Assembly: GCA_045837725.1 (NCBI GenBank)
Contig: JBEWZL010000202.1
Coordinates: 1-64,000 of the forward strand
Reading direction: 5' to 3'
DNA: 64,000 nt
Source: Vermamoeba vermiformis
Lineage: Eukaryota
This document shows, in pieces, positions 1 to 64,000 of this stretch. Position 1 is the first letter of the stretch; the number at the start of each line of letters is the position of its first letter. Below the pieces are notes generated by a model, which was not told where the DNA came from, ran no database searches, and saw nothing but the letters and a program-made list of their open reading frames with translations. Made by a program: the position numbers and the translations under genes.

Positions 1-923
1 GTACATGCTGAACTTAGTTCTTGGTTTGTTCAGGCCTGCAATATCACACAACATTTCCCATCAAACCATCAGTATATGCTGCCTGTAGCTAACATATCCA
101 ACCTTCTAATATGGTGATTACATTGTTTCCCAATCTCCATTGGCTGGAAGCTGATACTCATAGAAAGCTCATACCAGTGTACTTTTTATGCACTGGAGCA
201 AACACAATTAAATTTCATTAATTACTACCAAAGCACTGTCCAAACTCTGAGGCTCAGGCCTTTCTCACTTTGGACCCCAAGCATTTTTGGGCAGGAGAAC
301 CTCCTTAAGGTGACTTGACCTTCAGTATTCATAATGATACCTACACCCTGCATTGAAGATAAATTTTTGTCTCAGTTCTTTAAAGATTCTCTTTTTTTTC
401 TCATTCTGTGTATGTTCTTTCTGCTGTTGTCTCATTCTACAAGCTATTGTGATCGACCTTGCTATGCAGGAGTGCTTCATCGACTCCTTTTGCAGAAGAA
501 AGAGAAAAAATCCGGGTTGAAAACCCATACTCAGTTCCAGAGCTTGGTAAGAAAGCAAACCTTTAAATCACCTTAAATTATCCACAGTCATGTGACTACA
601 GTTTGGTCCTATTATCATTTTATTTCTGGGAGGACATCCCCTCTGCCAAAAATTTTGCTTCCGTCTAGGGACGTTGCGGAGGTTGTCTTGCTCAATTTGA
701 GCAGGATGTCTGGATTTGACAGGGTGTACGCCGTCACTAGGAGCTTGGCCAGGAAGGGAACCATCAAACTCATCTAAAATATTGGTATCCACTACAATTG
801 TTGCTTCAGGCTTGATCGGAGGATGGCCAATCCAGCAGTGTGGATGACATAGCCAGCCAAGGTGAGATGTCCAGCGGCTGAGTTATCCAGCCGGGACAAG
901 TCTTATGTCCCAGACAAGTAAAA

Positions 924-997
924 ACTTCTGGATAAGTATATGGAGGGTTTGCAAAGGACTTCTGGATAAGTACATGGAGGGTTTGCAAAGGACTTCT
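924..997 (+). repeat. 34-bp tandem duplication
   Basis: acttctggataagta(t/c)atggagggtttgcaaagg twice, plus partial acttct. Confidence 0.9.
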
Positions 998-1740
998 TTC
1001 TGCTTTGGGTGACCATAATGTATCGTGTAACCACCCTGCAATTATGAACCTACTACCTGAAAAAGCAACAAAGATGCAAGTATGTGAATAAGAATAATTG
1101 CTACCTCTAGGCAGATGTCCCGTCCGGCAAAAATTTTTCGTCTAATAGAGTGAGTCCGTCTGGGGTCGCTGCATCCGATGATGTTAGTAATTGACCAACT
1201 TATGCCAAACGTTGTTATTAGCACCAACGTACCCAAGAAAGGCTACTATTGGAATCAGGAGGCTTTGGACTAAGCGCTGGAGGCTGAAAATGTCATTGTT
1301 CTGCAAAGAACTTAAGTACCAGAACTTTGTTCTATATGCTGCAATACCATTTAAACTTGGAAATACCTAGAACTATCACTGCATAACAAGAAAATATGGG
1401 TAATCCTCAAAGATATTGTAGCCAGCAATTTGTAAAATTTCAGCATTTAGTATGAACCCATCCATCAGCACCGGTACAACCAACTATACGTATTTTATGC
1501 ACCACTGAAATTTGGCTACAATTCACTGTCACCTAACTGTCCAAATTTTTTTGCATCATTCATAGTTTTTTATGTTGTAACTTTGTCCAGCTGGTGGCAA
1601 ACCGTTTTGTAAATGAAAGGATATGCTTTATCATATACATGGCATATAGAAATCTTGTTAAAATCTTCGTACTATATACATCAATGTATGGTTGGTGGAA
1701 GTGCGGTCCATGGTGGTGTCCAATTTTTGCCGGACGGGAC

Positions 1741-1815
1741 GTCCGCCCTGGGATTTGAACCCAGGACCTCAGTGCGGTTGACAGTTTTTGTCCACCTTGA
1801 GCAGGTACCGGCCAT
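1741..1815 (-). pseudogene. tRNA-like remnant / tRNA-derived SINE-like copy 1
   Basis: Minus strand GAGGTC-CTGGG-TTCAAAT-CCCAG is a perfect T-arm/B-box; the D arm, anticodon arm and acceptor stem do not fold. Confidence 0.45.
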
Positions 1816-1836
1816 ACAGCTAAATAAAATCGGGAA

Positions 1837-1926
1837 TGCCGGCTGGGATTTGAACCTGGGACTTGCACTCCTGCCTCTGGATAGCCAAAATGCTCCACAA
1901 TAGCTGAGCTGAGCCAGACCGGCCAT
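1837..1926 (-). pseudogene. tRNA-like remnant / tRNA-derived SINE-like copy 2
   Basis: Minus strand GCCGGTC-TGGCTCAG (A-box-like)...GGTTCAAATCCC (B-box)...GCCGGCA; partial acceptor stem; same ATGGCCGGT start as copy 1. Confidence 0.5.
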
Positions 1927-2074
1927 CTTCCATCCTGAGTTGGCATGGGTATCAATGTTTTCTGCCTGGTAGGTTTGCCAGCGTTTTGTTGTTCCAATGG
2001 GAGTTGGAGTTCTTCAAAGAACACCAGTCTAAGGCCTTGTTTTGCAGACACTACTTCAATATATCCATGTTTCA

Positions 2075-2127
2075 GCTATCTGGAGGGAAATGGGTTAGCA
2101 AAACAGTCCCATGTTCAAATCCCACCC
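2075..2127 (+). pseudogene. tRNA-like remnant copy 3 (inverted)
   Basis: GCTATCTGGAGG...AGTCCCATGTTCAAATCCCA aligns with copy 2 GCTATCCAGAGG...AGTCCCAGGTTCAAATCCCA. Confidence 0.4.
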
Positions 2128-2352
2128 TAATTTCATGACTTGTTACATTTCGCCAAAAGGTCTCAAGACACACCAAAGGGTGTCATAATCTGCTTGGTGG
2201 CAATTTGTAAGGAAAACTGATCGAGATTTTATTGACTACTACTCCGCTGCTCTACATAGCTTTGGCCTGCCCAGTTGAGAGTTGCTTGGCTCTCATCCAC
2301 GCCATTGCTGCACTCGTGCCCTGCCTGTGCTCCTATATATATAACTATATAC

Positions 2353-3246
2353 CTAGTGCTCATCTCTCGGACTGTCTTCCATCAAGTAGCTGTTGTACGC
2401 ATTCATCAGTGTGCCGCTGCTGTCACTGCGCTTGGGGCCTTCAGTGCGTGGCCAAGCGAATGGCGAGGTCCACATGATGGTGGCACACAACAGATTGGCA
2501 AACAGTGTCAAGTAGTGTGCCCATATGAACAGCGGGGACTTGTCTCGTGCGCGCGATATCACCCAAGTGCAGTTGAGTGAGCTGAGTGTCAGGCCTGCAG
2601 CCACACCCACAAAGTGACCGCTGAACAGTCCCAGCGCGGCCAGTGCTTTGGGCCAGGTCGCGGATGCGGCGAACAACCACGCGTCAGTGATGAAGGAGCT
2701 CAGTGACAGTGTGCCGCGCTGTGGTGTGCGTGCCGCGACAGCAGTGACGCGTGTGAGTGGTGCGACAGTCGCGCCCTTGGTGAGCGAGACAGCAGAGCGG
2801 ATCAGTTGACTCTTGTTGTGCTGGCAGAAGTGGATGAAGCGTGTCCAGAAGTGTCCCACGCACAGCAGCACATTGGCCAGTTGTGCCACGCGGCGCGAAT
2901 ACTTCTCGCGGCCCCAACGACGCTTGCGCACGGCAACACGCTGCAGCTCCAAGGTGACGGTGCGCAACTGCCGCTCGAGCTCGCTGATGCGCTGTTCCAA
3001 GAGCTGATAGAACACTCCTGCGTGCTCTGAGGGTAGTGTGAGTTAGTAGTGATTGGCAGTGACTGATATTATTAAGATACAGTCATGTGTGCAGTAAGAC
3101 ACGGATGTACTCGAGGATATTATTGAGAATTTAATAGGGCAATGTCTAGCGAGTCCAATCGCTTCATTAATTAATACAGTACGTACCATCATGATCGAGC
3201 GCAGAGGTCGATTTGATGCGTCGCAATGGAAATTCTTCAGCTCCAT
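2353..3246 (-). CDS. hypothetical protein, coiled coil plus C-terminal hydrophobic segments (spliced; 5' exons uncertain)
   Basis: 220-codon ORF with coiled coil LEQRISELERQL and TM-like segments; branch point and acceptor near 3030; candidate first exon 3187-3246 followed by a GTACGT donor. Confidence 0.55.
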
Positions 3247-3427
3247 CTAAGCTACTAAGCACGTCTGTCATGCTTAATACGCGCTATATTTGCTATAAAT
3301 ATGAATTAATATGCACCTCTATGGGGTGCAGATAATGTTATAGTCGCAGCTGTGTGTGAGTGCTGCGAAGTGAAATTGAATTTGTTTTTTTGCAATCACA
3401 TCTAGCCAGCAACACCACAACGCGACG

Positions 3428-4292
3428 ATGAGTCAGAGCAACACTACGAGCAATGTATATAGCAGTGGTGCGGGTACTCGTCGTACAAGCAATGCCGCAT
3501 CTTTAGGTACACAGCGAGCGACGTCAGATGTGGAAGAGAAAGAAGAGCGCGCACTAGAGCTGCAAATACGACTCGTGAGTGGCGACAAGTTCACTATTCA
3601 CGCCAATATAGAGGACCTCGTGTGGGATGTCAAGCAAAAAGTACGTGGCAGATCTGATCGCAGCAACACAGCTGCACTCAGTACCATTATATATAGACCT
3701 GTTATTAACAACCTCGCTGCAGATCATCGCGCACCAACACTACACGAACAAACAGCTCAAGCTGATCCACTCAGGCCGCGTGCTGCTCGATCAACACAGC
3801 TTGCAGCAGTCGCGCATCACGCACCACACCATCCTGCACTGCGCAGTGAGCGAGGCACTCGACACTACTACTACTGCACCACCACACGCACCGCACGACG
3901 AACAGTTGCTGCGCGGCTTCGATCGACTGCGCGCCATGGGGTTCAGCGAGGCCGAGGTGCAGGCAGTGCGCACTCAGTTCGTGCAGGCCCAGCTCAGCAC
4001 GCACGGCACCCCGCCCACTAGCGACACACTGCTGCAGCTCGAGGAGAACTGGATCGAGCACGAACTCACGCCCGAAGACCGTCAAGTGGCCGCAGCACAC
4101 GCGCACGAGCACACCCAGCGCGAGGGGAGTGGTGCGCAGCTGTTCAGTGGCATGCTGACTGGCTTCGTGCTCGGACTGCTGGCCCTGTGCTGGCTGTGGG
4201 ACTCGAGTCTGACGCGCCAGGGCAAGTTTGGACTGCTCACTGGCCTCGGACTCAACCTGCTGTTCGGTCTCATACGCCTCTCGTCGCTCTAG
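3428..4292 (+). CDS. DSC3: DSC E3 ubiquitin ligase complex subunit 3-like (UBL + UBA-like + 2 TM)
   Basis: Exons 3428-3640 and 3723-4292; ubiquitin-like domain (LKLIHSGRVL), RGFDRLRAMGFSEAEVQAVRTQF, LEENWI and two C-terminal TMs. Confidence 0.8.
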
Positions 4293-4323
4293 TCTCGCCT
4301 CCTCACTCTAGTCTCGCCTCCTC
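4287..4323 (+). repeat. 19-bp-period tandem duplication spanning the DSC3 stop codon
   Basis: ctctagtctcgcctcctc twice. Confidence 0.8.
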
Positions 4324-4512
4324 GCTAGCGGTGCAGAGTGGCATCGATGTAAATAAGGGCTGGGGGAGTGTAGCGGATCTGTTCCGTCCTGTGTGAGTGC
4401 GACGCTGTTTATTGATTCGCTTGTATACACATTCACAGCTGTGCTTGTAATATATAAAGGGTGTTATAGTAATGGTGTTATAATCACAGTGTTGTCATCG
4501 ATTGGGGTTATG

Positions 4513-4856
4513 TTATCTCTTCTTGGTACGACTGATCTTCTCTTCCTGCGCGACAATTAATTCAGAATAATTATTATATGTGTGCTTATAGTGCTAATGA
4601 GCGGGGTGTGTATTAAATAATATGAAATAAATTGCAGATAAATTGTAATAATTAAATTAACGACAGATCCAGCTCGTTCTAATAACTACAACCACAGACG
4701 TACTCTAAACAAAGTGTGTTGTCGCAATACAGGGTCATATTTGCGCAGCAGTAGCTTGTTCTGATTGCGCACGTTCTTCTTGGTCGTGTAGAAGAATCCA
4801 GTGCCCGCCAGCGAGACGAGCTTGACCACGAGTGTCTTCACCTTGCCGCGTGCCAT
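4513..4856 (-). CDS. MRPL33: mitochondrial ribosomal protein bL33m
   Basis: Exons 4856-4704 and 4545-4513; [28 protein letters not shown]...[25 protein letters not shown]. Confidence 0.93.
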
Positions 4857-5049
4857 GAGTGTTGTGAGTGCAAGGTGTGTATTATAGTGCACCTAGTATT
4901 GATGTCACTGCGCTGCTGTGTGAGCTCAATGCTCGCTTGTCAATCAGGGCCAGAGTCGTTCAGTGAACAGATCTAGCTGCATTCAGTATTGTTATTGGAG
5001 CTCAGTCACCACACGCCCTCGTGTACATATATACATACATTGCAGCGCG

Positions 5050-7033
5050 ATGAACAATCTCTTCTCTAACGTGCTCAGACGCTCCATCTCGCGCAGAGTG
5101 GGCACTAAGCGCCACTACAGCACTCAACCTTCCAAGCCCAACACTACGAACACTACTGGTACTACTACTAGCACTGGCTCGAATGCTGCTTCGAGCTCTG
5201 CCAAGCTATCAGCCAAGCAAATCCGACGTGAACTGTTGCGCGGCAACAAAGTGACCAAAATTGCCTCTGTGGCCAGTGTATTGACTTTTGCAGGAGCTAC
5301 GGGCTATTATTTATATGGTACTGTATTATGGAGATATTATCAGAATATTTTTGATTTTTATTTTGCTAATTGAATTATCTATTCTAATTTGAACGCGAAT
5401 TGATGTACTCATTCACCCGCTTTTAATGGTGTTAATATCAAGTGTTAGTCATTTTAAACCATACAAGTTTCCATACCTCAGAAAGATACTTAGATCCGTA
5501 TTGCCCTAGTACTGACGCGTGTTACTAAATATAGACTGGGGCAACACCCCCGAACAGCGCGAGCGATCAGTGGCGCGCATGTTGTCCACCGATGCCAGCA
5601 CTGAAGCACAACTCGAAGCGCTGCTCTCGCTCTACGCGGGCTCATCCAGCACCAAGCGCACGTTCAGTGGCCGCGTGGTACTCGAATCACGCCTCGTCGA
5701 TCAGATCGATCACGTGCCTCGCGTGCTGGCACTGCTGGCACTCCCCGAACTCAATGAAGATGCACGTGACTTGGCCCTGGCCTGGCTGTCACGTGTCTCG
5801 CACAACAGCACGACTGCCGCGGTGTTGCTGACCAAGCTCGGCGCTGATGGTCTCGCGCACCTCGCTCGACTCGCCGTGCCCTCGGAACAAGCTAAAAATA
5901 GCGCGCACGATGATTGGCGCGCACACCGCACTTGGATCTTGGCTGGTCAAACATTGGTCAACTTGTCGCGCACTCACGCCGCCGAATTGAGTGCTTCGGA
6001 GGATGTGGTGACAGCTGTCAATGAATTGACACGTGTCACTTTGCCATCTGCAGCGCTGATTGGTCAACAACTCAACGCGCGAGTTAAAAATAGAACGCAA
6101 GGCAATCACGCTGTGGACCGTGCGCTGCTCGTGCTGGCACACGAAGCACGTGACGAGATGTTCCGCAATCCCAGTGTCAATCTCGCGCGCGCTCTCCGAT
6201 CACGTGACTTGAGCGAGACTCCTCAAGAACGTCACGTGACTTCAGAGCTGTTGGTGCGTTCAGTGCGTCACGTGCGCTCGTGGTACCACACGCTGCTGCA
6301 CACCCCTGACACTGCAGTGCCACGTCACGAGCACGTGCTCAACTCCCACTCGGCAGTGTACGGCGCCAATCTCGTCAATGTGCTCACCATCGGCGTGCTC
6401 GGCACACTCTGGGGACGCGTCATGTGGTGGTTGCGCGGTGGTGTCAAAGCCGCTGCCAGCAGTGCCATCACTCTCAGCGAGGTGGCACCGCTCGTCAAGT
6501 CCCGTCACGTGGGCACTTGGCTGACAGTGTTGCTCGGCACTGATCTCGCACTCAGTCACGTGCTGCGCGCTGCCTCGTCGACCAATCTCTCTTTTGACTT
6601 CTCACAGCTGCCCACCCTCAACGAACTATTTCCTAATTTGGTCAAGCACTTGAATGACTGGAGCAATGTCGGCAAACACTTGAGCAGTCAATACGAACAC
6701 GTGCCCATGGTGAATGTGTTCCCCATCGTGCAGGCCTCAGTCTTCACGCTCGGCACGCTGTTCTTGATCCGCACGCAGCGCTACGTCGTGTTCCCGCTGT
6801 GCTTGGCCCTGGCCTGGAATCAGCGCGACCTCGTGATTGGCCGCGACGCTGCTGGTGCCACCAGCCACTTGATCGTCGCTGCCAGTAATGCTGTGCGTGC
6901 ACTGACACGTGGCAAGAACACGACACCTGTCAACAACGCGCCTGTCACTGAAGAACCGCGCGAAGAGAGTCACGTGACAGCTGTTTCAGAGAACAGTGAC
7001 GTCACTGAAGAGGAGAAGAAGAGTGACGAGTAA
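5050..7033 (+). CDS. probable mitochondrial membrane protein, helical/ARM-like, function unknown
   Basis: Exons 5050-5317 and 5535-7033 join in frame; Arg/Ser-rich presequence (MNNLFSNVLRRSISRR), N-terminal TM and further C-terminal hydrophobic segments. Confidence 0.7.
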
Positions 7034-7152
7034 ATGACATGTTGACACGTGTCAAACACTGGTTCATGAAACACACACATATGTTGGTTGTATGTACATC
7101 GGGGGGTATTTATAGCACATCAGGATAAATAGTATTATATTACAAGTCGCCA

Positions 7153-8998
7153 TCAAAATTTGAATCGCAGCACTTCACCGTTGAACGACACGCAGTACAA
7201 TTCAGGCAAGTACGGGTGCCAGCTGACATCGCGCACCACGGCATCAGAGGCGTGCAGGCGTTGCACGAGATTGCCTCCGAGATCGTAAATGTACACTGCG
7301 CCGTCTGCACTGCCCGTGTAGAGATAGCGCTGGCCCGTGCTGAACACTGGCGAGAAGTCGCAGCGAATCAGTGAGCGCAGCACGGCATGTCCATAACAGG
7401 AAGTCACCGATCGATCACGTGAATCGGAAGTAGCTCCGATGGGGTGCGGATAGTTCATCATGCGATAGTCCCACTTGGTGCGCGCTACTTTGTTGGGCCT
7501 GTCGTCAATGTTGCTGTCACATTTGCGCTTGACAGGTGTCACGCACAAGTCACTGGCCATCTGTTGCAGCACGAGACCGCACACCTCTTTGATGCACCGA
7601 TCAGGCGTGGTCGACACACTCGGACAGCACGTGCTCTGTGGGGCACTGACAGGCGCAGTCACAGCACGCAGCGCACGCAAGTCCCAGAGCTTGAGCGACT
7701 GGTCCTTGGCATTGCTCAGCAGATAGTGCCCGTCACCCTTGGAGGCGAGGCACGTGATGCCCTCCGTGTGGCCCGGCAGCGTGAGTGCTGCAGTGGCGTG
7801 ACAGCGCTTGTCCCACACCTTGATGGTCGTGTCGTCGCTGCCCGTGACGAGCAGATTGGTGGCACAGGGATAGAGATAGGTGACTGCATTCACCTCGTCG
7901 CTGTGTGCCTTGAGCTTGGTGGTGACGAGTTGTCGCTCGAGATCGTACAAGTACACGCAGTCGTCGCTCGCACCGCTCAACACCTCGCGATTGTCACCGC
8001 TCAGACGCAGCGACAGCAAGCTGAATCCGCCCCACACGCAGCCCTTGCTGAAGTCGAGCGAGTCACGGAACGGTGTGCCCGTGTCGTGGTGCAGTGCGAG
8101 TCCGATGAAGTGCAGCACGGGACTGAGCGAGGCGTAGATCAGGAACTTGTTGTTGCTGGCCATGCGACAGTCCGTGATGGACCACTGCCACGGATTAGTA
8201 GCTGCATATACATAGACTAGTTTGACTGCTACGTACTCGTCCTGGTTCACCGCGCACGGACAAATAAGGGGCCAAGCGCGTGTTTGAGTCGTCAATATCT
8301 TGCATCGCATCCGCATCGCAAGGTGCATTGGTGGGTGCAGTGAGTGGTTTATATAGACGTATAGTCCAGTCCTGGCTCGCTGTGTAATATACATCGCCGC
8401 GCGTACTGAACTTGCCTGTGTAGCTGCGAGACAGATGTGGTTAGCAAGCGATTCATCAACGGAGCGGAAATGACCTACCACTTGGCAGGATGTATGTCCA
8501 TCAATTCAGGGCCTTGGCGCGGCACTAATTGCTCGCTGATGTTCAATTGCAGCGGATCTGCGTACCGCCGTCGTGTCGCGTCGCTGCTGCTGATCATCTT
8601 GCGCTGCGTGCACTGACGACTAGACAGGGTGTTAATACACGCAAATACGTCCTTGCGCGCACTAGTTGCATTGAATAGACACGTACCTGGTCAACATGCG
8701 ACAGATGTTGCGCTCTTCTTTCGGAATTCCCGAGAACTCGCCTGATCGCAATAATCGCTCGCGTGTCTCGTTGTTTTTGTGCAGCTGTTCCTCGCTGATA
8801 GTGTAGGGCACTGCACTCACTGAACTCGCAGTGCTGGGGGTGTAAATAACGCGGTTAATAATAATTATAATAATATATTCCGATAATAGGGAATTTAAAC
8901 TACAATGACACCACCATGTACGGCACAATCAATACGTGGAAATATGTGCAGGATAATACATACCAGTTGTTATTCGAGCCTGGACAGTTGTTACCCAT
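7153..8998 (-). CDS. DCAF11: DDB1-CUL4-associated factor 11 (WDR23/LEC14B) WD40 protein
   Basis: WD40 repeats with family motifs WDYR and GHAVLRSLIRCDFSPVFSTGQRYLYTGSADG; multi-exon; probable start MGNN at 8998. Confidence 0.88.
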
Positions 8999-9423
8999 CA
9001 GATCGCAATAGCGCAGCACATCTGCTTCAATCAATTACTTTGCTTTGGGGATTCAATGCACGACCAATGAGTGTCGTGGCGTACTGAATTGTTGTTCAAT
9101 GAATGTCAGTAGTTGAAAATAATGAGCGCTGCTGCAATTTGCACTTTTCAGCCAAGTTCAGAAGTTCTGAAAAACAAATTCTTGGCTAAGATCCACACCT
9201 CACGATGTGCTGCATGAGAGTATAGCACGATGATGATGGTGATCGCGGTACTCCACGGCCGTGTCGGTTGCGCGAACAATCTCGTTCGAATTCTCCGATC
9301 AGATCTGTTGCTGTGAAAAAAAGAATTTTAAAATCAATTTTCAAAGAGCGACGAGCACCAAAGCAGTGCCTAGTGTTGTATATATATATATATCATATCG
9401 ATCGCAGTAATGTACAGTGTATA

Positions 9424-11896
9424 ATGTCGCACCGAGAGCGCAAACAGCCCCGAGCCCATTCAGACGATCACGAAAACGTTAAGACTGTATTGGAACAGAT
9501 CAGCTTTGAAGAAGTGTCCCCGCGCAGTGCAGAGCAGGGATATCATAGTCAGCATAGTAAAGGTACCTTGAGGTGGATGCAGCCACTTGACGTTAATTGG
9601 AACTTTAAACCAATTATTAGCGTCATTACATGCCACTACGATTATAATATTACGACACGTTATAATCGCGCATGGAGCGTCATTATTAATATTATAACTG
9701 TGATTTATTTGAATTGAAAAATAACAATTATTGTATTTTTATTAGATCAAATCAAATCACCGTCAATGACGTCCAATAGCAAGGTAATTATTACTAATAC
9801 TGCACCAATTATTGAAATAAGCGCTTGCATTAACAAGTAATCGCATAGGAGGATTACGAGTGGCAGTTATTGATAGTTCGAAAAGCGGTGTCAAACCCAC
9901 ATCTGGTTGAACAAGGAGCATCAGTAGGGACTATGAATAACAACCAATTAAAATCATCAAAATCAGACCCCAATCAGCTCGACGAAACTGGATTTGATCA
10001 GCCGAATTGGGCTGCACAACAGAAAAAGCTAGCGATGCAGCGAAACAAACACAAACGGGTGCACAGCAATGAAAAAGTAAGCGGCATAATATTAGTAGTA
10101 TAGGATGATCACCCGAGTTTGATTGGCGGTGAGATTGTGCGCAGGATATGCAGCGAGATTAACGGGAGATTGTTTTTGAAATTATTGCAAAGATTATAGT
10201 AATTCACTGAATATGACTCTGTCAGTGTTCTGCGATGTCTAAGAGCTAACACGTAACTATAGGTCCCCATACCTCCCATGTTAAACGAATCCAGCAAGAA
10301 GTGGAACAGCAGTGCGCAGCTGTCCCGCGAGACAAGTCAGCCCGAGAGTGCAGAGAGCAGCGACAGCAGCGAGGAGGTGTTGGACAACGTCACCATCATC
10401 AAAGTACGTCGCACGCAGTCCAGCGGTGTGCTCGCAGTCACGCATCGCAGACACCAATCAGCACCGCGACAGATGGGCGTGTCTAAATTTAGACGCATGA
10501 CTGACCCTGGTTGTGACGTGCACACCGAAGAGGACGAGCACGTGACTGATGCGCGCACTGGACAGGGTCTCGATGACGGCGTCAACTTGGCAGATCCCAT
10601 CTCCCTCGCCGCACAGCCCCGCCTGATTCGCGTGACTAATAAGGCAAAGAGGAAGACACGCCACGCCACACAACAAGTCCAAAAAAGGAAATCACGTGAT
10701 TTAGACGACGACAAATCGAGTTCAGGGTCGCACTACGGCAGCAGTGACTCGGATCATGAACGCACGCTGTGGGAACTCGACGAGAGTGCGGCACAGAGCA
10801 GCAAGCACGAGGTGTCGCACGCGAGTCTGTACAGCAAGCACATTGAGCCCATTCTGCGCCACACGCAACAGCTCATGTCCACGCTGCACCTGGACGACGA
10901 CGATCAAGACGAGATTGAGATCACGCGCTTCACTGTCGGACACAGCGCCGAGCATCACGAGCACGCTGCGCACAATGCACTCAACGACGAGGAGCGGGTA
11001 TGTAGTCACGTGATTGCGAGTTCAAACTAGTTCATGCACTCACCACTGCGCAGTGTCCAGCGCCAGATCCGATAGCCATGCTGTGCGGTGACATGATGTC
11101 CAATCCAGACTCGCCCATCAGTCCCAGCACCAGCGACGACGAGTACGAGGAGTTGGACCGCGCGCCGACTGTCAACATGTCACGTGCACCGCCACGTGCC
11201 AGCAAGAGCAATCTCCTGCTCACGAGATCACGTCCCAAATTGAGCAGCGAACCCTCGCAGAGTTCACTGAATGTCAACACCAGCACGAACACCAATGACA
11301 GCTCGGTGGCACCTGGCACGCGTCCTCAACTGCGTGTCAATCTCGCCTCGATTCATGAACACCGTGAAGCGAGTGTGTCGCAGGGAAATTTCTTCCTGCA
11401 CACTGATCGCCGCACACTTGCAACGGGCACTTCGGCCATGCGGCAGATGTACAAAACCTCGCGCTCCTTGCCGAAATTTCACGTCAAGCCTGTCGAGCCC
11501 GAGCACGTGATGAATGTCCCGCAGCCCGTACCCGTGCCCGTGAGCAGCGTGCCAGTGAGTCAGACTCAGCCTCTGACCACACCGGAGCAGTCACCGCGCA
11601 TCAAATTCACGATGAGCACGCCGTACTTTTCGAGCACGCAGCGCATGGGCCCAGCGAGCGAGCAGAGTGCAGTGCCGCATGTACATAACAGTCTCACCAC
11701 GCACCACTCGCTCGCGTCACTCACCAACAACGCGGTCATTCCCTCGCCGCGCAGATCTGCGTTTGTCGTGCCCGCGCGACTGAGCACACCTCGTGCCTCC
11801 CTCACCGATGTACATAGCCACACGAGTCCTAGTGTCCCTGTGAATAGTCCCAACACCGCGCTCAACAGCAGCACTAGCGACCACGCGAACAGTTAG
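9424..11896 (+). CDS. hypothetical Ser/Thr/Pro/His-rich disordered protein (multi-exon)
   Basis: Successive long ORFs (9870, 10278, 11078) linked by GT-AG introns; low complexity; no domain recognised. Confidence 0.6.
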
Positions 11897-12189
11897 CCCA
11901 GCCACCAACCACTGGGGTATTGTATTAATAGCCGCGCAGAGTCAGTAAAAACGACTTTGTAACACTCTACCTCGCACTGTGCGTTGAATTTATGCAGTCG
12001 ATCGATGCGTCCATCACCACATCCACCCTCCGATTGACAGGTTGAATGACATGCCAAAAATTTCACACATTGCGGTTGGTCTATGATTCTGAGCTCGAAA
12101 TTGCTGATTTGTGCACAGCCGACAATTTATTTTATTTAAATTCGCAAACTGAGGGCCATAATAGGGTCCGTTAGTTATTAAAGTCAACC

Positions 12190-15100
12190 ATGACGGGCAA
12201 TCGCTGGATCTGTCAAATATTTATAGCGGCCGTCATGCTACTGACAGTTCAAGGAGCAGCACCGCAATTAACTAGTCTCGAATATACCTACAAGAAATTA
12301 GAGATGATTGACCTGCAATCTGAACTGACTGTATTAACTGCTCGGTTCGATCAAGATGTCTTCGTAAATGTCTCGTGCTCAGCAGGAGAAACGACCACAT
12401 TCACTCCTTGCTGTCCTGTGCCTAATGTAGCAGCTACTGGATGCTTGTCTTGGACAGAAGCCAGACCTTGCATTGATGGCAGTGCAGTGATCGAAACAAA
12501 TCCGCTCGAGGATTCTGAGTACTTCGTGCTCAATGTCAGCAATTCCGATCGATGCCACTCCGTCAATATACTACTGCACAGTATTCGTGGCGAGTCTTGG
12601 CTACACGTATCAACGCGCGAGAATGGCGGCGAATACACAACGAACAGATTGGGCTCTGAAGGTGTGTCGCTGTGCTGCGAACAGATCAGACGCGACAATC
12701 CGTCCTGGAATGGCATCGTCTATTTGGAACACGAGCCTCGTACACCTGTTCAAGCTCGGCTGAGTCTAGTGGGTACGTCGCACTGATTTTGAATCATAAT
12801 ATATATTCCAACTCTCTATTGACCACCACACCCTATTATTAGTGGGACATCTGCTTCCCCTCGCGGAGTGGTATTTCTTGAGTAAGTACTCATACTGCGC
12901 ACACGAGCACTGCGTGGAATGAACCTTACTAACGCGCTTGCTAATATCCTACTTGCAGCGAGTGTCGAGGTGCAGTGTGCGAATGGCTACTATCTCAGTT
13001 CATTGCACTGCTTGCAAGAGGCCTGCGTATCATTGCCCCCAGCTGACGATCCGCTGAGCAATCTGGTGACGTCTATCGGGTACGAATAGCACCTAGTGCG
13101 TCCTGTGCATCGACCCCCTATTAATGAGTCCGCAGCTTGCTCGCAGACATCGGCAACAACACGCGCCAGTTCTCCATCGGCTTGTACCACTCCTACTCGC
13201 TCTACACTGGCGCCGCTACCAGCACCACGACCTTTCCCGTGCCGCAGTCTATCTACGCCGATGCGACCTGTGGCTTCTACGTGCCGAACATAGTCAACAA
13301 TCAGGGCGAGCAGTTCCTCACGCCGCAACGCCCCACGCTGCACACGCTGAGCTGCGACTACGACGCGTTCAGGACACAGCGCATCAACTTTGAGACCGCG
13401 CTGAATCACTTGGCTAACTTCAACGGCAGCACGGTTGGCACCACTGTCGCGGCACTGCTCGAGGTAAGTGGCACCTGTCGCACGTGACTGGAAATCTCGC
13501 TGACATCTCCGCTAGGCATTCGGCCACGTGACCACGGACGAATGGCAAGGCTGCACGCACATGATTGAAGGCACGCTGCTGCACCAGTTCGAAGAGACAC
13601 GTGCGTTCAGTGAAACCACGGCGTGTCTGGCGCTGAACGAGACCTCCAACGGCTACGCGACTGATCCGTGCTGCAATCCGCTGGTGCAAGAGCGCGAGTG
13701 CTGCGCATCACGTGATCTCAGTGCCACCGTGCGCGCATTTGAGGTGAATGCCGATCAAGTCGCGAACATGTGCGCTGCGCCCGAGTGTACCAAGGTGCGG
13801 AATAATTGTTGGTGCAGACGAGCACGTGACTAATCACAGCCCCGCAGACCCAGCTCTCCGACTACATTGTGCAGGCCATTGCCTCGCCCCTGCAGCGCAT
13901 CACGTGCTCGCAACTCACCGTGCAACAGCTGCAAAAGACCTCGAGTGGCTTGGACCTCGTGCGGCCCTGTCTCGACTCGCTGTTTCCGATCACGTGCTCG
14001 GATAAGTACGATGCGTCTGTTGTCCCGCGCCATCCGTGCTGACCGCGCCTATTTATAGCAAACACTGCCAAGACAAGCTCGGTGCTGCCTCCACGTGTCT
14101 GGGCAGTGCCACGTGCGGAGTGCCGTGCGTGTCCAACTCGCAGTGCGCGTCAGGCACGTGTCAAGACGGGTTCTGCATGGTGTTCGCGAGCTACGACTTT
14201 GCCAACTTCAATGTGACACGCATCTTGACAGCTGTCTTTCAGTGTCTCGAGAGCAATGTGGACCCCTACTTCTGGGCCTACATCAAGCTCGATCTCGGCG
14301 TGGATCTGCAAGCCTCGACGGAACAGATCGCAGTGACGTATCAGAGCCAGTTGTCCGAGTACAGCTGCATTGGCCTCAACTCCGGCTACGAGAGCAATGA
14401 GACTGCGTGCACCACCACACACACCTGCAATTGTAAGTGCGCGCTGGGGGCTGCGGAGGACTGATGCTATTTATAGGGACACCGTGTGACTCGCTCAAGA
14501 ACAGCACGTGCGCGCAACAATACTGCGAAGATCCAAATATAGGCACGGAGTTCTGCGGCGTGTGTTTCAGCGGACAGTGCTTGGAGCTCGGTATACCGCC
14601 CTACTGCACTCCGAATGGCTACGAGACTGCTGATGCCACCACGTGTCAAGCTGTCGGTGGATCGTACAATCCATTGTTCCGCGATGCATCTTGTCTGCGC
14701 AATGCCACCACAGCTGCCACGTGTCTGACTCCGCAGTTCTGCAACAGCACTTCGGTACGTATTGAGTCTATTTATAGCACTGCATTGTACTGACAGAGTG
14801 CCACCAGAGTTGTTCCGGCTACTGCTACACGACAGCAGCGCAGGCAGCCTGTACGGGCTCAGTAGGCAGTCACGTGGTACAGTGGACGAGTTGGTCACGT
14901 GACAGCACTAATTATGGCAACTGTCGCGTGCCCAGTGCCACCGATGAAGTGAGTTGCACGAGCGAGACGAGTGGCGCGGGCCTGTGGTGGACAGGTACGT
15001 AGAGGCGAGCACGTGACGATCACACTGACACGCGATTGACAGGTGTCACGTGGCACGACGGCCTGCTGACCTCAGCGCCAGAGTGCACGACACTGGGCGT

Positions 15101-17354
15101 GTGCAACTTTGAGCGCAGTTTGAGTGGTCTGAGCACCGAGGCGAGCTGCACGAGCACGAGCACGTGTGAGGGGTGTGGCAGCTGTGCCACCGAACAGCAG
15201 TGCGAGGAGAGTGGCACGTGCAATGATGACGTGGGCTGCGTGCTGTCCTTCACTCCGAGCGCGAGTTCACAGTACGCGTGCGAGCCTGGTGAGGTGTGGA
15301 CACCGCTCGGCTGTCTGCGCGGAGAATTGGATCAGACGCAGTGTGCGGCCAGTGGCGGTCAGTGGTTGCCAGCTGCCACCAATCGCAGCACGTGTCTGAG
15401 CAAGGCCGTGCTGTGTCAAGAGCCCGAGCCCATTGGTCTGTTCAATCAAATACCACGTGCTGCCAATCAGCTGCCCTGGGGCTGGAGCTTCAAGACAGCG
15501 GAACAATGTGCCGAGTGTGGTGGCAATATGACATCGTACTACGGATGGAACGGTGGTCGGTGGGTGCAGAGTCGCTGGACGGGCTTTGAATGGAAGTCAC
15601 GTGCCTTTCAGCGCGCCAATGCGTGGACCAGCATCGCCAACATCCCCGACACGAAGGTGGTCTTGCAGCGCAGTCTGGCGCGCAGAGTGGCCAATATTGC
15701 GCAGAGTGAACTGCAGTGTCGCTTCGGTCGTGTCGTGCCTGCCATTGAACAGATCACGTGCGACTGTGCTGCAACGAGCAGTGGCCGTGGCACCTGTTAC
15801 CAGGGCTCACTCCTCGCACCCGTCGTGTCCTCGCCCGTGTTCTGCACAGGCGTCGCAGCCACTGTCGCGCTGAGCACGGTGATGGTGAACAGCAGCAGCA
15901 CGGTGAGTGCCACCATCGGATGTTTCTCCGTGTCGGTGAGTGTGGTGGCCGAGTCGCAGCTCTCAGCGCAGAACGTGTTGCCCTTCGGCTCCGTGTCCCT
16001 CGCCAGCACGCAGTCCGCACTCTTCCAGCAGGTGCGCTTCATCAAGAACAGCGCGGGTGTGGCGGTGGGTGAGGTGTTGGGCGATGGTGTGCGTGTGACA
16101 GCCTCGACACCTGTCAGCGGCGGACTCTCAGCGTGCTTCATCTTCCCGACTGACCTCAACTCCGCGCTGCCCATTCAGCTGCTCGATTGGGCGGTGCCAG
16201 TGATTGCCAATGACACGGGACTCATCACGGACTTCACGCTGCTCGGACTCAATTGGCAGTTGCAGCAGCGCGATCAGCTCTACTGCGTGCCCGTCACTGA
16301 CACGCCCGTCATGCTCTTCCCCGTGGGTCTGCAGCAAGACTTTCAGACCGCGCAGTACATCAGCACCTTCTTTGCCTACGAAGTGTTCTACATCTTCTTC
16401 GGACTGGTGCTATATTTAGCCGTGATGGCACTCAACGTGTACCACATGATCGTACACGTCACGCAAGCGGAAATTCCCTTCACACCGTGTCAAGCAGCGT
16501 TCTGGAACATCAGCAAGATTGCACTCTTGATTCTCGCGCTCCTGTTGCTCGGTACGTGCTAAATATAGCTCATCTTACCGCACTGACCTCACATTGCCAC
16601 CACAGATCGCATCCTGTACCTGATCCTGCTCGTGTCCGGTGTGCTGGCCAATGCGACGCAGATCGATGTGGTGTTCTCAGAGCTGCCGACGCTGTTCTTC
16701 TTCGCCATCTACTCGATGATCGTGTTCCGCTGGGCCGAGATCTATCACTTCACCATGACCACGGGCCGCAAGAAGGGCATCACCAAGCTCAGACCTGCAC
16801 TCATTGCCGTGGTGGCGTTCTTAGTGGTGCTGTACATTGTGCTCGTGCCCACCTTCTTTGCACTGCTCGAACAGCCCAAGGTGTTGTCGTGCGACACAGT
16901 CACCAGCAGTCAAGCGGACCTCGCGAGCAGTGCGGCAGTGGTGGGGCTCATCTTCAAGATTGTGCTTGCCGTCCTCGCCCTCGCGCTCAGTGCCATGTTC
17001 GTCATCTACGGCCTCCGAGTCGCGCAGCTGATGACGCAAGCCAAGGCCAAGAACGAGGAGCAGATGACCAAGCGCAAGCGTGTCTTGATGCGGCTGATCG
17101 TCGTGTCGTCCGTGTGCACGCTCTGTCTGCTCGCGCAAGCGGCCTCGCTGCTGTACAGCTCCTTCGACAGACAGGCGCGCAATCTGATGGGCGCACTGAC
17201 CTTCATCTACCTCGTCGAGGTGCCAGCAGCTGTCATCTTCATCGTCATGTTCAAGAAAGTGTCGCTCTTCCAGCCCCTGCAGAAGATGAAGGGCAGCAGT
17301 GGCGCCACGAGCAGCACTGCACCCATCCGTGACTCGAGTGTGCAGTCGAATTAA
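12190..17354 (+). CDS. large Cys-rich ectodomain + THH1/TOM1/TOM3 (GPR137-like) 7TM protein
   Basis: Signal peptide; many Cys-rich exons joined by short introns; seven hydrophobic helices with ELPTLFFFAIYSMIVFRWAEIYH and YLVEVPAAVIF motifs. Confidence 0.8.
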
Positions 17355-17685
17355 CAACAATAACAATAATAACTTATACCTACCCGTGTTTGGTGTCACG
17401 TGATCGTTGTACAGTACTTGAAAATAAACACTTGCAAATATACTCGAGCTTGCCAATCATGAAGGGTAGCCTATTTGCGCTGTGAATCGGACACAGTATC
17501 TGTTGCAAATATCGATAAGATTGCGCACGTGACTTTGATTGATGACATGCGTCAAAATATTGAGGCAATCATGATTGATCATCAATTAATTTAATTTCTA
17601 CCAGCAGTATTAAAGAAACATCACTATACCAATTATTTGCTATTATAGCGGCATTATTTAAATATCGCAGGAGCGCTTGCCAGAC

Positions 17686-20600
17686 ATGAGCAACGTACCT
17701 TGTAACAACTTTGATCCTCAATTATACAGAAAAACACACTGTAAAAATTGTTACAGGTAATATTGGTCGTGACAAAGAGCATTATTAAATCCTGGAGTAA
17801 TAAAATTAATAATAATTAAATTTCATTGTCAATTACCGCAGGCTAGAAAAGGATCATGGAGCTAATAAGACTGCCAATGACTCTACAATAGGGGTCCCTA
17901 AGGCCTCATCGCAAACACAATTCAAGATGCTCAAGGTCGACAAGAGCGAGTCAGGGCCCAGATCTGCGCCTTTGCCGCCCAAAACTCCAGCGCCACCAGT
18001 ACCCAAAAAACTGCCACCACCTCCACCCCCGACTCAACCGCGAGGTAAGTGACACATGTCAAACAGAGTTCTTTGTACTGATCACGTGTTCCACAAAGTG
18101 CCTATCGCACCCGTAGTGACACCTGTCACACCCAAGCCAGACACGGACCACAAAGTGCCACTCAAACCTGTGCCAGCAGCTGTCAACAAGCGCATTGAAA
18201 TCACGAACCATATCGGGAAGTTGTCCTTTGACAGCGCAGCGGGCGGAACATCTAAGAGCGCCGAGTTCACGGGTGCCACCAAGTCCAAATCGGGCAGTGT
18301 CAGTGTGTCGGAGGAGCAGTCGCCGCGCCACAAGGGCAGCAAACCTCCCGTGCGCGAGAGTGATCACGTGACATTCTGCTGGCAAGTCGATGCCATCACT
18401 GCATCTAGTGTATACTGACTTCCAAATTAGGCAACTAGTGCGCGATGTGTTCGAGCTGATGGGCCTGGACGAACAGCGGCAAACAGAGCTGCTCAAATCA
18501 CTGCGCGCCAAAAGCAGTCTCGCGGTTGGTCCGCCCACCCTGCACTCGCTGCACGTGATAGTAAGTCGGAGGGCGAGCAGGGACATGCACTGACTTGCCT
18601 AATTAGGACAAAATCGAAGCCAAGTGTGCCGAGTACAAACAGGAGCACAAGACCGTGTTGAGTGCCGTGCGCATTCAGGCCTGCTGTCGCACCTATCTCG
18701 CGCGCAGTCAATATTGTACGTCGCGCATTGCTGTCACGTGATTGGTCTGATTGTTGTTTGTTTCAGTGAATGTGAAAACTGACCCAATCAATCGCGAGCG
18801 TCATGAGCTGGTCAAGAGTTTGTTGAATGAAGAGCGCGGCTATTGGCTAAAATTAGAAACAATCATTCAGGTATATTGCCTAATTTGGCAGTCCTAGGAC
18901 TAATCGATCGATCGAACAGGACTACATGAATCCGCTCAAAGGTGCGTCGGGCTCGCGTATGATTCCCTTTTTAAGAAAGAGCGGAATATCTTCCGCGGAT
19001 CTCGAAACAATCTTCGCGAACATTACAGTAAGCGTTGAGATCGATCGGACGACGTAACTGATTTTCTAAAAAAGGAAATTGCGGAAGTGCACAAAGAAAT
19101 GAAGTCAGAAATAGAACGCGTGCTGTCAGAGCTGACAGTCGAGACAGCACATGTGGGTCAATTGTTTCTAAAAATGGCGCCCAAGATGAAAGTGTACGGC
19201 CGTTACGTGAACAACTTTGTGTGGAGCAACATGACACTGTCGCGCGTGACAGCAGAGAGCACGGCGCATCAGCAAGAGCTCGAACAGCTGCAGCACGAGT
19301 CACGCATTCCTGAACTGCCGCTCGGTACGTGAGGTGATTTCAGTGAACGACACTGAGCTGACACTTGGTGGCACAGTGACACTGCTGACGTGTCCGTTGA
19401 ATCACATCACCATGTACCGTCTGAAGCTCGAAGAATTGGAGCGCATTGAGTCCAAGAAGCGCGGCAAGAGCACGAGCGAAGAGCTGACCAAAGCACTGAC
19501 GGTGATGACGGAGACCAGTGAGTGACACCTCCCTGCCTTGTGACACGTTATTCATGAACACCATTCATTAACAGGCGAGTTCATTCACGACTCGGTGTTG
19601 CATTCACAAGAGCGCGCGCAGATGATGGAATTGCAGCGAAATTTCACTTTTGAACGAGACAGCTTTGAGGTACGACTATATTCCAAATATGGCAAATCAC
19701 TCACACTAATCACGTGCACAGCTGTGGAATGGCAAGCGCGAGTTAGAGTGGCAAGGTGAAGTGTCAGCGGTGGACAAGTCGTCAAAGAAGAGCGGAAAAT
19801 CTCTCTATTTGTTCACTGACCTCTGTCTATACGGTTCACTGAAACAGAAGAAATTTTACGTCAAGCACGTGATACCGTTGAATGAGTTGACCCTGACGCC
19901 AGACCCTGCTGAGCCCCTGGTCGAATTGTCGTTCAAAAAGACCAAATTAGTGGTGGCATTTGAGCGCGCGACTGATCGGAACAAATTCGTCGAGCTGGCA
20001 CGTGACCTGTCCACGCCACTCAAGAAAAAGACCATGGGTATGTACGCGCACTTTCCATATATGGCAGTGGCATACTGACAGCAGCAGTGTTGGGACTCTC
20101 AGTGCAAGACATGATGGACGAAGAGGCGCCACATTTAGCTGCTACCGCTGGCGTGCCTTATTTGGTGTACAAGTGCGTCGAACACTTGCGCAAGAGTAAG
20201 TTTGTTTATTACTAAATTAGGCAAGTACAATGCTCACTCGCACGCAGACATCGACACGGAGGGATTGTTCCGCATTTCCGCAGCAGGCAGCGAACTCGAG
20301 GCCCTGAAGAGTGAATTCAAGCGCGGTGAGTCACGTGACGCTTTTTGACATGTGACAGCTGTATTGACATGTGTGGTTCAGTGAAACAAGGTGAACAGGC
20401 CGATGTCGATTTGACCAAGTACAGCGTGCACGCAGTGTCCAACATGCTCAAGACATTTTTCCGCACGCAACCGCAGCCAATCATGACCTTCGCGCTGTAC
20501 GACAAGCTGGTGCTGATTGGTGAGCTCAAAGATCTCGCGCACAAGTCACGTGATCTCAAAATTGCGCTGCAATCACTGCCGCCAGCCAATCGCGCCATCC

Positions 20601-20800
20601 TGCACTACGTGTTCAAGCTGTTGCAGGCAGTGGCACGTGACTCGGCGACCAATCAGATGACGAGCAGCAATCTCGCGATCTGTCTCGCGCCCTCGCTGTC
20701 CTGGCCGCAGGGTGAACAGTCGATCGAGATCACGCTCAGCGTGCACAAACTGGTCGCCGCGGTGCAGAGCATGATCGATCAGGTCGATGTCGTGTTTTGA
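17686..20800 (+). CDS. IQ + RhoGEF(DH)-PH + RhoGAP protein
   Basis: IQACCRTYLAR; DH motifs (LLNEERGY, LETIFANI, YGRYVNN); PH (LYLFTD); GAP (EGLFRIS, NQMTSSNLAICLAPSL). Confidence 0.85.
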
Positions 20801-20860
20801 CACGTGTCATCGTAGTGTCACGTGATGTATTATATTATGGAGTAAATCTCATGCTTAGTG

Positions 20861-22165
20861 CTATTTTTGGAACACGAGGCACCGATCGAATCCCTCGTAG
20901 TCTTTCACTGAACGCACGTGACTCAATTGCGCGTGTCGAGTGAAGAGTTCAATCACGTGCTCGTGCTGATCGTAGCCAATCTCCAGCAGGAGATAACTGC
21001 CTTGTTTCATGAATCGCGTGATTTGCTTTGCTATGGCCTCCAGTGCTAAAAATAGATCAGCAACAAGCACAATGTCGAAGTACCTTACCTTCGAGTCCAG
21101 TCACCCCTCCAAATAAGGCAAGTTCGGGTTCATAATGCTTCACCGTGTCGCTGAGTGTATCACGTGCTGCACTTGCTATATATGGAGGATTGGCCACGAC
21201 GAGATCGAATTCGCGCAATGGCAACTGACTCGTCCAGTCACTGCAGCACGTGATCAGAATTGCCATATTTAGATGTTGAATCGTACCTTTTAACGAACTC
21301 CAACCGCTCCACACCTCCGAGCACGCGTGAGGCATTGACACGTGCCACGCGCAGTGCCGTGTCATCAACGTCCACCGCGACACCATGCCACGTGCCGAGT
21401 TCGGACAGCAGACTGACAGCAATGCACCCACTGCCCGTGCCGAGGTCGAGCAGTGTGCCGTGCGCTGGTCCGTGCTGTGCGATCAGTGACAGTGCTGTCT
21501 CAACGAGCTGTCAAATGACACGTGTCAATTCGTAATTTTCACAGCAGTCAAGTGTCATACCACTTCAGTACACGGTCGAGGTATGAGTGTACCTTTGACA
21601 CGTGTCCCCTCTCCCTCACTCCCCCTTGCCAGGGCTGTATCTCGCGGTGTATCTCGCTCGTCCAGGGCACTGTCCGTGCACACAAACACGTGTCGCCAGA
21701 ACGGCTTTAGGTGTGTGATGTAACTCAACGGCTCACCACTCACGCGTCGTGTGGCGAGTCTGTGGCACTGCTGTCAGTCACGCTGTCAGTGCAAGCAACA
21801 CGAGCTATTACCGGTCAATGTCTTGCCACTGCTCTGAGCTCACTGCTTTGGATGTGCCGCGCAATAACTCTTCGCGCGAGGCTTTGAGCACGTGGCCTAG
21901 TATGATCTCTGCCTCCATACTGATGAATATTAATCCAGAGTTAATATCGTTGCCACCGACAGCTCGGAGGACTTACCGAGGCTGTGTTACATCTGCGCCG
22001 CTCTTCAACTTGCGTTTTATCTCTTCTGCTGCCTCGCCTATTGTCTTCGCTGACAACAGAAAATAGTTATTATTACATTGTAAGAGCGAATATTGACTTG
22101 CGTTTTCGGCTGAACGATCGAGATCCAACAGATCTGGCTGAGCGGATAAATAATCGAGCAAACAT
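20861..22165 (-). CDS. HEMK1: HemK/PrmC release-factor glutamine methyltransferase (probably mitochondrial)
   Basis: GEPLSYI, LIPRPCTE, LDLGTGSGCIA, NPPY, YEPELALFGG, LLEIGYDQ; start uncertain (22165 or 22173). Confidence 0.88.
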
Positions 22166-22357
22166 TTCAGCATCACCACTATTGTATGAATGATATGTAT
22201 GTATCCAGTGCACTCGATACAGGGTTGTTGGTACTGTGCTGCTTGAACTCGCTAAGAAAAAGCAACTCAAATTCTGTTCTGTTGCGACGTAATTGTTAGA
22301 GCGCGAGTGATCAATGCTCCACTGAGCTCATATACGTTGTAATATATAAAGCACATA

Positions 22358-24253
22358 ATGTCCTCCAGAGCTCGTAGCAGAAGTCGCAGCAGATCCCGTG
22401 AGCGACGCCACAAACACGATCGACGTCACCGCGACGATAGAGACAAGGAACGTGATAGCAGAGACAGCAGAAGTGATCGTGATAGACGTGATTATAGAGA
22501 CAAGGACAGAGATAGTCGAGACAAACGAGATTCGCACAGAGACAGGGATGAGAAAAAAGAAAAATATGACAATAAATCCAGCAGCAATGAGCGAGGAAAT
22601 AATGACAGTAGTCGCAATGGAGATAATATTAAAAATAATGGTGCCCCAGTATCAAGCAGTGGTGACAAATCTGCACCATCTGAACCACCAGCACCTCTGT
22701 TGCCCAGTGGCTTATCTATTACCAAGAATGCAGCACAGCTCGCATCCATTTTAGCCAAGACCAAGCAACAACTCGAAGAACAGAAGAAGAAGCTGTTAGA
22801 GAAAGTCAAAGAGACGGAACAACAGACAGAGGCCAAGCCCGCGAGTGTCAAACAAGAGGCCAGACCTGCTGCGCCTAGTCTCGTGCCTACAGAGCCCGCG
22901 CCAGTGAAAGAAGAGATCGATGTCTTTGCTATTCCCGTGCGCGTGCCGACCACGCTGAAAGCCAATCAAAAGCTGCAACAGGCTGAAGAACAGCGCGCGG
23001 AGCAGAAGGCGCGCACATTGGACAAGCTGCTCAAGACCACTGGCAAGACCGTGCCTGTCCCTGAGGAGCGCATTGAAGAGCAGTACTTTGATCCCAGACT
23101 CGGCAAGGACCCCACGCGCCGCAAGAAGCGCAGTTTCAATTTTGTGGAGCCCGGCACCTACGTCGAACAGGCCAACAGAGAGCGCGAGACCAAGCGACAG
23201 CGCGTGGAGAGTGGTGAGAGCGAGCCCAGTGCTGTCAGTGTCAAGAAAGAGGAGCCTGTCAGCACGAGTGACACTGTGCCACGTGACAAGAAGACTGCTG
23301 ATCAGATCCCTGACGTCGAGTGGTGGGACTTGCCATTTTTGGAAGTGACACGTGAGGACAGCGAGGGTCGCAAAGTATCACTGGCCCCCAGCTACGACCT
23401 CCGCGTGCTGGAAGACAAGATCAACAAGCTGATTGAACACCCCACTGTGATTGCACCGCCCGCTGAGGCCCCTGCACCCCCGCCACAGCAAGTCAAACTC
23501 ACTGCTGCTGAGCGCAAGAAGCAGCGCCGAATTGAGCGCGCGAGAGCACGAGAGCTGGAGCACGAGAAGTACTTGCTGGGTCTGACTGAGGCCCCCAAGC
23601 CCAAGGTGAAGATCAGCAACATGATGCGTGTCTACGGTGCTGAAGCGGTGCAAGATCCCACGCAACTCGAAGCACTCGTCAAGAAAGAGATGGCTGAGCG
23701 ACAAGAGCGACACGAACAGCGCAATGAAGAGCGCAAATTGACCCCTGAAGAACGTCGTGAAAAGAAGCGCAAAAAGATGCTCGAAGACACCAAGCTGCTG
23801 TCACACGTGGCGGTGTTTAAGATCCCTGCCACGGCCCTCAATGACCCCAAGATTCGCTTCAAGATCGACATGAATGCCAATCAGAACTACCTCTCAGGCA
23901 CGGGTGTCGTCACACCGACCATGGCCATCATCGTCATTGAAGGCGGTCCCAATGCCATCAAGCGCTACAAGAAGTTGATGTTGCGCCGCATTCAGTGGAA
24001 GACAGTGGCTGGCGACAAGACTGACGAGGCTGAAGAGGACGACGACGATGAAGAGCAGGACCGTGAGCGCGCCAACAGTCGCTACTGTCAGTTAGTGTGG
24101 GAGGGTGAAGTGCTCAAACCGACCTTCCGCAGCTTCAAAGTGGAACAGTTTGCTGAAGAAACTGCTGCGCGCAAGTTCTTGGCTGAGAACGGTATTCCGC
24201 ATTATTGGGACCAGGCCAAAGCACTGCCTGCCGCAACTGAGCTGTTATTGTAG
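22358..24253 (+). CDS. PRPF3: U4/U6 snRNP protein Prp3
   Basis: Intronless 631-aa ORF; IPDVEWWD, PKPKVKISNMMRV, RFKIDMNANQ, EGGPNAIKRYKKLMLRRIQW, CQLVWEG. Confidence 0.96.
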   Translation: MSSRARSRSRSRSRERRHKHDRRHRDDRDKERDSRDSRSDRDRRDYRDKDRDSRDKRDSHRDRDEKKEKYDNKSSSNERGNNDSSRNGDNIKNNGAPVSSSGDKSAPSEPPAPLLPSGLSITKNAAQLASILAKTKQQLEEQKKKLLEKVKETEQQTEAKPASVKQEARPAAPSLVPTEPAPVKEEIDVFAIPVRVPTTLKANQKLQQAEEQRAEQKARTLDKLLKTTGKTVPVPEERIEEQYFDPRLGKDPTRRKKRSFNFVEPGTYVEQANRERETKRQRVESGESEPSAVSVKKEEPVSTSDTVPRDKKTADQIPDVEWWDLPFLEVTREDSEGRKVSLAPSYDLRVLEDKINKLIEHPTVIAPPAEAPAPPPQQVKLTAAERKKQRRIERARARELEHEKYLLGLTEAPKPKVKISNMMRVYGAEAVQDPTQLEALVKKEMAERQERHEQRNEERKLTPEERREKKRKKMLEDTKLLSHVAVFKIPATALNDPKIRFKIDMNANQNYLSGTGVVTPTMAIIVIEGGPNAIKRYKKLMLRRIQWKTVAGDKTDEAEEDDDDEEQDRERANSRYCQLVWEGEVLKPTFRSFKVEQFAEETAARKFLAENGIPHYWDQAKALPAATELLL

Positions 24254-24458
24254 ATAAAAGTGGATTGCTGTCAAAACCAGATCAAGATTCAGTGAACGGC
24301 TTAATCTGCCGCCAACACGATTGTAAATTGATGTAATGCAGATAAATCGATAAATGCATTATTTAATGACAAACCAAGGAAAGTGACCATGAATGCTGAT
24401 TAATACTTGTATTTTACATTTAATTGTACAAAATTGTTATGCTACAACCGAATTAACT

Positions 24459-25837
24459 TCACCTGCTTGAAATTGATCGAATGTCAAAGTTGCAGTTGAC
24501 GAGATTAGCACCCTTCAAGTTAGTTTTGTGCAAATTAGCGCCCTTGAGATTAGCACCTTCAATATCTGCTGCTGCGAGATCACAACTGCGCAGATTTGCA
24601 TTTTCTAAATTTGCACCTTTCAGCTTTGCAGCACGGAGATTGGCCCCCGAGAGATTGGTGTCCTCGAGATTCGCACCGATCATTTTGCAGCTTTCAAGAT
24701 TGGCTTTGAGACCTCCTCGATCTTCGAAATTAGCACCTCTATTAATAGACATTAATGCTCTGAATCTAATCTAGCCTATGGTTCAGCAGATCTGATCTTA
24801 CCTCAACACCGCGCCAGTCAAAGTCGCACCAGAGAGATTAGCACCGCGCAGACTAGCATTCTCGAGATTAGCGCCAGTCAAATCAGCCCCTTGCAGCTGT
24901 GTGTTGTCGAGATTGCAGCCGCGCAGATTAGCGTAGCGAAGATTGGTCTGTTTGAAGTTGATCAGACTCAGATCCAGCTTGCTCAAATCAATGCCGCTGA
25001 GATTGAGTCCTTGACAGCGCAGACTGACATTCGTTGAGCTCGTGACGAGTATATTGACAAAGTCTTTGCGACTAATCTCCTTTTTGGACTGCTCGAGCAT
25101 AATGGTGAGCGGATCTATCATGCTGGCAATGTTGAAGAACTTGGCCTCTTGCAAGACACCCTCGACATTCACTCCGTCATCGAGTACTATGGTGCCGGTG
25201 CGAAGGTAATTGAGAATGGGCTCGAAATACTCTGGCGAACGATCGATCAAATAGGCTCCCTAATGTACGAATAAAACGTAAGTTAAATAAGAACACTGTT
25301 TTGATTTCGTACCTTTTCATCGCGCGCGGAGTTCCATTGTCCTGAAAACATCTTGGCCAGCATAGAATCGCGCTCTTTCGTCAAAGTGGTGCGTGTTGTA
25401 ACGAACTTCTTGCCACCTACATCCAGTCGCACCCATTCAGGCAACGAAGATTCACTTCTCGGCGAAGATGTTGTAGTGGGTGCTATAATAACTCTATTAT
25501 TGTTCGTATGGTAGTCCTCGAACGACACGTCCTCTTTGTCGCTGCTTGGATCAAAATTGAAATTGAGCGTAGAGCTTGTGTGCACTACATTGGCTGGGAA
25601 GTGCGTGTTGAATGGACCTCGCTTCTCTTCCATAGAGTTCTCAGTGCTATCAATGGCCAGTGGACTGTTCCATCTGCTGATAGAATCTGGCGAAAAATCG
25701 GGGGAGCGAGAGACACAAATAATATCGCTGTCTCGTATTGATGAGGCATCTAAACGAGTGCCATGCTGATTAAATAAATAAATATTGTCCTTAGGCAAGC
25801 CCAAGCACTCTTTCACCTTGGTTGCGTGCAACGACAT
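24459..25837 (-). CDS. KCTD9: KCTD9-like BTB/POZ + pentapeptide-repeat protein
   Basis: KHA-like N-terminus; BTB ([34 protein letters not shown]); LRCQGLNL; A(N/D)Lxx pentapeptide repeats; 3 exons. Confidence 0.9.
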
Positions 25838-26032
25838 CTGAGCTGTGGTGATTCAAGTTAAACAAAATATACATGACAAAAATAACAACGAAGGACCTGT
25901 GATCTTGCAGTTAGGTGAAATTCGTATTATTCGACCGCGAACAAGTTTTTTAGCTGAACCCGTCTTGAAATTTCACGTGATTGCCAAAAATAGTAACAAA
26001 AACAGATATTTACATTCAGTACAAATACAAGG

Positions 26033-27209
26033 CTATATTACATGTTTAGCAACCGCTGTGACTTCATCGCGTGTGTAGAACACTTTAACGTCCGCAACGC
26101 CGTTCGTTTGTGCTTGAGTGAGACATTGTGGCGAACAAAAGCGAAAGACGAGCGGGATGTGCACTACGTCGCAGCTGAGGTGATTGAGATTTGAGAATCC
26201 AATGCGCTCGAGCTCATTGGTGCAGAACTGCTTCTCACAGGTAGCGCAGGTCAATGTTTGGTCAAACAACAGGTGCCACAGCTCTTCGGGCATGGCTCGC
26301 GGACTCGCGTCACACCACGACTCGGCCAGGCTGCTGTTGACTATGACACGTGATGTCAGCCCTAATAAGGAAGGTATAGCACGTGGCTGAGGGGCAGTGC
26401 TCGTGTTAGGAGCCGGTCGCTTGACAAATCGATTGCTGTCGATGGCGAAGTGGTGCAAAGAGGTGCAGTGCAGCAGTTCCGCAGGCAAGGAGCGCAGTTT
26501 GTTGCAGCGCGCAATGAGTACTTCTAAGTGCGCCAACTGTCCGAGTGTGGCTGACACCTCTTCGACTTGATTGAACGCAAAGGCCAGCTTGCGGAGTCGT
26601 GGCAGATTCACTCCGAGCTCAGCGGGGATGTGTTTCAGACGATTGTAGTTCATCCACAATGTGTGCAACTAAATAGTGATTGAGAAACCATATTCAAGGT
26701 GCTCGTATTGTCGTACCTGCGTCAATTCGAACACAACGGGCGGGATTACTTCGAATCTGTTGCCTGAGAGTGCCAAGACATTCAACGTCTTATGCAACTG
26801 CTTAATGTCCTCGGGCAAGTCGTCGATCTTGTTGTTGAGCAAGTGCAGCTCGCGCAGATGGGTCAGTGTCGCAATCTCGCGTGGAACGCTCTCGATCTGA
26901 TTTCCGGACACGTCCAGCAGTTCGAGATTGACTAACTGGCCAATTTTAGGCGATATATGCGTGATTTCATTGCCTATCAGATAGAGGTGCTGGAGAAAGC
27001 AAGATGTCAGTTCACTTAAAATTCAATTTAGGTTCGTAGTCCTCCAAAAAATCAGGCGTATAAGCAATACGTACCTTTAAATGTTTAAGGTCAAATATAG
27101 CTTCAGGTATCTCGCGCAGTCCCCGACAGGAGATATCCAGCTTCGGATCTTTTGTCTTTCGGTTTTGGTCAATGCACCGCTGCACTTCTTCCATCATTTG
27201 CGCATTCAT
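26033..27209 (-). CDS. leucine-rich repeat protein, LRRC58/LRRC28-like with BC-box-like and Cys-rich tail
   Basis: LRRs followed by PSLLGLTSRVI...PEEL, CATC and IPLVFRFCSPQC. Confidence 0.8.
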
Positions 27210-27432
27210 ATTGACGTATGTTCTTTATGCAAGTCTAATCATAAGATAACACAATTTTCGGTTTCGTGTTCTAATTTTGCGTTGATTTTCAGCTAATGTG
27301 GATGCGACCCCTAACTGTCAAAAGGGGCACGTGATGCGCCCTGGTAGATTACGATGCCCTGTGTGGTTGATGGCTTTACTATCAGTCTACTAAACTGTAA
27401 ACGGACAGCTGGCACCACGCATTTTTTGCACC

Positions 27433-28928
27433 ATGTTCAAGCTGTCGTTGGTGTTGCAGATCTGCTTGATCTGCGGTTTGACAGTGTTATATTGTCAAGC
27501 TGAATTAGCATCTATTAATAATGCTATGAATATTGAAGATAAAAAGACCCAATCAGCTCCTCTGGAGGGCGAAGTGGATCTTGTGTATTGTTTGTTCGAT
27601 ACCTCGTCCAGTAAGCGGCTATAATTCGCTAAATAATTTATTTATTTAATTTATGACCACACGCTATACGTACATAATTTTAGTAAATAGCAAAATATTC
27701 ATAATTGTTTTTTCAGTTAGTGTCACGGAGAGCAGTTCAACACAGCAGCAGAAGTACCACGAAGAGTTTGAAAAGGGCAGATATGTCGAATCATTTACTA
27801 GACATCGTACTTTGAGTTATTTGCGCTATTTTCTGCGAGGAGTAAGTTCGTTTGACTCGGTTAGATCCTCACCAACCTCACCTAGGTCACAACGAATATG
27901 CCATGGATTCGCAATCTGATTGTTGTAATGCCTGAATATGATCGAGTCTCACCTATTATCTCTGACAACCCTGCCGTGACTGTGATCCGACACCGAGATG
28001 TGAGTACAACCAGATCCGCTCTCAGTGCACCACTAACACCGCTGCAGTTCATACCTAAGGTCTACATACCAGTGTTCAACGAAGAGACCGTACTGCTCTT
28101 CTTGCACCTGATCCCCAACATCTCGCGCGAGTTCATCTACATGAATCAGCACATGTACCCCATCGCACCACTCACACCGCAGCACTTCAAGTCAGTTCCA
28201 CACGCATTGACACTCGTGCCCATTCGCATGCAGCGTGAGAGACCCAGTCTCGAGCCACACGAGGTCAGTGCCATCAACAACGCTGTCTCATTGGTCGTGC
28301 ATGGTCCCAGCACTGAGCCCGAGCACGTGACTGGTCTCGATTACGATCACTTTGCGCCCATGCTGTTTGACACGCATGTAATACAGGTACGTGTTTGACA
28401 CTTGTGACTGACATACCATTTGACACGTGTCACTAATATGTCCACCAGCGCATTCACGACTATTATCAACAGCACGTGACTGATGCTGCCTACAACAAAT
28501 TCCCCTCGCCGAGTGACATTTCATTTAAACACCTCTACGTGCATTACCTAATTAAGAAAGATCTGCACGCATCAACCGACAAGCGAGCACACGATTTGAC
28601 TCCAAGTACCACGGTGCACGTCTCCAACTGGACGCAGATCTCGCTCGCCAAACTGCAGTCCAACAACGTCACTGTGCTGCACGTGTTGCACGAGCTGTTG
28701 CGTGCCCCGTGGAAGACGCAAGAAAGAGACACGTTGAGTGTATTGCTCGCGTCACTGTACAGCCAAGTGCGCTCACCGTACGAAGCAGACATGCAGTACA
28801 TTGAAGCACGTGGGCTAATGTTAGGATTGGCGCTGATTGGCTTGTTTGTGTCCTGCACACTCGGTGTCACATTCCACTTTGACCTGTGGCGCGGTCCTCG
28901 TCGTGCTCACGGCACTAAGATTGCGTAG
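27433..28928 (+). CDS. Stealth-family (GlcNAc-1-phosphotransferase-like) type I membrane protein, degenerate
   Basis: Signal peptide; CR1 EVDLVY; CR2 LRYFLRG..MPWIRNLIVV..IPVFN..LHLIPNISREFIYMN; C-terminal TM. Confidence 0.75.
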
Positions 28929-29113
28929 AACACTCTCAATGACACGTGTCAAACAGAGCATGCCACGCGCAAGTAATCAGTCGAAACACTGCAAAGATCA
29001 GGAGCAGAACTAGAGGAGCTGATTGTGATTAATATTATACAAATCTTTTTTTATTCACAAAACTGATTTCGAATTAAAACTACAAGTACATTAAATATTG
29101 ATTCTTGTCGCCC

Positions 29114-31126
29114 TTAAGCGTGAGTGTCACCCTCAGGCTTGGACGAGTCGTTCGAGCTGAGTTGACCAGTGAGTACAGCTGATTTGTTGGTCGAGCTAAC
29201 GCCGACAGAAGTGTCGCTGCTGTCCTCGCCAGTGCCGAAGTGCACGCGACGCAACTTGGGGAAGAACAAGAAGAAGAGCACACTGCCGCCGATCAACATG
29301 ATTGCAAAGCCAATGATACCAGCCTCAATGCCGACATTGTAGGGGATGATGAGCATGATGGCAATGGCAATCACACCGATGAAGACAGTGTTGTAGATAG
29401 CCCAACCAATCGACTTGGACTCGTTGTAGAGCTTGCGCTTGACGTTCTTGATCTTGTACGAGACCAACACACCGCACACGAGCAAGACTCCCTTGGTGCA
29501 CAAGAAGAGGGCGACGGGCCAGACATCTGTGGATTGGCAAGTCAAGTATTCTTGAGTATCGCTGAGGAAGGTAGAAGTAGTATTGATGACAGGCTTGTAC
29601 GGATCAGCAACAGTCCAAGCGATGAGAATAGCGGATTCGATCAGAGTCATTGGAAGAACTCCCTTGAGAATGAGTTCCATGTTGGTAATCTTGAAGACCT
29701 TGAGTGAGCTCTTGGAGAAGAGACGCCAGATGCGGTAGTTCTTCATAATCAATGCGCTGTAAGTAATGCTGAAACCGAGACCGCCGAGCCAGATGCGCAA
29801 GTTGCACCAATTCGCCGAAGGAACACCCATCCAGAAGAAGACAGAGATGAATGCCAGTGCGCAGCCAAGGATGACAATGCTCAAGAAGACGGGTGACGAG
29901 GCACGGAAGACGATGTGACGTTGCTTGACTTGCACGTCAATGAACACGAGTACGGCGAGGAAGAGGAGGACACTGGCGACTACGATCAGCGCGATACCCA
30001 AGGGCGAGGAGTAGTCCACGAAGAGATCTTGGATGATGTCCGCGCGGGTGTAGTTGCGGATCATATTGAGGCCCGAGAGTGGTGCTTTGAAGGACAAGAT
30101 CTGCGAGAGAGACAAGCACGTGCCGTTGTAGAGGGCAGGAGTGACGCCAGGGAATGTACCACAGAATACTGAGTTTGGATTGGCGACGAGCGAGTTGTAA
30201 GCATTGGTGACTGTGCGACGAACATTATCGGAAGTTTGAGTCGAAAAGTCGCCGAGTGTCAAGAGACCAGTGTCAAATCCGGACCAAGTAGTTTTGTTGG
30301 CGTAAACACTGAAGTTACCGTTGGGAATGGTGTTGACGATACTGAAGAGTGGTGCTCCCCAGTCGTAGATGACGGAAAACATGCTGAGCTCGCCGACCAA
30401 GTAGCGCTGATCAGCAATCTGACCAACGCTCGGGATGGACATGTTGGTCCAAGCTTTAGCAGCATCAGTAGATTGAGAAGAAGCACAATCGACTTGATAA
30501 TCCTCAACCAAAATTCGGGCAACACCGTCTTCGAGCAGCGGGTCGTAGAAAGTGTCGGTGAAAGTCGACAAAACATTCGCATCTGGATTGACTGAGCGCA
30601 CGCCGAGGTAGAATGCATTCTCGTATGACCAGCTGAGCGATTGAAGTCCAATACCAAGAAAAGCGACGTTGTTTGTTTGCGTTTGAATACCGCAAGCAAT
30701 GCCAGCCAAGTAATAGCCTTCCCATGACTTCGGGTCGAGTTTTGCAACATTAGCACGACCAGTTCCAGCGAGGGCGATGATTTTAAAGTTCACGTTTGGG
30801 TAGTCGCCAGTGAACCTATTTTGCTCGTCCGAGTAAATAGAGGAAGTGATGAAAGCCATGTCAAAGTCTTCTGCAACTAGATTCTGCAACTCGGTGTAGA
30901 GGTTGTCAACGGGGAAGGACTGGTACAAACGAGCAGTGACATTGAAGCCTTGCATGAAAAGTTGTCGATCCGCGTATGCTCGTCCAAGCTCCATACGATA
31001 GTTGTAGCCAAAATCATTGATCGGATCTGAAAAGAATGCTGCCATTCTGAATTCAGCCGCCCACGTATTACAAATAATCATGCTAAGCGCAATAGCGCCA
31101 AGAATGAACCTCCGAAGTGTCATCAT
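29114..31126 (-). CDS. class C (GABA-B-like/Grl-type) GPCR with BMP/PnrA-like ectodomain
   Basis: Intronless 670 aa; signal peptide; DFGYNYRMELGR and EGYYLAGIACG (BMP); 7TM_3 motifs SSPVF, KNYRIWRLF, NESKSIGWAIYN, LFFPK. Confidence 0.92.
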   Translation of the reverse strand: MMTLRRFILGAIALSMIICNTWAAEFRMAAFFSDPINDFGYNYRMELGRAYADRQLFMQGFNVTARLYQSFPVDNLYTELQNLVAEDFDMAFITSSIYSDEQNRFTGDYPNVNFKIIALAGTGRANVAKLDPKSWEGYYLAGIACGIQTQTNNVAFLGIGLQSLSWSYENAFYLGVRSVNPDANVLSTFTDTFYDPLLEDGVARILVEDYQVDCASSQSTDAAKAWTNMSIPSVGQIADQRYLVGELSMFSVIYDWGAPLFSIVNTIPNGNFSVYANKTTWSGFDTGLLTLGDFSTQTSDNVRRTVTNAYNSLVANPNSVFCGTFPGVTPALYNGTCLSLSQILSFKAPLSGLNMIRNYTRADIIQDLFVDYSSPLGIALIVVASVLLFLAVLVFIDVQVKQRHIVFRASSPVFLSIVILGCALAFISVFFWMGVPSANWCNLRIWLGGLGFSITYSALIMKNYRIWRLFSKSSLKVFKITNMELILKGVLPMTLIESAILIAWTVADPYKPVINTTSTFLSDTQEYLTCQSTDVWPVALFLCTKGVLLVCGVLVSYKIKNVKRKLYNESKSIGWAIYNTVFIGVIAIAIMLIIPYNVGIEAGIIGFAIMLIGGSVLFFLFFPKLRRVHFGTGEDSSDTSVGVSSTNKSAVLTGQLSSNDSSKPEGDTHA

Positions 31127-32206
31127 GTGTAATAGGTACGACCTCGGATCTGAGTTGTGGTGTTCGAGTGAATACTCGTAAAGTTAATAACAAATAAATT
31201 AAACCAAAACGGTTTTGATTCATGGCCGGTTTGCCAATAAATTTCTCGCCTTTTCACAACTTTAGTAGACAATTATGAATTTTTGACGTTCGCGGAAGAT
31301 CTGATCCGATTAAATTGCGAGAAGACATGCTTAAGCAAATGCCCAAGCTAGGTTAATAGTTTGACTATAATGTCCTATGATTAAAGTTGCAAACTGAACG
31401 CGACAGAAATTATGTGAGCGATTTTGTATTCTAATTATGGCTTGTATGATGAGCGTAACGTAATCATACGCCTGAGCGTACAAAGAATTGAGTGAGATGT
31501 ATACGAATCTATTCAATACCGAAATCACCAAATCTATCTGCAGATGATAACAGTTGCTTTACCTAATAAGTAATTGTAAAAATGTATGGGATATACCTCG
31601 GGCGTATTCTAGAGTTGGCGTCATTATTACGGTGCTCTTAGACCGAATCCAGCATCATCGCACTGACGGAATTAACGACATTCAAAGCCGACCGTTTCAT
31701 ATTTCACTTTGTGAAAGATTTTTTTGTGACCCGTAATTACCCGAACAAAGGACTTTTCAACGCGGCCAAGCGACAGTAACTTGTACATAATAATGTGCAG
31801 ACATACCGCAGCTATGTGATGTGTCATTCGGTTCGGGCGGAACAATAGACGGCTATTTAATTGGTGGATCTCTCACGTGGCGAAATTCACCCTTCTGTTC
31901 AGAATCTGTCAGTTACTGGAGACGAAGGAGATGCAGGTCAGATTGCTACTTACAAGTAAACATATGTATTCTTTCGGTTGGCTTCCGAATTTGCCATTTT
32001 TCAAGCTGAGAACGGTCCCGTCGCACTTGACACTTTCGGTGATTGATGATTAATCATTGATTCATATTTGTATTTCCGTAGTTTGTCGGCTATGACTCAC
32101 TAATACCCCGCTCTTAAGGTGCCTTCAAGTAATCAAGCTGTCGAAAGCTGAAAAAATTATGTACAAAATTATTTATATACCTTTTCGGATATTCCACGAG
32201 GCAGAT

Positions 32207-34923
32207 CTAAAACAGGCCCCAGAACTTCTTTTTGACCACTACTACTGGTTGCGAAGGAGGGGCACAGAATACATTAATCAGAGCGGGGATCACTTCCACT
32301 TGCACTGGTTGTGGATTCAATTCAGCTTGTGAATTTTGCTCTGGCAATCGTTCACCATCGATGCCAATTAAGCTCTTTACGTTCTGAGCTTGATTCGGAT
32401 CTGAATATACAAAATTGTTAATACCAAAATTTACTTAATTCAGCAGGAAATCTAGTGCGTATGGCAATTAATTTAATGCCGCTCACAGAATTTCTATGCA
32501 TTACTCCGATTCAAATTGAAATGCAACGACCATTGTATAAGTATGTAATTTACGCTAATCAAGATAAATTTAGCTCAGTTTGCAAGCACAAAAATGAGAC
32601 GGATCACACAAAGCGATTAATTTTTGTTATAATTATCAACCGTTGCTGAAATCGGATGTTTTAGTAACAATTGCGAGTGACAACTTTACCTGGTATTAAC
32701 GCAAAAGCCTTGACTTTTTTGTATTCGACGATAGGGTCCTTCACGAAAGTTCCTTTCTCGATCTCTTTTTTGGTTCACAACGTCAGTTGATTTCAGAATT
32801 AAAAGTTATCAATTCAATACGCACCCATCAATATCTTCAACATGGCGCTGCGGCTTGTCTTGCGAATGACGACCAGATCCAAGTACCCGTCGCTCAAGTG
32901 AGCCCACTTTGCAACTTTAGCCTTGGACGATGTTCGGCACACGTTTGCCGCAGTGAAGAACATGAATTCGCCGGCCACACCCTTCGGCCATGACGAGAAG
33001 TCGCGCGGAATAATCTCGAGGTGGGGACCAACAACTTTTTCGGGCTTGGTGTTTGGATCATCCTCGGGCTCCGAGTCAGCACTAGTGCTCCGTTCTTCTT
33101 CTGAGTCCTGACTTTGACCGTCAAACTGCTTGTCCTCCTCTTCGCTGTCGGACTCGTATTGTGCGCGTCTGAATGAGCCAGACCGCTCGACTGAGTCATG
33201 CGAGGCCCTCTTGTCAGTCTTGACCGGCTCTTCTTTGACATTTGTGTTGGTGTCGCTCGTGTTTGCAGGGGTTGGTGGTGCTTCTGACTCGCGCAGCGAC
33301 ATGCGACACACAGTGCACGTATCAGAACATTCCTGAATTAGGTTAATGAACAAATTAGTGTAACCAAGAGGGAATCCCTAATCGCGGTACACACCGTTTC
33401 AGTCCAATTCTCCGCTGGTGCTGTGCATAACATGCCTGAATATGATTCGTTATCGAGCACTTTTTTAAATGCCTGGCAATAGCAATCAGTAACAGATCGC
33501 GATACAGAGTTAAAAATATATCTCGTACCATCAATTGAAATCTGAATGCGCCCATCCAACGCAAGACTTCGCTCTCGGCCTCGACTGCTGAGGTCAAGCA
33601 CCACGTGACTGACACGACGCCGTACATCTTGGCTTGATTTTGAATCACTGCGAACACATCCAGGGGACGTGTGAGTCCTAGGAACACGCAGATTAGCGAG
33701 ATAATACCATACACGTGCAACACTTGCCCTTGATAATGAAATATGCAGCTGTCACGGGGTCAGTGGCATCGAGTGAATTCGCGAGACCGTTGCCTGAACC
33801 TGAAGCTGGAATGACTCCCAATGGGATCTTGCGTGCTACGTCCCAATCTGGTCGTGCGAGCTATGCACCGGTGTTAGTCAACAGCGCACTAAGATACATG
33901 ATCATGTTCATGGCGCTAGTACTCACCAATCCATTAACGACTTCATTCACTGTACCGTTTCCTCCTGCCTAGATCAAGCGATCAATACAAAGGCCAATTA
34001 ACGTCTATTATGTACGTACTACTATAATGCCATCCATAGCCTCCATTAGGTTCAAATTAAATGCTAGTTCATATGCGTGGCCTTTACGCGTGGTCTCTGC
34101 ATGACGTTAGAACACGTGTTGAGCGGTCACTGTTCAGTCACTTACCGAGCTTATTTACATCGATGCCAGCAATTTTGAACATTACTGACACACTATCCCA
34201 TTGCCCCAGTGCTGTCTTATCGCCTGCAGTTGGATTGACAAATACTGTCATGCGTTTTTTGAACGGGATCTCTGTACGCAAAGAGTTAATTAAACTTTTA
34301 CTCACTAACAGCTTATGCGCTTACGATTGACGGGGATGTTGTGTATTTTAGCACGAATATATTGCACCCATTGCTTAGCCTCGTCAGGACCACTCATGCT
34401 CGTAAAGTTGCAAAATGCTCGTACTCGCTCTTTAGTGCCGACTTTCTTGGAGCAATAAAATATGACGAATTTGTTTTTAGACTCTCTGACTAACTTTACA
34501 CCTATCATAGACATATAGGAGATAAAATGCACACGTCCTATAGAAACGTAATTAATAAATGGTTGATCCGAAGAAAAACCACCCAATAATCTTCTGTAAA
34601 TTTTATAATGAAGCACTATTGTCTTTAAAATTAATTAAATTAATTATTCGATAAATAATAGCGATAGAATATTTGTTGCGGGTTTACTAACCAATTTCCG
34701 TTGCTCTGGTCCATCTAATCCCCTTGTCTGTAAGTTGAGTACCATACTTGACGTCCTCGTACAAAAATACGGAACTGATTAATACGTCTTTATTGTCCTT
34801 TGAGCTAGTGTCAAGTTCCTCCTCGAGATTGCCATCTAATAATGTACGCTTGAGGTTGGCTTGTGGTTGATTGCCTTGCTGCAATGTATTAGCCCATGTA
34901 GCGCTCAGGTTGGGGTCGGCCAT
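32207..34923 (-). CDS. ceramide/sphingosine kinase-like (PH-like + DAGK catalytic domain)
   Basis: VFVNPTAG, GGNGTVNEVVNGL, GVIPASGSGNGLA, ESEVLRWMG, CSDTCTVC, AHLSDGYLDL, GIDGE; many exons. Confidence 0.88.
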
Positions 34924-35474
34924 TGTTGCAGCTTGCTACGTCTTTAATTCAAATAAGGTGAAATTCGCGACAGTTACGGCAGTAAAAATTCTGCGATTTA
35001 TTTCACAAATACACGAACACTACGCTGTGAAATAATCGTAACATGTAACGGTCAATAGGTCCCATTACGTTATGTTAATTCATTAATCATATTCAGGCTT
35101 GCAAATATTTTTTTTGTACGCATCGGCGCAACCCTGCCCGGGTGCGTTGCTGTTGCCTTATGTATTGATTGATGTTGATGAATTACGGCACCGGTTTTAA
35201 CCCGTTAAACTCGAAAAAAAGGAAGGGAGGAATTCATGCTTGTGACAATCTCTATGCGAGTCTTAATGTATTTTCGTAGTAAGAAGGATTTTCCCTAATT
35301 GCTTGATCATATCTTTGTTTGTTACTAGCTGTTTCCGAATCTTGAGTGCTACATTCGATCAACGGTGCTTGTAGGCTTTCTTGTTGGCGCGTGCACAAAA
35401 CAAACACGAGGGGAAAGTTCCAAAGGCCGAGGTAAAAATATCATAGATTTAGGCGAGGTTTGTGTGCTGTGTGT

Positions 35475-35514
35475 CGACGTCGCAATTGATTGTTTTTTTT
35501 TCGTGCTGACGTCG
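35475..35514 (+). promoter_or_regulatory. two CRE-like GACGTC sites upstream of the bZIP gene
   Basis: cgacgtcg (35475) and tgacgtcg (35507), ~130-160 bp before the ATG; short motifs that could be chance. Confidence 0.25.
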
Positions 35515-35637
35515 GTTCTTTGAAAACTAATTTTTGACCACGCAAGGAGAAAAACAATGCTCCATTATTAGAACTATTTATTTATCGTGCACCACAAGAG
35601 CGTGTAGATTATTCATTACATCGCTCGCTGTATAATC

Positions 35638-37013
35638 ATGGAAGTAGAGGTCCAAGCCAACTATTTTGACCCTGCTGGGGAAATGGACATATTGCAGTAC
35701 TTCGCTACCGATGATTTTGATGCCTCTCCAGGCGCAGTTATTGTCGAAAGCTCACATTCATCACCCAACTCGGGTGTATTCAACTCCGATGAGCATGATT
35801 CAGATTCCGAGTCAGGCCTTCAAAACTTTAATACTTATATGTAAGTATTAACATAATATAATTCCATTTAAACCGATATCTTCGTGGGATATCAATAATT
35901 TCGAATTTTCGGTCTTGTTCCTGTTTCTTTCAGATCCGTGGATTAATTTAGGTATTCGTTAGGAGTGACCAATTGCCCGAGCAAGGCACCATATTAGCCA
36001 CACAAACATTACATGGCATTCAATCAGGACCTTTTTACAATGTACAAGCCTCTTCACCTCAGAGTGTTAGCAGCAGTCCCGAGATTGAACCAGCCGAAAG
36101 AAAGAAACGCGGCAGAAAGAGACGACGCACCGACGAGGGGTCAGTGGAGGTGACTGGCGATGAAGAAGATGTCGCCTTTGTCGCTTTATCACGCGAAGAG
36201 TTGTTGGAGATATCGAGTCGCGAATTGGAAGAACGAACCAAGAAGTTGATGGCCATTCGACCCCTCACTGCTGCTGAACAACGTGAGATTAAGAGACAAC
36301 GACGATTGATTAAGAACAGAGAGTACGCTCAAGCCTCACGTGCCAAGAAGAAGGGCAACATGAGCGAGATTAACTATCGCTTGCAAAGCCTCGAAGATGA
36401 GAACGAAGAGCTGAAGCGACAAGTGGCCTTGTTGCAAGCCAAGTGCAATGACTTGAGCAACGAGAACAACGACCTCAAGGCCAAGCTCAACACACAATCA
36501 GTGCCCTCGAGTGCAGTCAACAACGAGGAACAGATCGACATTTTTGCTCCGTCAGTCGAAGACAGCTCGTCATCGTCCTTCGTCAACACGTTGTTCTCTA
36601 ACATCACTGGCTTCATCAACCTCGAGCCCAAGAAGAGCTTTAGTGAAGCTACCAACAACACTGCCACTGCACTCAAGGCGGGCGTGTGCTTGTTCATGAT
36701 CTTCCTCTCCTTTGGCATCTTCTTCCAAGTTGGCACTGGCATGTTTGGCAAGATGGCCTTTGCTCCTTCAGACAACTTTGGCGATGATTTCAGATTCCGC
36801 ACGTTTGGTAGCCGCACTTTGAAGGGCTCCGACGATGTTCCTGCCGTCGAAGGTATTGACTTGGACAATGCTCTGCACCCTAAGAGCATGCCACATGTGG
36901 ATCATGGTCCGCTGACAATGGACGATGTGTTGATGGACGAGGCTGTCTCGTTCACTTCAAGCGTGCAAGTCAACAACACTAACGCTCAACTGCCGCGACA
37001 ATCGAACTTTTAA
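35638..37013 (+). CDS. membrane-tethered bZIP transcription factor (CREB3/ATF6-like architecture)
   Basis: Basic region RRLIKNREYAQASRAKKK, leucine zipper, TM AGVCLFMIFLSFGIFF, luminal RTLK motif; 2 exons. Confidence 0.88.
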
Positions 37014-37125
37014 GTGTTAAATGTTTGATACCCCTCTTGTAAATAATGTAAGATAAATCCCATTTTTGACTCTAATTCGTGTTCATTCGGTATGGTACAT
37101 CTATAATACAGTAGTGCTGGGGCTG

Positions 37126-38356
37126 TTAGACACGCAGTTGTTGCATAGCATTCATGTCCTCTTCTTCGAGTGTGAAGCCAAATATGTTGATGTTGTCCCT
37201 CTGCAAGGCCGTGTTAGAAATAATGAAGTTTGGAGATATTAAAGCACGACGTACAATGTGATTGAGGCTGGTGGAGCGAGGCAGCACCACAATGTCTTGC
37301 TGTGTGAGCCACTTCAAAATGATCTGCGAGGGAGTGCGGTGATATTTCTGCGCGAGGTCTTGAACGACTGCGTGATTCATTGCGGCTTTGTTCAGACTAC
37401 TGTAAGCAGTGAATTGAATGTTGTGCTTGCGACAGAAGCTCAGCACTTCGCGGTCTTGCGAGTACGGGTCGTGGTGATTCTGCACCACGTGCGGCTTTAC
37501 TTTGGCAAAGTCCTAAACAGGCAAATTAGATCTGCAATCTGGAAACAATGAGTGCTTCAAGTTATATGTACCCAGAGCTCCTTCAATTGATTGATGTTGA
37601 AGTTAGACACGCCAATGCTCTTCAACACGCCGCTGTTGTACTTCTCTTCCAACACGCGCCACGACTCTTTCCACACTCCCTTCTTGTTCGCTATGTCTCC
37701 TGTGCACAAGTCACCCCAGCCTGTTTAGGATGAGAACGGATCCTACTGGAGTAATATGACTTACAGTCAGCATAGTGCAGCAACATCAGGTCAATGTAGG
37801 TGGTTTGAAGGTTGTGCAGCGACTTGTCAATGGACTGCTCGGCAGGGTCAGTGCCGTGGTCTTGCGGGTGTATCTTGGTGGTAATAAACACATTCGAGCG
37901 CGAGTAGCCGCCTGATGATAACAAATTGCCAATCACTCGCTCTGTCTTGTACCACGGGCCCGTGTCAGAAGCTGTATCGATGTGACGATAACCTGCAACC
38001 AGTCAATTAACACGATCGCGCACTCGCATCATAGCTCAAGGGCTTACCATAATCTAGGGCTGCTTTGATGGAGGTACTCGCCTTGTTGCCGAGAGCAGCA
38101 GTACCGAATCCAACTCTTGGAACTGTTTTCTAGTTTTTAGCCTTTACTTGATTTTTAAAATTTGCCCTGAAGACTTACTGCTTACGCCGTTTGATAGCAC
38201 TAAATTACGATCAGTAGCTTGATTTTTAAAATAGGCAGGAGGGATGCGATCTCCAAAATCGCCCTCGCTGTACGGTTGTATTCTGTACGAAGTAAATATG
38301 ACTATTAAAATTGCCAATACTATTCCTATCAACATAAATTGTTTAATCCTCCGCAT
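37126..38356 (-). CDS. aldo-keto reductase with N-terminal signal anchor
   Basis: GFGT, GYRHIDTA, FITTKI, YIDLMLLH, IGVSNF, VVQN, TPSQIILKW, VVLPRS; hydrophobic N-terminus. Confidence 0.9.
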
Positions 38357-38554
38357 TCTCTTATGTAGATCCACTGGGTAGCTGTCAGTATAGTTCTAGC
38401 TTGGTAGCCTATGCTCGCTAGTGCGCGATATAAACAGAGTCTATAAACAATAAGTTGTGGCGCTCAAGTTAATGTGCGCTCCAATTAAGTGCAACAAGTG
38501 ACAGGTGAGAAACGCGCCAAAATTACAGGTCAACTTTTAAATTAAAACCTTCAA

Positions 38555-40919
38555 ATGAGCGACACGACTGCGCCCAAGAATGCGTTTCAGTTCTTGATGA
38601 ACAACAAAAAATCTAAAAGTGATGCGGTTTCAGAGCCAAAGACGAAAAAGAGAAAACTAATTAATGTAGATCAACCCGAAGAAAACAAGGCAAAAAAGCC
38701 AAAGCCAGAGTTGTCGTTTATAATTAAAGATGAAACAGGGCTTGGAAACGAGAATTCAGAAAGCGTGTTTAATAAATTGGCACCCAAGCCTGGTAAGCCT
38801 AATTATGAATAATAAAATAATTCTGATCTACCTCTGACACCTCGTGATTAATAGCGGCATCGTTCAGTCCAAAAAAGAACAAAGCTAAAAAGAGCGCGAA
38901 ACTCTCTGGACCGACGGAGTACACAAACAAGATTTGTCACTTAATGCAGATCCGATCGGGAAGTGAAGTCACGTGGGCAACAGTATTCCTAGAGCCAGAA
39001 GCCGATGAAGAAGGAAAAGACAAAATCGAACTGTTAACTGGTGATAAATTCCAAGAATTAATGGGCGCGGATGATCACGAGGACGGTACCTCGAGCAACA
39101 ACTCTACCTCAGTGCAAGTGCCACACGTGCCCAACTTCTGTTGGTACTGGAAGCGTGCTTATAATGAAACAACTGTAGCAACATTTGGCACCGAGCCCTC
39201 GTCCCCTGTGCGTGCAGCTAGAACAAGATTGATGCATCCAACAACGCTCAATCCACTGTCACACGATGACATTGTAAAAAGTAAGCATTCAATGTTATAT
39301 GTCACACATACTAATTAACTAGATATTGATGACTACCGAACGATGAAGTGGGAGTGCGAGTCAGGACCAGTACAAGTGCGGAACTGTTACGGTCAAAATC
39401 GACACTTGGAAGTGCGCTTGACATCCAACGCAGCATTGAACGAGCACGCGATTGACTTGATGGACGCGTCGCTGCCTTCCAACAACTCTTGGAGCTGTCG
39501 ACTGTCCCCTTCAATCTTGAAGAGTCTCCTGCAGAAAACTATTCGTCGCTCACGTCCTGATGCGGCTGTACGCATAGCACTGCAACTGATCAAGATTAGG
39601 CACGTAGTATGCACTAGTAATAACATATGCATCAGTCTGACACTAGCTTAGCTTCATGGAGTACATCCGACGCATTATAATAATCATGTTCGAAGACGCG
39701 ATCTTGCACCCTTCACTGCCAGTGCTGACGTGGCTATTGATGGCAAACATCGATAACTACCACGAGGAAGAGAAGCAGGACGAAGAGGCTGGCGTGATTA
39801 GTTTTGGTCCGGGCAGTTCATCGTACAAAAAGCCACCGAGCTATTACAACTTGTCATTGCGCCGCGAGAACACACTCGCCATTAGTCCTGAACTGCTAAA
39901 CTATGCATTGCAAATAGGTACGTTACATTAATATTAGCGTAACTATCTAATCCTGTCTGTAGCGTATGACTTGGCTTCGGTACGATTCCGAGACACGTGT
40001 GATGTGCACGTGACACCGCCGGATGATATGAACGAGCACGCTGGCAGTGGTGATGAGATGGACGAGCGCATTGAGCAGCACGGGACATGGCCTAATGTGC
40101 AACACTTGGCACAACTGAAGCCCTTTGAAGCCAATCTAGTGCTTTGCATTCTAATCCGATCTTCGTTTGGAGGTATACTGGTGATGATCTTATAAATACC
40201 TTGTCTGAATATACTTCTTACGACAGGTATGACTGGTGACATGCTCATGTTGCGCCAGTACGCCAAGATATGGCACGCACGATTCAAACGCGAGCACGCA
40301 TTGCCTCCCATGATCACAGGCAACAACAATACTGATTGGCTCGCATGGTTGAAACAGATTCATTGCTTGAAGAGTCCTGTCACTGCAGGTCGTGCTTTTA
40401 TTGATTATCGGACTTTGGGGCCGATTGTGTATGAGGACTGTTTGCTGGCCGGCATTGATTTCCACTGCAGTCCTATGGTAATTAATCCTACTGTAATGTT
40501 AGATCTTATTACTAACGCAACATTGCAGCTCCAACAATTGCTGGAGGACACGGCTGCTAAGCGACTGATTGACGAGTTCATGCTGGAAAAGTTTAATACC
40601 ACATCGGATACTGAGATGCATTTGCGACACATGGTTTGGTGGTTTAGAAGGTACTGTATAATATTGCTACATCACACACAGTTCCGCTCATTTCCCATTT
40701 GACAGTTCCATCAACAACAAAGTCTCGATATATCCCGATCTGGAACGTAGCGAGGTACAAAAGGAGCACGATACGAAGATGACGCTGTTTCATTTGTTTG
40801 GGCAGTTGAGTCACAAACTGGATCTGATTTCAAGCCAGCAGTTTAGACGAGCAGTGTACCGACTGAAGCAGCCGAAGAATAACAGTAACGACAATACGCA
40901 CGCACCAGCCAAGAAGTAG
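38555..40919 (+). CDS. uncharacterised protein with MgsA/RarA C-terminal-like helical domain
   Basis: LKSLLQKTIRRSRPDAAV..RRIIIIMFED, GGMTGDMLML, GIDFHCSP; basic NLS-like N-terminus; multi-exon. Confidence 0.65.
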
Positions 40920-41460
40920 TGGCGTTGCAATTGCAACTACCACACAAATTATATGGGTCACAAAGTCCGAAAGAAGCGAGATATTCTCCGTTGACACGTT
41001 GCATGCACCAAATGGCAACGAGAACCGAAGCATGAACTGCCAGTGCGGTGTTACACCAATGTAAAAAAACAGTTGGCAGGTTGTTGGGACGATGGCAAAA
41101 GATATTACTCTTACATTGCCCTTCTATAAATTCAATTTTTGCACGTGTCCGAGGCAATTCATAGGATTTTCAGCAGCGTGACCGAAAAAGGAGTGAAACA
41201 TTAAATTTTCACCGAACTACCAGCCACTTCCAGTCCTTTTTGCCTTGCAAATTCATAGGACCGGCTCTGGCAACACAACGCAACTCGGGGAGTCTTCGAG
41301 GTTTAACGTATTGCACAACACGATCGGCGCTATTTATAAAAGTTGATCAAAGTGCCAAGCAATATAATAGTGCTAAAAATACTGTTAACAGATCGGGAAG
41401 ATTATTATTTACGCATTCCGTTATTACACTCTACAAAGCTAACGCAAGACAACTCGAAAA

Positions 41461-43179
41461 ATGACTCGTTTTGAAAAGAGCGGACAAGTTGGCTGGTACC
41501 ATGAACATGGCCTGCAAGGTAATTATACTCATAGTGTATATAAATAATTATCATTACGCCTGGCGCAACGGAATTTAATTTTTGATATAAATTCAAAAAT
41601 GGATCTAAAACTAAATGCATGGCATTATAGAGGGCTTTTTCCATACATACGATGCATTGCGTCTCGGACAAGTCGAAAGCCACAAAATTCATGTATTTTT
41701 ACCACGCGAATATGAAAGCAGCGAAGAACGATATCCAGTAGTATATATTAATGACGGAGACACCGTATTCTGGGCGGGATGGTCCCTCAAGTCCGCTAGG
41801 GTATGAAAATCTTCAAGTAGAAAATTAGATTTGAATTGGAAAAGCGAGATCTAATTGTGATTTCTGTTTAAGGTTGCGGAAACTTTGTCGGAATTATATA
41901 GAGCACGAGAAGTACCTAAAATGATCGTAGTTGCTATCGTTCCAGTCAACAGAGAGAACGGTAAGTCGCCATCTATAATTTCTTTTTCTACAAGGATCCA
42001 AAAACTGATAACGCGTCAGAATATACACATACTCAATGGTTCCCTCAACGACCATTCGGCGGATTAGACATATATGCCGATTACCTCGCTGAAGACTTAA
42101 AAGGTAAGTGCCCCATCGCGATCTGAAACATTCAATGAACGCGGAATTGAAGGGAGGTCGATCCAGATTAATTAATTCCGTATTCTTATAGCTTGGATCG
42201 ATGCAAACTACAGAACATTATCTGACCGTCAACATACTACACTCGCTGGCTGCTCTCACGGCGGTCTGGCTGCATTTTACACTGCTATGAAACATCCACA
42301 CAAATTTGGCAACGCTATTTGCATGTCGAGTTCATTTTGGGCGGGCTTAGATCTCGCTGACGGCACGCGAGCGAGTTCACTATCGCTGACCAATTCATTG
42401 CTAGTACAGGTAAGAAAGTCTGAACTAGACTCCGCTCGCGGAGCTTTCGTGTTATCTTTCCTCCGCAGTCAAACTGACAGGACACCCCTTATTTAGAAAA
42501 TCAAATCTACACTTCTTAGCAATATACGTCCTCGACTATGGATCGATTGGGGTCTGTACCGTGAAGGAGGCTTTCATAACGCAGAGCTTGAAGATTTGGC
42601 AACAATTAGAGGCCGCGAAATGGTCGACTTACTGTTGCGCGAGTACAAGTACAAGGTTAATCAAGAGATCTTTGTTTTTGAAGGTAAGTTGACAATGAAG
42701 ATAACACGTTGTGAAATTTATGACGATATTTATTTACACTTTTCCTTGTAGACAAAGCTGGAGGTCACGATGAGATTGCGTGGGGCCGTCGATTTAGATT
42801 TGCATTCAAAACATTATTGGGCACGCAGCCTATGATTACTGCTTCATACGGACCCAGTTCAGCCCCTCAGATCCACGTCAAACATCCCAACACCACTCAA
42901 AACCACAACAGCCTTAACACCAGTAGCTCCGCCATTCGTCGGGTCTCGTCAGCACCAATCAATGCACGCGCAGCTTCACCATCGAACAACAGTGTGAACA
43001 GTGGCTATCTCAGCAGCAGCGGTTCACGCTCGAATTGCTCGACTCCTATTTCAGTAGACAGTGACGACGAAGAGGAGGAACGACGTTCTATTGCCCCGAG
43101 CTATAAGACTGGTCACATGACCAATCACTCCATTTCTATCCCCATTGTCGCTGGGAGAAGGTATTCAGTTCAATCGTAA
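41461..43179 (+). CDS. alpha/beta-hydrolase, Fes/IroE-like putative esterase
   Basis: IHVFLPREY..RYPVVYINDG, WIDANYR, GCSHGG nucleophile elbow, SSSFW, GHDEIAWGRR; Ser-rich tail; multi-exon. Confidence 0.85.
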
Positions 43180-43376
43180 ATATGAAGTGGATCCGACCCA
43201 GTAATTATTTATTTTGAATTGTTGCATCATTGTGTTGTAATATTGAATGTACATAATAAATAATAACCCCTTCTGATGCTGAGGGGTTTCCGCGGAACTT
43301 CGTGCGACATATTTTCTGTTTGGATTCAGGCGGCATTCAGCTCATTTGCACAATAAGACTAAGACACTGACTAACC

Positions 43377-46300
43377 ATGGAAAAGTCAAAGCTCAATAAC
43401 AATAATATAGATGATATGGAAGTTGACGAAGGTGATAGTGACGAGGGCTTAGAGCAGGACTTCTCGTTGGACGATCTAAATCCACAAAACTTACCGATTG
43501 ATTTTGAGGATGATGACGACGAAGATGAGGATGAAGATCAATTGACCATTGGTTCTCCGTATGTAGAGTTTAAAATTAATTTTTTTATAATTATTAAAAA
43601 TTCTGCGGTGGATCGCAGCGTAATTTCGGCATTTCATTTAGCATATTTTACATCAATTTTATATTAAAAAAATTAACTGTATTTTTAGGGAAAAACAGGC
43701 GAGACGAGCATTGTATGGCGCGGGAATCGATGAAATAGCTTCTGAGCTGCCAATTGGCAAAAAGAAAAAGAAGGCATGTCTCGTGCACAAATATAACACC
43801 ATTATTAATATTTCCAAAAGGGTGGTAAAAGGGGTACTCGTTCCAAATTGCCGCCGCATCTGGCGCGCATTATGGGAGAAGCCAATCTTGCGTATGCTTC
43901 ACAAGAGTTTCAACGCGCTATTGAACTGTTGCACGAAGTTGTGAAGCAGAATCCAAACGTCTCTGATCCCTATCACACACTCGGCTTGATCCACGAAGAA
44001 ATGGGTCAGAACGAGAAAGCCGCTCAATTCTTTATGATTGCTGCACACTTGACGCGCAAAGATGCATCGTTGTGGCGCCGTGTTGCCATGCTCTCCAAGG
44101 TACGTACCTTGTTATTGTGATGAGTGCTCGTGTAGCAACTGACACGCGTTGACATTTAGAGCATTGGCAACATTTCAGAAGCAGTCTACTGCTACACCAA
44201 GGCCTTGAAATTAGAGCCCGGTGATCTCGAGTCATTGTACCAGCGTGCATTGTTATATGAAGAAACGGGTGAGCATAAGAAAGCTACTGAGAGCTTGCAG
44301 CAGTTATTGAAACAACGACCCAACGATCCTGAAGTGTCAAAAGAATTGGCCAAGGTACGCGACTGATATTGTTAATAAGCAATTATTTATCCCTATTTAG
44401 CTGTACCACGCTACACAACAAACAGACAAAGCAGTGGCAGTGTTAGAAGAGACATTCAAAAACAACGAGCAATTAGATCTGGATCTCGTGAACATGTTAG
44501 CGGAACTGTTGATGGGCATGGGTCACTTTGACAGAGCCCAACAAGTGATCAATCAAGCACAGCGACGATACAACAACGCAACACTGCCACTCGATTTGAC
44601 AGTCAATTACGGCATTTGTCAAGCTTATTTGGGCAATCTCACCGCTGCTGCTGTAAGTACTTGCCAAATATAGTAATCGTGCTTTAACGCGGTTTCGAAT
44701 GCAGAGAAGCTTTGACAAATTGATGGAACAAGATGTGATGGCATTCGGTGACTTGTTTTACAGTGTGGCTGAGACTTATGCAGCGGTATGATACGATTAA
44801 ATTTACGTTGAATAATAGTGAAATAACACCGATATTAGTTGGGTGACTCAGACACAGCCATTAGTTACTACGAAGAACTGATTAAGAACGAGCAATACAA
44901 TCAACCAGCTGTTTGGGCCAAGATTGCACGGTGTTACAAATTGACCGAGAAGTGGCGCGAGGCTGTTAATTACTACCGACGAGGTATTAATACTATATAA
45001 TTAATGATGAGTACTAACAGTATTTCAGTTTGCGAGGCATTGCCAGACAATCTAGAGTCATGTTTAGCCCTAATAGATTTGTACAAACAACTCAAAGACA
45101 ATCGTGCAGCACTCGAAGTCGCGGACAGATATTTGGCATTTTACGATCACATTGCAGCGACTGGACAGGAAGGCGAGCGAGACTTGCGCGTGCCTGTGCT
45201 GAAGTTCATGATGCACTATGAACTCGGCGAATACGATGCCTGTCTCGCTGTTAGCATGCCTATATTAGGCAATGCTGATTTAAGACCATACGAGAAACGA
45301 GTACGTGAGACAATATTATGACCATCTTTTACTGACCTGTCAATAGATCCGTAAGAAAGGTGACGGCACTGGTCGTAAAGGCCGCAAGAAAGCTGAAGGT
45401 GAAGACAAGGCCAAGAAATCAAAGAAGAAAGAAGAGGAGAGCGAGGACGATGAGGACGAGGACAAAGAGAAGTCGATGCACGAAGGACAGACCAATGTTG
45501 AAGAGGGTGTGGAGCACAAAGAGGGCGAGACAGTGGAACAAGCGAAGAGAAAGAGTATCGTCGATTACATAGGCTCTGAGAGGTACTATCACTTGGTCTC
45601 CAAGTCGAGCAAAATACTCGTCTACTTTGATCGGTATCGCGAGGCATTTGTCGTCATGAAAGATGCACTCGACTTCATTCGCAACAACGAGCGCGTGAGA
45701 CTTCATCTCGATCACTTGCATCAGCTCAAATATCAAGGTGCCAGTAAGTAGCTAGCATTCGAAATAGATTGACACGTGCTAATATTAATTAGAAATCGCA
45801 TGTCATTTGGGAGAGTACACTGTGGCCAATGAATGGCTGCGCGCTGTGTGCACGAACAGACCGCACAACATGGCACTGTGGAACTTGTTCTATCAAGTCA
45901 TGACCAAGTACGTGCAGATATTCTTAACTCAATACAACTAACAATGTCTTTAGACTGGGCCGTTGGACGTACAGCACACGCTGGATGTTGCGATTGCGCG
46001 CACGATATCCCGATTGTGCAGCGCTGTGGCTGTTGACGGCACACCACGCACTCACTGCTGGCTCACTGCGCTTAGCCCTGGCTGATTACAGTCCTGCACT
46101 GCGACTGCGTGCTGATGCGCCCTTGCCAGCCTTAGCCATGGCCATCACGTTGCTCTCACTGTCAACTTCACGCAGACAACCTGACCGTAACGGCACTGTG
46201 ATGCAAGCCTTTGCTTTCTTTGCCAAATACGTCGAGCTGACCAATCGATCGCAAGAAGCAGTGTACAACTTGGCACGTGCTTGTCAAGGTCTAGGTCTGC

Positions 46301-46464
46301 GTCACTTCGCCGTGGAGCTGTACGAAGAGGTGTTGGCGTGGAAGTACGAAGAGAACTCTGAGAGCTTGAAGCGAGAGGCAGCGTACAATTTGAGTCTGAT
46401 TTATCAAGCGAGTGGCAACTTGGATCTGGCGAGACAAGTGTTGCGTGATCACATCACTATTTAA
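43377..46464 (+). CDS. GTF3C3: TFIIIC subunit 3 (Tfc4/TFIIIC102) TPR protein
   Basis: Acidic N-terminus, IMGEANLAYA, TPRs, QEAVYNLARA and KREAAYNLSLIY C-terminus. Confidence 0.9.
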
Positions 46465-46664
46465 ATATGAGATCAATAGTGAATCAGTCAACTATAAGAT
46501 AAACAGTCAGCATCAATTGACAGCAGCCAAGGAGCAGAGCGAGATACGGAGGAAGTCGAAAAGGTTGTGCTATATCATTCGATAATAATGGAGATCACAC
46601 ACATGTAATTAAACGATGTTGTCGTCTGGAACTATTATGTACATTGTGTTTATTGCTGTGCAGT

Positions 46665-48187
46665 TCAAATACTCTTCGTCGTGAGAATTAAAAATACAGT
46701 GTTGCCGTTGATCGAGGTGGATTTGAGTCGTTTCAAATCAATCAACGAGAGCAATATTATCTGCGTCTTATCACCCGTGTTGAACACACTTTGCAGCTCT
46801 TCTTTGGTGATGTAGCCTGCATCTTCTTGGCCTGCAAACCGCTTGTCGGTCACAAACTCGTTGATTTGTTCGATCAGCTTGTTCAGCTCGTCAAAACTGA
46901 TCTTGCTCTTCAATATCGCGCGCAGATTTTGCATCTCTTCTGCTTCGATCATTTCCATCAACGGGAATATCGTGTCTGCAGGGGGAAGTTATCAGTACAC
47001 CATTCAAATACTTGATAATTGGATTGTATTTACCTGGATTGGAGTTGTTTGACTTCTTTTTGCCGCTTTTTTTCTTTTTCTCGCGCACTTCAATGTTTGC
47101 ATTGTTCATGAAATCTGCGGGCACGTGATCACTCGTAGAACTGACGATTTCAACTGGCTTTGTTGTAGTACTCGTGCTGACACTTGGCGCAACACTCGGT
47201 TTGACACTTGAAGTGTTCGTTGTGGCAGGTGCAGTGACACTTTTGACACTTGTTGACACGTTACTGCTCGGCACTGATTTGACACTGTCTGTTGGTTTAG
47301 CACTGGCAGCACTAGTGACACTCGGTGCAGGACTCGGTTTGACACCTGTCACAGCTGTTTCAGTGAACGACAGTCCTCGCTGCACGGATGACAGCTCTGA
47401 TTTGCGGGCAGATTTGTCGTCGGTGAGTGACGCGAGTGTTGATTCTGAGATGCCAAAGTCCTCTGCAAATACGTGGTTATTACCAAATATAGTAATCTCG
47501 TTCATGAATCAATCAATCGTACCTAGTGTTGGTGTAGGCGGGTCATCAGGATCGCTAGTGAACTTGGTCGGGGTCCTAAAACAGAATAAATGAGCATATA
47601 TGGGTATAGAGCACATTAATATATTACATGTAGCCTAGTTTGGCAGCGAGAGTTGATTTTGTAGCGGATGGAGGCACTTTCTTTTCAGAATAAATTTCAG
47701 TTGGTTTCTGTTCGTTGCGCAATGTTTTAGGTTTGTGTCCCTGTGCTTGAAGGTGTTCGTCGAGCTTGTCTATATAGCGCTCGGTCTGTAATTGAAATTC
47801 TTTCATTTGTGTCAAAAAATTGAATTGGCTGCTCAGATCTACAATCGCCATGGCCTTATTAAAGGTTAATAATCTTGTTAACAATAATAATCATATATTT
47901 TCATGCATACCTCGTTGGTCTCGCGCACTTTGTCGTCGAGTTCATTTATTTTGTTTTCAAGATCATCAAAATACGAATATAAATTTACACCTACAGAGTA
48001 TATATGATTATTTTATGCATTCCAATAATATATTAAATTTATAATTACCTGAATTAGATTTATTTACACCAATCTCAATGCGATCCACTCGATTTTTCAA
48101 ATCCTCTGCTTCGCGCACTACACTCGTTGTCGTTGAGCGGAATTCGCTAAAGAATTTTGTGACATGATAGCCTAGACTAACTTCCAT
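46665..48187 (-). CDS. SKA3: spindle and kinetochore-associated protein 3-like
   Basis: N-terminal coiled coil ending QGHKP, TPTLEDFGISE motif, low-complexity linker, C-terminal winged-helix-like domain. Confidence 0.7.
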
Positions 48188-48297
48188 GGCTTAGTGCGCT
48201 ACCCTTTGCTGTATTATTGAAATAATATTTGAATTTTTACCCGGTTTTTGGCGCGAAATCGAATTTGAAATTTATTACAATATAATACAGTTATTTA

Positions 48298-49724
48298 TTA
48301 CGCAACGAGGTTAGGCGAGTATTGTTTCATTTGTCTCTCAACAGCCTGATCTAAAATGGCAATATTCTCTTTCAAAGCATAAATTTCGTTTTGATCCAGA
48401 TCTGCTGAGGCAAAAAGCGCTTCCATTTTGTTATTCTGAGTCAATTTAGCATATGAGCTCTTCATATCATCGAGTCCTTGTAGTAACTGCGAATAATACA
48501 CGTTAGTTCTCATGGAAAAGTCTGCGCTGTAAACAGATTGAACTGGATTTGTATTAAAAAGAAGGGAAGAACGTACTCGAATGATATCCTGATAAGCACT
48601 ATGAACTTTCTCGGCAGCAGGACCTACGCCGTTGAGTTGTGGCTGTGGCTGATTGGTCCAAGAGTAGATTTGAGTGTCGTACACTTCAGCGAACTGTTTC
48701 ATCGCAGCAACGAGCTGTTCTGCTTGCGAGGACATCTCTTGTTGCATAGAGCGCATCTCTCGCACATTAGGCAGCGTTGTTCCTTGTGGAATCTGAACAC
48801 ATCTAACGTCAGTACGCGCTCGAAAAATATTTTCCTTTAAACGCAATCGATTTCATTACTGTCCATATAAATTACTAAATAGCTCAGCACTTACTTGTTC
48901 GTTGATTTGTTCGAGCTGAGCAAGCAGTTGTTGTCGATTTTGATCCAGATCTTGAATTGTCTGCTTTAATTCGCCGATGCTAGGAACGCTAGTGATTGTC
49001 CAACGTTAGAAATATACTTTTAAATGGTGTTTGTTTATCATACGCAGCGGTTTTGGTCTTGGCAGCAGCAATGAGTGGCTGCATGTGCGCTGGAAACAGA
49101 TTGGGTTCGTCTTCAAACAGTCGCTTTTGATCGCGTGCTACGTGGCTTAACAATTGTACATCGCGAGTCATTTGTTCCTCGACACTGATAATAGAAGAGC
49201 ATTAGCGTAACGAAAATTAATTGGTAATGGATCTTATCTTCAGAAATGAATTTAAACTCTTGCGCTTATTTGACTATACAGATATAATGTACCTCGATTG
49301 GAATGTAATGTCTCTATCGAGCAGCACGAGGTCTGCAAGGGCATTGAGGATCTGTAGCTTTTGTTGCGCTGAAATTTGACCCTGATTCAATTAGTAAGCA
49401 AGATATGTCCATGTTTAAATATGGAAAAAGTACCTGTGCTACTGTTGTATCATTTGCGTTGGCGAGACCAATAATATTGAGGATTGAAGTCAGATCTAAT
49501 AAAAAATAAATTAATTATTTGATCCTACGAATTAGACTCTTACCTTTATATTTGCTTTGTTCATCTCCAGTGTTTTTATAAATAGAATTAAATAAATCCA
49601 TGTCATAGCTCTTCAATAACCATTCTAGAACTTCAATCCAAGTTTCTTGCATCTGCAACAGATTTATATTTAAATCACCGAACGGTGAGCCGAGCTCAGC
49701 CAATTGCGCTGACAATCTATCCAT
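48298..49724 (-). CDS. HAUS7: augmin/HAUS subunit 7-like
   Basis: VLEWLL, SVEEQMTRDVQLL..LFEDEPNLFP and FAEVYDTQIYSWT..PQLNGVGPAA resemble plant AUG7 motifs. Confidence 0.78.
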
Positions 49725-50017
49725 ATTTTACAAATAATATACAGGTGTGTTATCACTCTCGCACGAATTTAAAAAGCTACAACGGTCTCATGGCGCGAAA
49801 AATCAAAAGGAATAAATTGGCAGCCAACTCGCTTCCAATTTATTCTCGATTCTTGATTCTTTTTTTGTGTTACTCACGTACACTTAGTATTATTGCGCCA
49901 ATTTCGAGTTTGTTGGTCTTGTGGATCACCGTTACACCGAGGACCCAATCCCGAGCTTGAAGTGGAGATTTATAACAATACTACGCACCAAAATATAAAG
50001 TATATCGATAAAATACT

Positions 50018-52311
50018 ATGGAGTTAATAGAGCCTGTTTGGTTCACTTTGACAGCGCTGCACGATCTGATCAAGTAAGCGATAAAAATTTAATTTATTTC
50101 ACGGCAACGTAATATTATCCTATTAATACCACATCGATAGTATTAATTTATCATCAATTATTGTAATAAAATTAAGCGTTCTTATTATTTAACGAATTAT
50201 CGGAAATTAACGCTGGATTTGGTCTTTTAATTTGCACGCACTAATTCAACGTGATATTCACAGATCAAATAAAGATATCGGCGGCGAAGTCGAGGGGTTG
50301 CAAGAGACTGTTCAGCTCGTCGAAATGGCGGTGAAACCGTTGTTGGCTCAAGCAGACAATACCGAGTGTCAAGTACGGATCTGGCCTAAAAAGTATTTAA
50401 TTATTGACCAATTAATTATAGGAGCTATTAAACACTGTAAATATCACTCTAGAGGGTGCAAAGAACGCCTTGCAACGAATTGAAAACTCAAGAAAGAACA
50501 AAAAAGGCTTTTTTTCTCTTCAATTCTTTCGCGGATCCAAAGACATTGAAGAACTGAAGAGCTATCAAGTAATATTGTCGATATAGGTGCTATATAATAC
50601 CATATACTAATATGGCAATTGCTTTTAGGAGAAATTGAAGTCTTTGACGCCAATTTTATCGTTAGCGATTTCATCGCACGTTAAAAAGCAGCAAAGCAAA
50701 GAAGAGAGCAATAATAATAACAATAATATTAATAATAACACCAATGATAACTCACTGGCCTTGAAAGTTCTGAAGCACGATGACGCTAAAAAATTTTGGA
50801 CAGAACATTTTGGCGAGGTAAACTATTAATATAACTTATAATTATATGCTTATATGTATTTATATAGGCATTTAGTGTCCCGTGGCAACGATTCAAGTAA
50901 GTTGAAGTCAAAATGAGTGTCCGTCAGATTTTCTAATTTTTGTTTTCAGAGCCGCATTTGCCCATGAATATGTGCACGGCAAACAATATTACAACGATAA
51001 GAACGAATTAATACCCGAAGATACAGCAGTGAAGTTGTTGAAAGATAAATTGGATCCCGAAAGATGTGGCGAGGTCAATATTTACGAGCTTGCCAAATAC
51101 ACCAAAGACACGGACTTGATGGGCTCATTCAACAATATGATTAAGACTGCCACCCCTGGTATGTACCAACGACTATTTCCTAATATAGTAATTACAATGC
51201 TGATATTTGTTCGTGTCAAAGTGTCACCAAACAGTTCCAAAAAGCGAAAGATCGATGAAGTAGATTCGGAGTCAGTTCCCACCCAATTAGACGAGCCAAT
51301 CGAACAACCACCTGCCAAAAAAGGAAAATTGATGCCACCACCACTGAGTCCTTCAACAAAAAAACCACGCAGCCCTCAAAGGTCACTCTTTCCGCCCAGT
51401 ACGCCATCGATAGCATTGATCGAACCAAACTCGGACCACGCCAAGCTGTTAGCGAGTGGCGGCGTGAGTGAAAGCGACGCTGATTATCAGTTGAATCTGA
51501 TTGGCGACAGCGACATTGTGACGCGCAAAGAGTGTGCGAGTGAGTGTTTGACTGATACTCTATTAGTTTAAATTAACGTTAACGATTGTTTGTATAGATA
51601 TTTTGACTGTTAATAGGAAGAAAGAAGATCCGCCACTGGTGTTAGGACGAATGTTCTTTGAAAAAGTAGGTCTTATTGTTATTATCGGATCCAATCATCT
51701 AACAATATTTTGAAAATAGCTGCCTAAAGAGTTCTTAGTGCGTATTAGTCGAGCACATTGTGAATTAAGCAGCGCCACCGACGAGCAAGGTCAAACGCGT
51801 TATTTTGTAACGGATCGGAGTGGAAATGGAACTTACGTGAATGGAAAGCTCGTTGGACGAGATAACAAAGTAGAAATATTACATAATCAAAATATTACTA
51901 TTCTCAAGTCACCGGACATAGATTTGCATCACATCCAGTTAGGGTAAGAAAAAAACGAATTGTAACGAGTTGGATCTAACTTATCCATGCAGATATAAGT
52001 TTAAAAATTTGAAGGTCGGTCGTTCAGCAGCAAAGAAGTTCAATTTTGATGCAAATTTATCAGAAAACAGCAATATAGACGCTAAAACAAGCAAGTTGTT
52101 CCGATCTGCTTCAACACCTGACTTCTCGAATGCCTCGAAGCAAATTGGCAACTTAAAATCAACTATCAATGCTATATCAGCCTTTAAGAAGGGTCTTAAG
52201 CCTAGTCCCGAAGACCCTCGCGAAATTGCATCAGATCCACTCAATTCTACAATAGAAAACTCCTTTGATACCCAATCATCGAGCTCTAATTCTAATAATA
52301 CTTCCGAGTAA
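50018..52311 (+). CDS. helical bundle + Cbl EF-hand-like + FHA domain protein
   Basis: AKKFWTEHFGE.FSVPWQRF..LKDKLD...GEVNIYE (Cbl EF-like); LGR..ISRAHC..DRSGNGTYVNG (FHA); multi-exon. Confidence 0.8.
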
Positions 52312-52433
52312 TATATAGACAATATTAAATGTACATTTAACTCGAATTAAACCTCTTGTAATTATAGTTTAACTTCCGAGTTGCAGATTTGATTTTCATT
52401 TTTTCAACGAGCGATTGTAAGTCCACAACAAAT

Positions 52434-52577
52434 ATGGGCAAGAAGCTGATACAATTTTGGATGACTATACGACAATACGTGCTCGGTCCGATGTTCGTGG
52501 GCATTGCTCTTGGCGTTGGTCTCTCATTGGGTCGATCGCTGTTCTTAAGGACGAGAAGATTTTTAGAACAAAATTAA
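52434..52577 (+). CDS. 47-aa single-pass membrane microprotein
   Basis: GC-richer ORF in AT-rich flanks; Gly-rich TM YVLGPMFVGIALGVGLSLG with basic flanks. Confidence 0.55.
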   Translation: MGKKLIQFWMTIRQYVLGPMFVGIALGVGLSLGRSLFLRTRRFLEQN

Positions 52578-53020
52578 TAACACTCTATATTTATATGCAC
52601 GCGAGTATATATAACGGCATTCATGTAAGTCCTTTAGATCTTCAACGAAAATTAGAATTATTTAAAAATAATTAATATTTATTTCTAGTCTTGCCTGCGA
52701 TGAATTTCAGCATTTGTCTTGAATATAATTATATTTGGAGCAATTTAAAATTGTTCTTGTAAATAAACTCAGTATATCCTTCGAACTATCCCATCTGAGC
52801 TCAGAACGACCAGATCGAGGCTAATATTTAATTTGGAAGCTATTAAGTAAGATCAACAAATTAATTGATAATCAGCAAAAGTTAATCTTTGAGCTCACTA
52901 GTGCATAGCGGATATTTCCCGCCATTATTAAATAATTTCGAACGCCATTTTGTTAAATCAGTAGTTTGTAATTTGTATATATAGACCACTAGTATCGTGT
53001 ATATAGTAGCATTGTTGAAT

Positions 53021-54276
53021 ATGAGTACAGACCTAGCCTTACAATCAACGCACGAGCCAGATCCAGAACAAGAATACGTGCTCGGTATTGACGAAGCCGG
53101 ACGTGGTCCTATTTTAGGTATAATTATTTAATATTATATGTTATATTAATATGCGTATGATCAATGATAACAAATTAATCACGCTTGAATAAAAAATATT
53201 ATTTATTTTCATGATCACCAGATTTTAATGGAGCAATTAATATAGGTCCTATGGTCTATGCGTGCGCATATTATGCTAAGCCCGATACAGCTAAATTTAC
53301 TAAGCTTGGTTTTATGGGTAAGGATCTGGATCAAACTAATAACTTTTTATCGACTACTTACCCTTCTAATTCTATTGGTATTGGTTAGACTCCAAACAAT
53401 TGTCTGAAGAAAAAAGAGACCAATTATTCGAGAAAATCAAAACTTCAACCGCAGTCAAGATCGGATGGCACGCACTCGTCTTGTCTGCTGAAGAATTGTC
53501 GCATAAAATGTTAAATACGTAAGCAGTATCATACTATTACTATATTGTATCATATTCTAACGCTCTATTCAGCACGAGAGTCAGTTTGAATGAAATTTCT
53601 CATGATGCAGCGATGAGTTTGATCGAATTAACGCTTAAAAAGGGCTTTAAAGTCACCGAGGTAATCACTATAACAGTACATATATTGTTTACACTAAGCT
53701 AATCGTTTCCAAAAGGTGTTTGTCGATACAGTTGGAGATCCTGAAAAGTACCGCCGAAAGTTGCGTTACAAGTTCCCCGAGATCGACATAACAGTGAGCA
53801 AGAAAGCAGACTCGTTATATCCCTCTGTCTCTGCGGCCAGTATTTGCGCTAAAGTGACGCGAGATCACGTACTGGCACACTGGCAATTCACTGAAAAGAA
53901 CTTGCATGCTTCAACGGAGTTTGGCAGCGGTTATCCGAGTGGTAAGTGCTTTAATATACTCTAGTGCAATTCTAAGTATTCCTTTGTTGCAGATCCGAAG
54001 ACTAAGCAGTGGATCAAGGAAAATATTGATAAAGTGTTTGGATTTCCTAATTTGGTTCGATTCAGCTGGAAACCTTGTCAGCGCGCATTGGATAAGCACG
54101 CGTACCCTGTTAAATGGTATGTACTTTGCATTACAATTATCGAGCGGTTACTAATGAAGTTGAATAGGACGCAATTTGACGAGTCGGATGGAGATGAGAC
54201 TCAACAGCGACTGACTTTCTCAACGAGATATCGATTCTACTCTGAAAATAATATGGAAATTGTAAATGACTTCTAA
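53021..54276 (+). CDS. RNASEH2A: ribonuclease H2 subunit A
   Basis: [67 protein letters not shown]. Confidence 0.96.
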
Positions 54277-54438
54277 ATTCTGTTTTATTATAATAAGCCG
54301 TTTGGTTTTTTTGTTTTGGATCGCGATCATTTTTATTTGTTGAATCGTAACAGTGACAACAAGTGCTCGTTAATTAATAGTAGTAACACCTTTCAGTTCA
54401 TATTATAATACGAGAGTCATCTTATCGATACAGCAAAC

Positions 54439-56066
54439 ATGTCTGGTAAGTTATAACGCGTTCGATCGTGACTAACGCTGATCTTGTAATTGAACAAAAA
54501 ATACGATTGTCTTGATATTCCGATATTATAGCATAATAGCACAATATTTTTAACAAAATTTGAATTTACTACGATACGATCTCATCTGGATCGCAGATTA
54601 AAATCGAAAAAAATCAAAAATTAATTTGTAATAATCATTTAACGATTGTAAATAGCCACAAAAAAGAATATTAAGGCTACTCAATCACCCAAGAGCCAAA
54701 AGACCCCTACCAAGCCAAAAGAAAAGACACCGAAAAAAATCGTTCAAGATGCCGAGCCTGAGGTCGATGAAGGCGAACAAATGAATATCGTCAACGACAA
54801 CATTCCTGCCAATGCTGTCCCTCCACAACACTCACTTCGTATTCGCTACAAAAGTCGCAAACTGATCGTGCGTGTCACGCTGCACAAGATCCCTGAAAAG
54901 TGCCTCAATTTTGAGCCGACAGCGACTCATTTCTACTTGGACACATTCAAATTCACCAAGAAGTATTACTTGCAGTACGTATTGAGCGGATCTATATGCA
55001 TAGGACCTTATTTAACAAATTTTCAGTTTCCGTTACCCGCGTGATATCGAAGTGGATGCAGAGAATGTTGACGCGACATTAGGTACGAAATACTAGTACT
55101 AATATAGAGGTGCATGGTATATAATACTAATGCTATTTATCTCCTAGAGTACGGTATTCTCACAGCTATCTTCCCCATCACGCACATTACAGATCTGCAC
55201 GAAGGTGAGGCACCTAAGCCAAAACACAACAACAAGCGCAAACAAGACGATGTATGTATTGATGAAAAGTATATGATAGGGTTATATATTCATCATGATG
55301 TTATTATTAGGCTCAGTTAAAGTCGAAACAAGCAAACAAGAAACAAAAGACCGAGAACGGTGCCGTGACCGAGAAGAGCAACAAAAACAACAAAAAATCA
55401 GCGCAGAATGTCAAAGAAGAAGTGACACCTGTCAAAGAGAACAACGGCAAAGAAACGAAGAAACAGAACAAAACTGTGAAAAAATCAGAAGACGCAATGG
55501 ATCTCGAAGAGTCACACGAGCACACCGAGACTACTGTTAAGAGCAATAAGAAGGCCAATAAGAAACAACAAACTAACGGCGCTGCTAAGAAAACTCAGCC
55601 ACAGAAGACTGTCGATGAAAATGTAAGCGATGACGCCGAAGAACAGCCGCAAGAAAAGAAGAAAAAGCCCAAGAACTTTGTCGTACGTACTGACTTCATA
55701 TTACCAAATAAGGAAATAATTAACTAACGCTATTTGTAGAACGATTCAGTGATGCTCGACATTGCGGATCAGATCAACGACGCCGAGGACAAGAAACGAG
55801 CGAGTAAAATCACCAAAGAAGAGTCCAAACAACAATTCTTCGAGCAACAGGCCAAGAAGAAAGAAGAAAAGAAACAAAAACAAGCCGCGCTGAAGAAACA
55901 AGTGTTGGATCAAGTGATGCACAAGAAGAAGCAAGTGCAGCAAGAGGAAGAAGAGCTCGAGCACAAAGTCGTCACTCGTCGCGTGTCATTCGGCGACAAT
56001 GTCAAGGACAACGAGAAGAAATCGAGCAACGGCAAGGCTGGCGGCAAGAAAAAGTCCTCTAAGTAA
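54439..56066 (+). CDS. Lys-rich protein with HSP20/CS-like domain and C-terminal RVxF motif
   Basis: FRYPRDIEVDAENVDATLEYGILTAIFP (CS/alpha-crystallin-like); K/E-rich tail; RRVSF. Confidence 0.65.
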
Positions 56067-56350
56067 CACAACTAGATCGAGAATTGGAACAAATAAAAAT
56101 TGAAGTTCTCACGGAGGAAATCAGCTTTAATCCGCTGAATGGTCAGTGTCATAGGTAATGAAAAAAACTAGCGAGTCAGCTCATCCGCTCGGAAAATAGG
56201 AATATCTCGATATAGATATTTTGTGCTCGCGAACACACTGACATGGCGGCATCATTCCGAGTTTTCAATCCTGGTCCTTATTATAGCTCAAAAGAGAAAG
56301 TGATTTTAAAATTTACTATTAATACAAGTAGACTAGGCCTATTAATAATT

Positions 56351-56920
56351 CTAGTCAGTCAAGCTCATCGCCTCTTTATAATTGGTTCCAGTTTTCAGCG
56401 CCGTAAATGCACGTGAGTATTTAGAAAAAGTGTAGACGGAGAGTGCAAAACCGTCAGTCAATGCTGCAGTGATTTCTGCGGCTCGTTGTTGCGGAATGAA
56501 CATGCTCGCTGAAAAGCCGTATTCTCCGTCCGACGGATCCATATAGAAGTGGCCGCTAACACGTCAAAGTTAATAATTCATATGGAAAGGTTTAATATAT
56601 GAGCAAACATACAGCTGCAGGCCCCAATTAACCGCGTTGATGAACCTCATGGCATTATCCCGGTGTTTTTCAGCAACTTTATCGCTGGACACCATTCGAA
56701 TTTGTAGAAAATCGTCGTCAGCAGCCAAACACGCCACGCAGTCCTCGAAGGGGATGAATGTTTTGCGCCCTCTTTTCTCGACTCTCAATTTTTTCAACTC
56801 CACAAAGTCATCAATGCACTTCGCCGTTATCTGGGCCTGCTTGTCGTCTTTAGACGCAATGTTTGCCAGCTCTTTGAGCAGCTTGGCCAGCATTTGAGGG
56901 TCAATATCGCCTGAGTTCAT
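56351..56920 (-). CDS. stand-alone YbjN-like domain protein
   Basis: Exons 56920-56613 and 56555-56351; RFINAVNWGLQLGHFYMDPSDGEYGF matches the YbjN N..G.F..D..DGE pattern. Confidence 0.65.
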
Positions 56921-57117
56921 CTTCGGATGTGCTTGGAATAAAAAAGTTTAAGAATTAGCGGCAATTCTCCGCAAAGTCACTTTTAGCGTTTGTGCGCTTG
57001 TTTCTAATTGGTTGAACCAAATTTCTCGTGTTCCAATTGGTCGTCATAGGGAAATAAATCGAAAAAAAAAGAATCAAGGAATAAATCCATTTAGATCTCA
57101 ATACCACAATTCATAAT

Positions 57118-58448
57118 ATGGGCAATAAAATTGCATCTTATGCAGTAGCAGATATTGCAAAAGAATTCAACGTTAAAATTCCTCCTTTGACTTACCCCGA
57201 CAACAACACTGCAAGAACTGAAACCACCATTAGTTCCAATCAATATGCCTGCAGGTTCGTGATATCGTTCAACAACAAGACTCAAGTCCTGCAGTATTTG
57301 TTCTATTACGCGAACAAATTCCCTCAGCAATCTTTTCAGACCTTGGCGAGGTACGTCGCGACCCAAAACTTTAAGCACAAGGTTGGCGTGCTAGAATTCG
57401 ACGAGCGCGACGGAGAACTCGCGTTGAGAATGGCATTTGTCGTCAAAGGATACGGCAGCACCGTCGAGAACCGGACAAGATTCACTAAAAACTTCAAACT
57501 CGGCGTTCAATTCGTCGATGAAGTCTGGCAACAATTGACAAACTTATTTAGCGTAAGTCTATATACCTTGTAATCTACTAATATAAGCAGGTGTTAATAA
57601 CTTGTTAATTAAAGCAAACTGTCGTTACCATTGGTGGCCAGGAATCTCACGACGGTTTAATTCTCGACGAAAGTTCCATCGAAATTGGCGACAAACTCGG
57701 CGAGGGCGGTATGGGCGTGGTATATCATGGCAAGTGGCTCGGCGTCAATGTGGCCATCAAACGCATTCGTCCTCAACTTCAAGGCAGTGAGAGCAGTTTT
57801 TTCAAAGAGATGGATGTCATGCGCAAACTGCGTCATCCGAACACGGTCATATTGTACGGCATTTTGCTCAATCCGCTGACACTCGTGATGCCGCTGTACT
57901 CGAGTGGCAGCTTGGACCAGTTGATCGAGCAAATAACTAATGGCACCAAGGACGTCAACATTCAACGACGTCGCAGCATGTTGCTCGACATGGCACGTGG
58001 CATGGCATACATTCACTCCTTGGAGCTGATTCACGGTGATTTGAAGCCACAAAATGTGTTGATTACCGAGAATGGTAACGTGGTGGTGTCTGACTTCGGC
58101 TTGGCCAAGTTGCGCGTCAAATCGAAAGAGTGGAGTGCGCTGTTGGCTGATCGCAATGCCACGATGCTGCAGTCAGCTGACGGCATCACACCACTCTTCG
58201 CGGCACCAGAGATGTTTGAAGGAAAGCTCTCTCGGCGCTCAGACGTGTACGCCTTTGGATTAATCGCTTGCAACCTGTTGTTCCCTCAGATGGACTTGCT
58301 CTCCGTGCGCAGGAACTTCGTGTTGCCTGCGAATGCAAATCTTAGCGCGGCTTACGTAGACTTGTTAGGCAAGTGCCTCAGCTTCGATGTCAACAACCGA
58401 CCCTACTTTCCGCAGATAGTGAAGGTCTTGGAGGAAAATGAACCTTGA
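57118..58448 (+). CDS. YbjN-like domain + TKL-type protein kinase
   Basis: Exons 57118-57552 and 57615-58448; N-domain QNFKHKVGVLEFDERDGEL; kinase GEGGMG, VAIK, HGDLKPQN, DFG, APE, SDVYAFG. Confidence 0.88.
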
Positions 58449-58671
58449 ATGGGAAGTTAAATTCAATTGTTGTATTTGTAGATTATTATCGATTTTTTAA
58501 ATATTTCAAGATCTAATTTTTGCCGTATTTTTCCTTCAACTTCCTAAATTATAACTAAAATAATTATTGATTTAACAAATTATAATTTTAAGAAAAAAGC
58601 AGTACCGGTTACCTATGGATTCAGATGCTTTGATTTCCACGTGGATAGAACAGTATTTAATCATACAATAA

Positions 58672-58737
58672 GATGACAGCCTTTTGTTCGCTTGGCTTGT
58701 GTTTGCGAGCACGAACGATCAATTACGAGTTTTATTG
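58672..58737 (+). repeat. degenerate direct repeat copy A (hairpin-forming)
   Basis: gatgaca..tgttcgcttgg..cttgtgtttgcgagcacgaacgat aligns with 60538-60617. Confidence 0.7.
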
Positions 58738-58774
58738 GACTTCGTTCCTTTTAGAAACACCCGTCACCCAAAAA

Positions 58775-60492
58775 TTAATAATAACAATGCGGCAGTTTGG
58801 GAATAATGTTCTGTCGGATGTACTCTTGCTCGTCGCTTTGAACCACTAACTTTTGCAACCGAGTAAGCTTTGTTAAACACTCGAGAGACTGCACATTGTT
58901 CGTTGAATATTCTAAGCGAGTTAAATTCAGCAGTGGAGTGAGTTTGCTCCCGTCGCCAGGTTCTGGTTCAGATTTGATGGACAATTGACGTAACTTGGTC
59001 AAACTGGCCAGATCTGTCCAATTTTTGAGTGCTTGGTATGACTTATTATTAGCGATGAATATTAGCCTCGTTAAATTTGTGAGTGTTGATAGGCCATGAA
59101 TTTCTATCATAGGTGGTCGTTTCAATAAACTGCTGATTTCCAATTCGAGCAAGTTTGTCAAATTCATGATGTTAATACGATCATAACATCCACTCATTCG
59201 CAAAACTGTTAATTTTTGTAACGCTTCAAAATCGAGCTGTTCGTTAAAAGTGTTTGATACTGCTTCGATGCTGAGATCTGCCAAATTTGGAAGTCCTGCC
59301 ATCCATTGTGTGGGACACGTGTCATAAAGTAATATCAAGTTCGTTAATGCTGTGAGTGGCACCGGATATGGTTCAATTTTGCTGGTCAAAGTCAGCTTCA
59401 TAGCCACCAAGTTAGTAAACTTAGCAAATTCACTGAAATTATCCTCCGTTGCCTTGATCGTCAACTGCGTAATTTTCTCAGAATTGATCTTCGACAGCAC
59501 TTTCATAGCACAGTTGTCATCTCTGATCATACACGATTCTAACGACTGCATCACATTCATATCAACATCTTCCAAATCTATTCGGTGGCACTTCAATGAC
59601 TTCAACTTTGCTAATTTGCTCGTCACTGTTATCGGTGGATGACTGTCCAGACATATCACCTGCAGTGCGGTCAGACACTTGAATTCCCAATCGCGGTGAA
59701 ACCTACTAGTGCTGAGCTCTTCTAAATATGGCAAAAATGCCGCCATCTCTTTGTCCATCTCTTCGTCAGCTGCGCCTATGGAGCCACGTCTCAGTTTTCG
59801 TAAATTTGGAAGTGCTTGGATTAAATCGGGATCGTAACAACTTGTCGTAAGTGATGTCAATCTCGTGTTGAGCTCAAGTGACTTTCCATCAGTGATGACT
59901 ATAGTATCGCAATTGAGTTTTTCCAAATTGGGAGGAAATCTCGTCGCTATATGTAACGTAGGGGCTGACAGTGAAGTCAGATGTGACAGACTTGCAAGGA
60001 ACGCTTTATCTGCAATTTTGTCTACAACTGTCAATTGTTGAAGATTTGTCAATTGTTTTGGAACTTTAAAGTCTTGAAGGGATAGATCCAACGACGTGAG
60101 TTGAGTCAGATTCTCGATCGCGCGCCTGAGTTGATTTTTGGTGATTAATTTTGCATTCGGAGGCGAATTGCGGTTAAATAAATGCGATGATTTCATAAAT
60201 TTGAGACCAATTGGCTTTTCATATCGACTGAAACATCGAAAAAATTCGTCAGTTTCAGATCCAAGCAAAAGTCCAATGTTAAACTCGTTGTAATTGATAT
60301 ATTGGCTCCAAGTTTGTGATACGAGCCTGATAATGCGTTTGTGATGATCGCTAGTGATAAACGAAAGGATGTGGTGTTGAGTTTCGGGTGGTAGATCTGA
60401 CAATAATAATTTTTCCTAGCCATTAAATCATAGTTAATTGAGAGCGTCTCAAACAATATGTAACATACGTGATGGTTGGCATTATTATCCAT
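58775..60492 (-). CDS. F-box/LRR protein
   Basis: Exon 1 MDNNANHH (60492-60469), exon 2 from 60415; F-box LSDLPPETQHHILSF..IRLVSQTW followed by LxxLTxL repeats. Confidence 0.85.
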
Positions 60493-60537
60493 TTTACTTT
60501 TTTTCTTGAGCGGATTTGGGTCAAAATCAAGATATAG

Positions 60538-60617
60538 GATGACAAGCTTTTAGTGTTCGCTTGGAGCTATGTCCACTTGTGTTGGCAAGAACGAACGATT
60601 ACATTAAGTATTTACTG
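60538..60617 (+). repeat. degenerate direct repeat copy B (hairpin-forming)
   Basis: gatgaca..tgttcgcttgg..cttgtgttggcaagaacgaacgat aligns with 58672-58737. Confidence 0.7.
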
Positions 60618-60745
60618 TCACTGTATGTCGTTCATTCGTTTGCTGTAAAGAAATAAAATCTCGTTTGTTAGAGATTTCCGTTGATCTAGGTTGATTTCCA
60701 TGATTTTCTTCTTCCAGCGAACGCTACTGGTCCGGGAACCAACAA

Positions 60746-63097
60746 ATGAGTCATATTGTGGCTAAATTAATTACACGATCAATATCTCGCCATGTAGCAG
60801 CGACTAAGCCTCTCATCCACACTTCAAAGCCCTATACTACTGGCAGAACAGATATTAGGCTTACTAATGTTCACAGCAATACTGATAAGCACTTCAATAT
60901 GCTCGCTAAACAAATGCCGAAAAATATTATGAAAATTACATCTGGACGATCGTCCTACTCAGCGGCCGTAAATCCTAAAAACGGTACGTATATTTTATTG
61001 AATGCTAGATATATATTAACAATATTAGGCAGGAGGAATTATTCGATACCAGTGTCAAAAGCGGCGCAGGATCAACAATTGTTAGTTGCTTTAGGTACTA
61101 AATCGATAATTAGCGGCCTAAATCAATTCTTATTATTCGATTTCAATCAGCTTATCGGCTGCTTGAGAACGGTGATGCTCAAGGAGGCATTCTATTTGAA
61201 CGGCTATTAAAGTACGCTCCTAATGATGAACGAGTAGTCTATGGCTATGGTACGTTAATGCGATAAATTACTTCGTTTAATACCAGTAGTTTTGTCGAAG
61301 ATGAACGAGGCTCAAGGCCGATTGGATCTGTTGGAAGAATTGGTGGAAAAACTTAAAAGCAACAATTCGATATCAACCACACGTGGAGCCAAGAAGTATT
61401 TTCCTTCAGTCCTTGGCTTAATAAAATTACGTCGAGCAGAATTTAGAACATTAGCCGGACATGAATTCACGGCAGCGGATCGGAGTGAGATCAGCGAGGC
61501 CATCAAATATTTTGAAGAGGCAGTGAACAACTTACCCGAGCACTCTCCTTTGTTGACTATGTTAGGCGAGACATATCTCCAGCAAGGAAGATTAGATGAA
61601 GCCAAGTCAGTGCTGACCAAGGCCGCAAAAGTCGATCCAACTTCACCGATGCCACTCGGCGCCTTGGCGATGCTTAACATTCAATTGGGCAATGCTAATG
61701 AAGCCTTCAAGTTGATAAAGAAAGCAACTAAAGTAGCCCCAGCCTCACAGATTGCGTGGGACAATCTAGCCCACATGTATAAACTTACTGGTGAGTAGTC
61801 ACATTCGCCGCGTTAATATTTTCGGAATATCTATAAATAACGTTATTTGTTCTTAAAAGATAATCTCTAATTGATTGCACTAGGCAATCATCAAGACGAA
61901 ATGACGTGTCGCAAGACAAGTGCTGAGCTGGGATTGAGGCCAACACTTCAATACGGCATTCTGTTGATGAGGAACAATGTTGATCAAGCCATTGGCGCGT
62001 TTAACTTGGTGTTGGGTCTTAACGAACACAAAGACCATCCACTGGCGCTTGATGGCCTGGCTAGTTGTTTGTATCTCCAAGGACACATCGATGAGGCTCT
62101 GTCCTACTTTGAAAAGTTAAGCGGAGAACAATGTGCCAGGGCATTAGGTACCTGATCTAGCGTTCCATTATTGCGCGCTAATTGATTCTTTTGCAGCTGA
62201 AGCACGCATGACAGAGCCAGCATTGTCCTTGCTCAAACTGCTGCACGAAAGATTTCCAGACCGCAAGGCACAACTGTTCAAAGCTGAAATGTTGGTGCAC
62301 GCGATGAATAGAGACTATGCAAAGGAGTTTGAGGCTGATAAGAAGTCATTGGCAGCCTCTAATGACCCGTGTGACACTGCCAAGTTACAGCTCTTGAAGT
62401 ACGGACTTTGATCGTGTTGACAATACCTACTCACCGTTCATTAGCAATGATGTCGATGGTGCATTGAAAACAGTGGAGACATCATCGATAGACCAACAAA
62501 CACTGCACGGAGCTTTGACTGTTGCCAGAGTGATGCTCGCAGCTGTACGTACATCATACCAACGAGAGAGTGATCGTTTGCAGTGACATGTAGTGCGTGC
62601 AGGGTCGAGTTCAAGAAGCGAAAGACTTGCTTGAGCGCTATGACAGTGACAGCAGCGATGAAGTCGTTGAGTTACTGACGAGGGTTTATCTTGCACTCGA
62701 CTCAGACAATAGTTTGGCCCAAGCTGAGGCCTATTGTCTCGAACACCAGCACAGGTCTGCCGCAGCACTGGCCCTCAGCGAGATTTATCGCCGCAGAGGT
62801 CAGTGAATGTGCTCCATTCAGCCACAATTGTGTCATTAACAGGGCCTGTCAGGTGATTACAAACAAGCAGTGGAGAGTTGGAACAAGGCCTGGACCATCG
62901 ACAACGACTCCATTGAGTTTGTACAAGCCCCTTATGCCTGTCCCGAGCGGTACTTCGTGTATCAACAACGCGCCAAGATCTTGGAGTCCATGGGCGACAT
63001 TGACGCGGCAGTTGAAGAGTACAACAACGTGTTGGCCATCAATCCACTCGATCAGTGCTCGAAAGAACGATTGGTAGCAAAACGTCTGCATAATTGA
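60746..63097 (+). CDS. TPR-repeat protein with possible mitochondrial presequence
   Basis: MSHIVAKLITRSISR; multiple TPRs (LGETYLQQGRLDEAKSVLTKAAKVDP etc.); multi-exon. Confidence 0.8.
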
Positions 63098-63466
63098 ATT
63101 CAAACCGTCTTTCTGTTGGTTATTCTGATTTCCAACATTATTATTATCGGCATACTGCAACTTCTAAAAGGTGAACGACGATTTAAAAAATTATAATTTA
63201 AATAATTTAGATTTTCTACCCTTTAATTAGCAAATCTTACGCGTCTTTTCGAAAAACGAAGGAATATTAAAAGTCAAGAGAGGACTGTTCTCATTTTCCT
63301 GAGGGCTAGATTTCAAGGTGGTATTTGCACGGTTCCTCGTGTTCATATTTTGCGTATTTACTAATTAATGACGACATGAGACATCGTGTGTCATATCTTT
63401 GACCAAGTTTGACCTGTCCGGATAAAAAATCAGGATTAAATCGCGGTCTCATTCAATCATATCAAA

Positions 63467-63969
63467 ATGAGCACTGCACAACAACGAGACATCAATCATA
63501 ATAGTAATCGGCCTGCACAGTGCCCTCCATCAACGGGGCTGCGAGCTTTCTCGATCTTATTGGTGCTCGTTGAACTATGCAAGATTGCCTTATTCAGCTA
63601 CTTCTCCAAAAGATTTTACATTGATCATATAATTGCAATCAACTCATTAGCTGGAGTAATCAGCTGGATCAGTTCGAATAACACAAAAACATTTGGATCT
63701 ATTTTTGGCGCGTTAGGTGCGTCTTATCAACTATAATTATAATTTATTATGCTAATGGGTTTTTAGCATTCTTGTACAGCTTTGGCAACGAATTAGTACG
63801 CATACGGTCCAATTCGTTGAAACCTGTCGGGCAGTATTCAACTCCATTATTGGCCATTGTCCCTTTGTCTCTCATGGCACTGCTTCATATTATTCAAGTA
63901 ATTTTGTTAATACGAAGAGCTGTAGTGCAAAGAAGATACCCATCCAACGGCGATATTAAACGTGATTAG
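63467..63969 (+). CDS. small multi-pass membrane protein (about 4 TM)
   Basis: Two ORFs joined by a short GT-AG intron near 63718-63767; hydrophobic segments. Confidence 0.6.
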
Positions 63970-64000
63970 AAGTAGTGCGACGACGTGTCATTCATTAACA

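Follow-up and report, generated by a model that had tools for sequence, protein, structure and literature searches.

The YbjN proteins and the chaperones of type III secretion systems (T3SS) share one fold, the T3SS-chaperone/YbjN ('TY-chaperone') fold. In the available text of PMC5398634 and PMC9503650, both groups are treated as bacterial proteins, and TY-chaperones are described as peptide binders (PMC9503650). The solved YbjN-family structures considered here are E. coli YbjN (6vu7), Erwinia AmyR (5fr7), Deinococcus DR1245 (4h5b) and Synechococcus T110839 (2plg). All are free-standing bacterial stress or regulatory proteins. According to the available part of the AmyR structure paper, a helix-loop-strand motif is the most conserved region of YbjN proteins and forms the hydrophobic dimer interface (PMC5398634).

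YbjN proteins were found in 99 of the 201 Pseudomonadota genomes searched. One clade consists of proteins of ~168 aa (e.g. L106, L104, L085 and L114, with 166–168 aa). Their genes are intronless and single-domain, and they adjoin a proC-type gene in both of the two loci examined. The class I T3SS chaperones (ExsC, SycE, SicP, CesT) have the order alpha-beta3-alpha-beta2-alpha. They are small, acidic dimers which hold extended peptides, and they serve a secretion system that is absent in a eukaryote. The heterodimer SycN-YscB (1xkp) shows that unlike chains with this fold can also combine.

Among kinases, Raf and CTR1 are activated by dimerisation, and non-RD kinases are linked to pattern-recognition receptors. 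Raf, CTR1 and TAK1 are regulated via RBD/C1, EDR1-type and TAB-binding regions. Here, we describe two adjoining genes, A and B, of a window of 64 kb (the whole stretch of DNA analysed, 64,000 nucleotides). Gene A encodes a free YbjN-like protein. Gene B carries a YbjN-like domain on a kinase, and B may be regulated through this domain.

Structure and transcription of the gene pair

The pair comprises the following features, with positions counted from the first letter of the window:

56351..56555, minus strand: gene A exon 2, residues 103–170 and the stop codon (gene model and spliced contigs)
56556..56612, minus strand: gene A intron, 57 nt, GT..AG (joint 'skips 57, CT..AC' in three runs)
56613..56920, minus strand: gene A exon 1, residues 1–102 plus 2 bases (gene model and spliced contigs)
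56921..57117, no strand: spacer between the two start codons, 197 nt
57118..57552, plus strand: gene B exon 1, residues 1–145, with the whole YbjN-like domain and the MGNKIAS start
57553..57614, plus strand: gene B intron, 62 nt, GT..AG (joint 'skips 62, GT..AG' in three runs)
57615..58448, plus strand: gene B exon 2, residues 146–422 and the stop codon, with the linker and the kinase domain

The initial annotation had described two divergent genes about 200 bp apart, one of them coding for a solo protein of ~170 aa. Both statements held: the start codons lie 197 nt apart on opposite strands, and gene A (two exons, minus strand) encodes 170 aa after splicing. The protein of gene B (two exons, plus strand) has 422 aa.

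Exon 1 of A would encode the N-terminal helix, the first strands and helix alpha2 of the YbjN-like domain, and its last residues are NWGLQL. The GHFYMDPSDGE strand pair and the C-terminal helices would follow in exon 2. In B, the intron falls exactly between the YbjN-like domain and the remainder of the protein, and exon 2 opens with a linker of ~20 residues, followed by the protein kinase domain.

Both introns were spliced out in contigs of all three public RNA runs covering the stretch (X4, X8 and X15). In gene A, the exons were joined from 56613 to 56555. A and B are real, spliced and expressed genes of a eukaryotic microbe. A further run, X21, was available as raw reads and had no reads on the A/B stretch. 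The contig depth of the two genes was alike in the three runs (97/69, 11.5/8.6 and 9/8.8), but contig depth after assembly is a poor guide to co-expression.

In compact genomes, adjoining genes are often arranged head-to-head. The spacer is presumed to be a shared bidirectional promoter. The RNA contig depth was zero over the bins 56956–57039 within it (X4, X8 and X15). An inverted-repeat scan of the 197 nt gave a single 10-nt palindrome, which is uninformative on a shared regulatory site. The GC content at the pair was 0.42–0.44, in line with the surroundings.

Strain variants were counted for 38 of the 54 variant places of the stretch. There were 20 synonymous and no non-synonymous variants in B, and 12 synonymous and 6 non-synonymous variants in A. 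Both genes are under purifying selection, which is strong for B. The predicted pI was 5.7 (acidic) for A and 9.35 (basic) for the N-domain of B.

Assignment to the YbjN family and predicted fold

A YbjN-like domain had been proposed for both proteins. We built our own YbjN profile from 49 Pseudomonadota proteins, each passing the cut-off of Pfam. The spliced protein A scored 21.2 bits (E 1.3e-8 for one test, residues 66–168) and the B N-domain 19.2 bits (E 5.2e-8). The best of 1000 shuffles reached 11.4 bits and the next 4.9 bits. When this profile was run against all 1561 six-frame ORFs of the window, B exon 1 ranked first and A exon 2 second.

The signal came solely from the 168-aa clade. 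With a profile of this clade alone, A scored 23.9 bits, the B N-domain 15.8 bits and the best shuffle 4.4 bits. A profile made from the remaining YbjN types, among them that of E. coli, scored A and B no higher than shuffles, and a sequence signal to the enterobacterial type was undetectable. A jackhmmer search from E. coli YbjN left the YbjN subfamilies unlinked. The tree put A and the B N-domain on long branches inside the 168-aa clade, with 98/90 support.

Comparison with the YbjN family by hhalign gave a probability of 79.6% for A (E 1.5e-5) over 114 columns, which include the helix motif at the C-terminus of the ~168-aa proteins. For the B N-domain, the probability was only 17.8% (E 0.0014). 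Against single bacterial YbjN proteins, A reached E 1.5e-6 in phmmer, and its identity to the nearest one was 28% over 93 residues in BLASTP. The Pfam family YbjN (PF10722) matched the B N-domain over profile positions 35–113 of 126, with 14.3 bits (E 0.051), below the gathering cut-off of 22 bits; the ~168-aa bacterial proteins score 114–124 bits. When the exons of A were scanned separately against Pfam, neither gave a family at E ≤ 1.

The Atlas language-model search with the B N-domain had a score of 0.93, with 211 of 256 features in common and 24 of 30 matches in the YbjN set. For A exon 1 alone, the score was ≤0.88 and the recognition 2038, below the useful range, and no family was named. 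A search of PDB sequences with the B N-domain matched no YbjN chain. Its MarR match (best E 0.017) was rejected as noise.

The initial annotation had expected the domains to match YbjN and each other. The match to YbjN was found with the profile, whereas the direct similarity of A and B lacked significance (2.2 bits in phmmer, E 0.11 in hhalign).

The motif pattern quoted for both genes, N-x(4-5)-G-...-D-x2-DGE, was located at residues 84–100 of B and 98–114 of A, where it is interrupted by the intron. The part D-x2-DGE occurred twice in the six-frame translation of the whole window, precisely at A and B; in 200 residue shuffles, the mean count was 0.175 and the highest 3. The full N-x(4-5)-G pattern had one contiguous-frame match in the window (B) and none in shuffles. 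The copy of A is absent from contiguous frames because it is split by the intron.

The B N-domain and 24 YbjN proteins were aligned (alignment A1). Asn84 of B was the single invariant column (25 of 25 sequences). In A, N98 and G104-H-F are spaced as in the YbjN core motif. This core motif (invariant Asn, Gly at +6 and a hydrophobic strand) is present in both A and the B N-domain. In B, the motif maps to the dimer-interface helix and strand of solved YbjN proteins, as given in the available text of PMC5398634.

The ~168-aa proteins were the best sequence matches of A and the B N-domain and appear to be their nearest relatives, with an identity of only 24–28%. They share the invariant Asn, the G-H-F strand and the D/E-G turn with both and, in the case of A, also the C-terminal '...Y..AF......G....EA' helix region. 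At 170 aa, A is of nearly the same length. Unlike the bacterial genes, A and B are spliced, and B is fused to a kinase.

With the family alignment, the AF2 model of the B N-domain reached pLDDT 80.4 and pTM 0.73; this confident model depends on an alignment built from YbjN proteins. From the single sequence, the model was unusable (pLDDT 44). The predicted order of elements was H2-16, E35-40, E45-52, E57-64, H70-86, E91-94, E101-108 and H116-144. In the structure comparison with VIA, the best match was DR_1245 (4h5b; Z 13.3, rmsd 2.9 over 131 residues), and Z was 12.6 for 2plg and 11.1 for 5fr7. Of the best 20 rows, 18 were named YbjN-family proteins or T3SS chaperones (Z 8.4–13.3). Foldseek also placed YbjN proteins and T3SS chaperones nearest, with all E-values weaker than 0.001. 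The modelled alpha-beta3-alpha-beta2-alpha topology thus superposes on solved TY-chaperones and agrees with the class I T3SS chaperones. A complex prediction for two copies of the B N-domain without the family alignment (score 0.02, mark 0.32) counts neither way.

It is very probable that both proteins are YbjN-fold domains. By sequence, A and B are closer to YbjN than to the T3SS chaperones. A is small and acidic like the latter; the domain of B is basic and forms one chain with a kinase. The solved YbjN proteins are free-standing, and their partners, such as DdrB for DR1245, are without counterpart here.

The kinase of gene B and searches for relatives

The kinase of B matched PF07714 (6.8e-41, 140.7 bits) and PF00069 (1.9e-38, 132.8 bits) in Pfam. 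Its motifs are GEGGMG (174–179), VAIK (191–194), HGDLKPQN (285–292), DFG (305–307) and APE (342–344), and the kinase Glu is located in FFKEMD. The solved chains which matched best included CTR1, B-Raf and TAK1 (E 1e-27 to 1e-25) as well as LIMK1, but the tyrosine kinases EGFR and Src scored on par with TKL kinases, so the TKL label is approximate. The kinase looks catalytically complete and TKL-like. Of the earlier claim of an apparently active TKL-type kinase, the activity part is in agreement with the full set of catalytic motifs, whereas the group can be given only approximately. Unlike Raf, CTR1 and TAK1, B is non-RD (HGD).

The protein begins with M-G-N-K-I-A-S, as had been read from the DNA. 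N-myristoylated proteins start with Met-Gly and have a small residue at position 6, and MGNKIAS may be a start of this type.

For A exon 1, neither a word-based protein search nor a metagenome scan gave a relative. HMMER, run in full against 1.84 billion representatives with the B N-domain, found only its own ORF (on a 1421-bp contig) and P0002. The latter is a repeat protein of 2157 aa, of which seven short stretches were matched, and it was taken as a repeat artefact. The word-based search with the B kinase found its own ORF (P0004) and three kinases at 33–35% identity, none with a YbjN-like part. A metagenome scan with the B kinase gave 80 loci at 25–37% identity; their 4101 ORFs contained no match to the YbjN profile at E ≤ 1. 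Longer YbjN-containing proteins were sought with alignment A1 and none were found, which is weak evidence.

In the collections searched, there was no orthologue and no second A/B pair, and the linkage and function are thus without comparative support. In the literature searched, we found neither a eukaryotic YbjN-domain protein nor a YbjN-kinase fusion. The YbjN-kinase fusion beside a free YbjN-like gene is real and, in a eukaryote, unusual; its parts are of known kinds.

Readings of the pair

The reading that we tentatively prefer, though at less than even odds, is that the YbjN-like domain regulates kinase B and that free A tunes it. Within the TY-chaperone fold, A and the B N-domain would belong to the YbjN branch, though as divergent members. 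In B, exon 1 would supply a YbjN-like domain and exon 2 a non-RD TKL-like kinase, with the former as the regulatory module of the latter. As in the bacterial relatives, this domain may form pairs by way of helix alpha2 and the strand after it, and it could grip an extended peptide. Two B molecules pairing at the membrane would bring their kinase domains together, as in kinases of the Raf/CTR1 type. Free A, with the same interface motif, might cap the interface of B as a heterodimer or compete for the ligand, and the kinase would be tuned in this way. Membrane anchoring and dimerisation of B, contact with A and shared regulation of the genes would all belong to this reading; taken by itself, an interaction between A and B is somewhat doubtful.

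It is quite possible, instead, that history alone made the genes neighbours. A YbjN-like gene, which probably came from bacteria long ago, would have undergone an inverted local duplication, and one copy would then have fused with a kinase exon. Then A would be a solo small chaperone-like protein, the N-domain would serve the dimerisation or targeting of B itself, and the two proteins would never meet, a reading that we consider nearly as likely as the first. The placement of both domains in one YbjN clade agrees with such a duplication, and the domain boundary of B coincides with the intron, as expected for a fusion at the exon level. A and B have diverged past direct recognition, their charges are strongly unlike, selection differs (20 synonymous and 0 non-synonymous variants in B, 12 and 6 in A), and conserved linkage was without evidence in the collections searched. 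On the other hand, both proteins kept the interface motif (N, G at +6, the aromatic/aliphatic strand and D-x2-DGE), and the genes share the 197-nt spacer and a similar contig depth in three runs; neither point is strong. An immune-type sensor was considered as well. Here, the domain of B would lure injected bacterial effectors by their chaperone-binding regions, or other unfolded foreign peptides, and B would signal via the non-RD kinase, with A as decoy or adaptor. T3SS effector chaperones have this fold, HGD puts the kinase in a class linked to pattern-recognition receptors, the start of B may be of the myristoylation type, and the organism is present in bacteria-rich soil and root RNA samples. 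Nevertheless, we regard this sensor as very improbable: the sequences are nearest to the housekeeping-type YbjN beside proC rather than to T3SS chaperones, the AmyR paper, in its available text, found no sign of YbjN working with T3SS (PMC5398634), and B is under strong purifying rather than diversifying selection.

The remaining alternatives concern the assignment itself. A and the first 145 residues of B could be lineage-specific orphan domains of another fold, with short motifs that make one or both resemble YbjN by chance. Pfam stayed below the cut-off for B and was silent for the exons of A, the hhalign probability of B was low, with the MarR noise match equally strong, its N-domain had no relative among 1.84 billion proteins (its own ORF and one repeat artefact aside), and the single-sequence AF2 model was poor. 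Yet both proteins exceeded all 1000 shuffles by 8–10 bits on an independent profile and were the top two of the window ORFs, A aligned into the C-terminal helix motif, the invariant Asn was conserved and the language-model search independently pointed to YbjN for B. This makes a chance resemblance improbable. That the stretch stems from a bacterial contaminant, or was inserted from bacteria very recently, would be suggested by the mainly bacterial occurrence of YbjN (99 of 201 Pseudomonadota genomes searched), but the probability is negligible. The spliced RNA contigs contradict it: GT..AG introns are present in both genes and are removed in RNA. Moreover, the fusion partner is a eukaryote-type TKL kinase, the GC content matches the surroundings and even the nearest bacterial YbjN shares only 28% identity.

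If the domains are assigned correctly, a eukaryotic signalling kinase is under the control of a module that has a chaperone fold, binds peptides and dimerises, and a free partner adjoins it. The pair would then be a simple two-gene system in which the binding or dimerisation role of YbjN is readable via kinase activity. If the genes are mere neighbours, the result is a lineage-specific domain fusion of modest interest. There is a slim chance that the protist turned a secretion-chaperone-like domain into the ligand-binding head ('integrated bait') of a membrane-anchored non-RD kinase, with the free copy as heterodimeric partner or decoy; this would be a type of innate-immune receptor without description in any eukaryote.

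Outside the pair, the other open frames of the window that were scanned with Pfam gave either nothing or WD40, PRP3, GPCR and bZIP families.

Gene structure, transcription and selection

Gene A encodes a solo YbjN-like protein, and gene B encodes a YbjN-like N-domain followed by a kinase. The two genes are divergent, with 197 nt between their start codons.

Gene models of the pair
56920..56613, minus strand: gene A, exon 1 (gene model)
Between exons 1 and 2, minus strand: gene A, intron, 57 nt, GT..AG (gene model and spliced contigs)
56555..56351, minus strand: gene A, exon 2 (gene model; whole product 170 aa)
57118..57552, plus strand: gene B, exon 1 (gene model)
Between exons 1 and 2, plus strand: gene B, intron, 62 nt, GT..AG (gene model and spliced contigs)
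57615..58448, plus strand: gene B, exon 2 (gene model; whole product 422 aa)

The region 56200-58700 was checked in four public RNA runs, three as assembled contigs (X4, X8 and X15) and one as raw reads. In all three contig runs, the intron joints of both genes were exactly as modelled, meaning that A and B are transcribed and spliced as modelled. The divergent pair about 200 bp apart described in the initial annotation was thereby confirmed. The raw-read run had zero reads over the region. Contig depth was zero in the bins between the genes (56956-57039) in X4, X8 and X15. The depths of A and B per run were 97/69, 11.5/8.6 and 9/8.8, a weak hint of joint expression. The strain variants in the contigs (38 of 54 variant places) show purifying selection: 20 synonymous and 0 non-synonymous variants in B, and 12 synonymous and 6 non-synonymous variants in A.

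By eye, CCAAT-like boxes in both orientations were spotted in the spacer at 57000-57040, including the 8-nt palindrome CCAATTGG. The sole item listed by a repeat search of the spacer was a 10-nt palindrome at 57089-57102.

Likeness to the YbjN family

The motif D-x2-DGE, previously proposed to be common to A and B, occurs at two places when the whole window is translated in six frames, exactly those in A and B (mean in residue shuffles: 0.175).

YbjN genes were collected from 201 Pseudomonadota genomes, 99 of which had a match above the Pfam cut-off. Thirty loci kept, 20 more fetched and E. coli YbjN led to a profile of 49 distinct proteins. Spliced A reached 21.2 bits (E 1.3e-8 as a single test, residues 66-168 aligned) and the first 150 residues of B 19.2 bits (E 5.2e-8), while the top score of 1000 shuffled versions was 11.4, followed by 4.9. 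With all 1561 six-frame ORFs in the window as targets, B exon 1 ranked first (8.6e-5) and A exon 2 second (0.31). Judged by profile scores, the signal is that of one subgroup, the ~168-aa proteobacterial clade: its profile alone gave 23.9 bits for A and 15.8 bits for B, and with a profile of the other YbjN types, enterobacterial included, neither was above shuffles.

The claimed YbjN likeness of both proteins held against the shuffles, but the Pfam YbjN model gave B only 14.3 bits, below the 22-bit cut-off, and had no match in the two exons of A, each scanned separately. The hhalign probability against the family was 79.6% for A (114 columns) and only 17.8% for the B N-domain. Against single bacterial YbjN proteins, A matched that of locus L106 at 1.5e-6 (phmmer), and BLASTP showed 28% identity over 93 residues. 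A PDB sequence search with the B N-domain yielded nothing but noise, of comparable strength (MarR, 0.017). The sole invariant column in an alignment of the B N-domain and 24 YbjN proteins was the Asn at B84; it matches Asn98 of A, where Gly-His-Phe follows at equal spacing. A language-model feature search made no use of the YbjN alignment and likewise points to YbjN for the B N-domain (24 of 30 matches in the YbjN set, score 0.93, 211 of 256 features common).

The ~168-aa bacterial YbjN genes that resemble A most closely adjoin a pyrroline-5-carboxylate reductase (proC-type) gene in both loci examined (L106:484-1299 and L085:2062-2883), a pairing that is possibly conserved.

Predicted fold, kinase and novelty of the fusion

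Without an alignment, the B N-domain was predicted poorly (pLDDT 44); with the YbjN alignment, the model was confident (pLDDT 80.4, pTM 0.73) and consisted of a helix, three strands, a second helix, two strands and a final helix, in that order. A structural search against representatives ranked DR_1245 first (Z 13.3, rmsd 2.9, 131 residues), followed by VecA, T110839, AvrPphF ORF1, ExsC and AmyR, and of the best 20 rows, 18 carried the name of a YbjN-family protein or a type III secretion chaperone. The Foldseek check proposed earlier agreed in that the best ten were all such chaperones, but the E-values were at best 1.4e-3. As the model leans on the YbjN alignment, these matches are compatible with a YbjN/type III secretion chaperone fold and are no independent proof of it.

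Exon 2 of B matched PF07714 at 6.8e-41. The kinase is complete because the full catalytic motif set was located (GEGGMG, VAIK, conserved Glu, HGDLKPQN, DFG and APE), and it is non-RD, with Gly instead of Arg preceding the catalytic Asp. Among solved structures, its best matches include CTR1, B-Raf, TAK1 and LIMK1 of the TKL group, but EGFR and Src had equal scores; of the apparently active TKL-type kinase annotated initially, the motifs stood, and the group assignment is approximate. The protein starts with M-G-N-K-I-A-S, which we take to fit the N-myristoylation rule (a sequence-based prediction). The intron of B falls precisely at the boundary where the YbjN-like domain gives way to the linker and kinase, which is the position that a fusion of exons would predict.

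No relative of A or B was found among 1.84 billion representative proteins, in a word-indexed protein collection or in metagenome contigs, and none of 80 metagenome kinase loci had a YbjN-like ORF. The sole database copies of gene B were P0001 and P0004, prokaryote-style ORF calls on one 1421-bp public contig in which the intron is retained; apart from the intron letters that its frame reads through, P0001 is identical to the window. In the literature search, neither a eukaryotic YbjN protein nor a fusion of YbjN to a kinase turned up. We rate the pair as known parts in a new form: in a eukaryote, a spliced gene joins a YbjN-like domain to a TKL-like kinase, next to a free YbjN-like gene.

Another candidate, P0002 (2157 aa, with a head resembling sigma-70 and some 20 repeats of ~70 residues that are nearly identical), matched the B N-domain at 1.4e-13 in seven stretches; the match was taken as a repeat artefact and not as kinship.

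Possible pairing of A and B, and surroundings

YbjN and type III secretion chaperones are grouped in a single superfamily of chaperones that bind peptides (PMC9503650). The report of the AmyR structure describes the most conserved YbjN region as a helix, loop and strand forming a hydrophobic dimer interface, and YbjN surfaces as differing according to partner (PMC5398634). The motif common to A and B falls in this interface region. In the favoured reading, the B N-domain would serve as the regulatory part of a membrane-attached kinase, able to dimerise and to hold peptides, and pairing via N-domains would bring the kinase domains together. Protein A is acidic (pI 5.7 versus 9.35 for the B N-domain); it could pair with the B N-domain or, alternatively, compete for its ligand.

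The main rival explanation is that A and B lie side by side solely as products of a local duplication, one being derived from the other. The likeness of A to B was not significant in a direct comparison, but the alignment register agreed with that obtained via the family profile. In a tree, both A and the B N-domain branched off basally in the 168-aa clade (support 98/90). Their branches were long, and the tree does not decide whether they are sisters.

The gene content of the window is eukaryotic: it includes spliced genes, members of the PRP3, WD40 and bZIP families, and a receptor combining Bmp and 7tm_3. The latter is a 689-aa open frame at 29117-31183 (minus strand; Bmp 2e-21, 7tm_3 4e-45). 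The Grl family-3 GPCRs of Dictyostelium are described with this architecture (PMC1885808), which hints at an amoebozoan-type organism and makes an amoeba-like protist a plausible source. Just downstream of B, on the opposite strand, a 542-aa ORF (58775-60403, minus strand) seemed by eye to begin like an F-box protein and to contain many units resembling leucine-rich repeats; it had no Pfam family at E ≤ 0.001. Lys/Glu/Gln-rich low-complexity open frames (55365-56066, plus strand) adjoin the 3' end of A. The GC content per 2 kb ranged from 0.36 to 0.59, with high values over the first 24 kb and low ones around 48-56 kb.

The region 56200-58700 was present in RNA-type runs labelled with several different organisms, and root and soil metatranscriptome runs contained small shares of it. 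Its strain variants were 95-99% alike in two of the three contig runs examined. The organism seems to be a widespread microbe, associated with soil or plants, that is carried along in samples of other species.
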